Positions 1 through 30,752 of a stretch of 30,752 nucleotides of DNA are shown here, one piece after another; within the stretch, counting starts at the first letter, position 1; the number at the start of each line of letters is the position of its first letter. Source of the stretch: Escherichia coli. Lineage in GTDB: Bacteria; Pseudomonadota; Gammaproteobacteria; Enterobacterales; Enterobacteriaceae. The position numbers and the translations under genes were made by a program. The DNA is taken from the NCBI RefSeq assembly GCF_003334315.1, contig NZ_QOWR01000055.1. One strand, 5' to 3'. The notes below the pieces were generated by a model. The model made no database searches, was not told where the DNA came from, and saw only the letters and a list, made by a program, of their open reading frames with translations.

Positions 1-11015: not shown

Positions 11016-11566
11016 AATAAAGAAAACCTTTTAACGCCAAAACAAAAAAGTATTTCGTCGCGTAGTGTAAGCGATCACTTATTATATTTCCACAAAATTT
11101 AATCTATTTACAGTCCTGCGCGAGATTATTTCAGCTGTTATTTTCTGAAACTCTCAGAATAATTTCAAGATTATATATTAGCCATTTTGATGAGTAATTT
11201 AGATTATTGGTGAACAGAACGGCGCTCTCTGCTCGCTAATTCCGCAAGCCTGACAAAACCGAAGTGAATAAAAATGCAATATAACAGAATAAAAGAAAAC
11301 ACCCCTCACTGGTGCTTTCTGCTGTTAATGTACATTTTCTGGCATAAAAAATACTGTAAATGACACGGTCACGACATACACCGAATTCTCTACGCTTATA
11401 GCGTTACCTCACCCCCAAACTTTCATTAGTGAAATTAAAGGAAAGGTCATATCTAATTGATTTAATTGAAAATAAATCATATCGGCATGTAAAAATCCAC
11501 AATGTACAAAAAACGAGCCGTTACGGAATATTTTATCTACAAAAACTGACTAAATAAAAATTTTTC

Positions 11567-11580
11567 ACTAATTGATTAGT
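11567..11580. promoter_or_regulatory. Perfect 14-bp palindrome ACTAATTGATTAGT about 100 bp upstream of alaE; candidate operator
   Basis: Seen directly in sequence inside the 667-bp AT-rich stpA-alaE intergenic region. Function is inferred only. Confidence 0.3.
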
Positions 11581-11682
11581 CATAGCCAGCGATATACGCT
11601 ATGCGAAAATGCAGATGGCAATGAGATCCACTGTTTTCATCTCCATTAACATCCCATTACGCTTTTATTAAGGAGCATTAGC

Positions 11683-12132
11683 ATGTTCTCACCGCAGTCA
11701 CGCTTGCGTCATGCAGTTGCAGATACGTTCGCGATGGTTGTTTACTGTTCTGTCGTGAACATGTGTATTGAAGTTTTCCTCTCCGGAATGAGCTTCGAAC
11801 AGTCTTTTTATTCCAGATTGGTAGCGATTCCGGTGAACATCTTAATTGCATGGCCATACGGTATGTACCGTGATCTGTTTATGCGCGCGGCACGCAAAGT
11901 TAGCCCGTCGGGCTGGATAAAAAATCTGGCGGATATCCTGGCTTATGTGACGTTCCAGTCACCGGTGTATGTGGCGATCTTGTTAGTGGTGGGCGCAGAC
12001 TGGCATCAGATTATGGCGGCGGTCAGTTCAAACATCGTTGTTTCGATGTTGATGGGGGCGGTTTATGGCTACTTCCTCGATTATTGCCGCCGACTGTTTA
12101 AAGTCAGCCGTTACCAGCAGGTAAAAGCCTGA
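11683..12132 (+). CDS. alaE: L-alanine exporter AlaE (YgaW)
   Basis: 149-aa ORF, membrane protein; RBS aaggag 6 bp upstream of ATG. Confidence 0.9.
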
Positions 12133-12143
12133 CTCTTCTTTTC

Positions 12144-12170
12144 GCGACTGGCATCGCCAGTCGCGTCTTT
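12144..12170 (+). terminator. Hairpin terminator candidate after alaE, overlapping the 3' end of convergent ygaC
   Basis: Perfect 8-bp stem gcgactgg/ccagtcgc with 5-nt loop, followed by gtcttt; located 12 bp after the alaE stop. Confidence 0.45.
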
Positions 12171-12513
12171 AACTGGCTTCGCCAAATAAACCATTCAAAT
12201 AACGTTCAAGCGCAACACGCGAACTAAAGCCATGCGGGATACCGTAATGCTCGTGTCGCTCGCCTGCTAAATAGAGCGGAAATTGCTGGTAATGATCGCA
12301 AGTTTTAATATCGGAAGCGGGTTCAGCCAGTGTCGAACTGCGTTCTTTTAATGTTGGATGAATTACCAGAGCGGTACGTCCCATTCGCGCTTCGCGATTA
12401 ACATAGACATAATTTTCCCCACGGCGGTAACCATACGCTTTCTGGGTTACCACATCGACAGTAAAACCGACTTTTTCAAGTACGCGCGCCACCTCGTCTG
12501 GTCGTAAATACAT
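12169..12513 (-). CDS. ygaC: Uncharacterised protein YgaC
   Basis: 114-aa minus-strand [42 protein letters not shown]...; conserved position between alaE and ygaM. Confidence 0.88.
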
Positions 12514-12664
12514 ATTTGATCCTCGTTATTATCAACCGCGGGCCTACCTTACCTGATTGCGCATTCACAACGCTTTCAGAAAAGTCCATAAAGCCGCGAT
12601 GAACCTCAGTTAAGAAAATTATGGTCTACACTGAAAATTACATCGAATTCTAATGGGGGATCAT

Positions 12665-12994
12665 ATGTTTAACCGACCGAACCGCAACGACGTTGATGAT
12701 GGCGTGCAGGATATCCAGAATGATGTCAATCAATTAGCTGACAGCCTCGAATCTGTATTGAAGTCCTGGGGCAGCGACGCCAAAGGGGAAGCTGAAGCCG
12801 CACGCAGTAAAGCTCAGGCATTGCTGAAAGAAACCAGGGCGCGAATGCATGGTCGTACTCGCGTCCAGCAAGCCGCGCGCGATGCCGTTGGCTGCGCGGA
12901 TTCTTTTGTTCGTGAAAGACCCTGGTGTAGCGTGGGTACAGCAGCTGCGGTAGGTATTTTTATCGGCGCACTGTTAAGCATGCGCAAATCGTAG
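12665..12994 (+). CDS. ygaM: ElaB/YqjD-family membrane-anchored ribosome-associated protein YgaM
   Basis: ORF 12653..12994; I prefer the ATG at 12665 (MFNRPNRNDVDD..., 109 aa), but 12653 is possible. C-terminal transmembrane anchor (GTAAAVGIFIGALL). Confidence 0.85.
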   Translation: MFNRPNRNDVDDGVQDIQNDVNQLADSLESVLKSWGSDAKGEAEAARSKAQALLKETRARMHGRTRVQQAARDAVGCADSFVRERPWCSVGTAAAVGIFIGALLSMRKS

Positions 12995-13025
12995 TGCAAA
13001 AATGATAATAAATACGCGTCTTTGA

Positions 13026-13056
13026 CCCCGAAGCCTGTCTTCGGGGTTTCTTTTTG
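13026..13056 (+). terminator. Rho-independent terminator downstream of ygaM
   Basis: Stem ccccgaag (13026..13033) / cttcgggg (13039..13046), loop cctgt, followed by tttctttttg. Confidence 0.7.
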
Positions 13057-13109
13057 CCTGGTGAATCACAAAAATCCCCCTACCCCGTCACGCTCATATC
13101 CAGGGTAAT

Positions 13110-13241
13110 TTCGACCACTATTTGCTATATATTGTGTGGTTGAATCTTTTTTCAACTACATCTAGTATCTCTGTATCAACAGAGAGACAACCCGACGCGT
13201 ATCATCGCGCCGTATCTTCATTTTAAACGGAAATACGAATC
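13110..13241 (+). promoter_or_regulatory. nrdHIEF promoter region with candidate NrdR/Fur operator sequences
   Basis: AT-rich tract ctatatattgtgtgg (about 13125..13139) and actacatctagtatct resemble NrdR-box/Fur-box like repeats; inverted repeat tctctg-N6-cagaga at 13168..13185. Regulation by Fur and NrdR is established knowledge for this operon; exact sites here are inferred. Confidence 0.35.
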
Positions 13242-13487
13242 ATGCGCATTACTATTTACACTCGTAACGATTGCGTTCAGTGCCACGCCACCAAACGGGC
13301 GATGGAAAACCGGGGCTTTGATTTTGAAATGATTAATGTCGATCGCGTTCCTGAAGCGGCAGAAGCGTTGCGTGCTCAGGGCTTTCGTCAGTTGCCGGTA
13401 GTGATTGCTGGCGATCTTAGCTGGTCTGGTTTCCGTCCGGACATGATTAACCGTCTGCATCCAGCGCCACACGCGGCCAGTGCATGA
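13242..13487 (+). CDS. nrdH: Glutaredoxin-like protein NrdH
   Basis: 81-aa ORF with redox motif CVQC ([18 protein letters not shown]...). Confidence 0.95.
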
Positions 13488-13891
13488 GCCAGCTCGTCTA
13501 CTTCTCCAGCAGCTCCGAAAACACGCAGCGTTTTATCGAACGTTTAGGTCTGCCCGCGGTGCGCATCCCGCTCAATGAGCGGGAACGGATTCAGGTAGAC
13601 GAGCCTTACATCCTGATCGTGCCCTCTTACGGCGGCGGTACGGCTGGCGCGGTGCCACGACAGGTAATTCGCTTTTTAAACGACGAGCACAACCGGGCGT
13701 TGCTTCGCGGCGTTATTGCTTCTGGTAATCGCAACTTTGGTGAGGCGTATGGCCGCGCCGGAGATGTGATTGCCCGGAAATGCGGCGTGCCGTGGCTGTA
13801 CCGTTTTGAACTCATGGGTACGCAAAGCGATATCGAAAACGTTCGTAAAGGAGTAACCGAATTTTGGCAACGACAACCGCAGAATGCCTGA
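13484..13891 (+). CDS. nrdI: Flavodoxin-like protein NrdI
   Basis: 135-aa ORF; start ATG overlaps nrdH stop (ATGA at 13484..13487). Confidence 0.93.
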
Positions 13892-16008
13892 CGCAGGAAA
13901 CGATGGATTACCACGCGCTGAATGCGATGCTTAACCTCTACGATAGCGCAGGTCGCATTCAGTTCGATAAAGACCGCCAGGCCGTTGACGCCTTTATTGC
14001 GACGCATGTGCCTCCGAACAGTGTGACCTTCAGTAGCCAGCAGCAGCGCCTGAACTGGCTGGTCAACGAAGGTTACTATGATGAAAGCGTTCTTAATCGC
14101 TACTCTCGCGACTTTGTCATTACGCTGTTTGCCCACGCACACACCAGCGGTTTTCGTTTCCAGACATTCCTCGGGGCATGGAAGTTTTACACCAGCTATA
14201 CGTTGAAGACATTCGACGGTAAACGTTATCTGGAAGATTTTGCCGATCGAGTAACGATGGTGGCGCTGACGCTGGCACAAGGCGATGAGACGCTGGCGTT
14301 GCAACTGACCGATGAAATGCTGTCAGGACGCTTTCAGCCAGCCACGCCAACATTCCTCAACTGCGGTAAGCAGCAGCGCGGCGAACTGGTTTCCTGTTTT
14401 TTGCTGCGTATTGAAGACAATATGGAGTCGATTGGTCGGGCGGTAAATTCCGCACTGCAGCTGTCGAAACGCGGCGGCGGCGTAGCATTTTTGCTGTCGA
14501 ATCTGCGAGAAGCGGGCGCGCCAATTAAACGTATTGAAAATCAATCTTCTGGCGTAATTCCGGTGATGAAAATGCTGGAAGACGCATTTTCCTATGCCAA
14601 CCAACTCGGCGCTCGTCAGGGGGCTGGTGCAGTCTATTTACATGCTCATCATCCCGATATTCTGCGTTTTCTCGACACGAAACGGGAAAATGCCGACGAA
14701 AAAATCCGCATTAAAACACTGTCGCTTGGCGTGGTGATCCCGGATATCACTTTCCATCTGGCAAAAGAGAATGCGCAGATGGCGCTGTTTTCGCCTTATG
14801 ACGTAGAGCGAGTTTATGGCAAGCCGTTTGCCGATGTGGCCATCAGCCAACACTATGACGAACTGGTTGCCGATGAACGCATTCGCAAAAAATACCTCAA
14901 CGCCCGTGATTTCTTCCAGCGACTGGCAGAAATCCAGTTTGAGTCCGGCTATCCCTACATCATGTATGAAGACACGGTAAACCGTGCTAACCCTATCGCC
15001 GGGCGCATAAATATGAGTAATCTCTGCTCAGAAATTTTGCAGGTTAACAGCGCCTCAGAGTATGACGAGAATCTCGACTATACCCGCACAGGCCATGATA
15101 TTTCCTGCAATTTAGGTTCGTTGAATATTGCGCACACCATGGATTCCCCCGATTTTGCCCGCACGGTAGAGACTGCCGTGCGCGGTTTAACGGCAGTATC
15201 AGATATGAGTCATATCCGCAGCGTGCCGTCCATCGAAGCCGGAAATGCCGCCTCGCACGCCATCGGACTGGGGCAGATGAATTTACACGGCTATCTGGCG
15301 CGAGAAGGCATCGCTTATGGTTCGCCGGAAGCACTGGATTTCACCAATCTCTATTTCTATGCCATCACCTGGCATGCACTGCGTACCTCGATGTTGCTGG
15401 CACGCGAACGCGGTGAAACCTTCGCCGGGTTCAAACAGTCACGCTATGCCAGTGGTGAATATTTTAGCCAATATCTGCAAGGGAACTGGCAGCCGAAAAC
15501 GGCGAAAGTTGGCGAACTGTTTACCCGTAGCGGTATTACGTTACCTACCCGTGAGATGTGGGCGCAGCTGCGCGACGACGTGATGCGCTACGGCATATAC
15601 AACCAGAATCTTCAGGCGGTGCCGCCAACCGGTTCTATCTCTTATATCAACCATGCTACGTCGAGTATTCATCCGATTGTGGCGAAAGTAGAGATACGCA
15701 AAGAGGGCAAAACAGGACGCGTTTACTACCCTGCCCCGTTTATGACTAACGAGAATCTGGCGCTGTATCAGGACGCTTACGAAATTGGCGCAGAAAAGAT
15801 CATCGACACCTACGCGGAAGCGACTCGCCATGTCGATCAGGGGCTGTCGCTGACGCTTTTTTTCCCCGATACCGCCACCACTCGCGATATCAACAAAGCG
15901 CAGATTTACGCCTGGCGCAAGGGTATCAAAACGCTCTATTACATCCGCCTGCGTCAGATGGCGCTGGAAGGCACTGAAATTGAAGGCTGCGTCTCCTGTG
16001 CACTTTAA
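13864..16008 (+). CDS. nrdE: Class Ib ribonucleoside-diphosphate reductase alpha subunit
   Basis: 714-aa ORF, ribonucleotide reductase large subunit with C-terminal CxxC-type tail (CVSCAL); overlaps nrdI by 28 nt. Confidence 0.96.
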
Positions 16009-16977
<969 letters not shown>

Positions 16978-17235
16978 GGGTGTTATTTTCAAAAATATCA
17001 CTACCCGCAGCAGGGAAATAATTCCCGCCAAATAGCTTTTTATCACGCAAATAATTTGTGGTGATCTACACTGATACTCTGTTGCATTATTCGCCTGAAA
17101 CCACAATATTCAGGCGTTTTTTCGCTATCTTTGACAAAAAATATCAACTTTCTCGATTTGCTCTCAGCCCTTATATCACGGGAAATTCCGGCGATTTGCT
17201 CGCATCAATATTCATGCCACATTTGCCATCAGGGG

Positions 17236-17263
17236 TTGCCTCAGATTCTCAGTATGTTAGGGT
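17236..17263 (+). promoter_or_regulatory. proU sigma-70 promoter (-35 TTGCCT, 16-bp spacer, -10 TAGGGT)
   Basis: TTGCCT at 17236..17241 and TAGGGT at 17258..17263 read directly; matches the osmoregulated proU promoter architecture known from E. coli/Salmonella. Confidence 0.6.
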
Positions 17264-17330
17264 AGAAAAAAGTGACTATTTCCATTGGGTAATATATCGA
17301 CATAGACAAATAAAGGAATCTTTCTATTGC

Positions 17331-18533
17331 ATGGCAATTAAATTAGAAATTAAAAATCTTTATAAAATATTTGGCGAGCATCCACAGCGAGCGTTCAAAT
17401 ATATCGAACAAGGACTTTCAAAAGAACAAATTCTGGAAAAAACTGGGCTATCGCTTGGCGTAAAAGACGCCAGTCTGGCCATTGAAGAAGGCGAGATATT
17501 TGTCATCATGGGATTATCCGGCTCGGGTAAATCCACAATGGTACGCCTTCTCAATCGCCTGATTGAACCCACCCGCGGGCAAGTGCTGATTGATGGTGTG
17601 GATATTGCCAAAATATCCGACGCCGAACTCCGTGAGGTGCGCAGAAAAAAGATTGCGATGGTCTTCCAGTCCTTTGCCTTAATGCCGCATATGACCGTGC
17701 TGGACAATACTGCGTTCGGTATGGAATTGGCCGGAATTAATGCCGAAGAACGCCGGGAAAAAGCCCTTGATGCACTGCGTCAGGTCGGGCTGGAAAATTA
17801 TGCCCACAGCTACCCGGATGAACTCTCTGGCGGGATGCGTCAACGTGTGGGATTAGCCCGCGCGTTAGCGATTAATCCGGATATATTATTAATGGACGAA
17901 GCCTTCTCGGCGCTCGATCCATTAATTCGCACCGAGATGCAGGATGAGCTGGTAAAATTACAGGCGAAACATCAGCGCACCATTGTCTTTATTTCCCACG
18001 ATCTTGATGAAGCCATGCGTATTGGCGACCGAATTGCCATTATGCAAAATGGTGAAGTGGTACAGGTCGGCACACCGGATGAAATTCTCAATAATCCGGC
18101 GAATGATTATGTCCGTACCTTCTTCCGTGGCGTTGATATTAGTCAGGTATTCAGTGCGAAAGATATTGCCCGCCGGACACCGAATGGCTTAATTCGTAAA
18201 ACCCCTGGCTTCGGCCCACGTTCGGCACTGAAATTATTGCAGGATGAAGATCGCGAATATGGCTACGTTATCGAACGCGGTAATAAGTTTGTCGGCGCAG
18301 TCTCCATCGATTCGCTTAAAACCGCGTTAACGCAGCAGCAAGGTCTTGATGCGGCGCTGATTGATGCGCCGTTAGCAGTCGATGCACAAACGCCTCTTAG
18401 CGAGTTGCTCTCTCATGTCGGACAGGCACCCTGTGCGGTGCCCGTGGTCGACGAGGACCAACAGTATGTCGGCATCATTTCGAAAGGAATGCTGCTGCGC
18501 GCTTTAGATCGTGAGGGGGTAAATAATGGCTGA
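17331..18533 (+). CDS. proV: Glycine betaine/proline ABC transporter ATP-binding subunit ProV
   Basis: ORF 17058..18533; internal ATG at 17331 ([19 protein letters not shown]...) gives the 400-aa protein. Walker [13 protein letters not shown] signature LSGGMRQR, C-terminal CBS domains. Confidence 0.95.
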
Positions 18534-19590
18534 TCAAAATAATCCGTGGGATACCACGCCAGCGGCGGACAGTGCCGCGCAATCCGCAGACGCCTGGGGT
18601 ACACCGACGACTGCACCGACTGACGGCGGTGGTGCTGACTGGCTGACCAGTACGCCTGCGCCAAACGTCGAGCATTTTAATATTCTCGATCCGTTCCATA
18701 AAACGCTGATCCCGCTCGACAGTTGGGTCACTGAAGGGATCGACTGGGTCGTGACCCATTTCCGTCCCGTCTTCCAGGGCGTGCGCGTTCCGGTTGATTA
18801 TATCCTCAACGGTTTCCAGCAATTGCTGCTGGGTATGCCCGCACCGGTGGCGATTATCGTTTTCGCTCTCATCGCCTGGCAGATTTCCGGGGTCGGAATG
18901 GGTGTGGCGACGCTGGTTTCGCTGATTGCCATCGGCGCAATCGGTGCCTGGTCGCAGGCAATGGTGACTCTGGCGCTGGTGTTAACCGCCCTGCTGTTCT
19001 GTATCGTCATCGGTTTGCCGTTGGGGATATGGCTGGCGAGAAGTCCGCGAGCGGCGAAAATTATTCGTCCACTGCTTGATGCCATGCAGACCACGCCAGC
19101 GTTTGTTTATCTGGTGCCAATCGTCATGCTATTTGGTATCGGTAACGTGCCGGGCGTGGTGGTGACGATCATCTTTGCTCTGCCGCCGATTATCCGTCTG
19201 ACCATTCTGGGGATTAACCAGGTTCCGGCGGATCTGATTGAAGCCTCGCGCTCATTCGGTGCCAGCCCGCGCCAGATGCTGTTCAAAGTTCAGTTACCGC
19301 TGGCGATGCCGACCATTATGGCGGGCGTTAACCAGACGCTGATGCTGGCCCTTTCTATGGTGGTCATCGCCTCGATGATTGCCGTCGGCGGGTTGGGTCA
19401 GATGGTACTTCGCGGTATCGGTCGTCTGGATATGGGGCTTGCCACCGTTGGCGGCGTCGGGATTGTGATCCTCGCCATTATCCTCGATCGTCTGACGCAG
19501 GCCGTTGGGCGCGACTCACGCAGTCGCGGCAACCGTCGCTGGTACACCACTGGCCCTGTTGGTCTGCTGACCCGCCCATTCATTAAGTAA
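18526..19590 (+). CDS. proW: Glycine betaine/proline ABC transporter permease ProW
   Basis: 354-aa ORF with multiple TM segments; start overlaps proV end by 8 nt. Confidence 0.95.
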
Positions 19591-19647
19591 CTCTGCACTT
19601 GCCCGGTGACGCCGGGCATTATCACCCTGCCAAAAAAAGGAATAACA

Positions 19648-20640
19648 ATGCGACATAGCGTACTTTTTGCGACAGCGTTTGCCACGCTTATCTCTACACA
19701 AACTTTTGCTGCCGATCTGCCGGGCAAAGGCATTACTGTTAATCCAGTTCAGAGCACCATCACTGAAGAAACCTTCCAGACGCTGCTGGTCAGTCGTGCG
19801 CTGGAGAAATTAGGTTATACCGTCAACAAACCCAGCGAAGTAGATTACAACGTTGGCTACACCTCGCTTGCTTCCGGCGATGCAACCTTCACCGCCGTGA
19901 ACTGGACGCCACTGCATGACAACATGTACGAAGCTGCCGGTGGCGATAAGAAATTTTATCGTGAAGGGGTATTTGTTAACGGCGCGGCACAGGGTTACCT
20001 GATCGATAAGAAAACCGCCGACCAGTACAAAATCACCAACATCGCACAACTGAAAGATCCGAAGATCGCCAAACTGTTCGATACCAACGGCGACGGAAAA
20101 GCGGATTTAACCGGTTGTAACCCTGGCTGGGGCTGCGAAGGTGCGATCAACCACCAGCTTGCCGCGTATGAACTGACCCATACCGTGACGCATAATCAGG
20201 GGAACTACGCGGCGATGATGGCCGACACCATCAGTCGCTACAAAGAGGGCAAACCGGTGTTTTACTACACCTGGACGCCGTACTGGGTGAGTAATGAGCT
20301 GAAGCCAGGGAAAGATGTGGTCTGGTTGCAGGTGCCGTTCTCCGCACTGCCGGGCGATAAAAACGCCGATACCAAACTGCCGAATGGTGCGAATTATGGC
20401 TTCCCGGTCAGCACCATGCATATCGTTGCCAACAAAGCCTGGGCCGAGAAAAACCCGGCAGCAGCGAAACTGTTTGCCATTATGCAGTTGCCAGTGGCAG
20501 ATATTAACGCCCAGAACGCCATTATGCATGACGGCAAAGCCTCAGAAGGCGATATTCAGGGACACGTTGATGGTTGGATCAAAGCCCACCAGCAGCAGTT
20601 CGATGGCTGGGTGAATGAGGCGCTGGCAGCGCAGAAGTAA
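19648..20640 (+). CDS. proX: Glycine betaine/proline ABC transporter periplasmic binding protein ProX
   Basis: ORF 19606..20640; ATG at 19648 ([21 protein letters not shown]...) gives 330 aa with a signal peptide. Confidence 0.94.
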
Positions 20641-20650
20641 TTTTTATTCG

Positions 20651-20840
20651 GGCGGATAAGGCGTTTTTACCTCATCCGCCGCTCTGTACACAATGCCTGA
20701 TGCGACGCTGGAGCGTCTTATCATGCCTACAAAATACACTCATTCCGTATGGCGGATAAGGCGTTTTCGCCGCATCCGTCGTTCTGTGCACAATGCCTGA
20801 TGCGACGCTGGCGCGTCTTATCATGCCTACAAACCACATC
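20651..20840. repeat. Two tandem about 100-bp BIME/REP units downstream of proX
   Basis: Unit 1 starts at 20651 and unit 2 at 20751 (ggcggataaggcgtttt...gcacaatgcctgatgcgacgctggngcgtcttatcatgcctacaaa), near-identical with a few substitutions; contain REP-like palindromic cores. Confidence 0.7.
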
Positions 20841-20931
20841 GCACATTTCAACAATCTATCTTTCATCCCATATTCATCAACATCCGCTATTATTGATTTC
20901 CAGCTTAATCATCACCTGATGAACAAAAATA

Positions 20932-22116
20932 ATGACTAAACCTAATCATGAGCTTAGCCCGGCGCTGATCGTGCTGATGTCTATCGCCACCGGTCTGGCG
21001 GTAGCCAGTAACTATTACGCCCAGCCATTGCTCGACACCATCGCGCGTAACTTTTCCCTTTCCGCCAGTTCGGCAGGCTTTATTGTTACCGCCGCGCAGT
21101 TGGGCTATGCCGCAGGTCTACTGTTTCTTGTTCCCCTCGGTGATATGTTTGAACGCCGCCGCCTGATTGTCTCGATGACCTTACTGGCGGCATGCGGCAT
21201 GTTGATTACCGCCAGCAGTCAGTCGCTGGCGATGATGATCCTCGGTACGGCATTAACCGGTTTATTCTCAGTCGTGGCACAAATTCTGGTTCCGCTGGCA
21301 GCGACGCTGGCTTCACCGGATAAACGCGGCAAAGTGGTTGGCACTATTATGAGCGGTCTGCTGTTGGGGATCTTGCTGGCACGGACAGTTGCCGGATTGC
21401 TGGCGAATCTCGGCGGCTGGCGCACCGTCTTTTGGGTTGCTTCGGTGTTAATGGCACTGATGGCGCTGGCATTATGGCGTGGTCTGCCACAAATGAAATC
21501 AGAAACCCACCTCAACTACCCACAGTTGTTGGGTTCCGTTTTCAGTATGTTTATCAGCGATAAAATTCTGCGTACCCGCGCGTTGCTGGGCTGCCTGACC
21601 TTTGCCAATTTCAGCATTCTCTGGACCTCAATGGCCTTTTTGCTTGCCGCTCCACCTTTTAACTACAGCGATGGTGTCATTGGTCTGTTTGGACTTGCGG
21701 GAGCTGCCGGAGCGTTGGGCGCTCGTCCGGCGGGCGGTTTTGCCGATAAGGGCAAATCGCACCACACCACAACTTTCGGTCTGCTGCTGCTATTACTTTC
21801 ATGGCTGGCGATCTGGTTTGGTCACACTTCCGTACTGGCGTTGATTATCGGAATCCTGGTGCTGGATCTCACCGTGCAGGGCGTGCATATCACTAACCAG
21901 ACGGTAATTTATCGGATACATCCTGATGCGCGCAATCGCCTGACCGCAGGTTACATGACTAGCTACTTTATTGGCGGTGCCGCCGGTTCGCTAATTTCAG
22001 CCTCAGCCTGGCAACATGGCGGTTGGGCTGGCGTTTGTCTGGCTGGCGCGACGATTGCCCTGGTTAACTTACTGGTCTGGTGGCGAGGTTTTCATCGTCA
22101 GGAAGCCGCAAATTAA
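20932..22116 (+). CDS. ygaY: MFS-family transporter YgaY, apparently intact (394 aa)
   Basis: Uninterrupted 394-aa ORF with about 12 hydrophobic segments, located between proX and ygaZ. Confidence 0.8.
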   Translation: MTKPNHELSPALIVLMSIATGLAVASNYYAQPLLDTIARNFSLSASSAGFIVTAAQLGYAAGLLFLVPLGDMFERRRLIVSMTLLAACGMLITASSQSLAMMILGTALTGLFSVVAQILVPLAATLASPDKRGKVVGTIMSGLLLGILLARTVAGLLANLGGWRTVFWVASVLMALMALALWRGLPQMKSETHLNYPQLLGSVFSMFISDKILRTRALLGCLTFANFSILWTSMAFLLAAPPFNYSDGVIGLFGLAGAAGALGARPAGGFADKGKSHHTTTFGLLLLLLSWLAIWFGHTSVLALIIGILVLDLTVQGVHITNQTVIYRIHPDARNRLTAGYMTSYFIGGAAGSLISASAWQHGGWAGVCLAGATIALVNLLVWWRGFHRQEAAN

Positions 22117-22239
22117 GCAATCAGCAACCGTTTTCGTGGCTTTACACTTATAAGGGTGTTAAGAAGCCCATCAGTCTGATAAGGTTAAGATATTCATTCA
22201 GTCTATTTATAATATTAACAATCGTTAAGCGTACACTCT

Positions 22240-30752: not shown

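Follow-up and report, generated by a model that had tools for sequence, protein, structure and literature searches.

The window analysed here, a 30,752-nucleotide stretch of Escherichia coli DNA (contig NZ_QOWR01000055.1 of assembly GCF_003334315.1), carries two divergently oriented genes that share one long upstream region. stpA, which encodes a paralogue of H-NS, lies at 10611..11015 on the minus strand, and alaE, which encodes an L-alanine exporter, lies at 11683..12132 on the plus strand; both coding sequences come from the list of open reading frames (ORFs) and from the RefSeq annotation of MG1655 and of strain W5-6, in which the intergenic sequence is 100% identical. The gap between them runs from 11016 to 11682. 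An earlier note, made from the sequence before any database had been searched, had described this gap as an unusually long, AT-rich, non-coding region of 667 bp without an ORF of 60 amino acids or more, and that description is borne out. The GC content of the gap is 0.34, compared with 0.51 for the whole window, its longest ORF encodes 42 amino acids, and no other intergenic gap in the window is as long, the next being 353 bp.

The same intergenic region is found once each in 5420 of 5426 complete E. coli genomes, always on the chromosome, where stpA and alaE flank it and no annotated feature lies within it. Over 1.5 kb, the window differs from MG1655 at 22 positions and by one 1-bp indel. The locus is core-genome DNA that was not horizontally acquired, and we are highly confident that this is the back-to-back promoter region already known for stpA and alaE of E. 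coli. A separate observation concerns the isolate E. coli QL57EC, in which IS1X2 has inserted in place of the right half of the spacer and the 5' end of alaE (locus L084, 2843-3610) and alaE is annotated as a partial pseudogene; alaE and its promoter are thus dispensable in at least one isolate.

Comparison across genera divides the spacer into parts that have been held constant and parts that have not. We collected 80 alaE loci, one genome per species, from Escherichia, Salmonella, Citrobacter, Enterobacter, Klebsiella, Raoultella, Kosakonia, and others. stpA lies divergently upstream of alaE in 58 of these 80 loci, in each case across an AT-rich spacer, 475-789 bp long, which argues that the long spacer is ancestral to the gene pair. 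The resulting footprint, which covers 59 stpA-alaE spacers and 81 alaE loci from about 20 enterobacterial genera, has three zones: an stpA module at approximately 11016-11095, a weakly conserved centre at approximately 11150-11448, and an alaE module composed of 11449-11466 and 11490-11605. What is new here is this genus-level footprint, which sets the two conserved promoter modules apart from the variable sequence between them, and the placement on the alaE -35 hexamer of an inverted repeat that the earlier note had proposed as a plausible operator.

On the stpA side, a sigma-70 promoter occupies 11064..11092 on the minus strand, with a -35 hexamer TGGAAA (11092..11087), a 17-bp spacer, and a -10 hexamer TACACT (11069..11064). 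The two hexamers coincide with sequence blocks, TTTCCA and AGTGTA on the plus strand, that are conserved between genera. The stpA transcript recorded by SMRT-Cappable-seq extends from 2798537 to 2798047 in MG1655 coordinates (Yan et al. 2018, PMC6131387), and its start, 2798537 on the minus strand, corresponds to window position 11056, 1 nt from the predicted position of 11057. The 5' UTR defined by this start is 41 nt long (11016..11056, minus strand); it begins with a G at 11056 and contains a Shine-Dalgarno (SD) sequence, AAGG at 11030..11027, in a conserved block. At the other end of the gene, Term-seq (Adams et al. 2021) places the primary stpA 3' end at 2798048; it also lists a strong 3' end internal to stpA, at window position 10763 on the minus strand (MG1655 2798243). 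A different stpA promoter given by Shimada et al., TTTACA-17-TTTAAT, has no match in the window.

On the alaE side, a sigma-70 promoter lies at 11572..11600 on the plus strand, with a -35 hexamer TTGATT (11572-11577), a 17-bp spacer, and a -10 hexamer TACGCT (11595-11600). Full-length SMRT-Cappable-seq reads define an alaE transcript from 2799086 to 2799651 (Yan et al. 2018, PMC6131387), and alignment of MG1655 to the window puts the start, 2799086 on the plus strand, at window position 11605, 2 nt from the prediction based on the -10 hexamer. The mapped start is 5 nt downstream of the last -10 base instead of the usual 7, so the hexamer register could be off by 2 nt, with TATACG as the -10 and a spacer of 15 bp. 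The arrangement of TTGnnn, exactly 17 bp, and TAnnCT is found in 80 of the 81 alaE loci, with a spacer length that is invariant. The stpA and alaE starts are 549 bp apart and fire outward; the mapping of transcription start sites that the earlier note had proposed as a check is available in published form, with starts at 11605 for alaE and 11056 for stpA.

The alaE 5' UTR spans 78 nt (11605..11682, plus strand), from the G at 11605 given by the SMRT-Cappable-seq start, and contains the SD sequence AAGGAG at 11670-11675. A search with RNAalifold found no covarying or conserved secondary structure in it. Within this otherwise variable leader, a short motif, AAAnC(A/G)C(T), is conserved at 11627-11634 (approximately +23 to +30); it reads ATCCACTG in E. 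coli and AAAACGCT or AAAGCACT in others, and has no associated structure. Citrobacter amalonaticus (locus L011, about 2790-2990) carries a GC-rich insertion of about 130 bp between the alaE promoter and the SD sequence (…GGGTTGCGGGAAAAAACGGCG…GCCCCTGAGGGGCGAAGCCC…), which lengthens its alaE 5' UTR to about 210 nt and may be a repeat element.

Upstream of the alaE promoter, conservation extends well beyond the hexamers. The nearer part is an AT-rich module at 11490..11565 on the plus strand (-115 to -40), which is a candidate for Lrp sites, a UP-like element, or both. It includes CGGAATATTTTATCTACAAAAAC at 11526-11548, which reads CAGAGyATTTTATCGACAAAAAG in other genera and begins with the block CGGAATATTTTATC (11526-11539), and a near-invariant tract, AAATAAAAAT, at 11552-11561. 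The more distant part, block A (ATAwCnnATTGATTT, 11449..11466, plus strand, -156 to -139), is conserved across genera and is a candidate upstream Lrp site. The order of elements in the promoter-proximal part is fixed: the A-tract AAATAAAAAT, then CTArTTG, 17 bp, and TAnnCT. The same geometry recurs at about 20 loci that have no neighbouring stpA, and the upstream module is likewise present at loci of this kind; a module that persists without stpA next door belongs to alaE. The Lrp footprint of Ihara's 2017 work reportedly extends from -161 to -83, equivalent to 11522-11600 if counted from the ATG and to 11444-11522 if counted from the start site, and under either numbering it would fall within the conserved alaE module.

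It is worth asking whether this conservation acts at the level of DNA at all. alaE could instead be transcribed mainly from an upstream promoter, GTGAAA-17-TCTAAT at 11429-11457, in which case the conserved stretch 11505-11605 would be an RNA leader. That hexamer pair does exist in the window and was listed by Shimada et al. (PMC3946193), and its -10 is overlapped by block A. However, the full-length capped reads begin at 2799086, that is, at window position 11605 and not near 11465, and the GTGAAA hexamer lies in non-conserved sequence. Moreover, the conserved block consists of A/T tracts without stem potential, the real 5' UTR is the one described above as free of covarying structure, and the invariant 17-bp geometry of TTG...TAnnCT fits a promoter. 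An RNA leader fed by an upstream promoter thus seems to us extremely unlikely, and the listed hexamers were set aside as present in the window while the mapped start lies elsewhere.

With the promoter at 11572..11600 as the preferred reading, the degree of constraint upstream of it deserves comment. A 55-bp core at -79 to -25 (CAGAGyATTTTATCgACAAAAAg, approximately 5 bp, AAATAAAAAT, 5-6 bp, CTArTTG) shows almost no variation among about 80 enterobacterial species, regardless of whether stpA is the neighbouring gene. Because this core is held more tightly than the degenerate sites that Lrp usually tolerates, either a fixed architecture of Lrp and RNA polymerase or a further factor is conceivable. 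We consider it unlikely, but worth stating, that the core reflects such a fixed architecture or provides the site for a further, alaE-specific factor that helps to sense alanine.

One symmetric feature of the alaE promoter is ACTAATTGATTAGT at 11567..11580 (unstranded), which the earlier note had presented as a perfect 14-bp palindrome about 100 bp upstream of alaE and as a plausible operator. The distance to the ATG is as it had said. The symmetry is imperfect: the reverse complement of ACTAATTGATTAGT is ACTAATCAATTAGT, and the element is a 6-bp inverted repeat with arms ACTAAT and ATTAGT around a non-symmetric 2-nt TG spacer, whose extension is blocked by C/C at the next position. Because transcription starts at 11605, the repeat lies at -38 to -25 and covers the -35 hexamer, an overlap that follows from the published start.

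In principle, a dimeric regulator, either a repressor or a class II activator, could use this repeat as an operator over the alaE -35. An overlap with the -35 hexamer is a common operator position, the left arm is conserved, and the repeat is kept in diverse E. coli strains. Chance, however, readily supplies such symmetry in DNA of this composition: in 2000 shuffles of the gap, inverted repeats whose arms were 6 bp or longer and 0-4 nt apart numbered 1.3-1.6 on average, and about 70% of shuffles contained at least one. The dyad at 11567-11580 was therefore not rarer than expected from these shuffles, which places it at chance level. Comparison between species separates the two arms. The left arm and TG lie within CTArTTG, the conserved block in which the -35 TTG is found. 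The right arm occupies the variable half of the hexamer and part of the promoter spacer, and it is already degenerate in close relatives: E. albertii has ATTACC, E. whittamii has ATAAGT, and the corresponding sequence in other genera is unrelated, so that conservation of both half-sites was not found among the 81 orthologous alaE loci. A perfect 6+2+6 repeat stands at the homologous place in only 2 of the 81, even though the surrounding promoter is near-invariant. In addition, a limited literature search names Lrp alone as a regulator of alaE. An operator at this repeat is thus very improbable in our assessment; the 6+2+6 repeat is a lineage-specific coincidence. Its left arm belongs to the -35 TTG block, and its right arm is promoter-spacer sequence free of constraint.

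Two further repeats were seen near these coordinates. One is a 27-nt direct repeat of 70% identity (11436-11462 and 11551-11577), spaced by 115 bp, with both copies ending in CTAATTGATT; the other is a perfect 10-nt inverted repeat, ATTAGTGAAA/TTTCACTAAT, at 11425-11434 and 11563-11572, with 128 nt between the arms. Both are at about chance level for AT-rich DNA and have their upstream copies in non-conserved sequence, and neither was retained as an element.

In regard to the proteins that act on the spacer, much has been established by experiment. Ziegler & Freddolino 2023 (PMC10127797), who use the stpA-alaE locus as a model, report ChIP-seq, PalaE-lacZ reporter, and qRT-PCR data for it. Two strong Lrp peaks appear in minimal medium, and one of them persists when leucine, isoleucine, and valine (LIV) are supplied; alaE is under slight repression by Lrp in minimal medium and strong activation in LIV medium (PMC10127797). 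The second Lrp peak lies more than 1 kb away, within the ygaP ORF, and its deletion cuts Lrp-dependent activation of stpA more than 5-fold; by atomic force microscopy (AFM), Lrp bridges the stpA-alaE fragment, and leucine abolishes the bridging (PMC10127797). According to PMC6801825, which cites Ihara 2017, Lrp together with L-alanine or L-leucine exerts positive control on alaE. stpA depends on Lrp in minimal medium, and H-NS silences the gene (PMC4668568, citing Free & Dorman 1997). Furthermore, in genomic SELEX the spacer is bound in vitro by RpoD holoenzyme as well as by H-NS (Shimada et al. 2014, PMC3946193).

These reports agree with most of what the earlier note had said about regulation. 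The spacer is an H-NS and Lrp target, as Lrp ChIP-seq and AFM (PMC10127797) and H-NS SELEX (PMC3946193) had already made public; alaE responds to alanine and Lrp (PMC6801825, PMC10127797); and stpA is regulated by H-NS and Lrp (PMC4668568). The regulatory reading is correct but is established knowledge. The suggestion that the DNA is curved did not find support: power of AA/TT dinucleotides at 10-11.3 bp, a crude proxy for curvature and for helically phased A-tracts, was not above that of shuffled sequences (P = 0.13-0.57, with P = 0.13 for the whole gap). The AT content of the spacer is well above background, as it is for regions bound by H-NS and StpA.

Motif searches add little resolution to this picture. 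The Lrp SELEX consensus, YAGHAWATTWTDCTR, is too degenerate to be decisive and has three matches in the spacer, each with three mismatches; over the whole window, 41 matches were counted compared with 40 expected by chance. The H-NS nucleation motif, tCGATAAATT, has no good match in the spacer, its one site there (11530-11539) having two mismatches and being at chance level. Because motif counts for both proteins are at chance level, no individual site is assignable from sequence. The conserved alaE module is also more invariant than usual Lrp sites, and from the alignments it may be that an additional factor contributes, although we would give this idea only a small chance of being right.

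Taken together, the literature and the footprint suggest how the region works. As published, Lrp occupies the spacer in vivo, slightly repressing alaE in minimal medium and strongly activating it with leucine (LIV medium); stpA is activated through an Lrp bridge to the ygaP site more than 1 kb away, and H-NS, which binds the spacer in vitro, silences stpA. On the alaE side, the conserved AT-rich blocks at -156 to -40 may constitute an Lrp-binding array, possibly with a UP-like element at -54 to -40, and this array would feed a weak -35, TTGATT, and a -10, TACGCT, held at the invariant 17-bp spacing.

The part of the spacer between the two modules has a different character. The central region at 11150..11448, which has no assigned strand, is transcribed from neither of the two promoters, and no conserved element was found in it. 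Its mean column identity is 75% among Escherichia species. Between the source strain of the window and E. coli EC444, the centre diverges by 9.0%; the same strain pair differs by 0.75% in the part of the spacer nearest stpA and by 1.2-2.5% in the genes on either side. Judged by this divergence, the approximately 300 bp between the modules behaves as AT-rich filler under roughly neutral evolution. We also observed that spacer identity is 90-95% in 595 of the 5420 genomes.

The earlier note had pointed out that a spacer of this length leaves room for an unannotated small RNA or small ORF. Points in its favour are the 549 bp between the start sites, several ORFs of 20-42 codons, and a terminator-like hairpin on the minus strand (11320..11294). 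A transcript is also on record that would cross the spacer: Supplementary Data 3 of the SMRT-Cappable-seq study (PMC6131387) extends the stpA operon as b2671|b2669, a ygaC-stpA read-through (window 11016-12700 on the minus strand, MG1655 2798047-2800694) that would run antisense to alaE. As the ygaC start at 2800694 on the minus strand lies beyond ygaM, the read-through would be antisense to ygaM as well. It is the only extra transcript on record across the spacer.

The searches gave no support for such a gene. Rfam gave no match in the E. coli spacer (E <= 1) or in eight other-species loci, most from other genera (gathering threshold); a match to rli43 was spurious, at 16.9 bits against a gathering score of 100. 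No annotation of an RNA or small protein exists here in MG1655 or in the RefSeq genomes. The hairpin at 11294..11320, which came from a consensus scan, was judged non-functional, its stem being lost in other Escherichia and no 3' end falling there among the Term-seq entries listed. In a conservation screen, no ORF of 15-42 codons was kept open beyond the closest Escherichia lineages. One of them, a 20-codon upstream ORF at 11609..11671 on the plus strand, begins 4 nt after the alaE start and has a stop codon that overlaps the alaE SD sequence; it was likewise judged non-functional, as its full length is retained only in E. coli, Escherichia sp. MOD1, and E. albertii, with a truncated version in E. 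whittamii-like Escherichia and none in other genera. Among the entries listed, Term-seq (Adams et al. 2021) has no 3' end at 2798500-2799099, and SMRT-Cappable-seq has no end coordinate at 2798600-2798999. The hairpin and every ORF are thus lost outside the closest relatives, and the centre differs by 9% even between two E. coli strains. The searches for Rfam families, conserved ORFs, hairpins, and 5' UTR structure, together with the Term-seq entries listed, therefore speak against a hidden gene, and we think it highly unlikely that the long spacer conceals an unannotated small RNA or small protein gene. Filler between two promoter modules remains the reading we prefer.

Our findings fit into what is already a published model for DNA bridging by Lrp and for the alanine- and leucine-responsive control of the AlaE "safety valve" exporter. 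Their main use is a negative one, in that the palindrome should not be taken as an operator and the spacer holds no conserved small RNA or small protein. The footprint coordinates of both promoter modules could also guide mutagenesis of Lrp sites.

Several known systems resemble this region to different degrees. The H-NS type-A divergent spacers of Shimada et al. (2014) are alike in their low GC content (34% here, compared with 51% for the window), in SELEX binding of both RpoD and H-NS, and in the silencing of stpA by H-NS. Compared with spacers silenced by H-NS and StpA, however, the stpA-alaE region is core-genome DNA, without a good match to tCGATAAATT and without significant A-tract phasing. 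Closer in their regulation are ilvIH, dadAX, and oppA, which, like stpA-alaE, have AT-rich upstream arrays of at least 100 bp, effector-modulated control by Lrp, and secondary peaks indicating bridging; PMC10127797 deals with dadAX and oppA together with alaE. In contrast with these three, individual Lrp sites at stpA-alaE are not assignable by consensus, and whereas oppA is simply derepressed, leucine or alanine makes Lrp a strong activator at alaE (PMC10127797). The closest counterpart is the Lrp-bridged stpA-alaE region of E. coli K-12 (Ziegler & Freddolino, mBio 2023; Kroner et al. 2019; Ihara et al. 2017), which is the same locus with the same genes and promoters. Nothing substantive separates the two, and what has been published on Lrp peaks, reporter activity, and bridging seen by AFM holds directly for the region described here.

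What the first reader, a model, noticed from the sequence alone, without database searches (positions are those of the whole stretch)
12144..12170. alaE terminator hairpin sits on the 3' end of convergent ygaC
A perfect 8-bp stem (gcgactgg/ccagtcgc) plus T-rich tail follows alaE by 12 bp and reaches the last codons of minus-strand ygaC (stop at 12169..12171). A shared or overlapping 3' structure for convergent genes is a compact arrangement.
Basis: seen in the sequence. Interest (0 to 1): 0.2.

Follow-up and report, generated by a model that had tools for sequence, protein, structure and literature searches.

The report
Shared 3'-end hairpin between alaE and ygaC
A strong, highly conserved hairpin fills the 36-bp gap between the convergent E. 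coli genes alaE and ygaC and marks the mapped end of the alaE mRNA, but it looks like an ordinary RNA-end-protecting structure working with the Rho terminator rather than a classic self-sufficient terminator.

Summary
It is a perfect 10-bp stem (12143-12152 / 12156-12165) with loop ATC and a predicted energy of about -19 kcal/mol on either strand. About 0.25 such hairpins are expected per shuffled window.

The window is the E. coli K-12 stpA-alaE-ygaC-ygaM region. The stem lies wholly inside the 36-bp intergenic gap. Only the weak tail (UCUUUAAC) touches the ygaC stop codon.

Across 80 other Enterobacteriaceae species a hairpin is found at this position in 73. Of the 81 sequences (those 80 species plus the window), 52 keep the identical stem GCGACTGGC/GCCAGTCGC. 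Loops and flanks vary freely, and four-fold degenerate sites are only about 50% identical. Eight of ten pairs show compensatory changes. A U-tract is not conserved: 31 of 74 pass on the + strand and 8 of 74 on the - strand.

Public data place an alaE 3' end at window 12169, 4 nt after the stem, and a bicyclomycin-sensitive Rho termination region at about 12224 on the same strand. I found no ygaC 3' end.

Best reading: this is a shared 3'-end stem-loop. Termination is mostly Rho-dependent downstream, and the hairpin acts as an exonuclease barrier or pause site. It is a known kind of element and of low interest. The unusually frozen stem is a small curiosity.

The parts
11683..12132 (+). alaE (L-alanine exporter) coding sequence; stop codon TGA at 12130-12132
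   Evidence: ORF list. Identical to the RefSeq-annotated alaE of E. coli.
12133..12142 (.). Pyrimidine-rich spacer CTCTTCTTTT between the alaE stop codon and the stem. Read on the - strand it is the A/G-rich, U-free 'tail' that follows the hairpin in ygaC transcripts.
   Evidence: Sequence. The - strand tail AAAAGAAG has 0 U. Its sequence and length vary between species.
12143..12165 (.). Perfect 10-bp stem (12143-12152 / 12156-12165) with loop ATC. It forms the same hairpin in RNA from either strand.
   Evidence: It is conserved with covariation in 74 Enterobacteriaceae sequences. It is present once per genome in 5421 of 5426 E. coli genomes.
12166..12175 (+). Zone of the mapped alaE mRNA 3' end (dominant position 12169). 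It contains the weak U-tract UCUUU and overlaps the ygaC stop codon.
   Evidence: TRS re-analysis of Dar & Sorek term-seq data gives chr + 2799647-2799656, dominant 2799650, 'Primary alaE', signal 0.49, significant in 2 of 3 replicates. Coordinate offset.
12166..12243 (+). C-rich, G-poor stretch of the alaE read-through RNA (antisense to the ygaC 3' end). It is a candidate Rho loading region, and the reported Rho-termination coordinate 2799705 (window 12224) lies inside it.
   Evidence: C/G = 1.69, about the 95th percentile of 78-nt windows in this window. Adams et al. supplementary file 2 gives -BCM 109 up / 38 down, +BCM 121 / 128, Rho score 3.03, p = 6e-7.
11987..12064 (-). C-rich, G-poor stretch of ygaC read-through RNA (antisense to the alaE 3' part). 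It is a predicted Rho loading region for the - strand.
   Evidence: C/G = 2.23, 16 YC dinucleotides, about the 99th percentile. This is a prediction only. I found no experimental data.
12169..12513 (-). ygaC (DUF2002 protein) coding sequence. Its stop codon TAA lies at 12171-12169, and the hairpin starts 3 nt after it on the - strand.
   Evidence: ORF list; RefSeq annotation. In most species the stop codon is 1-4 nt from the stem.

Best explanation
The palindrome encodes one stem-loop that serves as the common 3'-end structure of the two convergent mRNAs, alaE (+) and ygaC (-).

The proposed mechanism has four steps:
1. RNA polymerase coming from either gene transcribes the palindrome. The nascent RNA folds into a 10-bp G+C-rich hairpin, which probably causes a pause.
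2. Because a proper U-tract is missing, most polymerases are not released there.
3. They run on into the antisense strand of the neighbouring gene. That RNA is untranslated and C-rich, so Rho loads and terminates within roughly 60-150 nt.
4. 3'-to-5' exonucleases then trim the RNA back to the foot of the hairpin. This gives a precise, stable 3' end a few nucleotides after the stem.

A minor share of direct hairpin-dependent termination at UCUUU is possible on the alaE strand.

Shown: the hairpin, its conservation and covariation, the alaE 3' end at +4, and Rho-sensitive read-through on the + strand.

Inferred: exonuclease trimming, pausing, and everything on the ygaC strand.
For: 1. The fold is strong and symmetrical on both strands. 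It is a perfect 10-bp repeat and is not a chance feature.

2. The alaE 3' end is mapped 4 nt after the stem (peak from +1 to +10) in term-seq data. Dar & Sorek describe exactly this geometry for Rho-dependent transcripts: a stable stem-loop, low U content, no upstream A-tract, and C-over-G enrichment downstream.

3. A Rho termination region is called on the + strand at window 12224. The downstream/upstream coverage ratio rises from 0.35 to 1.06 with bicyclomycin.

4. Downstream C/G is 1.69 on the + strand and up to 2.23 on the - strand.

5. The stem is under strong selection. The identical 9-bp core occurs in 52 of 81 species, while four-fold sites are about 50% identical. 93% of cells are paired, 8 of 10 pairs show double changes, and 0 of 500 shuffles reach the observed values.

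6. The U-tract is not conserved: 31 of 74 pass on the + strand, 8 of 74 on the - strand, and Enterobacter species have non-U tails. The conserved function therefore does not need a U-tract.

7. Wobble pairs are rare in both orientations, 5 versus 4 in the inner nine pairs. This is expected if both RNAs must fold.
Against: - The Rho call uses 800-nt coverage windows. The downstream window also contains ygaM with its own promoter, so the bicyclomycin effect is not cleanly attributable to alaE read-through.
- The proximal tail UCUUU (4 U in the first 5 nt) behind a -19 kcal/mol hairpin could support real intrinsic termination.
- The curated Term-seq table of Adams et al. lists no 3' end here in three conditions. 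This is probably because expression is low.
- I found no 3' end for ygaC, so the - strand half rests on sequence symmetry and conservation alone.
- Exonuclease trimming was not tested.
Confidence: 0.5

Rival explanations
1. It is a leaky intrinsic (Rho-independent) terminator for alaE. The hairpin plus UCUUU releases a good share of polymerases directly, and Rho only mops up the read-through. For ygaC it is at most a stabilising hairpin.
For: - The G+C-rich hairpin is strong and 4 of the first 5 tail bases are U.
- The 3' end maps inside or next to this tail.
- In Salmonella, Trabulsiella, Kosakonia and others the + strand tail reaches 5-6 T of 8, and 31 of 74 species pass the simple criterion.
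- In Klebsiella the same hairpin carries A5-6/T5-6 flanks, making a textbook two-way intrinsic terminator.
Against: - The E. coli site fails the simple terminator scan.
- The dominant 3' end lies only 4 nt from the stem, closer than the usual 7-9 nt.
- Enterobacter species keep the stem but have non-U tails.
- Coverage downstream becomes equal to upstream with bicyclomycin.
- The term-seq signal of 0.49 indicates further 3' ends within 67 nt downstream.
Confidence: 0.25
2. It is a collision-type bidirectional terminator element of the kind described by Ju et al. 2019 and Wang et al. 2022. The hairpin only pauses polymerases arriving from both genes, so that head-on collisions, helped by trailing polymerases, occur at a fixed place and end both transcripts independently of Rho.
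For: - It lies between a convergent gene pair in a 36-bp gap.
- One palindrome folds equally on both strands.
- It does not resemble an intrinsic terminator. The authors describe such elements as neither intrinsic-like nor Rho-dependent, with the hairpin as a pause signal.
- Selection for Watson-Crick pairs in both orientations fits two-strand use.
Against: - Rho-sensitive read-through is reported on the + strand, whereas that class is described as Rho-independent.
- alaE and ygaC appear weakly expressed in standard media, since no curated Term-seq ends are listed. Frequent head-on encounters are therefore unlikely.
- I could not read the SEnd-seq tables of Ju et al., so membership of their list is unknown.
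Confidence: 0.15
3. The palindrome is a sequence-specific recognition site (a protein operator on DNA, or a protein-bound RNA hairpin), and its position at the gene ends is incidental.
For: The stem sequence itself, not only the pairing, is identical in 52 of 81 species from many genera. By contrast, the neighbouring ygaM and stpA terminator stems are genus- or lineage-specific.
Against: - Spacing between the half-sites varies from 3 to 7 nt and the loop sequence is free. This is hard to reconcile with a dimeric DNA-binding protein.
- Several lineages carry entirely different but fully paired stems at the same place: Kosakonia, L043, L076 and L079.
- It occurs once per genome.
- There is no Rfam match.
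Confidence: 0.05

Closest known systems
Protective 3' stem-loops of Rho-dependent transcripts (Dar & Sorek 2018, PMC6061677)
   Same: - A stable stem-loop lies immediately upstream of a precise steady-state 3' end.
- The tail is poor in U and there is no upstream A-tract.
- C exceeds G downstream.
- Read-through on the same strand is bicyclomycin-sensitive.
   Different: - Here one palindrome would serve both convergent genes.
- The role of exonucleases is not tested.
- The + strand tail keeps a short UCUUU run that could give some intrinsic termination.
Bidirectional terminators between convergent genes (Ju, Li & Liu 2019; Wang et al. 2022 bioRxiv 10.1101/2022.10.23.513370)
   Same: A single hairpin-encoding element sits in a short gap between convergent genes. 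The expected overlap of the two mRNAs' 3' ends covers the hairpin, and the element is not intrinsic-like in sequence.
   Different: - That class is described as Rho-independent and collision-driven, whereas here a Rho-dependent region is reported on the + strand.
- A - strand 3' end is not documented.
- Both genes seem weakly expressed in standard media.
Canonical two-way intrinsic terminator (A-tract, G+C-rich stem-loop, T-tract)
   Same: The stem is G+C-rich and lies between convergent genes. The Klebsiella orthologue of this very hairpin has A5-6 and T5-6 flanks and fits this class.
   Different: In E. coli the upstream flank is CTCTTCTTTT rather than an A-tract, so the - strand RNA has no U-tract. 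The + strand tail has only 4 U of 8.

Membership tests
Intrinsic (Rho-independent) terminator | G+C-rich RNA stem-loop | tested here: met
   10-bp perfect stem with 8 G-C pairs; -19.0 kcal/mol on the + strand and -19.4 on the - strand.
Intrinsic (Rho-independent) terminator | U-rich tract directly 3' of the stem | tested here: inconclusive
   + strand: UCUUUAAC has 4 U of 8 (4 of the first 5) and is not called by the consensus scan. - strand: AAAAGAAG has 0 U, so the feature is clearly not met there. It is not conserved across species.
Intrinsic (Rho-independent) terminator | Termination independent of Rho | tested here: inconclusive
   Literature data give a Rho termination region at 2799705 (+), with the downstream/upstream ratio rising from 0.35 to 1.06 with bicyclomycin. 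The 800-nt windows include ygaM, so the result is not clean.
Rho-dependent transcript with protective 3' stem-loop (Dar & Sorek 2018) | Precise steady-state 3' end immediately downstream of a stable stem-loop | tested here: met
   + strand only: the dominant 3' end is at window 12169, 4 nt after the stem. I found no - strand data.
Rho-dependent transcript with protective 3' stem-loop (Dar & Sorek 2018) | Reduced U content, no upstream A-tract, and C-over-G enrichment downstream | tested here: met
   The upstream flank is CTCTTCTTTT. The tail has 4 U of 8. Downstream C/G is 1.69 on the + strand and up to 2.23 on the - strand.
Rho-dependent transcript with protective 3' stem-loop (Dar & Sorek 2018) | Read-through increases when Rho is inhibited | tested here: met
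   Adams et al. supplementary file 2: Rho score 3.03, p = 6.2e-7 on the + strand, with the ygaM caveat noted above. The - strand is not listed.
Rho-dependent transcript with protective 3' stem-loop (Dar & Sorek 2018) | The 3' end is generated or stabilised by blocking PNPase/RNase II | not testable with these tools
   This needs pnp/rnb mutants or in vitro degradation assays.
Bidirectional terminator of convergent genes (Ju et al. 2019) | A single hairpin element between convergent genes, usable on both strands | tested here: met
   The arrangement is conserved in all 80 species loci.
Bidirectional terminator of convergent genes (Ju et al. 2019) | Mapped, overlapping 3' ends on both strands | tested here: inconclusive
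   The + strand end is present. No ygaC end appears in the Adams tables or in the readable TRS sheets. The SEnd-seq paper is not held.
Bidirectional terminator of convergent genes (Ju et al. 2019) | Independence from Rho and dependence on convergent transcription | tested here: inconclusive
   The Rho-sensitive region on the + strand argues against Rho independence. Dependence on convergent transcription cannot be tested here.

The most novel reading that the evidence does not exclude
The stem is 'frozen' in sequence across more than ten genera because it has to fold in the transcripts of both strands. A G-U intermediate on one strand is a C-A mismatch on the other, so the usual stepwise route of compensatory evolution is closed. 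Two-way hairpins would therefore evolve more slowly than one-way terminator stems. If this holds generally, stem conservation combined with a lack of wobble pairs could be used to recognise hairpins that function on both strands from sequence alone. A less likely variant is that an unknown factor reads the GCGACTGGC stem sequence.
Probability: 0.3. Interest if true: 0.35.

Novelty: new member of a known kind. Interest (0 to 1): 0.15.

Why it matters
It matters little beyond annotation. The finding gives a defined 3' boundary for alaE, and probably for ygaC, in the best-studied bacterial genome. It also shows that 'hairpin after a gene' should not be read automatically as an intrinsic terminator. 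Here the conserved part is the stem rather than the U-tract, and Rho appears to do the releasing.

The one point of wider interest is evolutionary. The stem is far more conserved than the stems of the neighbouring ygaM and stpA terminators. This suggests a testable rule about constraint on hairpins that are used from both strands.

Tried and rejected
- **Rfam.** A permissive scan of 10000-14500 gave only chance-level hits, and nothing real over the hairpin.
- **Repeated or mobile element (REP/MITE-like).** Rejected. There is exactly one copy per E. coli genome, always at alaE-ygaC.
- **Dimeric DNA operator.** Judged unlikely because arm spacing varies from 3 to 7 nt and some lineages carry unrelated paired stems.
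- **Attenuator-like alternative pairing.** The arms 12149-12161 and 12172-12184 are only 77% complementary. This pairing is much weaker than the main stem, is absent from the minimum-energy folds, and is specific to Escherichia.
- **Which strand's RNA is selected.** I tried to decide this from the G-U versus A-C asymmetry. There is no asymmetry (5 versus 4), so the test gives no answer except that both orientations avoid non-Watson-Crick pairs.
- **Data sources that led nowhere.** The SEnd-seq paper of Ju et al. is not held. No supplementary files are held for Dar & Sorek 2018, BacTermFinder, Conway 2014 or Nadiras 2018. Full-text searches for ygaC/alaE with terminator terms found nothing specific.

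Full report
**Locus.** The window around the finding is the E. coli K-12-type stpA-alaE-ygaC-ygaM-nrdHIE region.
- alaE is at 11683-12132 (+).
- ygaC is at 12169-12513 (-), with its stop codon at 12169-12171.
- ygaM follows on the + strand.
- MG1655 (NC_000913.3) coordinates equal window coordinates plus 2,787,481.
- The two genes converge on a 36-bp gap, 12133-12168.

**The observation.**
- The inverted repeat is real and longer than reported. It is a perfect 10-bp stem, CGCGACTGGC (12143-12152) / GCCAGTCGCG (12156-12165), around the loop ATC.
- As RNA it folds to -19.0 kcal/mol on the + strand and -19.4 on the - strand, with z-scores of -6.8 and -6.2. None of 200 shuffles fold as well.
- Three distinct perfect hairpins of at least 10 bp with 3-8-nt loops occur in the window (raw count 4, one hairpin scoring at two loop lengths), against a raw count of 0.25 expected in dinucleotide shuffles.
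- The 'T-rich tail' is weak. TCTTTAAC has 4 T of 8, and the consensus terminator scan calls this hairpin on neither strand, although it does call the nearby ygaM terminator.
- On the - strand the hairpin is followed by AAAAGAAG, which has no U.
- The stem lies entirely in non-coding DNA. Only tail bases 12169-12170 fall within the ygaC stop codon.

**Comparative evidence.** One scan of species-representative genomes with AlaE returned 80 Enterobacteriaceae loci.
- All 80 have ygaC convergent on alaE, usually with a 30-38-bp gap.
- A hairpin at the homologous place is found in the window and in 73 of the 80 loci.
- Of the 81 sequences (the window plus 80 species), 52 carry the identical 9-bp core GCGACTGGC/GCCAGTCGC. 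These include Escherichia, Citrobacter, Salmonella, Enterobacter, Lelliottia, Leclercia, Pseudocitrobacter, Yokenella and Raoultella.
- Loop length (3-7 nt), loop sequence and both flanks differ freely.
- In the species that keep this core, four-fold degenerate sites of alaE and ygaC are only about 51% identical to E. coli (range 33-84%). Neutral retention of 18 stem bases is therefore excluded, at 1e-6 or less for the ten most diverged of those species.
- Other lineages have different but paired stems: Kosakonia GATGGCAGGC/GCCTGCCATC and GGCGGCAG/CTGCCGCC, L043, L076 and L079.
- On the alignment, 93% of cells pair, against 24-49% when partners are slid. Eight of ten pairs show changes on both sides, and no shuffle out of 500 reaches the observed pairing or covariation.
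- As a local control, the ygaM terminator stem is conserved only within Escherichia, and the stpA terminator stem is lineage-specific. This stem is therefore unusually frozen.
- Non-Watson-Crick pairs are rare and symmetrical. In the inner nine pairs, five would be wobbles only on the + strand and four only on the - strand.
- The U-tract is not a conserved part of the element. By the scan's criterion, 31 of 74 hairpins pass on the + strand, 8 on the - strand and 5 on both. Enterobacter species keep the stem with non-U tails. Klebsiella has added A5-6/T5-6 flanks, producing a textbook two-way intrinsic terminator.
- Within E. coli the 37-nt element occurs exactly once per genome in 5421 of 5426 complete genomes, and it is at least 99% identical in 5371 of them. 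It is not a dispersed repeat.
- Rfam has no family for it.

**Experimental data in the literature.**
1. The TRS paper (PMC10687069) re-analysed the term-seq data of Dar & Sorek. It lists a + strand 3' terminus at 2799647-2799656, dominant 2799650, classed 'Primary, alaE'. The mean signal is 0.49 and it is significant in two of three libraries.
   - The row must belong to the 'E. coli - Dar and Sorek' sheet. That is the only stored sheet with the matching annotated column layout for E. coli K-12.
   - In window coordinates the end is at 12169, 4 nt after the stem.
   - The signal measures ends at the site relative to ends in the next 67 nt. Further 3' ends therefore exist just downstream.
2. 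Adams et al. 2021 (PMC7815308) list no curated Term-seq 3' end at 2799xxx in LB OD 0.4, LB OD 2.0 or M63. Their table of Rho termination regions has an entry at 2799705 (+), antisense to ygaC, which is window 12224.
   - Coverage in the 800 nt upstream and downstream is 109 / 38 without bicyclomycin and 121 / 128 with it. The Rho score is 3.03 and p = 6.2e-7.
   - Caveat: the downstream window includes ygaM and its own promoter.
3. No ygaC 3' end is listed in any table I could read.

**Sequence features relevant to Rho.** The first 78 nt of + strand RNA after the hairpin have C/G = 1.69, about the 95th percentile for this window. On the - strand, C/G reaches 2.23 with 16 YC dinucleotides at +79 to +156 (window 12064-11987), about the 99th percentile.

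**Interpretation.** The anatomy and the data fit the class described by Dar & Sorek. In that class, Rho-dependent transcripts have steady-state 3' ends lying immediately after a stable stem-loop. The stem-loop lacks a U-rich tail and an upstream A-tract, has C exceeding G downstream, and blocks 3' exonucleases.

I therefore take the hairpin to be the shared 3'-end structure of both convergent mRNAs. Polymerases mostly pass it, perhaps after pausing, and are released by Rho in the untranslated antisense stretch of the neighbouring gene. The RNA is then trimmed back to the stem.
- Shown: the structure, selection on the structure, the alaE end at +4, and Rho-sensitive read-through on the + strand.
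- Inferred: trimming, pausing, and the entire ygaC half.
- Confidence is about 0.5.

**Rivals.**
- **Leaky intrinsic terminator for alaE (about 0.25).** UCUUU behind a strong hairpin may release some polymerases. Many relatives have better tails, and Klebsiella has a canonical two-way version. Against this, E. coli fails the scan, the end is closer to the stem than usual, Enterobacter lacks U tails, and bicyclomycin equalises coverage.
- **Collision-type bidirectional terminator of Ju et al. and Wang et al. (about 0.15).** The position and the non-intrinsic look fit. However, that class is described as Rho-independent, both genes appear weakly expressed, and I could not read the SEnd-seq tables.
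- **Sequence-specific binding site (about 0.05).** This is suggested only by the frozen stem sequence. It is contradicted by the variable arm spacing and by lineages with unrelated paired stems.

These readings are not mutually exclusive.

**Novelty and interest.** Hairpins shared by convergent genes, and hairpins that cap Rho-dependent transcripts, are both well documented in E. coli. The alaE 3' end and the Rho region are already present in genome-wide tables. This is an ordinary member of a known kind, so interest is low.

The one curiosity is the exceptional sequence conservation of the stem relative to neighbouring terminators. It comes with symmetrical avoidance of wobble pairs. A plausible but untested explanation is that a hairpin needed on both strands cannot evolve through G-U intermediates.

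Noticed in passing
window 12147-12159 and 12172-12184: Direct repeat ACTGGC[A/T]TCGCCA with 12 of 13 bases identical. The second copy is the last codons of ygaC (GEAS, read on the - strand) and can itself form a small 5-bp hairpin in the - strand fold. It also allows a weak alternative pairing with the 3' arm of the main stem (77% complementary). It is seen only in Escherichia-type sequences and could be chance or a trace of how the palindrome arose.
   Followed up: partly
L069, L080, L081 (Klebsiella oxytoca, K. michiganensis, K. spallanzanii), alaE-ygaC gap: The same hairpin core carries A5-6 upstream and T5-6 downstream, which makes a canonical two-way intrinsic terminator. It has an A-C mismatch on the + strand that is a G-U wobble on the - strand, so the fold is better for ygaC transcripts.
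   Followed up: partly
L077 (Leclercia sp. MAG), alaE 3' end: The conserved hairpin GCGACTGGC-TAA-GCCAGTCGC has the alaE stop codon as its loop, so the 5' arm is coding sequence there. In L047 and L063 a different hairpin overlaps the ygaC stop codon instead.
   Followed up: no
L045 (Kosakonia arachidis, 178-bp gap), L078 (Raoultella terrigena, 109 bp), L076 (78 bp): In these species the otherwise 30-38-bp gap is expanded by extra DNA downstream of the hairpin. The L045 insert folds into a long structure (about -85 kcal/mol for the region), which may indicate an inserted small repeat element.
   Followed up: no
window 13072 (-), MG1655 2800553, ygaM-nrdH intergenic region: Adams et al. list an abundant 'orphan' - strand Term-seq 3' end here (about 25,000 reads in LB OD 0.4), ending ...GACGGGGTAGGGGGATTTTT. 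This suggests a short, unannotated transcript divergent from or antisense to the nrdH leader. The ygaM terminator 3' end at 2800533 (+), which is window 13052, is also listed.
   Followed up: no
window 1181-1208, 8885-8905, 23971-23994, 26786-26809: Other perfect hairpins of 9-11 bp in the window: TATCTGCCCCG/CGGGGCAGATA, CCCGGATAA/TTATCCGGG, GGCCAGCAT/ATGCTGGCC and AAGCCAGTTC/GAACTGGCTT. They are probably further terminators or 3'-end structures.
   Followed up: no
window 12166-12168 and homologous positions in L002-L081: The hairpin sits 1-4 nt from the ygaC stop codon in most species, while its distance from the alaE stop codon varies from 4 to 14 nt. A ribosome terminating on ygaC would have to melt the 5' arm of the hairpin in ygaC mRNA. 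Whether this spacing is selected or is just a result of compaction is unknown.
   Followed up: no

Follow-up and report, generated by a model that had tools for sequence, protein, structure and literature searches.

The segment 13122–13168 of the window (the whole 30,752-nt stretch of Escherichia coli DNA analysed here) is, with a probability that we put at roughly 0.88, the operator through which NrdR controls the sigma-70 promoter of nrdHIEF, the operon for the backup ribonucleotide reductase (RNR) of E. coli, with Fur control of that operon exerted outside both of its AT-rich motifs. The preliminary description had flagged 13110–13241, directly upstream of nrdHIEF, as a cluster of candidate NrdR and Fur operators, pointing to two AT-rich repeat motifs and an inverted repeat and to the known control of the operon by iron through Fur and by NrdR. 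That regulation agrees with published data, both in the membership of the operon in the core Fur regulon and in the binding of NrdR. The motifs also lie where they had been placed (ctatatattgtgtgg at 13125–13139 and actacatctagtatct at 13155–13170), and the NrdR control proposed for the region is borne out at both, as they form the cores of two experimentally validated NrdR boxes. Of their description as AT-rich repeats, the AT-rich cores stand, but the motifs do not simply repeat each other, each being an imperfect version of one 16-bp palindromic box.

The window derives from the chromosome of an E. coli strain other than MG1655 that shares its local gene arrangement, with a ygaM–nrdH junction of the K-12 type (Table 1). 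Between 12900 and 13500 it shows no difference from MG1655, to which the whole window is ~99% identical (~1% differences, outside the operator), and the 351 bases round the flagged site were matched in 5,422 of 5,426 complete E. coli genomes, with ygaM and nrdH as the features beneath them. Open reading frames and the MG1655 annotation give the gene order ygaM (ending at 12994), a 247-bp intergenic region, nrdH, nrdI, nrdE, nrdF and proVWX. Downstream of ygaM, the terminator scan returned an intrinsic terminator with 10 pairs and a T-run, which the repeat finder registered as a perfect 9-bp inverted repeat. The junction itself varies: the query matched in two pieces in 1,389 of the 5,422 genomes (about a quarter), and these carry pdxR and a gene of the carboxymuconolactone decarboxylase family between ygaM and nrdH. 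For orthologs, 80 loci were collected, each from a species representative within the Enterobacteriaceae; 41 of them carry the pdxR/decarboxylase pair, and in about 37 ygaM lies directly beside nrdH. The insertion is an old, recurrent presence/absence polymorphism, the boundary of which adjoins the NrdR operator, and NrdR box 1 differs at three positions between K-12-type and pdxR-type E. coli (TTCCCATATCTTGTGT in the latter). Conservation figures given below come from phylogenetic footprinting of the 75 non-Escherichia loci and pairing figures from 78 distinct orthologous 5′ regions, whereas 82 sequences were examined for box pairs.

Table 1. Features of the ygaM–nrdH junction, in window coordinates.
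Feature	Position	Strand	Basis
19-mer AAAAATGATAATAAATACG with a strong match to the Fur consensus, outside the flagged interval, after the ygaM stop codon and before the ygaM terminator	12998–13016	+	consensus, PWM
ygaM intrinsic terminator, GACCCCGAAG-loop-CTTCGGGGTT then TCTTTTT	13024–13048	+	terminator scan, repeat finder
Upstream Fur ChIP-exo peak P87 (MG1655)	13090–13124	.	mapped published peak
Putative IscR type II activator site, sharing bases with NrdR box 1 and with the 5′ part of the −35 hexamer	13119–13143	.	literature statement
NrdR box 1, TTGCTATATATTGTGT, just before the −35 hexamer	13122–13137	.	published probe, PWM, orthologs
TTGAAT, −35 hexamer of the nrdH promoter (sigma-70), within the 15-bp linker that separates the NrdR boxes	13140–13145	+	conservation, spacing
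NrdR box 2, CAACTACATCTAGTAT, its last six bases being the −10 hexamer TAGTAT	13153–13168	.	published probe, PWM, orthologs
−10 hexamer TAGTAT, end of NrdR box 2	13163–13168	+	invariant in orthologs
Inverted repeat tctctg-N6-cagaga, centred on the predicted start	13168–13185	.	repeat finder
Predicted transcription start, 7 nt after the −10 hexamer, giving a 67-nt 5′ UTR	13175	+	conserved −35/−10 pair
GC-rich 5′-UTR hairpin CGACGCG-TATCAT-CGCGCCG, arms 13193–13199/13206–13212	13193–13212	+	conservation
Hyper-conserved block (Shine-Dalgarno GGAA 13229–13232, ATG 13242, codons 2–7); candidate proximal Fur operator and/or translation-initiation element	13220–13262	+	conservation
Central Fur ChIP-exo peak P88 (MG1655), on the nrdH start codon; P89 at 13250–13258	13240–13269	.	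mapped published peak
nrdH, first gene of nrdHIEF	13242–13487	+	ORF, annotation

The limits of the two NrdR boxes follow from a published probe. The nrdHIEF 57-mer occurs once in the window, at 13117–13173, with zero mismatches, and given its design (5-nt flank, 16-bp box, 15-bp linker, 16-bp box, 5-nt flank; PMC12176259) the two boxes fall at the positions listed in Table 1. E. coli NrdR binds this probe with a KD of 138 nM in the presence of ATP plus dATP and does not bind it with ATP alone (PMC12176259). Both checks that had been proposed, a matrix scan and an alignment of orthologous upstream regions, came out in favour of NrdR. A position weight matrix (PWM) trained on nrdAB and nrdDG boxes only, to avoid circularity, was used to score 30,737 positions of the window and placed box 1 first (12.45 bits) and box 2 third (11.75 bits); the best pair in the window is box 1 with box 2 at 31-bp spacing, at 24.2 bits versus 16.0 for the runner-up. 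The best pair likewise has a spacing of exactly 31 bp in 82/82 orthologs, with box 1 starting 118–122 nt before the ATG, and mean identity across the 75 non-Escherichia loci is 0.78 for box 1 (≥0.9 at its core positions) and 0.96 for box 2. Known NrdR operators have linkers of 15–16 bp and thus start-to-start distances of 31–32 bp, equal to whole helical turns, and box pairs with this spacing occur in E. coli only at three nrd operons. The element in the window, with its boxes 74–120 bp upstream of the nrdH ATG, combines two palindromes of the gammaproteobacterial NrdR-box pattern with helical-turn spacing, overlap with a core promoter upstream of an RNR operon, and conservation. The identity of both motifs as NrdR boxes is far beyond chance.

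This is the same element as the NrdR operator of E. coli K-12 nrdHIEF, from which it shows no difference (PMC12176259). The operators of E. coli nrdAB (boxes 1 and 2) and nrdDG are likewise made of 16-bp palindromes with a central AT and a 15-bp linker, overlap the core promoter and bind NrdR with similar affinity (113–160 nM; PMC12176259). They differ from nrdHIEF in layout, as it is in nrdHIEF that the boxes flank the −35 hexamer and that box 2 carries the −10 hexamer, and in their partner regulators, which are Fur and IscR at nrdHIEF, DnaA, Fis and H-NS at nrdAB, and FNR at nrdDG. Salmonella Typhimurium nrdHIEF has the same pair of boxes, with the NrdR2 box overlapping the −10 hexamer, and is under repression by Fur as well as by NrdR (Panosa et al. 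2010, PMC2892513); the NrdR boxes of two Salmonella loci in our set (L014 and L027) are nearly identical to those of the window. Derepression of 25–50-fold has been reported for an nrdR mutant. In Salmonella, mutation of box 1 derepresses the operon as much as deletion of nrdR does, and mutation of box 2 produces no derepression (PMC2892513), a point against the present reading as far as the in vivo contribution of the single boxes goes.

The promoter lies within this operator. Its hexamers, TTGAAT and TAGTAT, are separated by 17 bp; TAGTAT is invariant (100%) and GGTTGAA is ≥90% conserved across the 75 non-Escherichia loci, and the pair has 8/12 matches, just under the threshold of a generic promoter scan. 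The only match of the generic sigma-70 scan, TCAACA-18-TATCAT (13176–13205), was rejected, given that its −10 is the variable loop of a hairpin. Because the −35/−10 pair is conserved, transcription probably starts at ~13175. At the S. enterica locus L014, the best Fur 19-mer ends 309 nt upstream of the position equivalent to 13175, which is the distance of the published Fur box "at −309" and is thus consistent with a start at ~13175. The same core promoter may be shared with IscR: apo-IscR is reported to act as an activator of nrdHIEF through a type II site that includes the −35 hexamer (attributed to Martin & Imlay 2011), and the only placement compatible with this is the putative one at ~13119–13143. 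Type II sites have symmetric CCxYA half-sites 7 bp apart and AT-rich flanks. The sequence at 13123–13139 departs from the core motif CCNYA-N7-TRNGG at 2 of the 8 specified positions, a fit no better than chance (328 observed versus 323 expected); most orthologs and pdxR-type E. coli come closer, with 1 mismatch (for example, TCCCATATCTTGTATGG).

The two 16-bp boxes, 31 bp apart start to start (three helical turns), flank the −35 hexamer, with the −10 hexamer held in box 2. In the mechanism that we propose, when dATP is plentiful, an NrdR tetramer carrying ATP and dATP would sit on both boxes and block RNA polymerase, and NrdR with ATP alone, which does not bind the DNA, would leave the operon derepressed. 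Binding of NrdR to exactly the sequence 13117–13173 has been demonstrated in published work, and occlusion of both hexamers is its likely mode of action. apo-IscR would activate from the site overlapping box 1 and the −35 hexamer. Fur would act outside both NrdR motifs; its cross-links are found reproducibly at ~13230–13269, over the ribosome-binding site and first codons of nrdH, and, in MG1655, also at 13090–13124 just upstream of box 1.

Regulation of the operon by Fur is well documented. Across nine E. coli strains, both nrdH and nrdI are members of the core Fur regulon, and in fur mutants of the nine strains nrdH, nrdI, nrdE and nrdF are upregulated by log2 3–8 (PMC10164565); Fur dependence of nrdHIEF is also seen in promoter-lacZ reporter and western blot data. 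The position of the Fur site is another matter. We built a Fur PWM from 22 sites in 11 classical MG1655 Fur promoters (training scores, 13.1–23.5 bits), leaving out fec because the fecI/fecR ChIP-exo peaks lie outside the expected promoter. In contrast to the outcome for NrdR, the matrix gave no match at or above its 99th percentile between 13023 and 13222, and the best match to the 19-bp Fur consensus inside 13110–13241 was 10–11/19, which is background. Within the flagged interval, therefore, matrix matches and conservation were found for NrdR, whereas no Fur match rose above threshold. Weak Fur matches (2.2–5.9 bits) begin at 13223 and recur in a 6-bp register (13223, 13229, 13235, 13241 and 13247), straddling the 3′ end of the interval; by predicted occupancy this cluster at the ribosome-binding site (RBS) ranks 1,690 of 30,692, and such a score is reached by 14% of AT-matched windows, so it is not significant alone.

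Published Fur ChIP-exo data place Fur at the two ends of the interval. The MG1655 peaks listed for nrdH are 2798593–2798627, 2798743–2798772 and 2798753–2798761 (PMC10164565). Coordinates rather than gene labels were used, as the labels of the MG1655 sheet are partly shifted by one row, and U00096.2 numbering equals NC_000913.3 minus 1978 at this position. The csrB peak falls inside csrB only under U00096.2 numbering, which sets the nrdH start, 2798745, at window position 13242 and the three peaks at the positions given in Table 1. P87 overlaps the flagged interval by 15 nt, at its 5′ edge, and NrdR box 1 by 3 nt. Single Fur peaks were recorded in W3110 (+8 to +20 relative to nrdH), CFT073 (+2 to +14) and BL21(DE3) (+1 to +13). 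Narrow central peaks lie within about 10–20 bp of the PWM boxes at fhuA, sufA, ydiE, feoA, fepD-entS, fepB-entC and fhuF, and wider satellite peaks 100–250 bp from true boxes are common (the listed ryhB peak is ~120 bp from its box); peak positions are therefore not footprints, and the upstream peak at 13090–13124 could itself be such a satellite. Where the Fur signal is reproducible is on the RBS and nrdH codons 1–7, immediately 3′ of the flagged interval; the locus is occupied, but the peaks called do not place Fur on the two AT-rich motifs. Of the Fur operator that had been proposed for 13110–13241, the regulation thus holds but a box in the body of the interval does not, ChIP-exo signal being confined to the two ends.

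The region under the central peak is also unusually conserved. Mean identity across genera is 0.91 for 13220–13241 and 0.96 for 13242–13262, and among orthologs that share the amino acid, codon identity stands at 0.90–1.00 for codons 2–7 and at ~0.3–0.7 from codon 8 (Mann-Whitney p = 2.5e-4). This conservation of synonymous sites indicates that about 43 bp are constrained beyond coding, under the Fur summit. One tentative reading is that the block is the principal Fur operator, lying downstream of the transcription start and acting as a roadblock or through a loop to the 13090–13124 contact, with about 147 bp (14 helical turns) from centre to centre; Fur would be placed downstream of the start because the promoter core is already taken up by NrdR and IscR. 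Classical Fur operators (fhuA, fepA-fes, fepD-entS, sufA, ryhB and cirA) share with nrdH the repression by Fur, the ChIP-exo occupancy and the 6-bp register of hexamer arrays. However, they score 13–23 bits and lie over the −35/−10 hexamers, whereas the occupied region of nrdH reaches at most 5.9 bits (training sites, ≥13.1), spans +55 to +95 and covers the RBS and start codon, and the nrdH promoter core, unlike theirs, is taken by NrdR. Fur dependence and occupancy are published; the exact contacts of Fur, and the way in which it would repress from +55 to +95, are inferred. To place a Fur operator there is reasonable, yet unproven, with constraint at the level of translation as its main alternative.

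Under that alternative, which we also hold to be possible rather than probable, the block and the 5′-UTR hairpin would serve control at the translation or mRNA level (through ribosome loading, mRNA stability or an unspecified sRNA or protein) and cross-linking of Fur would be incidental. The block coincides with the footprint of a ribosome on the initiation region, the synonymous constraint is limited to codons 2–7 and the Fur PWM signal at the block is weak, all of which fit such a role. The hairpin, too, is retained in a way that fits: its arms have identities of 0.84 and 0.87 and its loop 0.43, and 79.6% of cells are paired among the 78 sequences, with 21 U·G wobbles that would pair on the sense strand only and few CG-to-UA or GC swaps. 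Its pairs are mostly just conserved, with few double changes; two pairs of loci (L041/L076 and L049/L083) have other sequences in the same hairpin shape. If the block is instead the Fur operator, the hairpin may belong to the same post-initiation control. Against a purely translational role, initiation regions usually constrain structure or composition and not the exact sequence across genera, the Fur summit falls exactly at the block in four strains and 23/75 orthologs reach ≥10 bits with the Fur PWM there. Structure searches gave little to go with it: Rfam at permissive E-values returned no family match and only sub-threshold noise for the 5′ UTR, RNAalifold on 78 distinct 5′ UTRs found no consensus structure, and the minimum free energy (MFE) of 13175–13290 was not unusual against shuffled controls (z = +0.79). 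Two further structures were considered and set aside, namely an attenuator formed by the hairpin and the T-rich stretch downstream of it, which does not satisfy the T-run terminator rule on the + strand, and a pairing of 13207–13219 with the SD/AUG seen in the MFE fold, of which CGUAU/AUACG and the GCGC at codon 2 are not kept in orthologs.

A functional Fur operator at the 5′ edge of the interval (~13104–13124), corresponding to the "Fur box" of older literature, is somewhat more doubtful. It would overlap NrdR box 1 and the IscR site, so that Fur would compete with IscR or with contacts of the RNA polymerase alpha-subunit. P87 of MG1655 maps to this edge, the literature octamer occurs at the homologous place in the pdxR-type locus L001 (2478–2485), and pdxR-type strains have a weak box, CGTAATCAATCTAAAATTC, at the homologous position, where 26/75 orthologs also show a weak PWM match. 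Yet 13104–13122 (GGTAATTTCGACCACTATT) matches the Fur consensus at 11/19, which is background, and falls short of the PWM's 99th percentile; no other part of the promoter is conserved so poorly (mean identity, 0.42); peaks as wide as P87 are often satellites; and the other strains examined have a single Fur peak on the start codon and none at this edge.

By sequence, the strongest Fur candidate near nrdH is the 19-mer at 12998–13016, which matches the consensus at 13/19 and scores 16.4 bits with the PWM (second in the window, and a score that falls among those of genuine sites). At a K-12-type junction it could be the real Fur operator, acting from about −170 as the Salmonella box does from −309; mutation of that far-upstream Salmonella box abolishes both repression and the band shift (PMC2892513). 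The validated Salmonella site lies 309 bp upstream of the start (PMC2892513), in a region with extra upstream genes, a segment that the window lacks because ygaM abuts nrdH. No ChIP-exo peak was called on 12998–13016 in MG1655, and the box precedes the ygaM terminator and lacks conservation in other genera, even where ygaM adjoins nrdH. In pdxR-type strains it stays by ygaM, 2.1 kb from nrdH (501–519 of L001), but in CFT073, in which the decarboxylase gene is directly upstream of nrdH, both the Fur peak on nrdH and Fur-dependent expression persist. Its role as the nrdH operator is thus doubtful; it is probably not the one used, and we consider it unlikely that Fur acts from there.

The inverted repeat that the preliminary description had reported is present (13168–13173/13180–13185) and extends to 7 perfect bp (13168–13174/13179–13185), or 10 with one mismatch, but its proposed standing as a regulatory element does not survive comparison with chance and with orthologs. 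Shuffles of the 132-nt region contain a 6-bp inverted repeat (3–10-nt loop) in 19.5% and a 7-bp repeat in 6.1% of cases, and in orthologs the arms have identities of 0.50 and 0.44, with 41% of cells paired among the 78 distinct 5′ regions. As the repeat is centred on the predicted start at 13175, the mRNA would hold only its right arm and could form no stem. It is most likely a chance, Escherichia-specific feature without function; that a further regulator uses it as an operator, or that it functions as a stem-loop, is very improbable, for all that its 7 perfect bp in E. coli are centred on the predicted start and that changes in E. albertii keep or lengthen it (TCTCTCTG-GTAA-CAGAGAGA), given a chance frequency of 6–20%, the poor conservation outside Escherichia and a left arm that lies upstream of the start site.

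The reading that we favour, an NrdR operator at 13122–13168 with Fur acting outside it, concerns an element that is already known: the NrdR part in full (predicted, mutated and measured on this exact sequence) and the Fur and IscR parts in outline. The NrdR operator of E. coli K-12 nrdHIEF is said to go back to Rodionov & Gelfand 2005 and Torrents et al. 2007. The analysis provides an annotation map that states which bases are NrdR boxes and which are promoter hexamers, and it indicates that a "Fur box" is not to be sought among the AT-rich motifs. Of some value beyond this is the position of the only reproducible in vivo Fur signal, on the unusually conserved RBS/start-codon block downstream of the start site; an operator there, if true, would represent an atypical geometry for Fur.

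Among 5,422 E. coli genomes, 1,389 carry a pair of genes, pdxR and a carboxymuconolactone-decarboxylase-family gene, between ygaM and nrdH; the same interval holds this pair in 41 of 80 enterobacterial species loci. The pair is a presence/absence polymorphism, and the window carries the short form of the junction, in which ygaM adjoins nrdH. The sequences of the two forms diverge from approximately 13088 to 13131 and, because of this divergence, NrdR box 1 differs between them at three positions (TTGCTATATATTGTGT versus TTCCCATATCTTGTGT), with NrdR pair scores of 23.9 and 19.0 bits, respectively. The K-12-type junction segment is closer to some Citrobacter sequences than to the other E. coli type. 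The source of the window is not MG1655: the two differ by about 1% across 20 kb, the window's nrdI lacks one codon of the MG1655 length, and the sequence upstream of stpA is offset by 1 nt relative to the MG1655 comparison locus (regions concerned, 13484–13891 and 10040–11015).

Features of the window discussed in the text, with the orthologous interval of the junction (L001, an E. coli locus of pdxR type)
Feature	Position	Sequence	Score or basis
ygaM–nrdH junction polymorphism	13060–13131; L001 500–2520		Genome and locus comparison
Imperfect 10-bp inverted repeat	13135–13160	TGTGGTTGAA / TTCAACTACA	Repeat search
GC-rich hairpin, nrdH leader	13193–13212		
Consensus-like Fur box	12998–13016	AAAAATGATAATAAATACG	16.4 bits, Fur matrix
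Top Fur matrix match of the entire window	546–564	GATATTGATTAACATTAAC	16/19, 18.5 bits
Single NrdR-box-like sequence, inside nrdE	14415–14430	AGACAATATGGAGTCG	12.0 bits, rank 2
Single NrdR-box-like sequence	22200–22215	AGTCTATTTATAATAT	10.3 bits

Two Fur-box-like sequences were found away from the operator. The consensus-like box is squeezed between the stop codon and the terminator of ygaM, and keeps its place by ygaM even in strains in which nrdH is 2 kb away; no ChIP-exo peak was called on it among the published Fur peaks. The top match falls within the ygaQ pseudogene, and the ChIP-exo list has no peak at that position either. Gene labels in the MG1655 sheet of the published table (PMC10164565, supplementary Dataset 2) are row-shifted in places (for example, peak 1309033 is tagged acnA, and the 'fhuF' peak lies approximately 10 kb from fhuF), and we therefore relied on coordinates rather than labels. 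The PWM scan of the window revealed no second box at 31–32 bp from either of the single NrdR-box-like sequences, which are probably chance occurrences.

Within the operator, the inverted repeat runs from the end of box 1 through the −35 element into the start of box 2, and the linker between the NrdR boxes is thus partly symmetric; the motif GGTTGAA in this linker is at least 90% conserved among orthologs. Upstream of the operator, in most orthologs (region aligned to 13076–13100; loci L009–L083), a C-rich tract precedes a stem-loop of variable sequence in which pairing is kept (for example, CCCCGCGG...CCGCGGGG and CCCTCGCTG...CAGCGGGGG), of which the window retains only the 5′ part, CCCCCTACCCCG.

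The hairpin of the nrdH leader has conserved arms and a variable loop, with U·G wobbles on the sense strand and a few compensatory changes among its variants. A T-rich stretch lies 3′ of the hairpin, which matched no known family in Rfam. Further downstream, the ribosome-binding site, start codon and codons 2–7 of nrdH (13220–13262) are near-invariant between genera, synonymous positions included, with codon identity of 0.90–1.00 up to codon 7 and a sharp fall at codon 8. This conserved block is the position of the Fur ChIP-exo summit.

Follow-up and report, generated by a model that had tools for sequence, protein, structure and literature searches.

The window analysed here is a 30,752-nucleotide stretch of Escherichia coli DNA (RefSeq assembly GCF_003334315.1, contig NZ_QOWR01000055.1), which carries the nrdHIEF operon on the plus strand. 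According to the list of open reading frames and the RefSeq annotation of near-identical strains, the operon begins with nrdH (13242..13487), which codes for a glutaredoxin-like protein. It is followed by nrdI (13484..13891, stop codon TGA at 13889-13891), encoding the class Ib RNR assembly flavoprotein (135 aa), by nrdE (13864..16008), encoding the class Ib RNR alpha subunit (714 aa), and by nrdF (16018..16977), encoding the beta subunit. The ORFs starting at 13242, 13484, 13864 and 16018 lie on a single strand in the order nrdH-nrdI-nrdE-nrdF that characterizes a class Ib RNR operon. nrdH and nrdI share 4 nt (ATGA), and the nrdE stop codon is separated from nrdF by 9 nt. In profile searches, NrdI matched the equivalog model TIGR00333 with 203.3 bits (cutoff 74.65) over residues 5-130, and NrdE matched the class-Ib model TIGR04170 with 1263 bits (cutoff 750) over residues 15-714. 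Salmonella NrdE in the PDB (1PEM) has 714 residues, begins with MATTT and aligns end to end with NrdE of the window; its sequence starts at the position equivalent to TTG 13864. The nrdI-nrdE region is present in 5,422 of 5,426 complete E. coli genomes, and RefSeq/PGAP gives the identical nrdE start and the same 28-nt nrdI/nrdE overlap in every E. coli record opened. Genes, gene order and nrdE start are those of the annotated nrdHIEF operons of E. coli and Salmonella, from which nothing material differs.

NrdE of the window differs from that of the best-matching strain by a few substitutions. Its codon 50 (14011-14013) encodes Pro, whereas Arg was found in the other E. coli genomes examined; the residue differs widely among 80 species (N, R, L, Q, I and others), with Pro in the window only. 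The Gly-rich loop of NrdI (window 13630-13641) reads SYGGGTAG in a protein of 135 aa, compared to SYGGGGTAG and 136 aa in K-12-type strains. The same 135-aa NrdI occurs in strain 2013C-3342 (WP_001565743.1), and GGG versus GGGG also differs between species, so that the loop shortened by one Gly is probably neutral as judged from these sequences. Pro50 and the shorter loop were checked as variants specific to the window; both positions vary between species and were set aside as unremarkable. In E. coli O157:H7 ECP19-2498, nrdE is annotated with 2142 nt (713 aa) versus 2145 nt in other strains; the one missing codon lies outside the junction, in which the single change is Glu12Lys. The annotation of E. 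coli P276M (NZ_CP044293.1) lists alaE, ygaM, nrdH, nrdI and nrdE as pseudogenes, either frameshifted or partial, which in this one genome looks like poor consensus quality of the assembly and not like real decay. Elsewhere in the window (20650-20827, 27425-27496 and 30410-30752), Rfam matched two REP-type naRNA4 copies that follow the proVWX operon, the sRNA MicA, situated between luxS and gshA, and tRNA genes at the end of the window, which RefSeq annotates as tRNA-Arg. In the ORF list proV extends over 17058-18533 from GTG 17058 (491 aa), compared to a RefSeq start equivalent to ~17332 (400 aa); the extension is an artefact of the list, in which the first start after a stop was taken.

The nrdI/nrdE overlap and the nrdE start codon

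The first-pass annotation of the window, made from the sequence, had described a 28-nt out-of-frame overlap between nrdI and nrdE at 13864..13891, and both coordinates and arithmetic are right. The nrdE frame runs one base behind the nrdI frame (-1), and the dual-coding stretch covers NrdI residues 128-135 with the stop codon and, in the nrdE frame, residues 1-9 and the initial base of codon 10. The overlap had been called longer than others nearby, and this holds as well: nrdH/nrdI and yqaA/yqaB share 4 nt each, proV/proW 8 nt and ygaZ/ygaH 11 nt, all as in RefSeq (comparison strain 99.9% identical across the 717-nt query), and the 28 nt of nrdI/nrdE are the longest overlap in the window. Nevertheless, a length of 28 nt is statistically ordinary and needs no special explanation. 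With this frame relation, 71% of the positions inside nrdE are followed by a stop-free run of 28 nt or more, and according to a 2025 review the overlap is below 30 bp in more than 80% of the prokaryotic gene pairs that overlap (PMC12548453).

The nrdE start had been placed correctly at 13864, but it had been missed that the codon is TTG (UUG in the mRNA; 13864..13866) and not ATG; the initial M of NrdE is therefore an initiator Met decoded from UUG. In the nrdE frame, TTG 13864 is the first possible canonical start after the in-frame TAA at 13846..13848, with none in between. In the nrdI frame it is made of the last base of Phe127 (TTT) and the first two bases of Trp128 (TGG), the two codons occupying 13862..13867. 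This location of the TTG within the conserved Phe-Trp codons of NrdI, which had likewise gone unnoticed, is what actually explains the geometry of the junction. The Shine-Dalgarno (SD) sequence AAGGAG (13848..13853) lies 10 nt before the TTG and is made of the NrdI codons Lys122-Gly123-Val124 (AAA GGA GTA). UUG is a weak start codon, and a spacing of 10 nt between SD and start is longer than optimal. At -8.2 kcal/mol, the predicted anti-SD duplex of TTG 13864 is stronger than that of any other start in the operon and ranks among the top 1.2% of operon positions. As long as NrdI has Phe-Trp at this position, the nrdE-frame codon is limited to TTG or CTG; thus, the weak start is set by dual coding.

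Directly before the TTG and in the same frame, 7 nt from the SD, lies an invariant ATT (13861-13863), and AUU is known as a very rare bacterial start codon. ATT 13861-13863 is a very unlikely alternative start of nrdE on sequence grounds; species comparison does not separate it from TTG, because the Glu-Phe-Trp codons of NrdI fix both.

On the NrdE side, the overlap lies in an N-terminal tail (residues 1-14, 13864..13905), as delimited by the start of the TIGR04170 profile and by comparison with relatives. The first-pass annotation had considered an in-frame Met in this region, at 13906, as a possible true start. The ATG in question (MDYHALN) is located at 13903-13905 and encodes Met14; it is preceded by AGGA (13895-13898) with a 4-nt spacer, and the anti-SD duplex predicted there amounts to -4.3 kcal/mol. 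Comparison of the two ribosome-binding sites thus speaks against the downstream Met.

Conservation of the junction across species

We compared nrdI-nrdE junctions from 80 species representatives in public genomes; the query was the part of NrdE that follows Met14, in order not to favour the extension. The Met14 codon corresponds to a non-start codon in the majority of these species (CCG, CCC, GCG, CTG, CTC, CAG and others), and in one genome labelled Escherichia coli to AGG. Consequently, NrdE of those species must begin upstream, and the proposed mis-set start of nrdE does not stand up to orthologue alignment. The AGG allele at codon 14 was absent from the complete E. coli genomes, in which the best match reached 97.8%.

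By contrast to codon 14, the TTG is conserved. Of the 80 species, 68 have it at the homologous position, and TTT-TGG is present in 68 of the 74 species that have Phe-Trp in NrdI. In each of the 68 TTT-TGG species, the nrdE frame can be read without a stop from the TTG to the conserved DYHALN. The sequence GGAG-T-N9-TTG-GCA-ACG-ACA is almost invariant in Enterobacteriaceae, Erwiniaceae, Yersiniaceae and Salinicola, and it is still recognisable in Cellulomonas, Dietzia and Nocardia. The tail between TTG and the NrdE core falls into 13 length classes of 11-37 codons, and it is always in frame and free of stops; every indel in it must therefore be a multiple of three. TTC-TGG occurs in five Enterobacterales species (three Photorhabdus, Providencia and Morganella), all of which have a distinct ATG located at the nrdI stop or just behind it. 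Related genera show a 4-nt overlap or spacers of 2-15 nt and an ATG of their own. In Brevibacterium and Mycobacterium, the homologous position encodes Leu-Cys or Thr-Cys in NrdI and carries a GTG. In Mycolicibacterium chubuense, TTT-TGG lies ~90 nt upstream of the DYHALN codons with TTG in the nrdE frame, and TTT is used in 0 of 42 other Phe codons; the Gly codon of the SD is GGC, and a GTG further downstream has its own GAAGGA.

The length of the overlap is not conserved. In the relatives it amounts to 7, 13, 19, 22, 25, 28, 31, 34, 37, 46 or 52 nt; 31 of 67 have 28 nt. It varies because the nrdI frame past Trp128 runs on until it meets a stop, which in this strain follows 8 codons after Trp128 and results in 28 nt. 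The conserved element is therefore the position of the nrdE start inside the C-terminal motif of NrdI, and the overlap length is incidental. Phe127 and Trp128 are covered by the last positions of the TIGR00333 profile; as this profile ends at residue 130, NrdI extends past the family core by just five residues. The NrdE residues in the overlap are part of a variable tail, since the family-wide core starts at Asp15 (start of TIGR04170 at residue 15). This explains why dual coding is tolerated.

Selection on the start codon and Shine-Dalgarno sequence

Codon choice in nrdI at the junction departs from that in the remainder of the genes. TTT is kept at the start-site Phe codon in genomes of 59-67% GC, compared to 0-10 of ~40 Phe codons elsewhere. 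High-GC genomes with 0-5 TTT in ~40 such codons keep it as well: none of the 43 other Phe codons in Cellulomonas and none of the 39 in Dietzia is TTT, and two Salinicola species and two Nocardia use it in 1-2 of ~42. Likewise, 62 of 68 species encode Gly123 within the SD by the rare GGA, a codon that makes up 7.7% of the Gly codons elsewhere in the same genes, although probabilities calculated from such codon usage overstate independence, the species being phylogenetically related. Third positions of nrdI codons at the start and the SD have low entropy, while neighbouring third positions are near saturation. Dual coding forces the rare TTT and GGA even in genomes of 60-67% GC. The sites concerned are synonymous for NrdI, and this pattern indicates that the ribosome-binding site of nrdE is selected at the nucleotide level. 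As far as comparison of genomes can tell, the C-terminal motif (Lys/Glu)-Gly-(Val/Leu)-x-x-Phe-Trp of NrdI doubles as the nrdE ribosome-binding site, and this dual coding has travelled with the operon through Gammaproteobacteria and into Actinobacteria.

Discussion

In this study, we observed that the overlap of nrdI and nrdE is genuine, conserved and already annotated, and that it represents ordinary gene packing and no annotation error. The position of the start site, its SD sequence, the maintained frame and the selection at the nucleotide level were established here for the junction. We consider it very probable that nrdE is translated from UUG 13864 inside the 3' end of nrdI, with a ribosome-binding site written in the conserved C-terminal codons of NrdI. 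In this arrangement, AAA-GGA-G of the NrdI motif Lys-Gly-Val-x-Glu-Phe-Trp supplies the SD AAGGAG, and the last base of TTT together with the first two bases of TGG supplies the start codon. Ribosomes might bind this SD-UUG de novo, or they might reach it from the nrdI UGA 25 nt downstream, moving back after termination. This would loosely tie the synthesis of NrdE to the translation of nrdI.

Two alternatives involve the downstream ATG. If the start were mis-annotated, NrdE would be made from ATG 13903, with an 11-nt spacer and no overlap with nrdI. ATG is a stronger start codon than TTG, AGGA is located 4 nt upstream of it, the family profile TIGR04170 begins only at residue 15, and the ATG is retained in E. 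coli, E. albertii and the Salmonella protein. Yet most of the 80 species, among them an Escherichia genome with AGG, have a non-start codon at this position, the first four codons of the upstream segment are conserved and its frame is kept through all 13 spacer-length classes, the SD and the TTG are selected against codon bias, and the SD of the ATG is the weaker of the two (-4.3 versus -8.2 kcal/mol). An over-extended start of nrdE is therefore highly improbable. Potentially, both codons might be used in Escherichia and Salmonella, with initiation mostly at TTG 13864 and a minor isoform of 701 aa from ATG 13903, in line with the purine-rich element upstream of both sites and with an ATG 13903 that appears fixed in complete E. 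coli genomes. On the other hand, most relatives lack the ATG, and such an isoform would therefore be lineage-specific and dispensable, while Met as an ordinary residue of a variable tail needs no further explanation. We also found no experimental hint at a second product, and dual initiation appears improbable. For translation from UUG 13864, the preferred explanation, a search of the accessible literature likewise revealed no direct mapping of the NrdE N-terminus or of initiating ribosomes; nrdE is not mentioned in the E. coli initiation-site ribosome-profiling supplements searched, and full-text literature on the nrdE start codon, TTG, Edman data and the overlap contained nothing relevant.

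A further question is how initiation at UUG 13864 relates to the translation of nrdI. The common ATGA or TGATG coupling overlaps, such as that of nrdH/nrdI, resemble the nrdI/nrdE junction in that the genes are co-directional, out of frame and in one operon, with the start near the upstream stop. However, the nrdE start lies 25 nt upstream of the nrdI stop without shared bases, nrdE has a strong SD of its own and a UUG, and the nrdI stop drifts between species. A similar geometry is found in the coat-lysis junctions of RNA phages, in which the start is located tens of nt upstream of the stop in another frame and termination-dependent back-initiation was shown (fr at -38 nt, MS2 at -50 nt; PMC12548453). 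The stop/start spacing of -28 nt at nrdE falls within this range of demonstrated coupling. The lysis start of the phages is weak or masked and strictly dependent on coat termination, whereas nrdE has a strong, conserved SD and no masking structure: the predicted minimum free energy around the nrdE start is -22 kcal/mol versus a shuffle mean of -22.7 kcal/mol (z = 0.24). An Rfam scan of the whole window also returned nothing at the nrdI/nrdE junction. With no more structure than in shuffled sequence and no Rfam family there, a mechanism that unmasks the start is not needed. Tight coupling of nrdI and nrdE, the other reading offered in the first-pass annotation, is plausible from the anatomy of the junction, with which it is compatible, but given its strong, selected SD nrdE could equally well initiate independently; the strong SD and the absent masking make independent initiation likely.

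Coupling could also be obligate, with nrdE translated only by ribosomes that terminate at the nrdI UGA and move back ~25 nt, so that the overlap would enforce a fixed NrdI:NrdE ratio. The phage precedents agree with this, as does the finding that 68 of the 80 species have the nrdE start inside the nrdI 3' end, and the weak UUG would gain from a high local concentration of ribosomes. Coupling efficiency generally drops with distance (PMC12548453), however, and the stop position is not conserved, with overlaps from 7 to 52 nt. Moreover, related genera manage with a 4-nt overlap or 2-15 nt spacers and their own ATG, the site is not masked by RNA structure, and a strong SD under nucleotide-level selection favours SD-dependent recruitment. 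Since the stop position drifts and the SD is strong, obligate coupling is the less likely option, and we regard it as rather unlikely. Finally, the -1 relation of the two frames and a T-run (AATTTTGG) at the junction would suit a programmed -1 frameshift in the overlap that yields a NrdI-NrdE fusion protein. The nrdI frame (GAA TTT TGG CAA) contains no slippery heptamer of the type X XXY YYZ, there is neither a downstream stimulatory structure nor an Rfam match at the junction, and the TAA at 13846 in the nrdE frame together with the arrangement of SD and start fully account for the conservation. The frameshift fusion was therefore rejected, its probability being practically negligible.

In summary, the annotated NrdE of 714 aa and its TTG start are correct; no re-annotation is required, and the overlap should not be flagged as suspicious. 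By locking nrdE on the weak UUG, dual coding might provide a built-in setting of the NrdI:NrdE translation ratio and not merely reflect a frozen accident, but we can suggest this only tentatively and any regulatory consequence is speculation. A single exchange, T13864C, would split the two layers: the nrdE start TTG would become CTG, whereas TTT to TTC leaves Phe127 of NrdI unchanged. The junction offers a clean natural case of a conserved protein motif that contains a ribosome-binding site, and codon bias points to selection on both layers.

Follow-up and report, generated by a model that had tools for sequence, protein, structure and literature searches.

The 273 bases from 17058 to 17330 are almost certainly the non-coding intergenic control region of proVWX (proU), and ProV is translated from the ATG at 17331; this conclusion includes the published model for the silencing of promoter P2 by H-NS. 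The region was analysed within a 30,752-nucleotide stretch of Escherichia coli DNA (the window). Our analysis provides the sequence identities and coordinates, the absence of a coding signal and the conservation described below; the transcription starts, the binding of H-NS and IHF, and the osmotic mechanism are taken from the literature.

The window covers the nrdEF-proVWX region of E. coli and contains glaH-lhgO-gabDTP-csiR, stpA, nrdHIEF, proVWX, ygaY, ygaZH, emrRAB, luxS, gshA and tRNA-Arg genes. Positions 16900-17700 are 100% identical to E. coli HB101. Of 5426 complete E. coli genomes, 5421 contain this stretch, and in these it is always chromosomal with nrdF on one side and proV on the other. 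In the RefSeq annotation, nrdF ends at window position 16977 and proV starts at 17331 (locus position 1932 + 15399), followed by proW and proX. To place published features in the window, we added 15376 to the coordinates of the map of Rashid et al. 2023 (PMC10656529, Supplementary Data 1A), using the DRE sequence AGGGGTTGCCTCAG as the anchor (map 1855 = window 17231). The DRE sequence of E. coli K-12 proU in that paper is the same as in the window, and every published feature of the K-12 locus (P1, P2, URE, DRE/NRE) lies at the constant offset of +15376. In total, there is no substantive difference from K-12 proU, except that this allele happens to keep the frame upstream of proV open. Elsewhere in the window, ygaY is seemingly intact, unlike in the K-12-type HB101 record.

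The ORF listing for the window contains an ORF of 491 amino acids at 17058..18533 that starts with GTG (17058-17060) and has an in-frame ATG at 17331-17333. The ORF begins at GTG 17058 only because the lister opens each ORF at the first ATG, GTG or TTG that follows a stop. The initial annotation regarded this as a mis-called proV; while 17058-17330 is indeed non-coding, the upstream start only reflects the mechanical first-start rule, and the public annotation is correct. The same annotation placed the conserved N terminus at ATG 17331, and three sources agree on this position. The RefSeq start is at 17331; positions 1-400 of the ProV family NF007480 (NCBIfam) align with ORF residues 92-491 (925 bits, cutoff 444); and residue 1 of Lactococcus OpuAA (PDB 7ahc_D, MAVKIKIEHL) aligns with ORF residue 92, i.e. 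position 17331. Thus, the proV coding sequence occupies 17331..18533 on the plus strand (map 1955-3157) and encodes the 400-residue ATPase of the ProU glycine betaine/proline ABC transporter. The proV Shine-Dalgarno sequence AAGGA, read from the sequence at 17313..17317 (plus strand), lies inside the published Shine-Dalgarno feature at 17303-17333, and the block AAATAA(C)AGGAA at this site is conserved across the compared loci.

A longer ProV isoform starting at GTG 17058 and carrying a 91-residue N-terminal extension would account for the frame being open from 17058 in this allele, as it also is in strain a7. The extension matches neither the ProV profile nor the PDB homologue, both of which begin at residue 92. 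In addition, we saw no Shine-Dalgarno sequence by eye in the bases preceding 17058 (TTATCACGCAAATAATTT), and the extension would span both promoters as well as a terminator-like hairpin. Moreover, in all five divergent E. coli strains compared, the frame is broken or shifted by one-base indels within 17058-17330: a T is inserted in the T-run at window positions 17149-17151 in five of five strains, a C is inserted beside the Shine-Dalgarno sequence in three, and one strain has an additional T in the T-run following the hairpin. As a result, three of the five strains have an in-frame open stretch of only six codons without a start codon upstream of the proV ATG, and the other two have 67 codons from an ATG with the upstream part in another frame. 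Likewise, 96 of 115 Enterobacterales loci lack an upstream in-frame start codon, and the median in-frame open stretch is six codons, i.e. the extension is missing in other genera. For a coding extension, homologues should cover it and its frame and start should be conserved; we found neither, and we consider the longer isoform vanishingly improbable. In total, the 91-codon stretch at 17058..17330 (plus strand) is non-coding DNA that is open by chance in this allele. A longest-ORF rule thus adds 91 codons too many to proV and 14 to proX; in the case of proV, the extension runs into one of the best-mapped regulatory regions of E. coli. The significance of this part of the analysis is mostly annotation hygiene.

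To compare the control region across Enterobacterales, we scanned one genome per species for a degenerate form of the first 16 ProV codons. The scan pattern contains neither the promoter nor either of the H-NS sites described below, and fixes the first 47 coding bases of every comparison locus; it yielded 120 Enterobacterales loci. An alignment (A2) contained 37 sequences, i.e. the window and 36 loci from about 30 genera.

The initial annotation assigned the osmotically induced proU promoter to TTGCCT-N16-TAGGGT at 17236..17263. Both hexamers and the 16-nt spacer (CAGATTCTCAGTATGT) are present at these positions, and the -35 and -10 elements are base-for-base identical to those of the published σ70-dependent promoter P2; the identification in the initial annotation drew on the literature and is accurate, as are all coordinates given there. 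On the plus strand, the -35 hexamer TTGCCT is at 17236..17241 (map 1860-1865), and the -10 hexamer TAGGGT is at 17258-17263 (map 1882-1887). Reading from the sequence, we interpret the TG at 17255-17256, one base before TAGGGT, as part of a putative extended -10 element (17255..17263). The P2 transcription start on the published map falls at 17270..17271 on the plus strand and leaves a 60-nt leader; this agrees with 17331 - 60 = 17271 and with the report that P2 and P1 are located 60 and 250 bp upstream of the ORF (PMC10656529). Altogether, the -35, the -10, the transcription start and the proV coding sequence coincide with the published map at +15376.

The initial annotation also described this promoter as clear and readable in the sequence. 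Its identity stands, resting on the published map and on conservation, but the hexamers are not clear by themselves: compared with TTGACA/TATAAT they match at 4 + 3 = 7 of 12 positions, and sites matching at least 7 of 12 positions occur 23 times on the plus strand within the 273 bases, against about 10.6 per 273 bases across the window. A simple σ70 consensus scan of 16800-17800 reported no promoter, as P2 fails the scan's 4-of-6 rule. Thus, the hexamer pair alone is not above chance. By contrast, 109 of the 115 Enterobacterales loci, representing 34 of 36 genera, contain the motif TTG[CT]C[ATC]-N13-TG-N-TA[GC]GGT at a median position of -96 from the proV ATG, whereas 23,000 shuffled upstream regions gave no match; accordingly, P2 is above chance because it is conserved. 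Among the 109 matching loci, the -10 is TAGGGT in 94 and TACGGT in 15. In A2, most of the intergenic DNA cannot be aligned, but invariant columns mark the -35 (GGGTTG.C), the -10 (T.TG.TA.GGT), the Shine-Dalgarno sequence and the start codon; none of the 37 genera-level sequences departs from GGGTTG at 17233-17238. The motif is also kept in Serratia, Pectobacterium, Lonsdalea and Brenneria, in which the gene upstream is not nrdF. In total, the hexamers with their spacing and transcription start, the downstream proV-proW-proX genes and purifying selection on the promoter elements in relatives were all found at this locus.

We also considered that TTGCCT/TAGGGT is a chance match and that the working promoter lies elsewhere in the interval, e.g. 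at TTGACA 17131-17136, which is a perfect -35. The match at only 7 of 12 positions and the many sites that match equally well are compatible with this. However, the published transcription start and hexamers coincide exactly with TTGCCT/TAGGGT, and across 34 genera there is hardly any variation in the pair, in its 16-bp spacing or in the TG, while TTGACA 17131 lacks an acceptable -10 (the best matches 3 of 6 positions) and is not conserved as such. We therefore regard a promoter elsewhere as very unlikely and P2 as the σ70 promoter of proU. The P2 -10 contains three GC pairs that impede melting, and P2 transcription is induced by osmotic upshift or K-glutamate (PMC10656529). As TAGGGT is almost invariant, we argue that the weak -10 is selected for, which is consistent with the published model of K+-dependent melting (PMC10656529).

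On the published map, P2 is flanked by the elements through which H-NS silences proU. The DRE, the H-NS nucleation and silencer element, spans -40..+177 of P2 at 17231..17447 (map 1855-2071), and the URE, the upstream regulatory (silencer) element, spans -229..-47 at 17042..17224 (map 1666-1848). An intrinsically curved region at 16912-17191 (map 1536-1815) overlaps the URE, and the looser NRE at 17019-18451 extends about 1100 bp into proV (PMC10656529). The map also places an IHF binding site overlapping P2 at 17238..17295 (map 1862-1919), for which it cites Khodr et al. 2015. In addition, it shows thirteen H-NS DNase I footprints between 17042 and 17451 (PMC10656529): six on the URE side (17042-61, 17073-94, 17097-125, 17131-60, 17167-95 and 17206-27) and seven on the DRE side (17232-49, 17264-85, 17288-300, 17304-25, 17334-79, which is strong, 17390-411 and 17419-51). 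The sequence TCGATATATT corresponds to the high-affinity H-NS sites "proV 1" and "proV 2" with a Kd of about 15 nM (Lang et al. 2007, PMC2094087), and it occurs exactly twice in the 30.7-kb window, both times as an exact match on the minus strand. Site 1 is in the leader at 17291..17300 (+21..+30, centred near +25), and site 2 is in proV codons 23-26 (F-K-Y-I-E) at 17398..17407 (+128..+137). Site 1 is conserved only in the core Enterobacteriaceae; the sequence AATATAT[CT]GA at +67 from the ATG is kept in the Enterobacteriaceae and Erwiniaceae, although this conservation is confounded by protein coding. The DRE starts within 17058-17330, and site 1 lies inside the same interval.

The base composition follows the DRE. 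The GC content of 17231-17447 is 33.6% vs 51.1% for the whole window; it has its minimum of 0.30 at 17250-17399 and is again about 0.5 by 17450. The GC content at third codon positions of proV is 0.1-0.3 over codons 1-40, 0.4-0.7 in the later ten-codon blocks to codon 180 and 0.49 for the gene as a whole; thus, the AT-richness is carried by synonymous codon choice and stops at about codon 40. Averaged over 105 loci, the profile dips likewise, with the AT trough running from about -60 to +110 from the ATG; the first 47 coding bases are fixed by the scan pattern. Thus, the sequence features expected of the DRE and NRE are present, i.e. two identical TCGATATATT sites and an AT-rich tract over the promoter and the 5' end of proV. 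The expectation in the initial annotation that the first about 100 codons of proV harbour the H-NS element holds in that the DRE enters proV; however, its published extent of -40..+177 ends near codon 39, and the AT-content profile from 17331 onward shows an AT-rich start of proV of about 39 codons, not 100. The published map also contains an RNase III processing hairpin in the proV mRNA at codons 49-78 (17476..17565, plus strand; map 2100-2189), which folds at -33.6 kcal/mol with z = -3.75. P1 and the URE, both within the same 273 bases, were missed in the initial annotation.

P1, the second promoter, is σS-dependent and cryptic through Rho-dependent termination (PMC10656529). It occupies 17066..17081 on the plus strand, with a transcription start at 17080/17081 (map 1704/1705). 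From its position and its resemblance to σS -10 elements with a C at -13, we assign CTACACT at 17066-17072 as the putative P1 -10. CTACACT is conserved in Escherichia, Salmonella, Citrobacter, Enterobacter, Kosakonia, Trabulsiella and Yokenella.

Beginning 12 nt past the P1 transcription start and 115 nt past the nrdF stop, the plus strand contains a conserved terminator-like hairpin of CGCCTGAA-N9-TTCAGGCG followed by T7 (17092..17123; stem-loop 17092-17116). It has a GC-rich 8-bp stem and a 9-nt loop followed directly by T7, as in an intrinsic terminator. The hairpin folds at -12.6 kcal/mol (z = -4.1), and none of 200 shuffles was as good. In 21 Enterobacteriaceae sequences, 95% of the cells in the 8-pair stem are paired, against 18-40% in slid controls. 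Cells changed on both sides occur nine times vs 2.8 expected, and none of 500 shuffles reached nine; two stem pairs change on both sides (GC/AU/GU/CG and CG/UA/UG). The published map (PMC10656529) does not annotate this hairpin, and a search of Rfam over 16950-17650 (E <= 1) returned no family. A terminator scan of 16800-17800 did not report it, and we think that this is because the 9-nt loop exceeds the scan's loop limit of 3-8 nt.

This stem-loop could serve as the nrdHIEF terminator, as a structural element at the 5' end of RNAs started at P1, or as both. The possibility that it is simply the intrinsic terminator of the nrdHIEF operon and unrelated to proU is, in our estimate, about evenly balanced. 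Its location on the nrdF strand 115 nt past the nrdF stop with a GC-rich 8-bp stem followed by T7 supports this, as does the observation that it is not recognisable in the three inspected Enterobacteriaceae loci without nrdF upstream; these loci also lack a recognisable P1. On the other hand, only Escherichia, Salmonella and some Citrobacter have the U-tract, which most genera with the covarying stem lack, and most genera have another covarying hairpin directly behind the nrdF stop. Moreover, the stem is invariably found about 20 nt downstream of CTACACT, and the two occur together; therefore, every P1 transcript would begin with the stem.

The URE contains two further conserved features. An A-tract, AAAAAAT at 17136..17142, has a mean conservation of 0.90 among 18 non-Escherichia genera and persists in loci without nrdF upstream. 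A GC-containing block, CTCAGCCCTTATATCA, lies at 17163..17178 (-108..-93 of P2); its part CTCAGCCCTTAT (17163-17174) has a mean conservation of 0.88 among the same 18 genera. Both values are close to the 0.94-1.0 of the promoter blocks. In 67 of 110 loci, including loci without nrdF upstream, the CCCTT core of this block precedes the -35 hexamer by 67-68 nt. It is present in every Enterobacteriaceae locus except Cedecea and in every Erwiniaceae locus except one Tatumella, and it is absent from the Yersiniaceae, Pectobacteriaceae and Morganellaceae among the 110 loci. The block overlaps the H-NS footprint at 17167-17195, but its GC-rich core is unlike the AT-rich degenerate sequence that H-NS prefers. 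The upstream element must sit stereospecifically relative to P2 (PMC10656529), and the fixed spacing of the block fits this published requirement. The block at 17163-17178 is not annotated on the published map (PMC10656529), and a literature search for the string CAGCCCTTATATCA returned no match.

Several candidate functions for the block were rejected. In a comparison by eye with consensus sequences, no IHF, CRP, Fis, NrdR-box or mar-box site fits 17163-17178. A minus-strand extended -10 (TGATATAAG) fits the Enterobacteriaceae, but as a shared function of the block it fails because the Erwiniaceae instead have ...TCACAAGGG. Finally, long-range RNA pairing of CAGCCCUU (17165-17172) with AGGGGUUG (17231-17238) is unsupported because both sides are invariant and the lone variable position (G to T in the Erwiniaceae) is uncompensated.

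For the hairpin, which in E. coli carries the U7 tract, possible roles are intrinsic attenuation or that of a 5' structure in P1 transcripts; the CTCAGCCCTTATATCA block might bind a sequence-specific factor or form a phased structural part of the URE. We consider it rather doubtful that both hold together, i.e. that the hairpin is an attenuator or 5' structure that contributes to the crypticity of P1 and the block is a specific-factor site or phased URE element.

The regulation of proU at this locus would follow the P2/H-NS osmotic mechanism described in PMC10656529. The main transcript would start at 17270/17271 from P2, consisting of TTGCCT, a 16-bp spacer, the TG of an extended -10 and the G-rich TAGGGT, which is hard to melt. 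At low osmolarity, H-NS would nucleate at the two identical high-affinity sites in the leader (17291-17300) and in codons 23-26 (17398-17407), spread across the AT-rich DRE (17231-17447) and bridge to the URE (17042-17224), thereby silencing P2. Upon osmotic upshift, K+ influx would weaken the H-NS bridges and would also directly aid open-complex formation at the weak P2 -10. The second promoter, σS-dependent P1, would start transcription at 17080/17081 and would normally remain cryptic.

The same architecture is found in Salmonella enterica, the proU promoter and downstream silencer of which are the subject of Overdier and Csonka 1992. In S. enterica subsp. arizonae, TTGTCT-N16-TAGGGT lies at -96, the hairpin is at the same position and CAGCCCTTATATCA is present; the H-NS sites are AACATATCGA in the leader at -41 and AATATATTGA in the coding region at +67. 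The Salmonella -35, TTGTCT, differs from that of E. coli by one base and is the majority form; the Salmonella leader H-NS site also differs by one base, and the hairpin stem is longer (12 bp). The intragenic nucleation sites of proU are shared with bgl and other H-NS-silenced loci (Lang et al. 2007, PMC2094087), as are the AT-rich DNA, the tCG(t/a)T(a/t)AATT-like sites and the spreading of H-NS over the promoter into the coding region (PMC2094087). Unlike these loci, proU is a core gene that was not horizontally acquired; moreover, osmolarity relieves its silencing, and the promoter itself responds to K+ (PMC10656529).

The proU control region has been described by Gowrishankar 1989, Dattananda 1991, Lucht 1994, Mellies 1994, Rajkumari 2001 and Bouffartigues 2007; its central facts were thus already known between 1989 and 2007 and were re-mapped in 2023. 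What our comparison contributes is that the G-rich -10, the TG and the 16-bp spacer hardly vary among Enterobacterales, which fits the published idea of the weak -10 as an osmosensor. The hairpin and the GC-containing block are the only loose ends in this otherwise known region. If the hairpin acts on P1 transcripts, it would contribute to the cryptic property of P1 that is currently attributed to Rho, and the two unannotated conserved features, in the P1 leader and in the URE, could sharpen the picture of why P1 is cryptic and how the URE works.

A TG dinucleotide at 17255-17256, one base 5' of the -10 element TAGGGT (17258-17263) of the sigma-70-dependent proU promoter P2, is invariant, and P2 is therefore read as an extended -10 promoter. 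While the spacer of P2 in many genera is a near-perfect palindrome, CTCAGA(T/A)TCTGAG, the E. coli spacer is CTCAGATTCTCAG. Moreover, two elements upstream of P2, i.e. the block CTCAGCCCTTATATCA (17163-17178) and an A-tract (17136-17142), are conserved to nearly the same extent as the promoter itself. The CCCTT core of the block has a fixed spacing of 67-68 nt to the -35 element in nearly all sampled Enterobacteriaceae/Erwiniaceae, and this spacing is also kept at loci in which the upstream gene is not nrdF. Neither the block nor the A-tract had a match in the literature or in Rfam.

The nrdF-proV spacer also contains a hairpin on the + strand at 17092-17123. This hairpin consists of an 8-bp stem, a 9-nt loop and a T7 tract, and judged by these sequence features it looks like an intrinsic terminator. 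It is located 115 nt downstream of the nrdF stop codon, begins 12 nt downstream of the published start of the sigma-S promoter P1, and is without annotation in the published proU map (PMC10656529). Its stem displays covariation across Enterobacteriaceae, and its U-tract is found only in Escherichia, Salmonella and some Citrobacter. A second hairpin immediately follows the nrdF stop codon in most Enterobacteriaceae (corresponding to 16978-17030) and appears to covary, with apparent compensatory changes; its arms are CACCAGGAA...TTCCTGGTG in Klebsiella and GGCAGGGGAAA...TTTCCCCTGCC in Salmonella, and in E. coli only the short remnant GGGAA-ATAA-TTCCC is present.

Among 5426 complete E. coli genomes, the whole stretch used as query (16900-17700) is absent from five. 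Strain a7 carries an IS1B insertion between nrdF and proV (L007 92-789), directly 3' of the nrdF stop codon (equivalent to just after 16977) and 5' of the upstream H-NS silencer element URE, and the proU control region downstream of IS1B is intact. In strain 4588, the match is limited to the first 128 query bases, i.e. to approximately 17027, and the proU control region of this strain is missing or rearranged.

The mechanically called proX ORF (19606-20640, + strand) begins at GTG 19606, while the RefSeq start is equivalent to position 19648, 14 codons downstream, and gives the N terminus MRHSVLF... of a signal peptide. Thus, proX is over-extended by the same artefact of mechanical ORF calling as proV. 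The RefSeq start of nrdE is a TTG codon at 13864 (+ strand).

The H-NS paralogue StpA is implicated in proU insulation, and stpA (10611-11015, - strand) is located ~6 kb upstream. The sRNA MicA (27425-27496, + strand) lies between luxS and gshA. Between proX and ygaY, there are two matches to the REP-derived naRNA4 (RF02564) on the + strand, at 20650-20727 and 20750-20827. Because the ygaY coordinates are offset between the window and the otherwise near-identical HB101, the naRNA4 copy number in this interval is suggested to differ between the two. ygaY itself (20932-22116, + strand), encoding an MFS transporter of 394 aa, is intact in the window, whereas in HB101 it is annotated as a frameshifted pseudogene. 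The downstream H-NS silencer element (DRE) of proU was reported to bridge via H-NS with ygaY (PMC10656529).

Follow-up and report, generated by a model that had tools for sequence, protein, structure and literature searches.

A two-unit BIME-2 array downstream of proX in Escherichia coli, its recurrent change in unit number and its probable part in the 3' end of the proVWX mRNA

The proVWX (proU) operon of Escherichia coli is followed, in the DNA analysed here, by two near-identical units of about 100 bp. The window, meaning the whole stretch that was analysed, comprises 30,752 nucleotides of contig NZ_QOWR01000055.1 (assembly GCF_003334315.1). This arrangement raises the question of which repeat family the units belong to, how two of them came to stand in tandem at this site, and whether they have a part in forming the end of the mRNA that precedes them. 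The account that best fits the evidence, and which is considered likely, is that of a two-unit BIME-2 that goes back to an old local duplication, has undergone recurrent turnover of its units, and provides with its first hairpin the 3'-end structure of the proVWX mRNA.

The array is extragenic and lies between the stop codon of proX (TAA, 20638-20640) and the start of ygaY (ATG at 20932), directly after proX as the first-pass annotation had placed it. Annotation was available from MG1655 and from E. coli CP53, a genome that is 100% identical across the 800-bp locus query (window 20341-21140), and both give the gene order nrdHIEF-proV-proW-proX-array-ygaY(MFS)-ygaZ-ygaH-emrR(mprA)-emrAB. In the window and in most of the genomes sampled ygaY is an intact ORF of 394 codons, while in K-12 it is a frameshifted pseudogene. 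Farther along the window are the sRNA MicA (83.9 bits; 27425-27496, plus strand), near luxS and gshA, and two tRNA genes of the tRNA-Arg/Ser cluster (30410-30483 and 30685-30752, both on the minus strand), the second of which is cut by the window end. The features at the locus are as follows:

19648-20640, plus strand: proX coding sequence, 330 codons and TAA, last gene of the proVWX (proU) operon; from the ORF list and the RefSeq annotation of MG1655 and of the genome identical over the 800-bp query
20641-20650, plus strand: spacer of 10 nt between the stop codon and the start of pairing in the first REP hairpin; from the sequence and the hairpin limits
20651-20680, canonical palindromic-unit orientation on the minus strand: Y-type REP of unit 1; from the REP pattern scan and the inverted repeat
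20681-20693, plus strand: head-to-head short linker of unit 1, GCTCTGTACACAA, 13 nt
20694-20730, plus strand: Z2-type REP of unit 1, TGCCTGATGCGACGCTGGAGCGTCTTATCATGCCTAC, with an intact CTAC tail (20727-20730)
20731-20750, plus strand: tail-to-tail linker, 20 nt, a junction present only in alleles of at least two units
20751-20780, inverted: Y-type REP of unit 2, a well-formed hairpin; from the REP scan
20781-20793, plus strand: head-to-head short linker of unit 2, GTTCTGTGCACAA, 13 nt
20794-20830, plus strand: Z2-type REP of unit 2, with a CTAC tail (20827-20830)
20932-22116, plus strand: ygaY, MFS transporter gene 3' of the array; from the ORF list and annotations

According to Tandem Repeats Finder there is one array, 20651-20833, with a period of 100, 1.8 copies, 91% matches, 0% indels and a score of 317, which makes it by far the strongest repeat in the window, all remaining rows scoring 40 or less. 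By repeat search, two 88-nt copies (20651-20738 and 20751-20838) are offset by exactly 100 nt and 90% identical. They are arranged head to tail and agree at 79 of 88 positions without indels; the chance probability of such agreement is about 1e-31 per offset and about 1e-24 when corrected for all positions and offsets. The earlier description of two near-identical units starting at 20651 and 20751, each with REP-like palindromes and together showing a 100-bp periodicity, is borne out by these results, and the substitutions that it quoted between the copies are found as written. The extent it gave, 20651-20840, is right at its start and too long at its end, as the similarity fades at about 20833-20838.

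In each unit a 13-nt linker separates an inverted Y-type REP from a Z2-type REP. The Y REP is a 30-nt imperfect palindrome that reads GGCGGATAAGGCG...CATCCGCC on the plus strand in inverted orientation, and the 37-nt Z2 REP reads TGCCTGATGCGACGCTGG(A/C)GCGTCTTATCATGCCTAC on the same strand. As RNA, the Y REP of unit 1 is the first hairpin of the proX 3' untranslated region. It carries two substitutions (ACCTC vs GCCGC) that make the upper stem weaker, and in place of a GTAG tail it has TTCG. Mismatches also occur in the stem feet of both Z2 REPs; that of unit 1 is a locus-specific C.T mismatch (ATCATGCC vs ATCAGGCC) which is flagged in the Rfam alignment. The tail-to-tail linker ends in a degenerate Y tail, GTAT (20747-20750), which reads GTAG in related Escherichia lineages. 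The predicted hairpin energies are, in order, -16.6 and -14.4 kcal/mol for Y and Z2 of unit 1 and -19.7 and -14.8 kcal/mol for those of unit 2, and the fold of the whole region has a z of -4.4 against shuffles. The single other REP cluster of the window, at 6548-6623 in the gabT-gabP intergenic region, pairs a degenerate Z-like REP (TGCCGGAGGCGACGCTGCGCGTCTTGTCCGGCCTAC, plus strand) with an inverted Y REP (GTCGGATAAGGCGTTTACGCCGCATCCGAC) in tail-to-tail arrangement. It is followed by AATCTGTACG, which is similar to the head-to-head linker of the proX BIME.

Two classes of BIME have to be distinguished for the assignment. BIME-1 combines y and z1, occurs singly and has a long L linker, in many cases with an IHF site, and BIME-2 combines y and z2 with a short linker in tandem copies, the number of which differs by locus and strain (Ton-Hoang et al. 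2012). The array has Y and Z2 REPs in alternating orientation (Y on the minus strand and Z2 on the plus strand, as aligned to REP325 units and the Rfam consensus), a short S-type linker of 13 nt in both units, tandem copies in strain-variable number (alleles of zero, one, two and three units), and an extragenic position at the 3' end of a transcription unit. It is a two-unit BIME-2, and K-12 carries the same element, annotated as REP193, in one copy. The element was thus already known and belongs to an ordinary class of E. coli repeats, the REP193 annotation, 84 bp that 'contains 2 REP sequences' (Rashid et al. 2023, Nat Commun, Supplementary Data 1A), being older than this analysis. Converted to genome coordinates, REP193 is NC_000913.3 2808131-2808214 in MG1655, which corresponds to window 20647-20730.

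The Rfam model RF02564 (naRNA4), which is built on one Y-Z2 unit of REP325, matches the plus strand at 20650-20727 in unit 1 (59.6 bits) and at 20750-20827 in unit 2 (71.4 bits), both above the gathering score of 59.5, and reaches only 35-36 bits on the minus strand; such matches indicate the same class of DNA element and say nothing of a shared HU-binding RNA function. Together with the Y-Z2 architecture they uphold the original identification as BIME/REP. An assignment to BIME-1 (RIB, RIP) was rejected, the Z REP being the 37-nt Z2 form with a core identical to that of the REP325 Z2 and the linker being 13 nt long. The statement that such arrays bind IHF fails for this one: the IHF consensus WATCAANNNNTTR has no match in 20600-20940 at zero or one mismatch, and no such site is to be expected, since the L linker to which IHF binds is found in BIME-1 and the array is a BIME-2. 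Gyrase, which had been named together with IHF, would be the relevant partner for a BIME-2, and its binding at the proX array is plausible.

Unit number was surveyed in 5,426 complete E. coli genomes, all of which were matched by the 800-bp locus query. In an even-spaced sample of 60 records, 59 matched the locus and fell into three kinds: a match span of 799-800 bp, corresponding to two units (19 records); a span of 697-700 bp, corresponding to one unit (34 records, with K-12, O157:H7 and O104:H4 among them); and a span of 961 bp with 75% of the query covered, corresponding to a different allele (6 records). For the whole survey, a 60-mer centred on the junction between unit 1 and unit 2 was used. 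It is always chromosomal, occurs essentially once per genome and marks one locus, and it identifies two or more units in 1,758 of the 5,426 genomes (32.4%). Three units are present in 3 genomes, as found with a synthetic junction-unit-junction query. In the one three-unit strain that was verified, PS1Thumoskin9, the additional unit reproduces unit 2 and its junction without change, which points to a recent amplification. About 3,100 genomes (~57%) have one unit, a number obtained from the 4,858 genomes that cover at least 80% of the query minus the junction carriers, and 548 of 5,426 (10%) carry a REP-less allele with an unrelated insert of about 365 bp at the site. The alleles of zero, one, two and three units confirm that copy number varies between strains, and the survey provides population-scale figures for one locus.

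The insert of the REP-less allele is exemplified by E. coli EC581, where it occupies the same proX-ygaY site (L002 601-965). About 1,430 other genomes have, downstream of yegH, a copy of its core of about 210 bp with about 83% identity (L087 1501-1710). Both copies of the core give matches to the Rfam TwoAYGGAY RNA motif of 28 and 31.5 bits, which lie below the gathering score of 43. The first hairpin of the core shows compensatory changes in its stem, CGCGC/GCGCG vs CCCAC/GTGGG, around a conserved A(G/T)GGAT loop, and the core is without RefSeq annotation.

The two units share features by which they differ from other REPs. Both have a GGCGG/CCGCC stem foot (in full GGCGGAT...ATCCGCC) that is absent from REP325 and from the other BIME of the window, which read GCCGG/CCGGC, and both have the CTGT(A/G)CACAATG linker and the G to T change in the Z2 foot (ATCATGCC). 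Since these locus-specific features are common to both, the units are each other's closest relatives and the product of a local duplication; with an identity of 79/88 this agrees with the proposal of copies that arose by local duplication and later diverged. Arrival of the second BIME by a separate insertion from another site was rejected on account of the shared substitutions and linker and of a junction 60-mer that is unique to the locus. Changes private to unit 1 (CCTC, GCTCTGTAC) are common to the window, APEC O78, ETEC-2265, 2011C-3911 and Escherichia sp. E1V33. E1V33 represents a separate Escherichia lineage, and this sharing shows the duplication to be old. E. albertii has a single unit that is mostly unit-2-like, and one unit is probably the ancestral state for the genus.

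The single units within E. coli are of more than one kind. Among six single-unit alleles that were typed, that of K-12 is unit-2-like (1/6), those of O104:H4, 82.0312, Rb-23 and CP131 resemble unit 1 and run straight into the right flank (4/6), and that of O157 is a mosaic (1/6). As these alleles differ in kind, the one-unit state arose more than once. That the single-unit allele is simply ancestral within E. coli is unsupported as the sole history, given single units that are unit-1-like, unit-2-like or mosaic. The pattern is what would be expected from unequal crossover at varied points of a two-unit array, with the three-unit form as the reciprocal product. It follows that unit number has changed recurrently and is a homoplasious marker. 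The first-pass annotation had considered such arrays useful strain markers; the variation between strains supports this, and the homoplasy of copy number and the REP-less third allele in 10% of genomes speak against the use of copy number alone. Unit number by itself is thus unsuited as a lineage marker, given its repeated change.

The order of events could also have been different, with units 1 and 2 as old allelic forms of one unit that were later joined by unequal exchange. Unit-1-like and unit-2-like single-copy alleles would fit either order, and unit number is homoplasious under either history. The RAYT transposase needs GTAG beside the palindrome, and a RAYT model has been proposed to explain variation in copy number and linkers. 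At the proX locus GTAG is present for both Z2 REPs (as CTAC on the plus strand) and absent for both Y REPs. Homologous unequal exchange fully accounts for the expansion from two to three units and for the varied one-unit forms with no need for a transposase, and it is the simpler account of the recent changes in unit number because the Y REPs have lost the GTAG that RAYT requires. As a separate observation, SCPM-O-B-8794, a record titled E. coli that represents a divergent lineage (L007 ~3493-3700), has two units with a common private linker, CCATTCTGTACGTAATG, and a Z2 foot of the consensus form, ATCAGGCC, which indicates independent duplication or concerted evolution.

The position of the array also bears on the mRNA. 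Term-seq of K-12, which was done in LB on a strain with one unit and not under osmotic induction, gives map position 5308 as the 'base where most transcription terminates' (Rashid et al. 2023, Supplementary Data 1A). This base is position 38 of REP193, NC_000913.3 2808168 and window 20684, and it lies 4 nt past the Y hairpin, directly after CAUCCGCCGUUC. The authors of the Term-seq study reported 'nothing obvious' for a hairpin at the proVWX site and wondered about Rho, so that the site was left unlinked to a hairpin (Rashid et al. 2023). The Y hairpin of REP193, with a predicted -20 kcal/mol in K-12, sits exactly at it, which is the point of use for work on proU. The view that such arrays punctuate operons thereby receives support at this locus, the 3' end of proVWX in K-12 falling 4 nt after the first hairpin. 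A preprint on proU and ProQ makes no statement on the proX 3' region.

The hairpin is not an intrinsic terminator. A plus-strand hairpin followed by a T-run was not found in 20500-21000, and the hairpins of the array are followed by GCUC/GUUC and ACAAA without a U run, on which grounds a Rho-independent terminator was rejected; a scan of 20500-21000 likewise gave no sigma-70-like promoter. REP hairpins are recognised as protective 3' structures on Rho-terminated transcripts, which is a general pattern. Because the hairpin has no U-tract and REP hairpins protect transcripts of this kind, RNA polymerase would most likely terminate further downstream by a non-intrinsic, probably Rho-dependent process, and the RNA would then be trimmed 3' to 5' back to the first hairpin.

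E. albertii and every REP-bearing allele keep a spacing of about 10 nt between stop codon and hairpin. Translation is reportedly down-regulated, via ribosome stalling, when a REP lies no more than 15 nt past the stop codon. At the proX locus the last base of the stop is 20640 and the stem begins at 20651, so that the conserved 10-nt spacing falls within this limit, and the first hairpin may accordingly stall terminating ribosomes, trigger tmRNA trans-translation and lower ProX. Such a role is doubtful, with some chance of being right. In K-12 the proX transcript is more abundant than that of proV, which is uninformative on translation; stalling would be compatible with the role of the first hairpin as a 3'-end structure and not exclusive of it.

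A site past the proX stop with a palindrome is not peculiar to Escherichia. Nearly all of the 77 outgroup loci with usable downstream sequence (L009-L085, first ~70 nt past the stop) have a palindrome or terminator 10-30 nt past the proX stop. The Y/Z2 pair after proX occurs in Escherichia only; Salmonella and Citrobacter have REP types of their own. In Enterobacter, Lelliottia and Kosakonia, proX is followed by CCCTCTCCC...GGGAGAGGG palindromes, and Kosakonia sacchari (L029) has six REP-like palindromes at a spacing of about 79 bp. Trabulsiella, Yokenella, Siccibacter and Pseudescherichia have true intrinsic terminators. The proX 3' site seems to have served repeatedly as a landing place for the respective active REP family, and the genus-specific palindromes fit a conserved need for a 3' hairpin that would be filled by the active repeat family.

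The same observations can be read as those of a neutral or selfish element, that is, a decaying REP doublet (REPIN-like) at a permissive site, with copy number drifting by slippage and an incidental effect on the 3' end, one that any stable hairpin would have. Unrelated sequence in about 10% of genomes and different palindromes or plain terminators in other genera are in keeping with this, as are Y REPs without the GTAG needed for RAYT recognition and the stem mismatches in the upper stem of the unit 1 Y and in both Z2 feet. A merely decaying element is less easily reconciled with a hairpin at a near-constant distance from the stop across Escherichia and most genera, with a K-12 3' end right at the hairpin, and with the GTAG of Z2 (minus strand) that is intact in both units. 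Pure neutrality has a real but minor share of the probability. A selfish origin and co-option as a 3' hairpin are compatible, and this reading overlaps heavily with the preferred one.

A role at the level of DNA would be that of a strong, transcription-independent gyrase site, which absorbs the positive supercoils that arise from proU induction and insulates ygaY. The proU operon is a classic supercoiling-sensitive and strongly inducible operon. Gyrase cleavage sites are enriched in BIME-2, preferentially at Y REPs, and ygaY transcript levels are insulated from proU induction, both of which would be expected of such a site. On the other hand only a subset of BIME-2 is cleaved, those that are named being large arrays (sucC-sucB, tldD-yhdP), the accessible parts of the gyrase-mapping supplements hold no entry for proX or ygaY, and genomes without a REP at this site apparently cope. 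A dedicated gyrase site is considered unlikely.

Small RNAs of the naRNA4 type could also be processed from the units; by binding HU and bridging cruciforms they would link proU induction to nucleoid condensation. Both units exceed the RF02564 gathering score on the transcribed strand, which is a statement on sequence class and not on function, the Rfam model being that of a generic BIME-2 unit. The HU-dependent activity of naRNA4 needs two hairpins, which a Y-Z2 unit could offer, and most K-12 transcripts end before the Z2 hairpin, so that a two-hairpin RNA would be a minority species; nothing specific to the locus was found for this role. It is regarded as very improbable. Of similarly slight probability is a wider proposal, according to which the unit polymorphism (zero to three units, with a weakened first hairpin in some two-unit alleles) would act in cis on the 3' end of the proVWX mRNA, its half-life or translation termination, and hence on osmoprotectant uptake between lineages, or salt shock would set free naRNA4-like RNAs by which osmotic stress is coupled to compaction of the nucleoid through HU.

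The preferred account, of a BIME-2 with a 3'-end hairpin, can be put as a sequence of steps. A single Y/Z2 pair would have occupied the site since before the split of E. coli and E. albertii, and an old local tandem duplication of 100 bp would have given the two-unit array, which has since gained and lost units, presumably as the direct repeats recombined unequally or slipped. The array would be transcribed as the 3' untranslated region of proVWX, with the first hairpin as the structure that blocks exonucleases and defines the 3' end of the mRNA. We infer this 3' end for the two-unit allele by transfer from K-12, together with the mechanism of termination and any effect of the second unit. As the first hairpin of the window is weaker than that of K-12, the stable end in the two-unit allele might shift to a later hairpin. 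The other palindromes are probably either of secondary function, with gyrase or HU as possible partners, or neutral. Since about 10% of genomes have no REPs at the site, the BIME is not essential for proU function. For the repeat class itself this adds little beyond bookkeeping, a well-known class of repeat being found where it is expected, with the subclass corrected to BIME-2.

In comparison with named systems, the array resembles BIME-1, RIB and RIP elements in being an inverted REP pair at the 3' end of a transcription unit, and it differs from them by its long Z2, 13-nt linker and tandem repetition and by having no IHF consensus. With the REPIN substrates of the RAYT transposase (TnpA-REP) it shares the inverted REP doublet and the GTAG of Z2 (minus strand), and it differs in that both Y REPs lack GTAG, having TTCG and, at 20747-20750, GTAT. 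The proX sites of other Enterobacteriaceae have their palindromes at the same position, 10-30 nt past the stop, and presumably with the same role as a 3' hairpin, but these belong to families unrelated in sequence to the Y/Z2 of Escherichia.

Among BIME-2 elements, REP325 (the yjdM-yjdN BIME-2, source of naRNA1-6) has six units in MG1655 with the same order of parts and a 100-bp period (L086 2743-3399). Both arrays are built from an inverted Y, a short linker, Z2 and a tail-to-tail linker of about 20 nt that ends in the Y tail, and both have the same orientation to the upstream gene. The six units of REP325 are nearly identical, whereas the two at proX differ by about 9%. The linkers are different as well (AACGGTGCCGACTG in REP325 against CTGTACACAATG at proX), the tail-to-tail linkers having the Y tail TCCGTA(G/T)G in common and little else, and at proX both the stem feet of the REPs and the GTAG tails have partly degenerated. 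HU binding and effects on the nucleoid have been shown for REP325 only. The period of exactly 100 bp is identical in REP325 and in the proX BIME-2 (20651-20850) despite their unlike linker sequences. The closest relation is to REP193, which has the same locus, flanks and Y/Z2 pair and aligns over its 84 bp base for base to one unit of the window. K-12 has one unit where the window has two; the K-12 unit is unit-2-like with the left flank of unit 1 and one unit-1 base, and its first hairpin is the stronger, at -20.0 kcal/mol compared with -16.6 kcal/mol in the window.

Follow-up and report, generated by a model that had tools for sequence, protein, structure and literature searches.

An intact ygaY allele in a non-K-12 lineage of Escherichia coli and the 7-bp repeat unit missing from its K-12 counterpart

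The DNA analysed here, a stretch of 30,752 nucleotides from Escherichia coli (referred to below as the window), most probably carries ygaY in its ordinary, intact state. This core gene of the enterobacteria is predicted to specify a secondary transporter of the major facilitator superfamily (MFS), and the ygaY pseudogene of K-12 would have been derived from exactly the haplotype of the window by the loss of one 7-bp unit. The probability of this reading is put at roughly 0.93. That ygaY is a pseudogene in K-12 is already known and is textbook matter, and the intact allele is the normal form in nearly all E. coli. What is added here is small: a precise description of the lesion, the origin of its repeat in a Gly88Cys substitution, and counts of the various alleles in the population.

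The reading frame at 20932..22116 on the plus strand starts with ATG, specifies 394 amino acids followed by a stop codon and, in the ORF list with its translation, has zero internal stops. It is a real gene and not a chance ORF. A PGAP-annotated CDS named "MFS transporter" (WP_000165680.1) has the same coordinates as the window ORF in the strains CP53 and Z1323PEC0011, the DNA of which is 100 % identical to the window across the ygaY CDS, with the same start and the same stop; matches of the translated product to Pfam models, presented below, agree with this annotation. The gene is flanked by proX (19648..20640) and ygaZ (22240..22977), which matches the position of ygaY (b2681) in MG1655, and it is located inside the nrdHIEF-proVWX-ygaY-ygaZH-mprA-emrAB region, as is expected from the synteny of this orthologue group. 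The window is collinear with the 2787.6-2818.1 kb segment of MG1655, and near-identical isolates are annotated in the same way. Sequence identity leads to the same assignment: the window gene differs from that of MG1655 by 0 substitutions and one 7-bp indel and is 100 % identical to the CDS of CP53.

The NC_000913.3 annotation gives ygaY as a 1178-bp pseudogene (2808316..2809493), compared to 1185 bp in the window, and the PGAP note on the K-12 allele reads "frameshifted". A global alignment of the two sequences revealed no substitutions at the 1178 common positions and a single 7-bp gap at gene positions 256-262. The local sequence is CTG-GCGGCAT-GCGGCAT-GTTG in the window and CTG-GCGGCAT-GTTG in MG1655. 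As was seen from the alignment and by using junction probes, the window thus carries a perfect 7-bp tandem repeat, GCGGCAT-GCGGCAT, at 21187..21200 (+) in codons 86-90 (A-A-C-G-M), and its frame is open. The one GCGGCAT unit that is kept in MG1655 results in a frameshift and in a TGA stop after codon 88. Frame 0 of MG1655 ends in ...LLAAC*, and the remaining 305 codons, counted from the original M90, can only be read in another frame. The lesion is located just past a loop resembling MFS motif A and within predicted TM3, in the hydrophobic stretch 78-96. Any in-frame product of the K-12 allele would be a stub of 88 residues, comprising two and a half helices at most. The sequence-only reading that preceded this analysis had noted an uninterrupted 394-aa ORF of the MFS type in the window and had taken ygaY of MG1655 to be a disrupted pseudogene. 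Both statements were confirmed, the first by the ORF itself, by two MFS_1 matches and by the coordinates of WP_000165680.1, the second by the annotation of b2681 and by the 7-bp loss. The pairwise alignment that it had proposed was carried out and places one 7-bp lesion in MG1655, so the opposite outcome, an identical intact ORF in MG1655, does not apply.

The idea that the K-12 locus might still operate as a split gene was considered. The ATG of M90 overlaps the K-12 stop codon (GC-ATG-TTGA), and products of 88 and 305 amino acids could conceivably reassemble. Such a reassembly is unlikely because the break would fall in the interior of predicted TM3 and not in a loop. The old split naming "(ygaXY)" is still used in the literature (PMC3946193).

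Identity between the window and MG1655 amounts to 98.99 % in the first 20.6 kb and to 99.69 % in the last 10 kb of the window, compared to approximately 100 % for many natural isolates, which came from dogs, humans, calves, and seawater. Judged by these identities, the window belongs to a non-K-12 lineage. Around ygaY, it has the same haplotype as MG1655: zero substitutions were observed in window positions 21001-27000, and nearby the two sequences differ only by the 7-bp indel and by one additional REP/BIME unit, of 100 bp, between proX and ygaY in the window.

Elsewhere in the window, the density of SNPs relative to MG1655 is mosaic, as would be expected from recombination tracts: 17-43 SNPs per kb were counted in the glaH-lhgD-gabD region (1001-6000) and 18 in the kilobase 11001-12000, against 0-4 in most of the remaining kilobases. 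Positions 1-95 are unmatched in MG1655 and in the near-identical strain Z1323PEC0011; they represent the end of an IS1 inserted in a ygaQ-like alpha-amylase gene, and the same junction is also present in some natural isolates such as 19SZHZ869Rt. The 3' part of this alpha-amylase-family gene, which is a pseudogene in MG1655 (b4462), extends over 96-1170. The PGAP annotation of a natural isolate that closely resembles the window also gives the gene as "frameshifted; internal stop" and, unlike ygaY, it is therefore broken beyond K-12. The MicA sRNA and two minus-strand tRNA matches (window 27425-27496 and 30410-30752) were found at the expected positions; the tRNA matches lie where MG1655 has its tRNA-Arg genes.

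The distribution of the alleles was determined with junction probes on all 5426 complete E. coli genomes, using a 28-base megablast seed that was forced to cross the junction. The one-copy (K-12) junction was detected with a 43-mer probe in 353 of the 5426 genomes, each time with at least 99 % identity. The 60 carriers checked by name, evenly spaced among these 353, were all K-12 laboratory derivatives; named carriers include MG1655, BW25113, C600, MC4100, JM109, TG1, J53, S17-1, and EPI300. The two-copy Cys88 junction of the window type was obtained in 791 genomes at an identity of at least 90 % and a coverage of at least 80 %, with the flanks of the window in 685 and with another right flank in 104. 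Two further groups of alleles carry glycine at codon 88, namely GGCGGCA-GGCGGCA together with its GCA GCA GGC GGC variant (2105 genomes) and GCA GCG GGC GGT (2146 genomes). In all, codons 86-90 could be classified in 5395 of the 5426 genomes. The one-copy deletion was found on none of the alternative-flank backgrounds among the 5426 genomes, although the one-copy probe could seed there. A probe for three copies of GCGGCAT detected no expansion allele in the same set: it matched the same 791 genomes as split 50-nt alignments, and these do not represent a three-copy allele since the two-copy probe had detected every one of them at the identity and coverage given above.

The disruption of ygaY is thus restricted to K-12, and the 7-bp deletion apparently happened once, in the K-12 lineage, and is not a recurrent switch, as the one-copy form is confined to K-12 and a three-copy form is lacking. 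The suggestion, made before any database comparison, that the disruption of the reference is strain-specific holds, with 353 carriers in 5426 genomes and every sampled one a K-12 derivative. So does the suggestion that the window comes from a lineage with a functional allele: a non-K-12 lineage is indicated by the identities presented above, and "functional" is to be taken in the sense suggested by purifying selection and conservation. A phase-variable contingency locus was also considered as an explanation of the repeat, and it was rejected: the one-copy form occurs in K-12 only, three copies are absent among the 5426 genomes, and the recurrent, reversible changes in repeat number among related isolates that characterize such loci are not seen in ygaY. 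Errors in sequencing or assembly can arise at a G+C-rich repeat with a 7-bp indel, and one of the two sequences might for that reason be an artefact. With 353 independent K-12 assemblies carrying one copy and 791 independent assemblies carrying two, this explanation is effectively refuted and its probability is negligible.

The repeat is perfect because codon 88 (21193..21195, +) is TGC and specifies cysteine; only TGC alleles have the perfect repeat. As was seen from the comparison of alleles and from the protein alignment, GCGGCAT-GCGGCAT is completed by a derived base, the T at 21193. Glycine, encoded by GGC or GGT, is the state at this position in most E. coli, and the protein alignment shows Gly88 also in E. 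fergusonii, E. marmotae, E. albertii, Citrobacter, and Shigella flexneri, from which it follows that Cys88 is derived within E. coli. Two or more divergent backgrounds of ygaY carry it, as the TGC codon is shared by EC5654, which differs from the window by 37 nt. One Salmonella orthologue also has Cys88, and the residue is therefore evidently tolerated. In the proposed order of events, a G-to-T substitution (GGC to TGC, Gly88Cys) in a subset of E. coli would first have made the 7-bp repeat perfect; K-12 would later have dropped one GCGGCAT unit, most probably by replication slippage, a mechanism suggested by the structure of the repeat.

A Gly88 allele with GGCGGCA twice could equally give the K-12 sequence in one step; in combination with the K-12-type right flank, this allele was found in no genome of the 5426 probed. 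The same collapse opens the way to the reverse history, in which a K-12-like one-copy pseudogene came first, from the Gly88 allele with GGCGGCA twice, and a later duplication of GCGGCAT restored the frame in the window lineage, leaving Cys88 as its scar. The sequences allow for this: the EH41-type CT-GGCGGCA-GGCGGCA-TG collapses exactly to the K-12 sequence, duplication of GCGGCAT in K-12 yields exactly the window sequence, and the window and K-12 are without substitutions over approximately 6 kb here. Two rare indels are nevertheless needed where one G-to-T substitution suffices. The distribution of the alleles is also against it, as the two-copy Cys88 form is carried by 791 natural genomes, including the EC5654 haplotype at a distance of 37 nt, while the one-copy allele is limited to laboratory derivatives of K-12, and the Cys88 of the Salmonella orthologue makes an origin of this residue through indels unnecessary. 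A restored pseudogene is for these reasons very improbable, and the substitution followed by loss of a unit in K-12 is preferred.

The intact gene is widely conserved. The ygaY CDS was found in 5419 of the 5426 genomes and covered for at least 80 % in 5414. In a spread of 60 matches, the four from K-12 have a length of 1178 bp and 55 of the 56 from non-K-12 strains one of exactly 1185 bp; the one left over, from the isolate PCP06021, is reduced to 158 bp. Integrity of the ORF was established by direct comparison of six non-K-12 alleles, all of which are open, and by span length for approximately 55 more, out of the 5414. The six alleles show 30-48 nucleotide differences and 1-4 amino acid differences, with dN/dS values of 0.009-0.052, which points to strong purifying selection. 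The ygaY protein shares 97-98 % identity with its orthologues from E. fergusonii and E. marmotae, 96 % with that from E. albertii and 93 % with those from Citrobacter and Salmonella, and the nrdEF-proVWX-ygaY-mprA-emrAB context is retained in the latter two genera.

Several variants of the gene and its surroundings were encountered in the course of these comparisons. In a Salmonella contig (L012 7186-7681), mprA-emrAB follows directly after ygaY, without ygaZH (AzlC/AzlD), whereas E. coli and Citrobacter have ygaZH. An E. coli protein of 396 amino acids (P0006) carries an in-frame Ser-Ala duplication (SLI-SA-SASAWQ), aligned to residues 355-358 of the window protein, which corresponds to a 6-bp tandem duplication at a second short-repeat site in ygaY. 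A relative of 596 amino acids (P0001), encoded on a 5.4-kb ENA contig, aligned with 1089 bits, which is above the score of the query with itself, at 73 % identity; this suggests an internal duplication, a fusion, or an assembly artefact. An independent natural loss was observed in PCP06021, an E. coli from seawater of the Galapagos, which lacks ygaZ and in which only the first 158 bp of ygaY are left, fused to a truncated ygaH (L016 2501-2963).

The spacer between proX and ygaY contains two REP/BIME-type units of approximately 100 bp each (20651..20838, +), which were found by repeat search and with Rfam. The units, at 20651-20738 and 20751-20838, are 90 % alike, and both are matched by the Rfam family naRNA4 (RF02564), at 20650-20727 and 20750-20827. 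MG1655 has one unit, the difference being a 100-bp indel at 20669-20768. The number of REP/BIME copies differs among strains, as is seen from matches that start at 1, 52, or 141. A consensus scan revealed no sigma-70 consensus promoter in this spacer, and no obvious Shine-Dalgarno sequence was found upstream of the ATG of ygaY. In the spacer between ygaY and ygaZ, the same type of scan gave a sigma-70-type promoter, TTAAGA-17-TATAAT (22185..22213, +), which serves the downstream ygaZH and not ygaY; these hexamers have been given as the constitutive promoter of ygaZH (PMC3946193).

The lack of a consensus promoter and of a strong ribosome-binding site upstream bears on the question whether the intact ORF is also a working gene. 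In the lineage of the window, it might be silent, or its product might be crippled by Cys88 in TM3. In line with this, K-12 is viable without ygaY, deletion of the gene has been employed as a neutral control in published work, the natural isolate PCP06021 has lost most of it, and no function has been described in the literature found. Such an idle gene is difficult to reconcile with dN/dS values of 0.01-0.05 among its alleles, with its presence in 5419 of 5426 genomes, and with syntenic orthologues in other genera that are 93-98 % identical. Moreover, ygaY transcripts are detectable in a derivative of K-12 and increase after hyperosmotic shock, and Cys88 occurs in 791 natural genomes as well as in an orthologue from Salmonella. 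An intact ORF without a working gene is hence considered quite improbable, and we infer that the intact ygaY protein is expressed and active.

The transcript data come from work on the chromatin of proVWX, in which the increase upon hyperosmotic shock in the K-12 derivative amounted to 11-fold at the proX-proximal amplicon in an stpA mutant. As ygaY is located directly 3' of proX in Escherichia, Citrobacter, and Salmonella, as no promoter of its own was detected and as its transcript rises after shock, the protein could be a transporter linked to osmotic stress that works together with ProVWX, for instance in the release or recapture of a compatible solute or of some related metabolite. This is a speculative proposal with a low likelihood. 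If it is true, ygaY has been missed by all functional genomics based on K-12, the laboratory strain lacking it.

In the literature found, ygaY is treated as a pseudogene or a cryptic gene of K-12, and the proVWX chromatin work refers to it as "cryptic", with in-frame stops. The locus is a standard site for chromosomal integration in the metabolic engineering of W3110 and K-12. A search of the literature for a catalogue of K-12 pseudogenes that are intact elsewhere gave nothing relevant, and no assignment of a function or of a substrate to ygaY was present in the literature found. The gene is one for which K-12 misrepresents the species, being core and strongly constrained elsewhere. Owing to the null allele of K-12, Keio-type screens cannot detect it, and by the same logic integration at the ygaY locus would not be neutral in strains that have an intact gene. 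One such strain is B95.deltaA, a derivative of E. coli B, in which the ygaY CDS has its full 1185 bp.

The translated product of the window gene is matched in both halves by Pfam MFS_1 (PF07690), with E = 8.5e-32 for residues 17-273 and 3.2e-11 for residues 218-385, and it also matches Sugar_tr and MFS_4. On the basis of these profile matches, the predicted placement in the major facilitator superfamily is secure at the level of the fold family. A Kyte-Doolittle scan, which is crude, gave 11 hydropathy peaks, some of them overlapping, and missed weakly hydrophobic helices, the superfamily being characterized by twelve transmembrane helices in a 6+6 arrangement; one peak is located at residues 78-96. 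In MFS proteins, motif A, with the consensus G-x-x-x-D-R/K-x-G-R-R/K, belongs to the loop between TM2 and TM3. A putative cytoplasmic TM2-TM3 loop resembling this motif was recognized by eye in the translation at residues 67-80, VPLGDMFERRRLIV (21130..21171, +). Within residues 67-78, VPLGDMFERRRL, the motif A residues D71, R75, and R76 are present and both glycines are absent, in a comparison by eye with this consensus.

A scan of the protein against NCBIfam gave 27 weak MFS matches, all of which are far under the curated cut-offs, so that neither a subfamily nor a substrate can be assigned. Among the weak similarities, those that are best over the full length point to exporters, namely SotB-type sugar efflux proteins, Cmx/CmrA, Bcr/CflA, and EmrD, with PRK03545 as the best full-length match. 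A sequence search of the PDB yielded remote MFS matches alone (GlcP, EmrD, Qdr2, and SotB), with E values from 6e-9 to 6e-4. The product of ygaY would be a proton-coupled carrier, and export is slightly favoured over import.

Four comparisons with known systems place these results. The DHA1-type exporters with 12 transmembrane helices (SotB/YdeA, Cmx/CmrA, Bcr/CflA, and EmrD) have the best profile and PDB similarity to ygaY, over residues ~11-390, and resemble it in size and in the two-half MFS_1 architecture. The scores of ygaY are, however, too low for membership by the curated NCBIfam/TIGRFAM cut-offs, with 64 vs 401 bits for PRK03545 and 52 vs 200.9 for Bcr/CflA, and neither a substrate nor a direction of transport can be transferred from these exporters. 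With slipped-strand contingency loci, ygaY has in common that the loss of one short perfect tandem unit within the CDS shifts the frame; it differs from them in having two units only and in showing no recurrent switching. The ygaY gene of MG1655 (b2681, once split into ygaX/b2680 and ygaY/b2681) occupies the same proX-ygaZ locus as that of the window and is identical to it over the shared positions; it has one repeat unit and is frameshifted after codon 88, whereas the window has two units and a single ORF of 394 amino acids. WP_000165680.1 of the natural E. coli strains CP53 and Z1323PEC0011 is the same allele as that of the window, with nothing detectably different between them.
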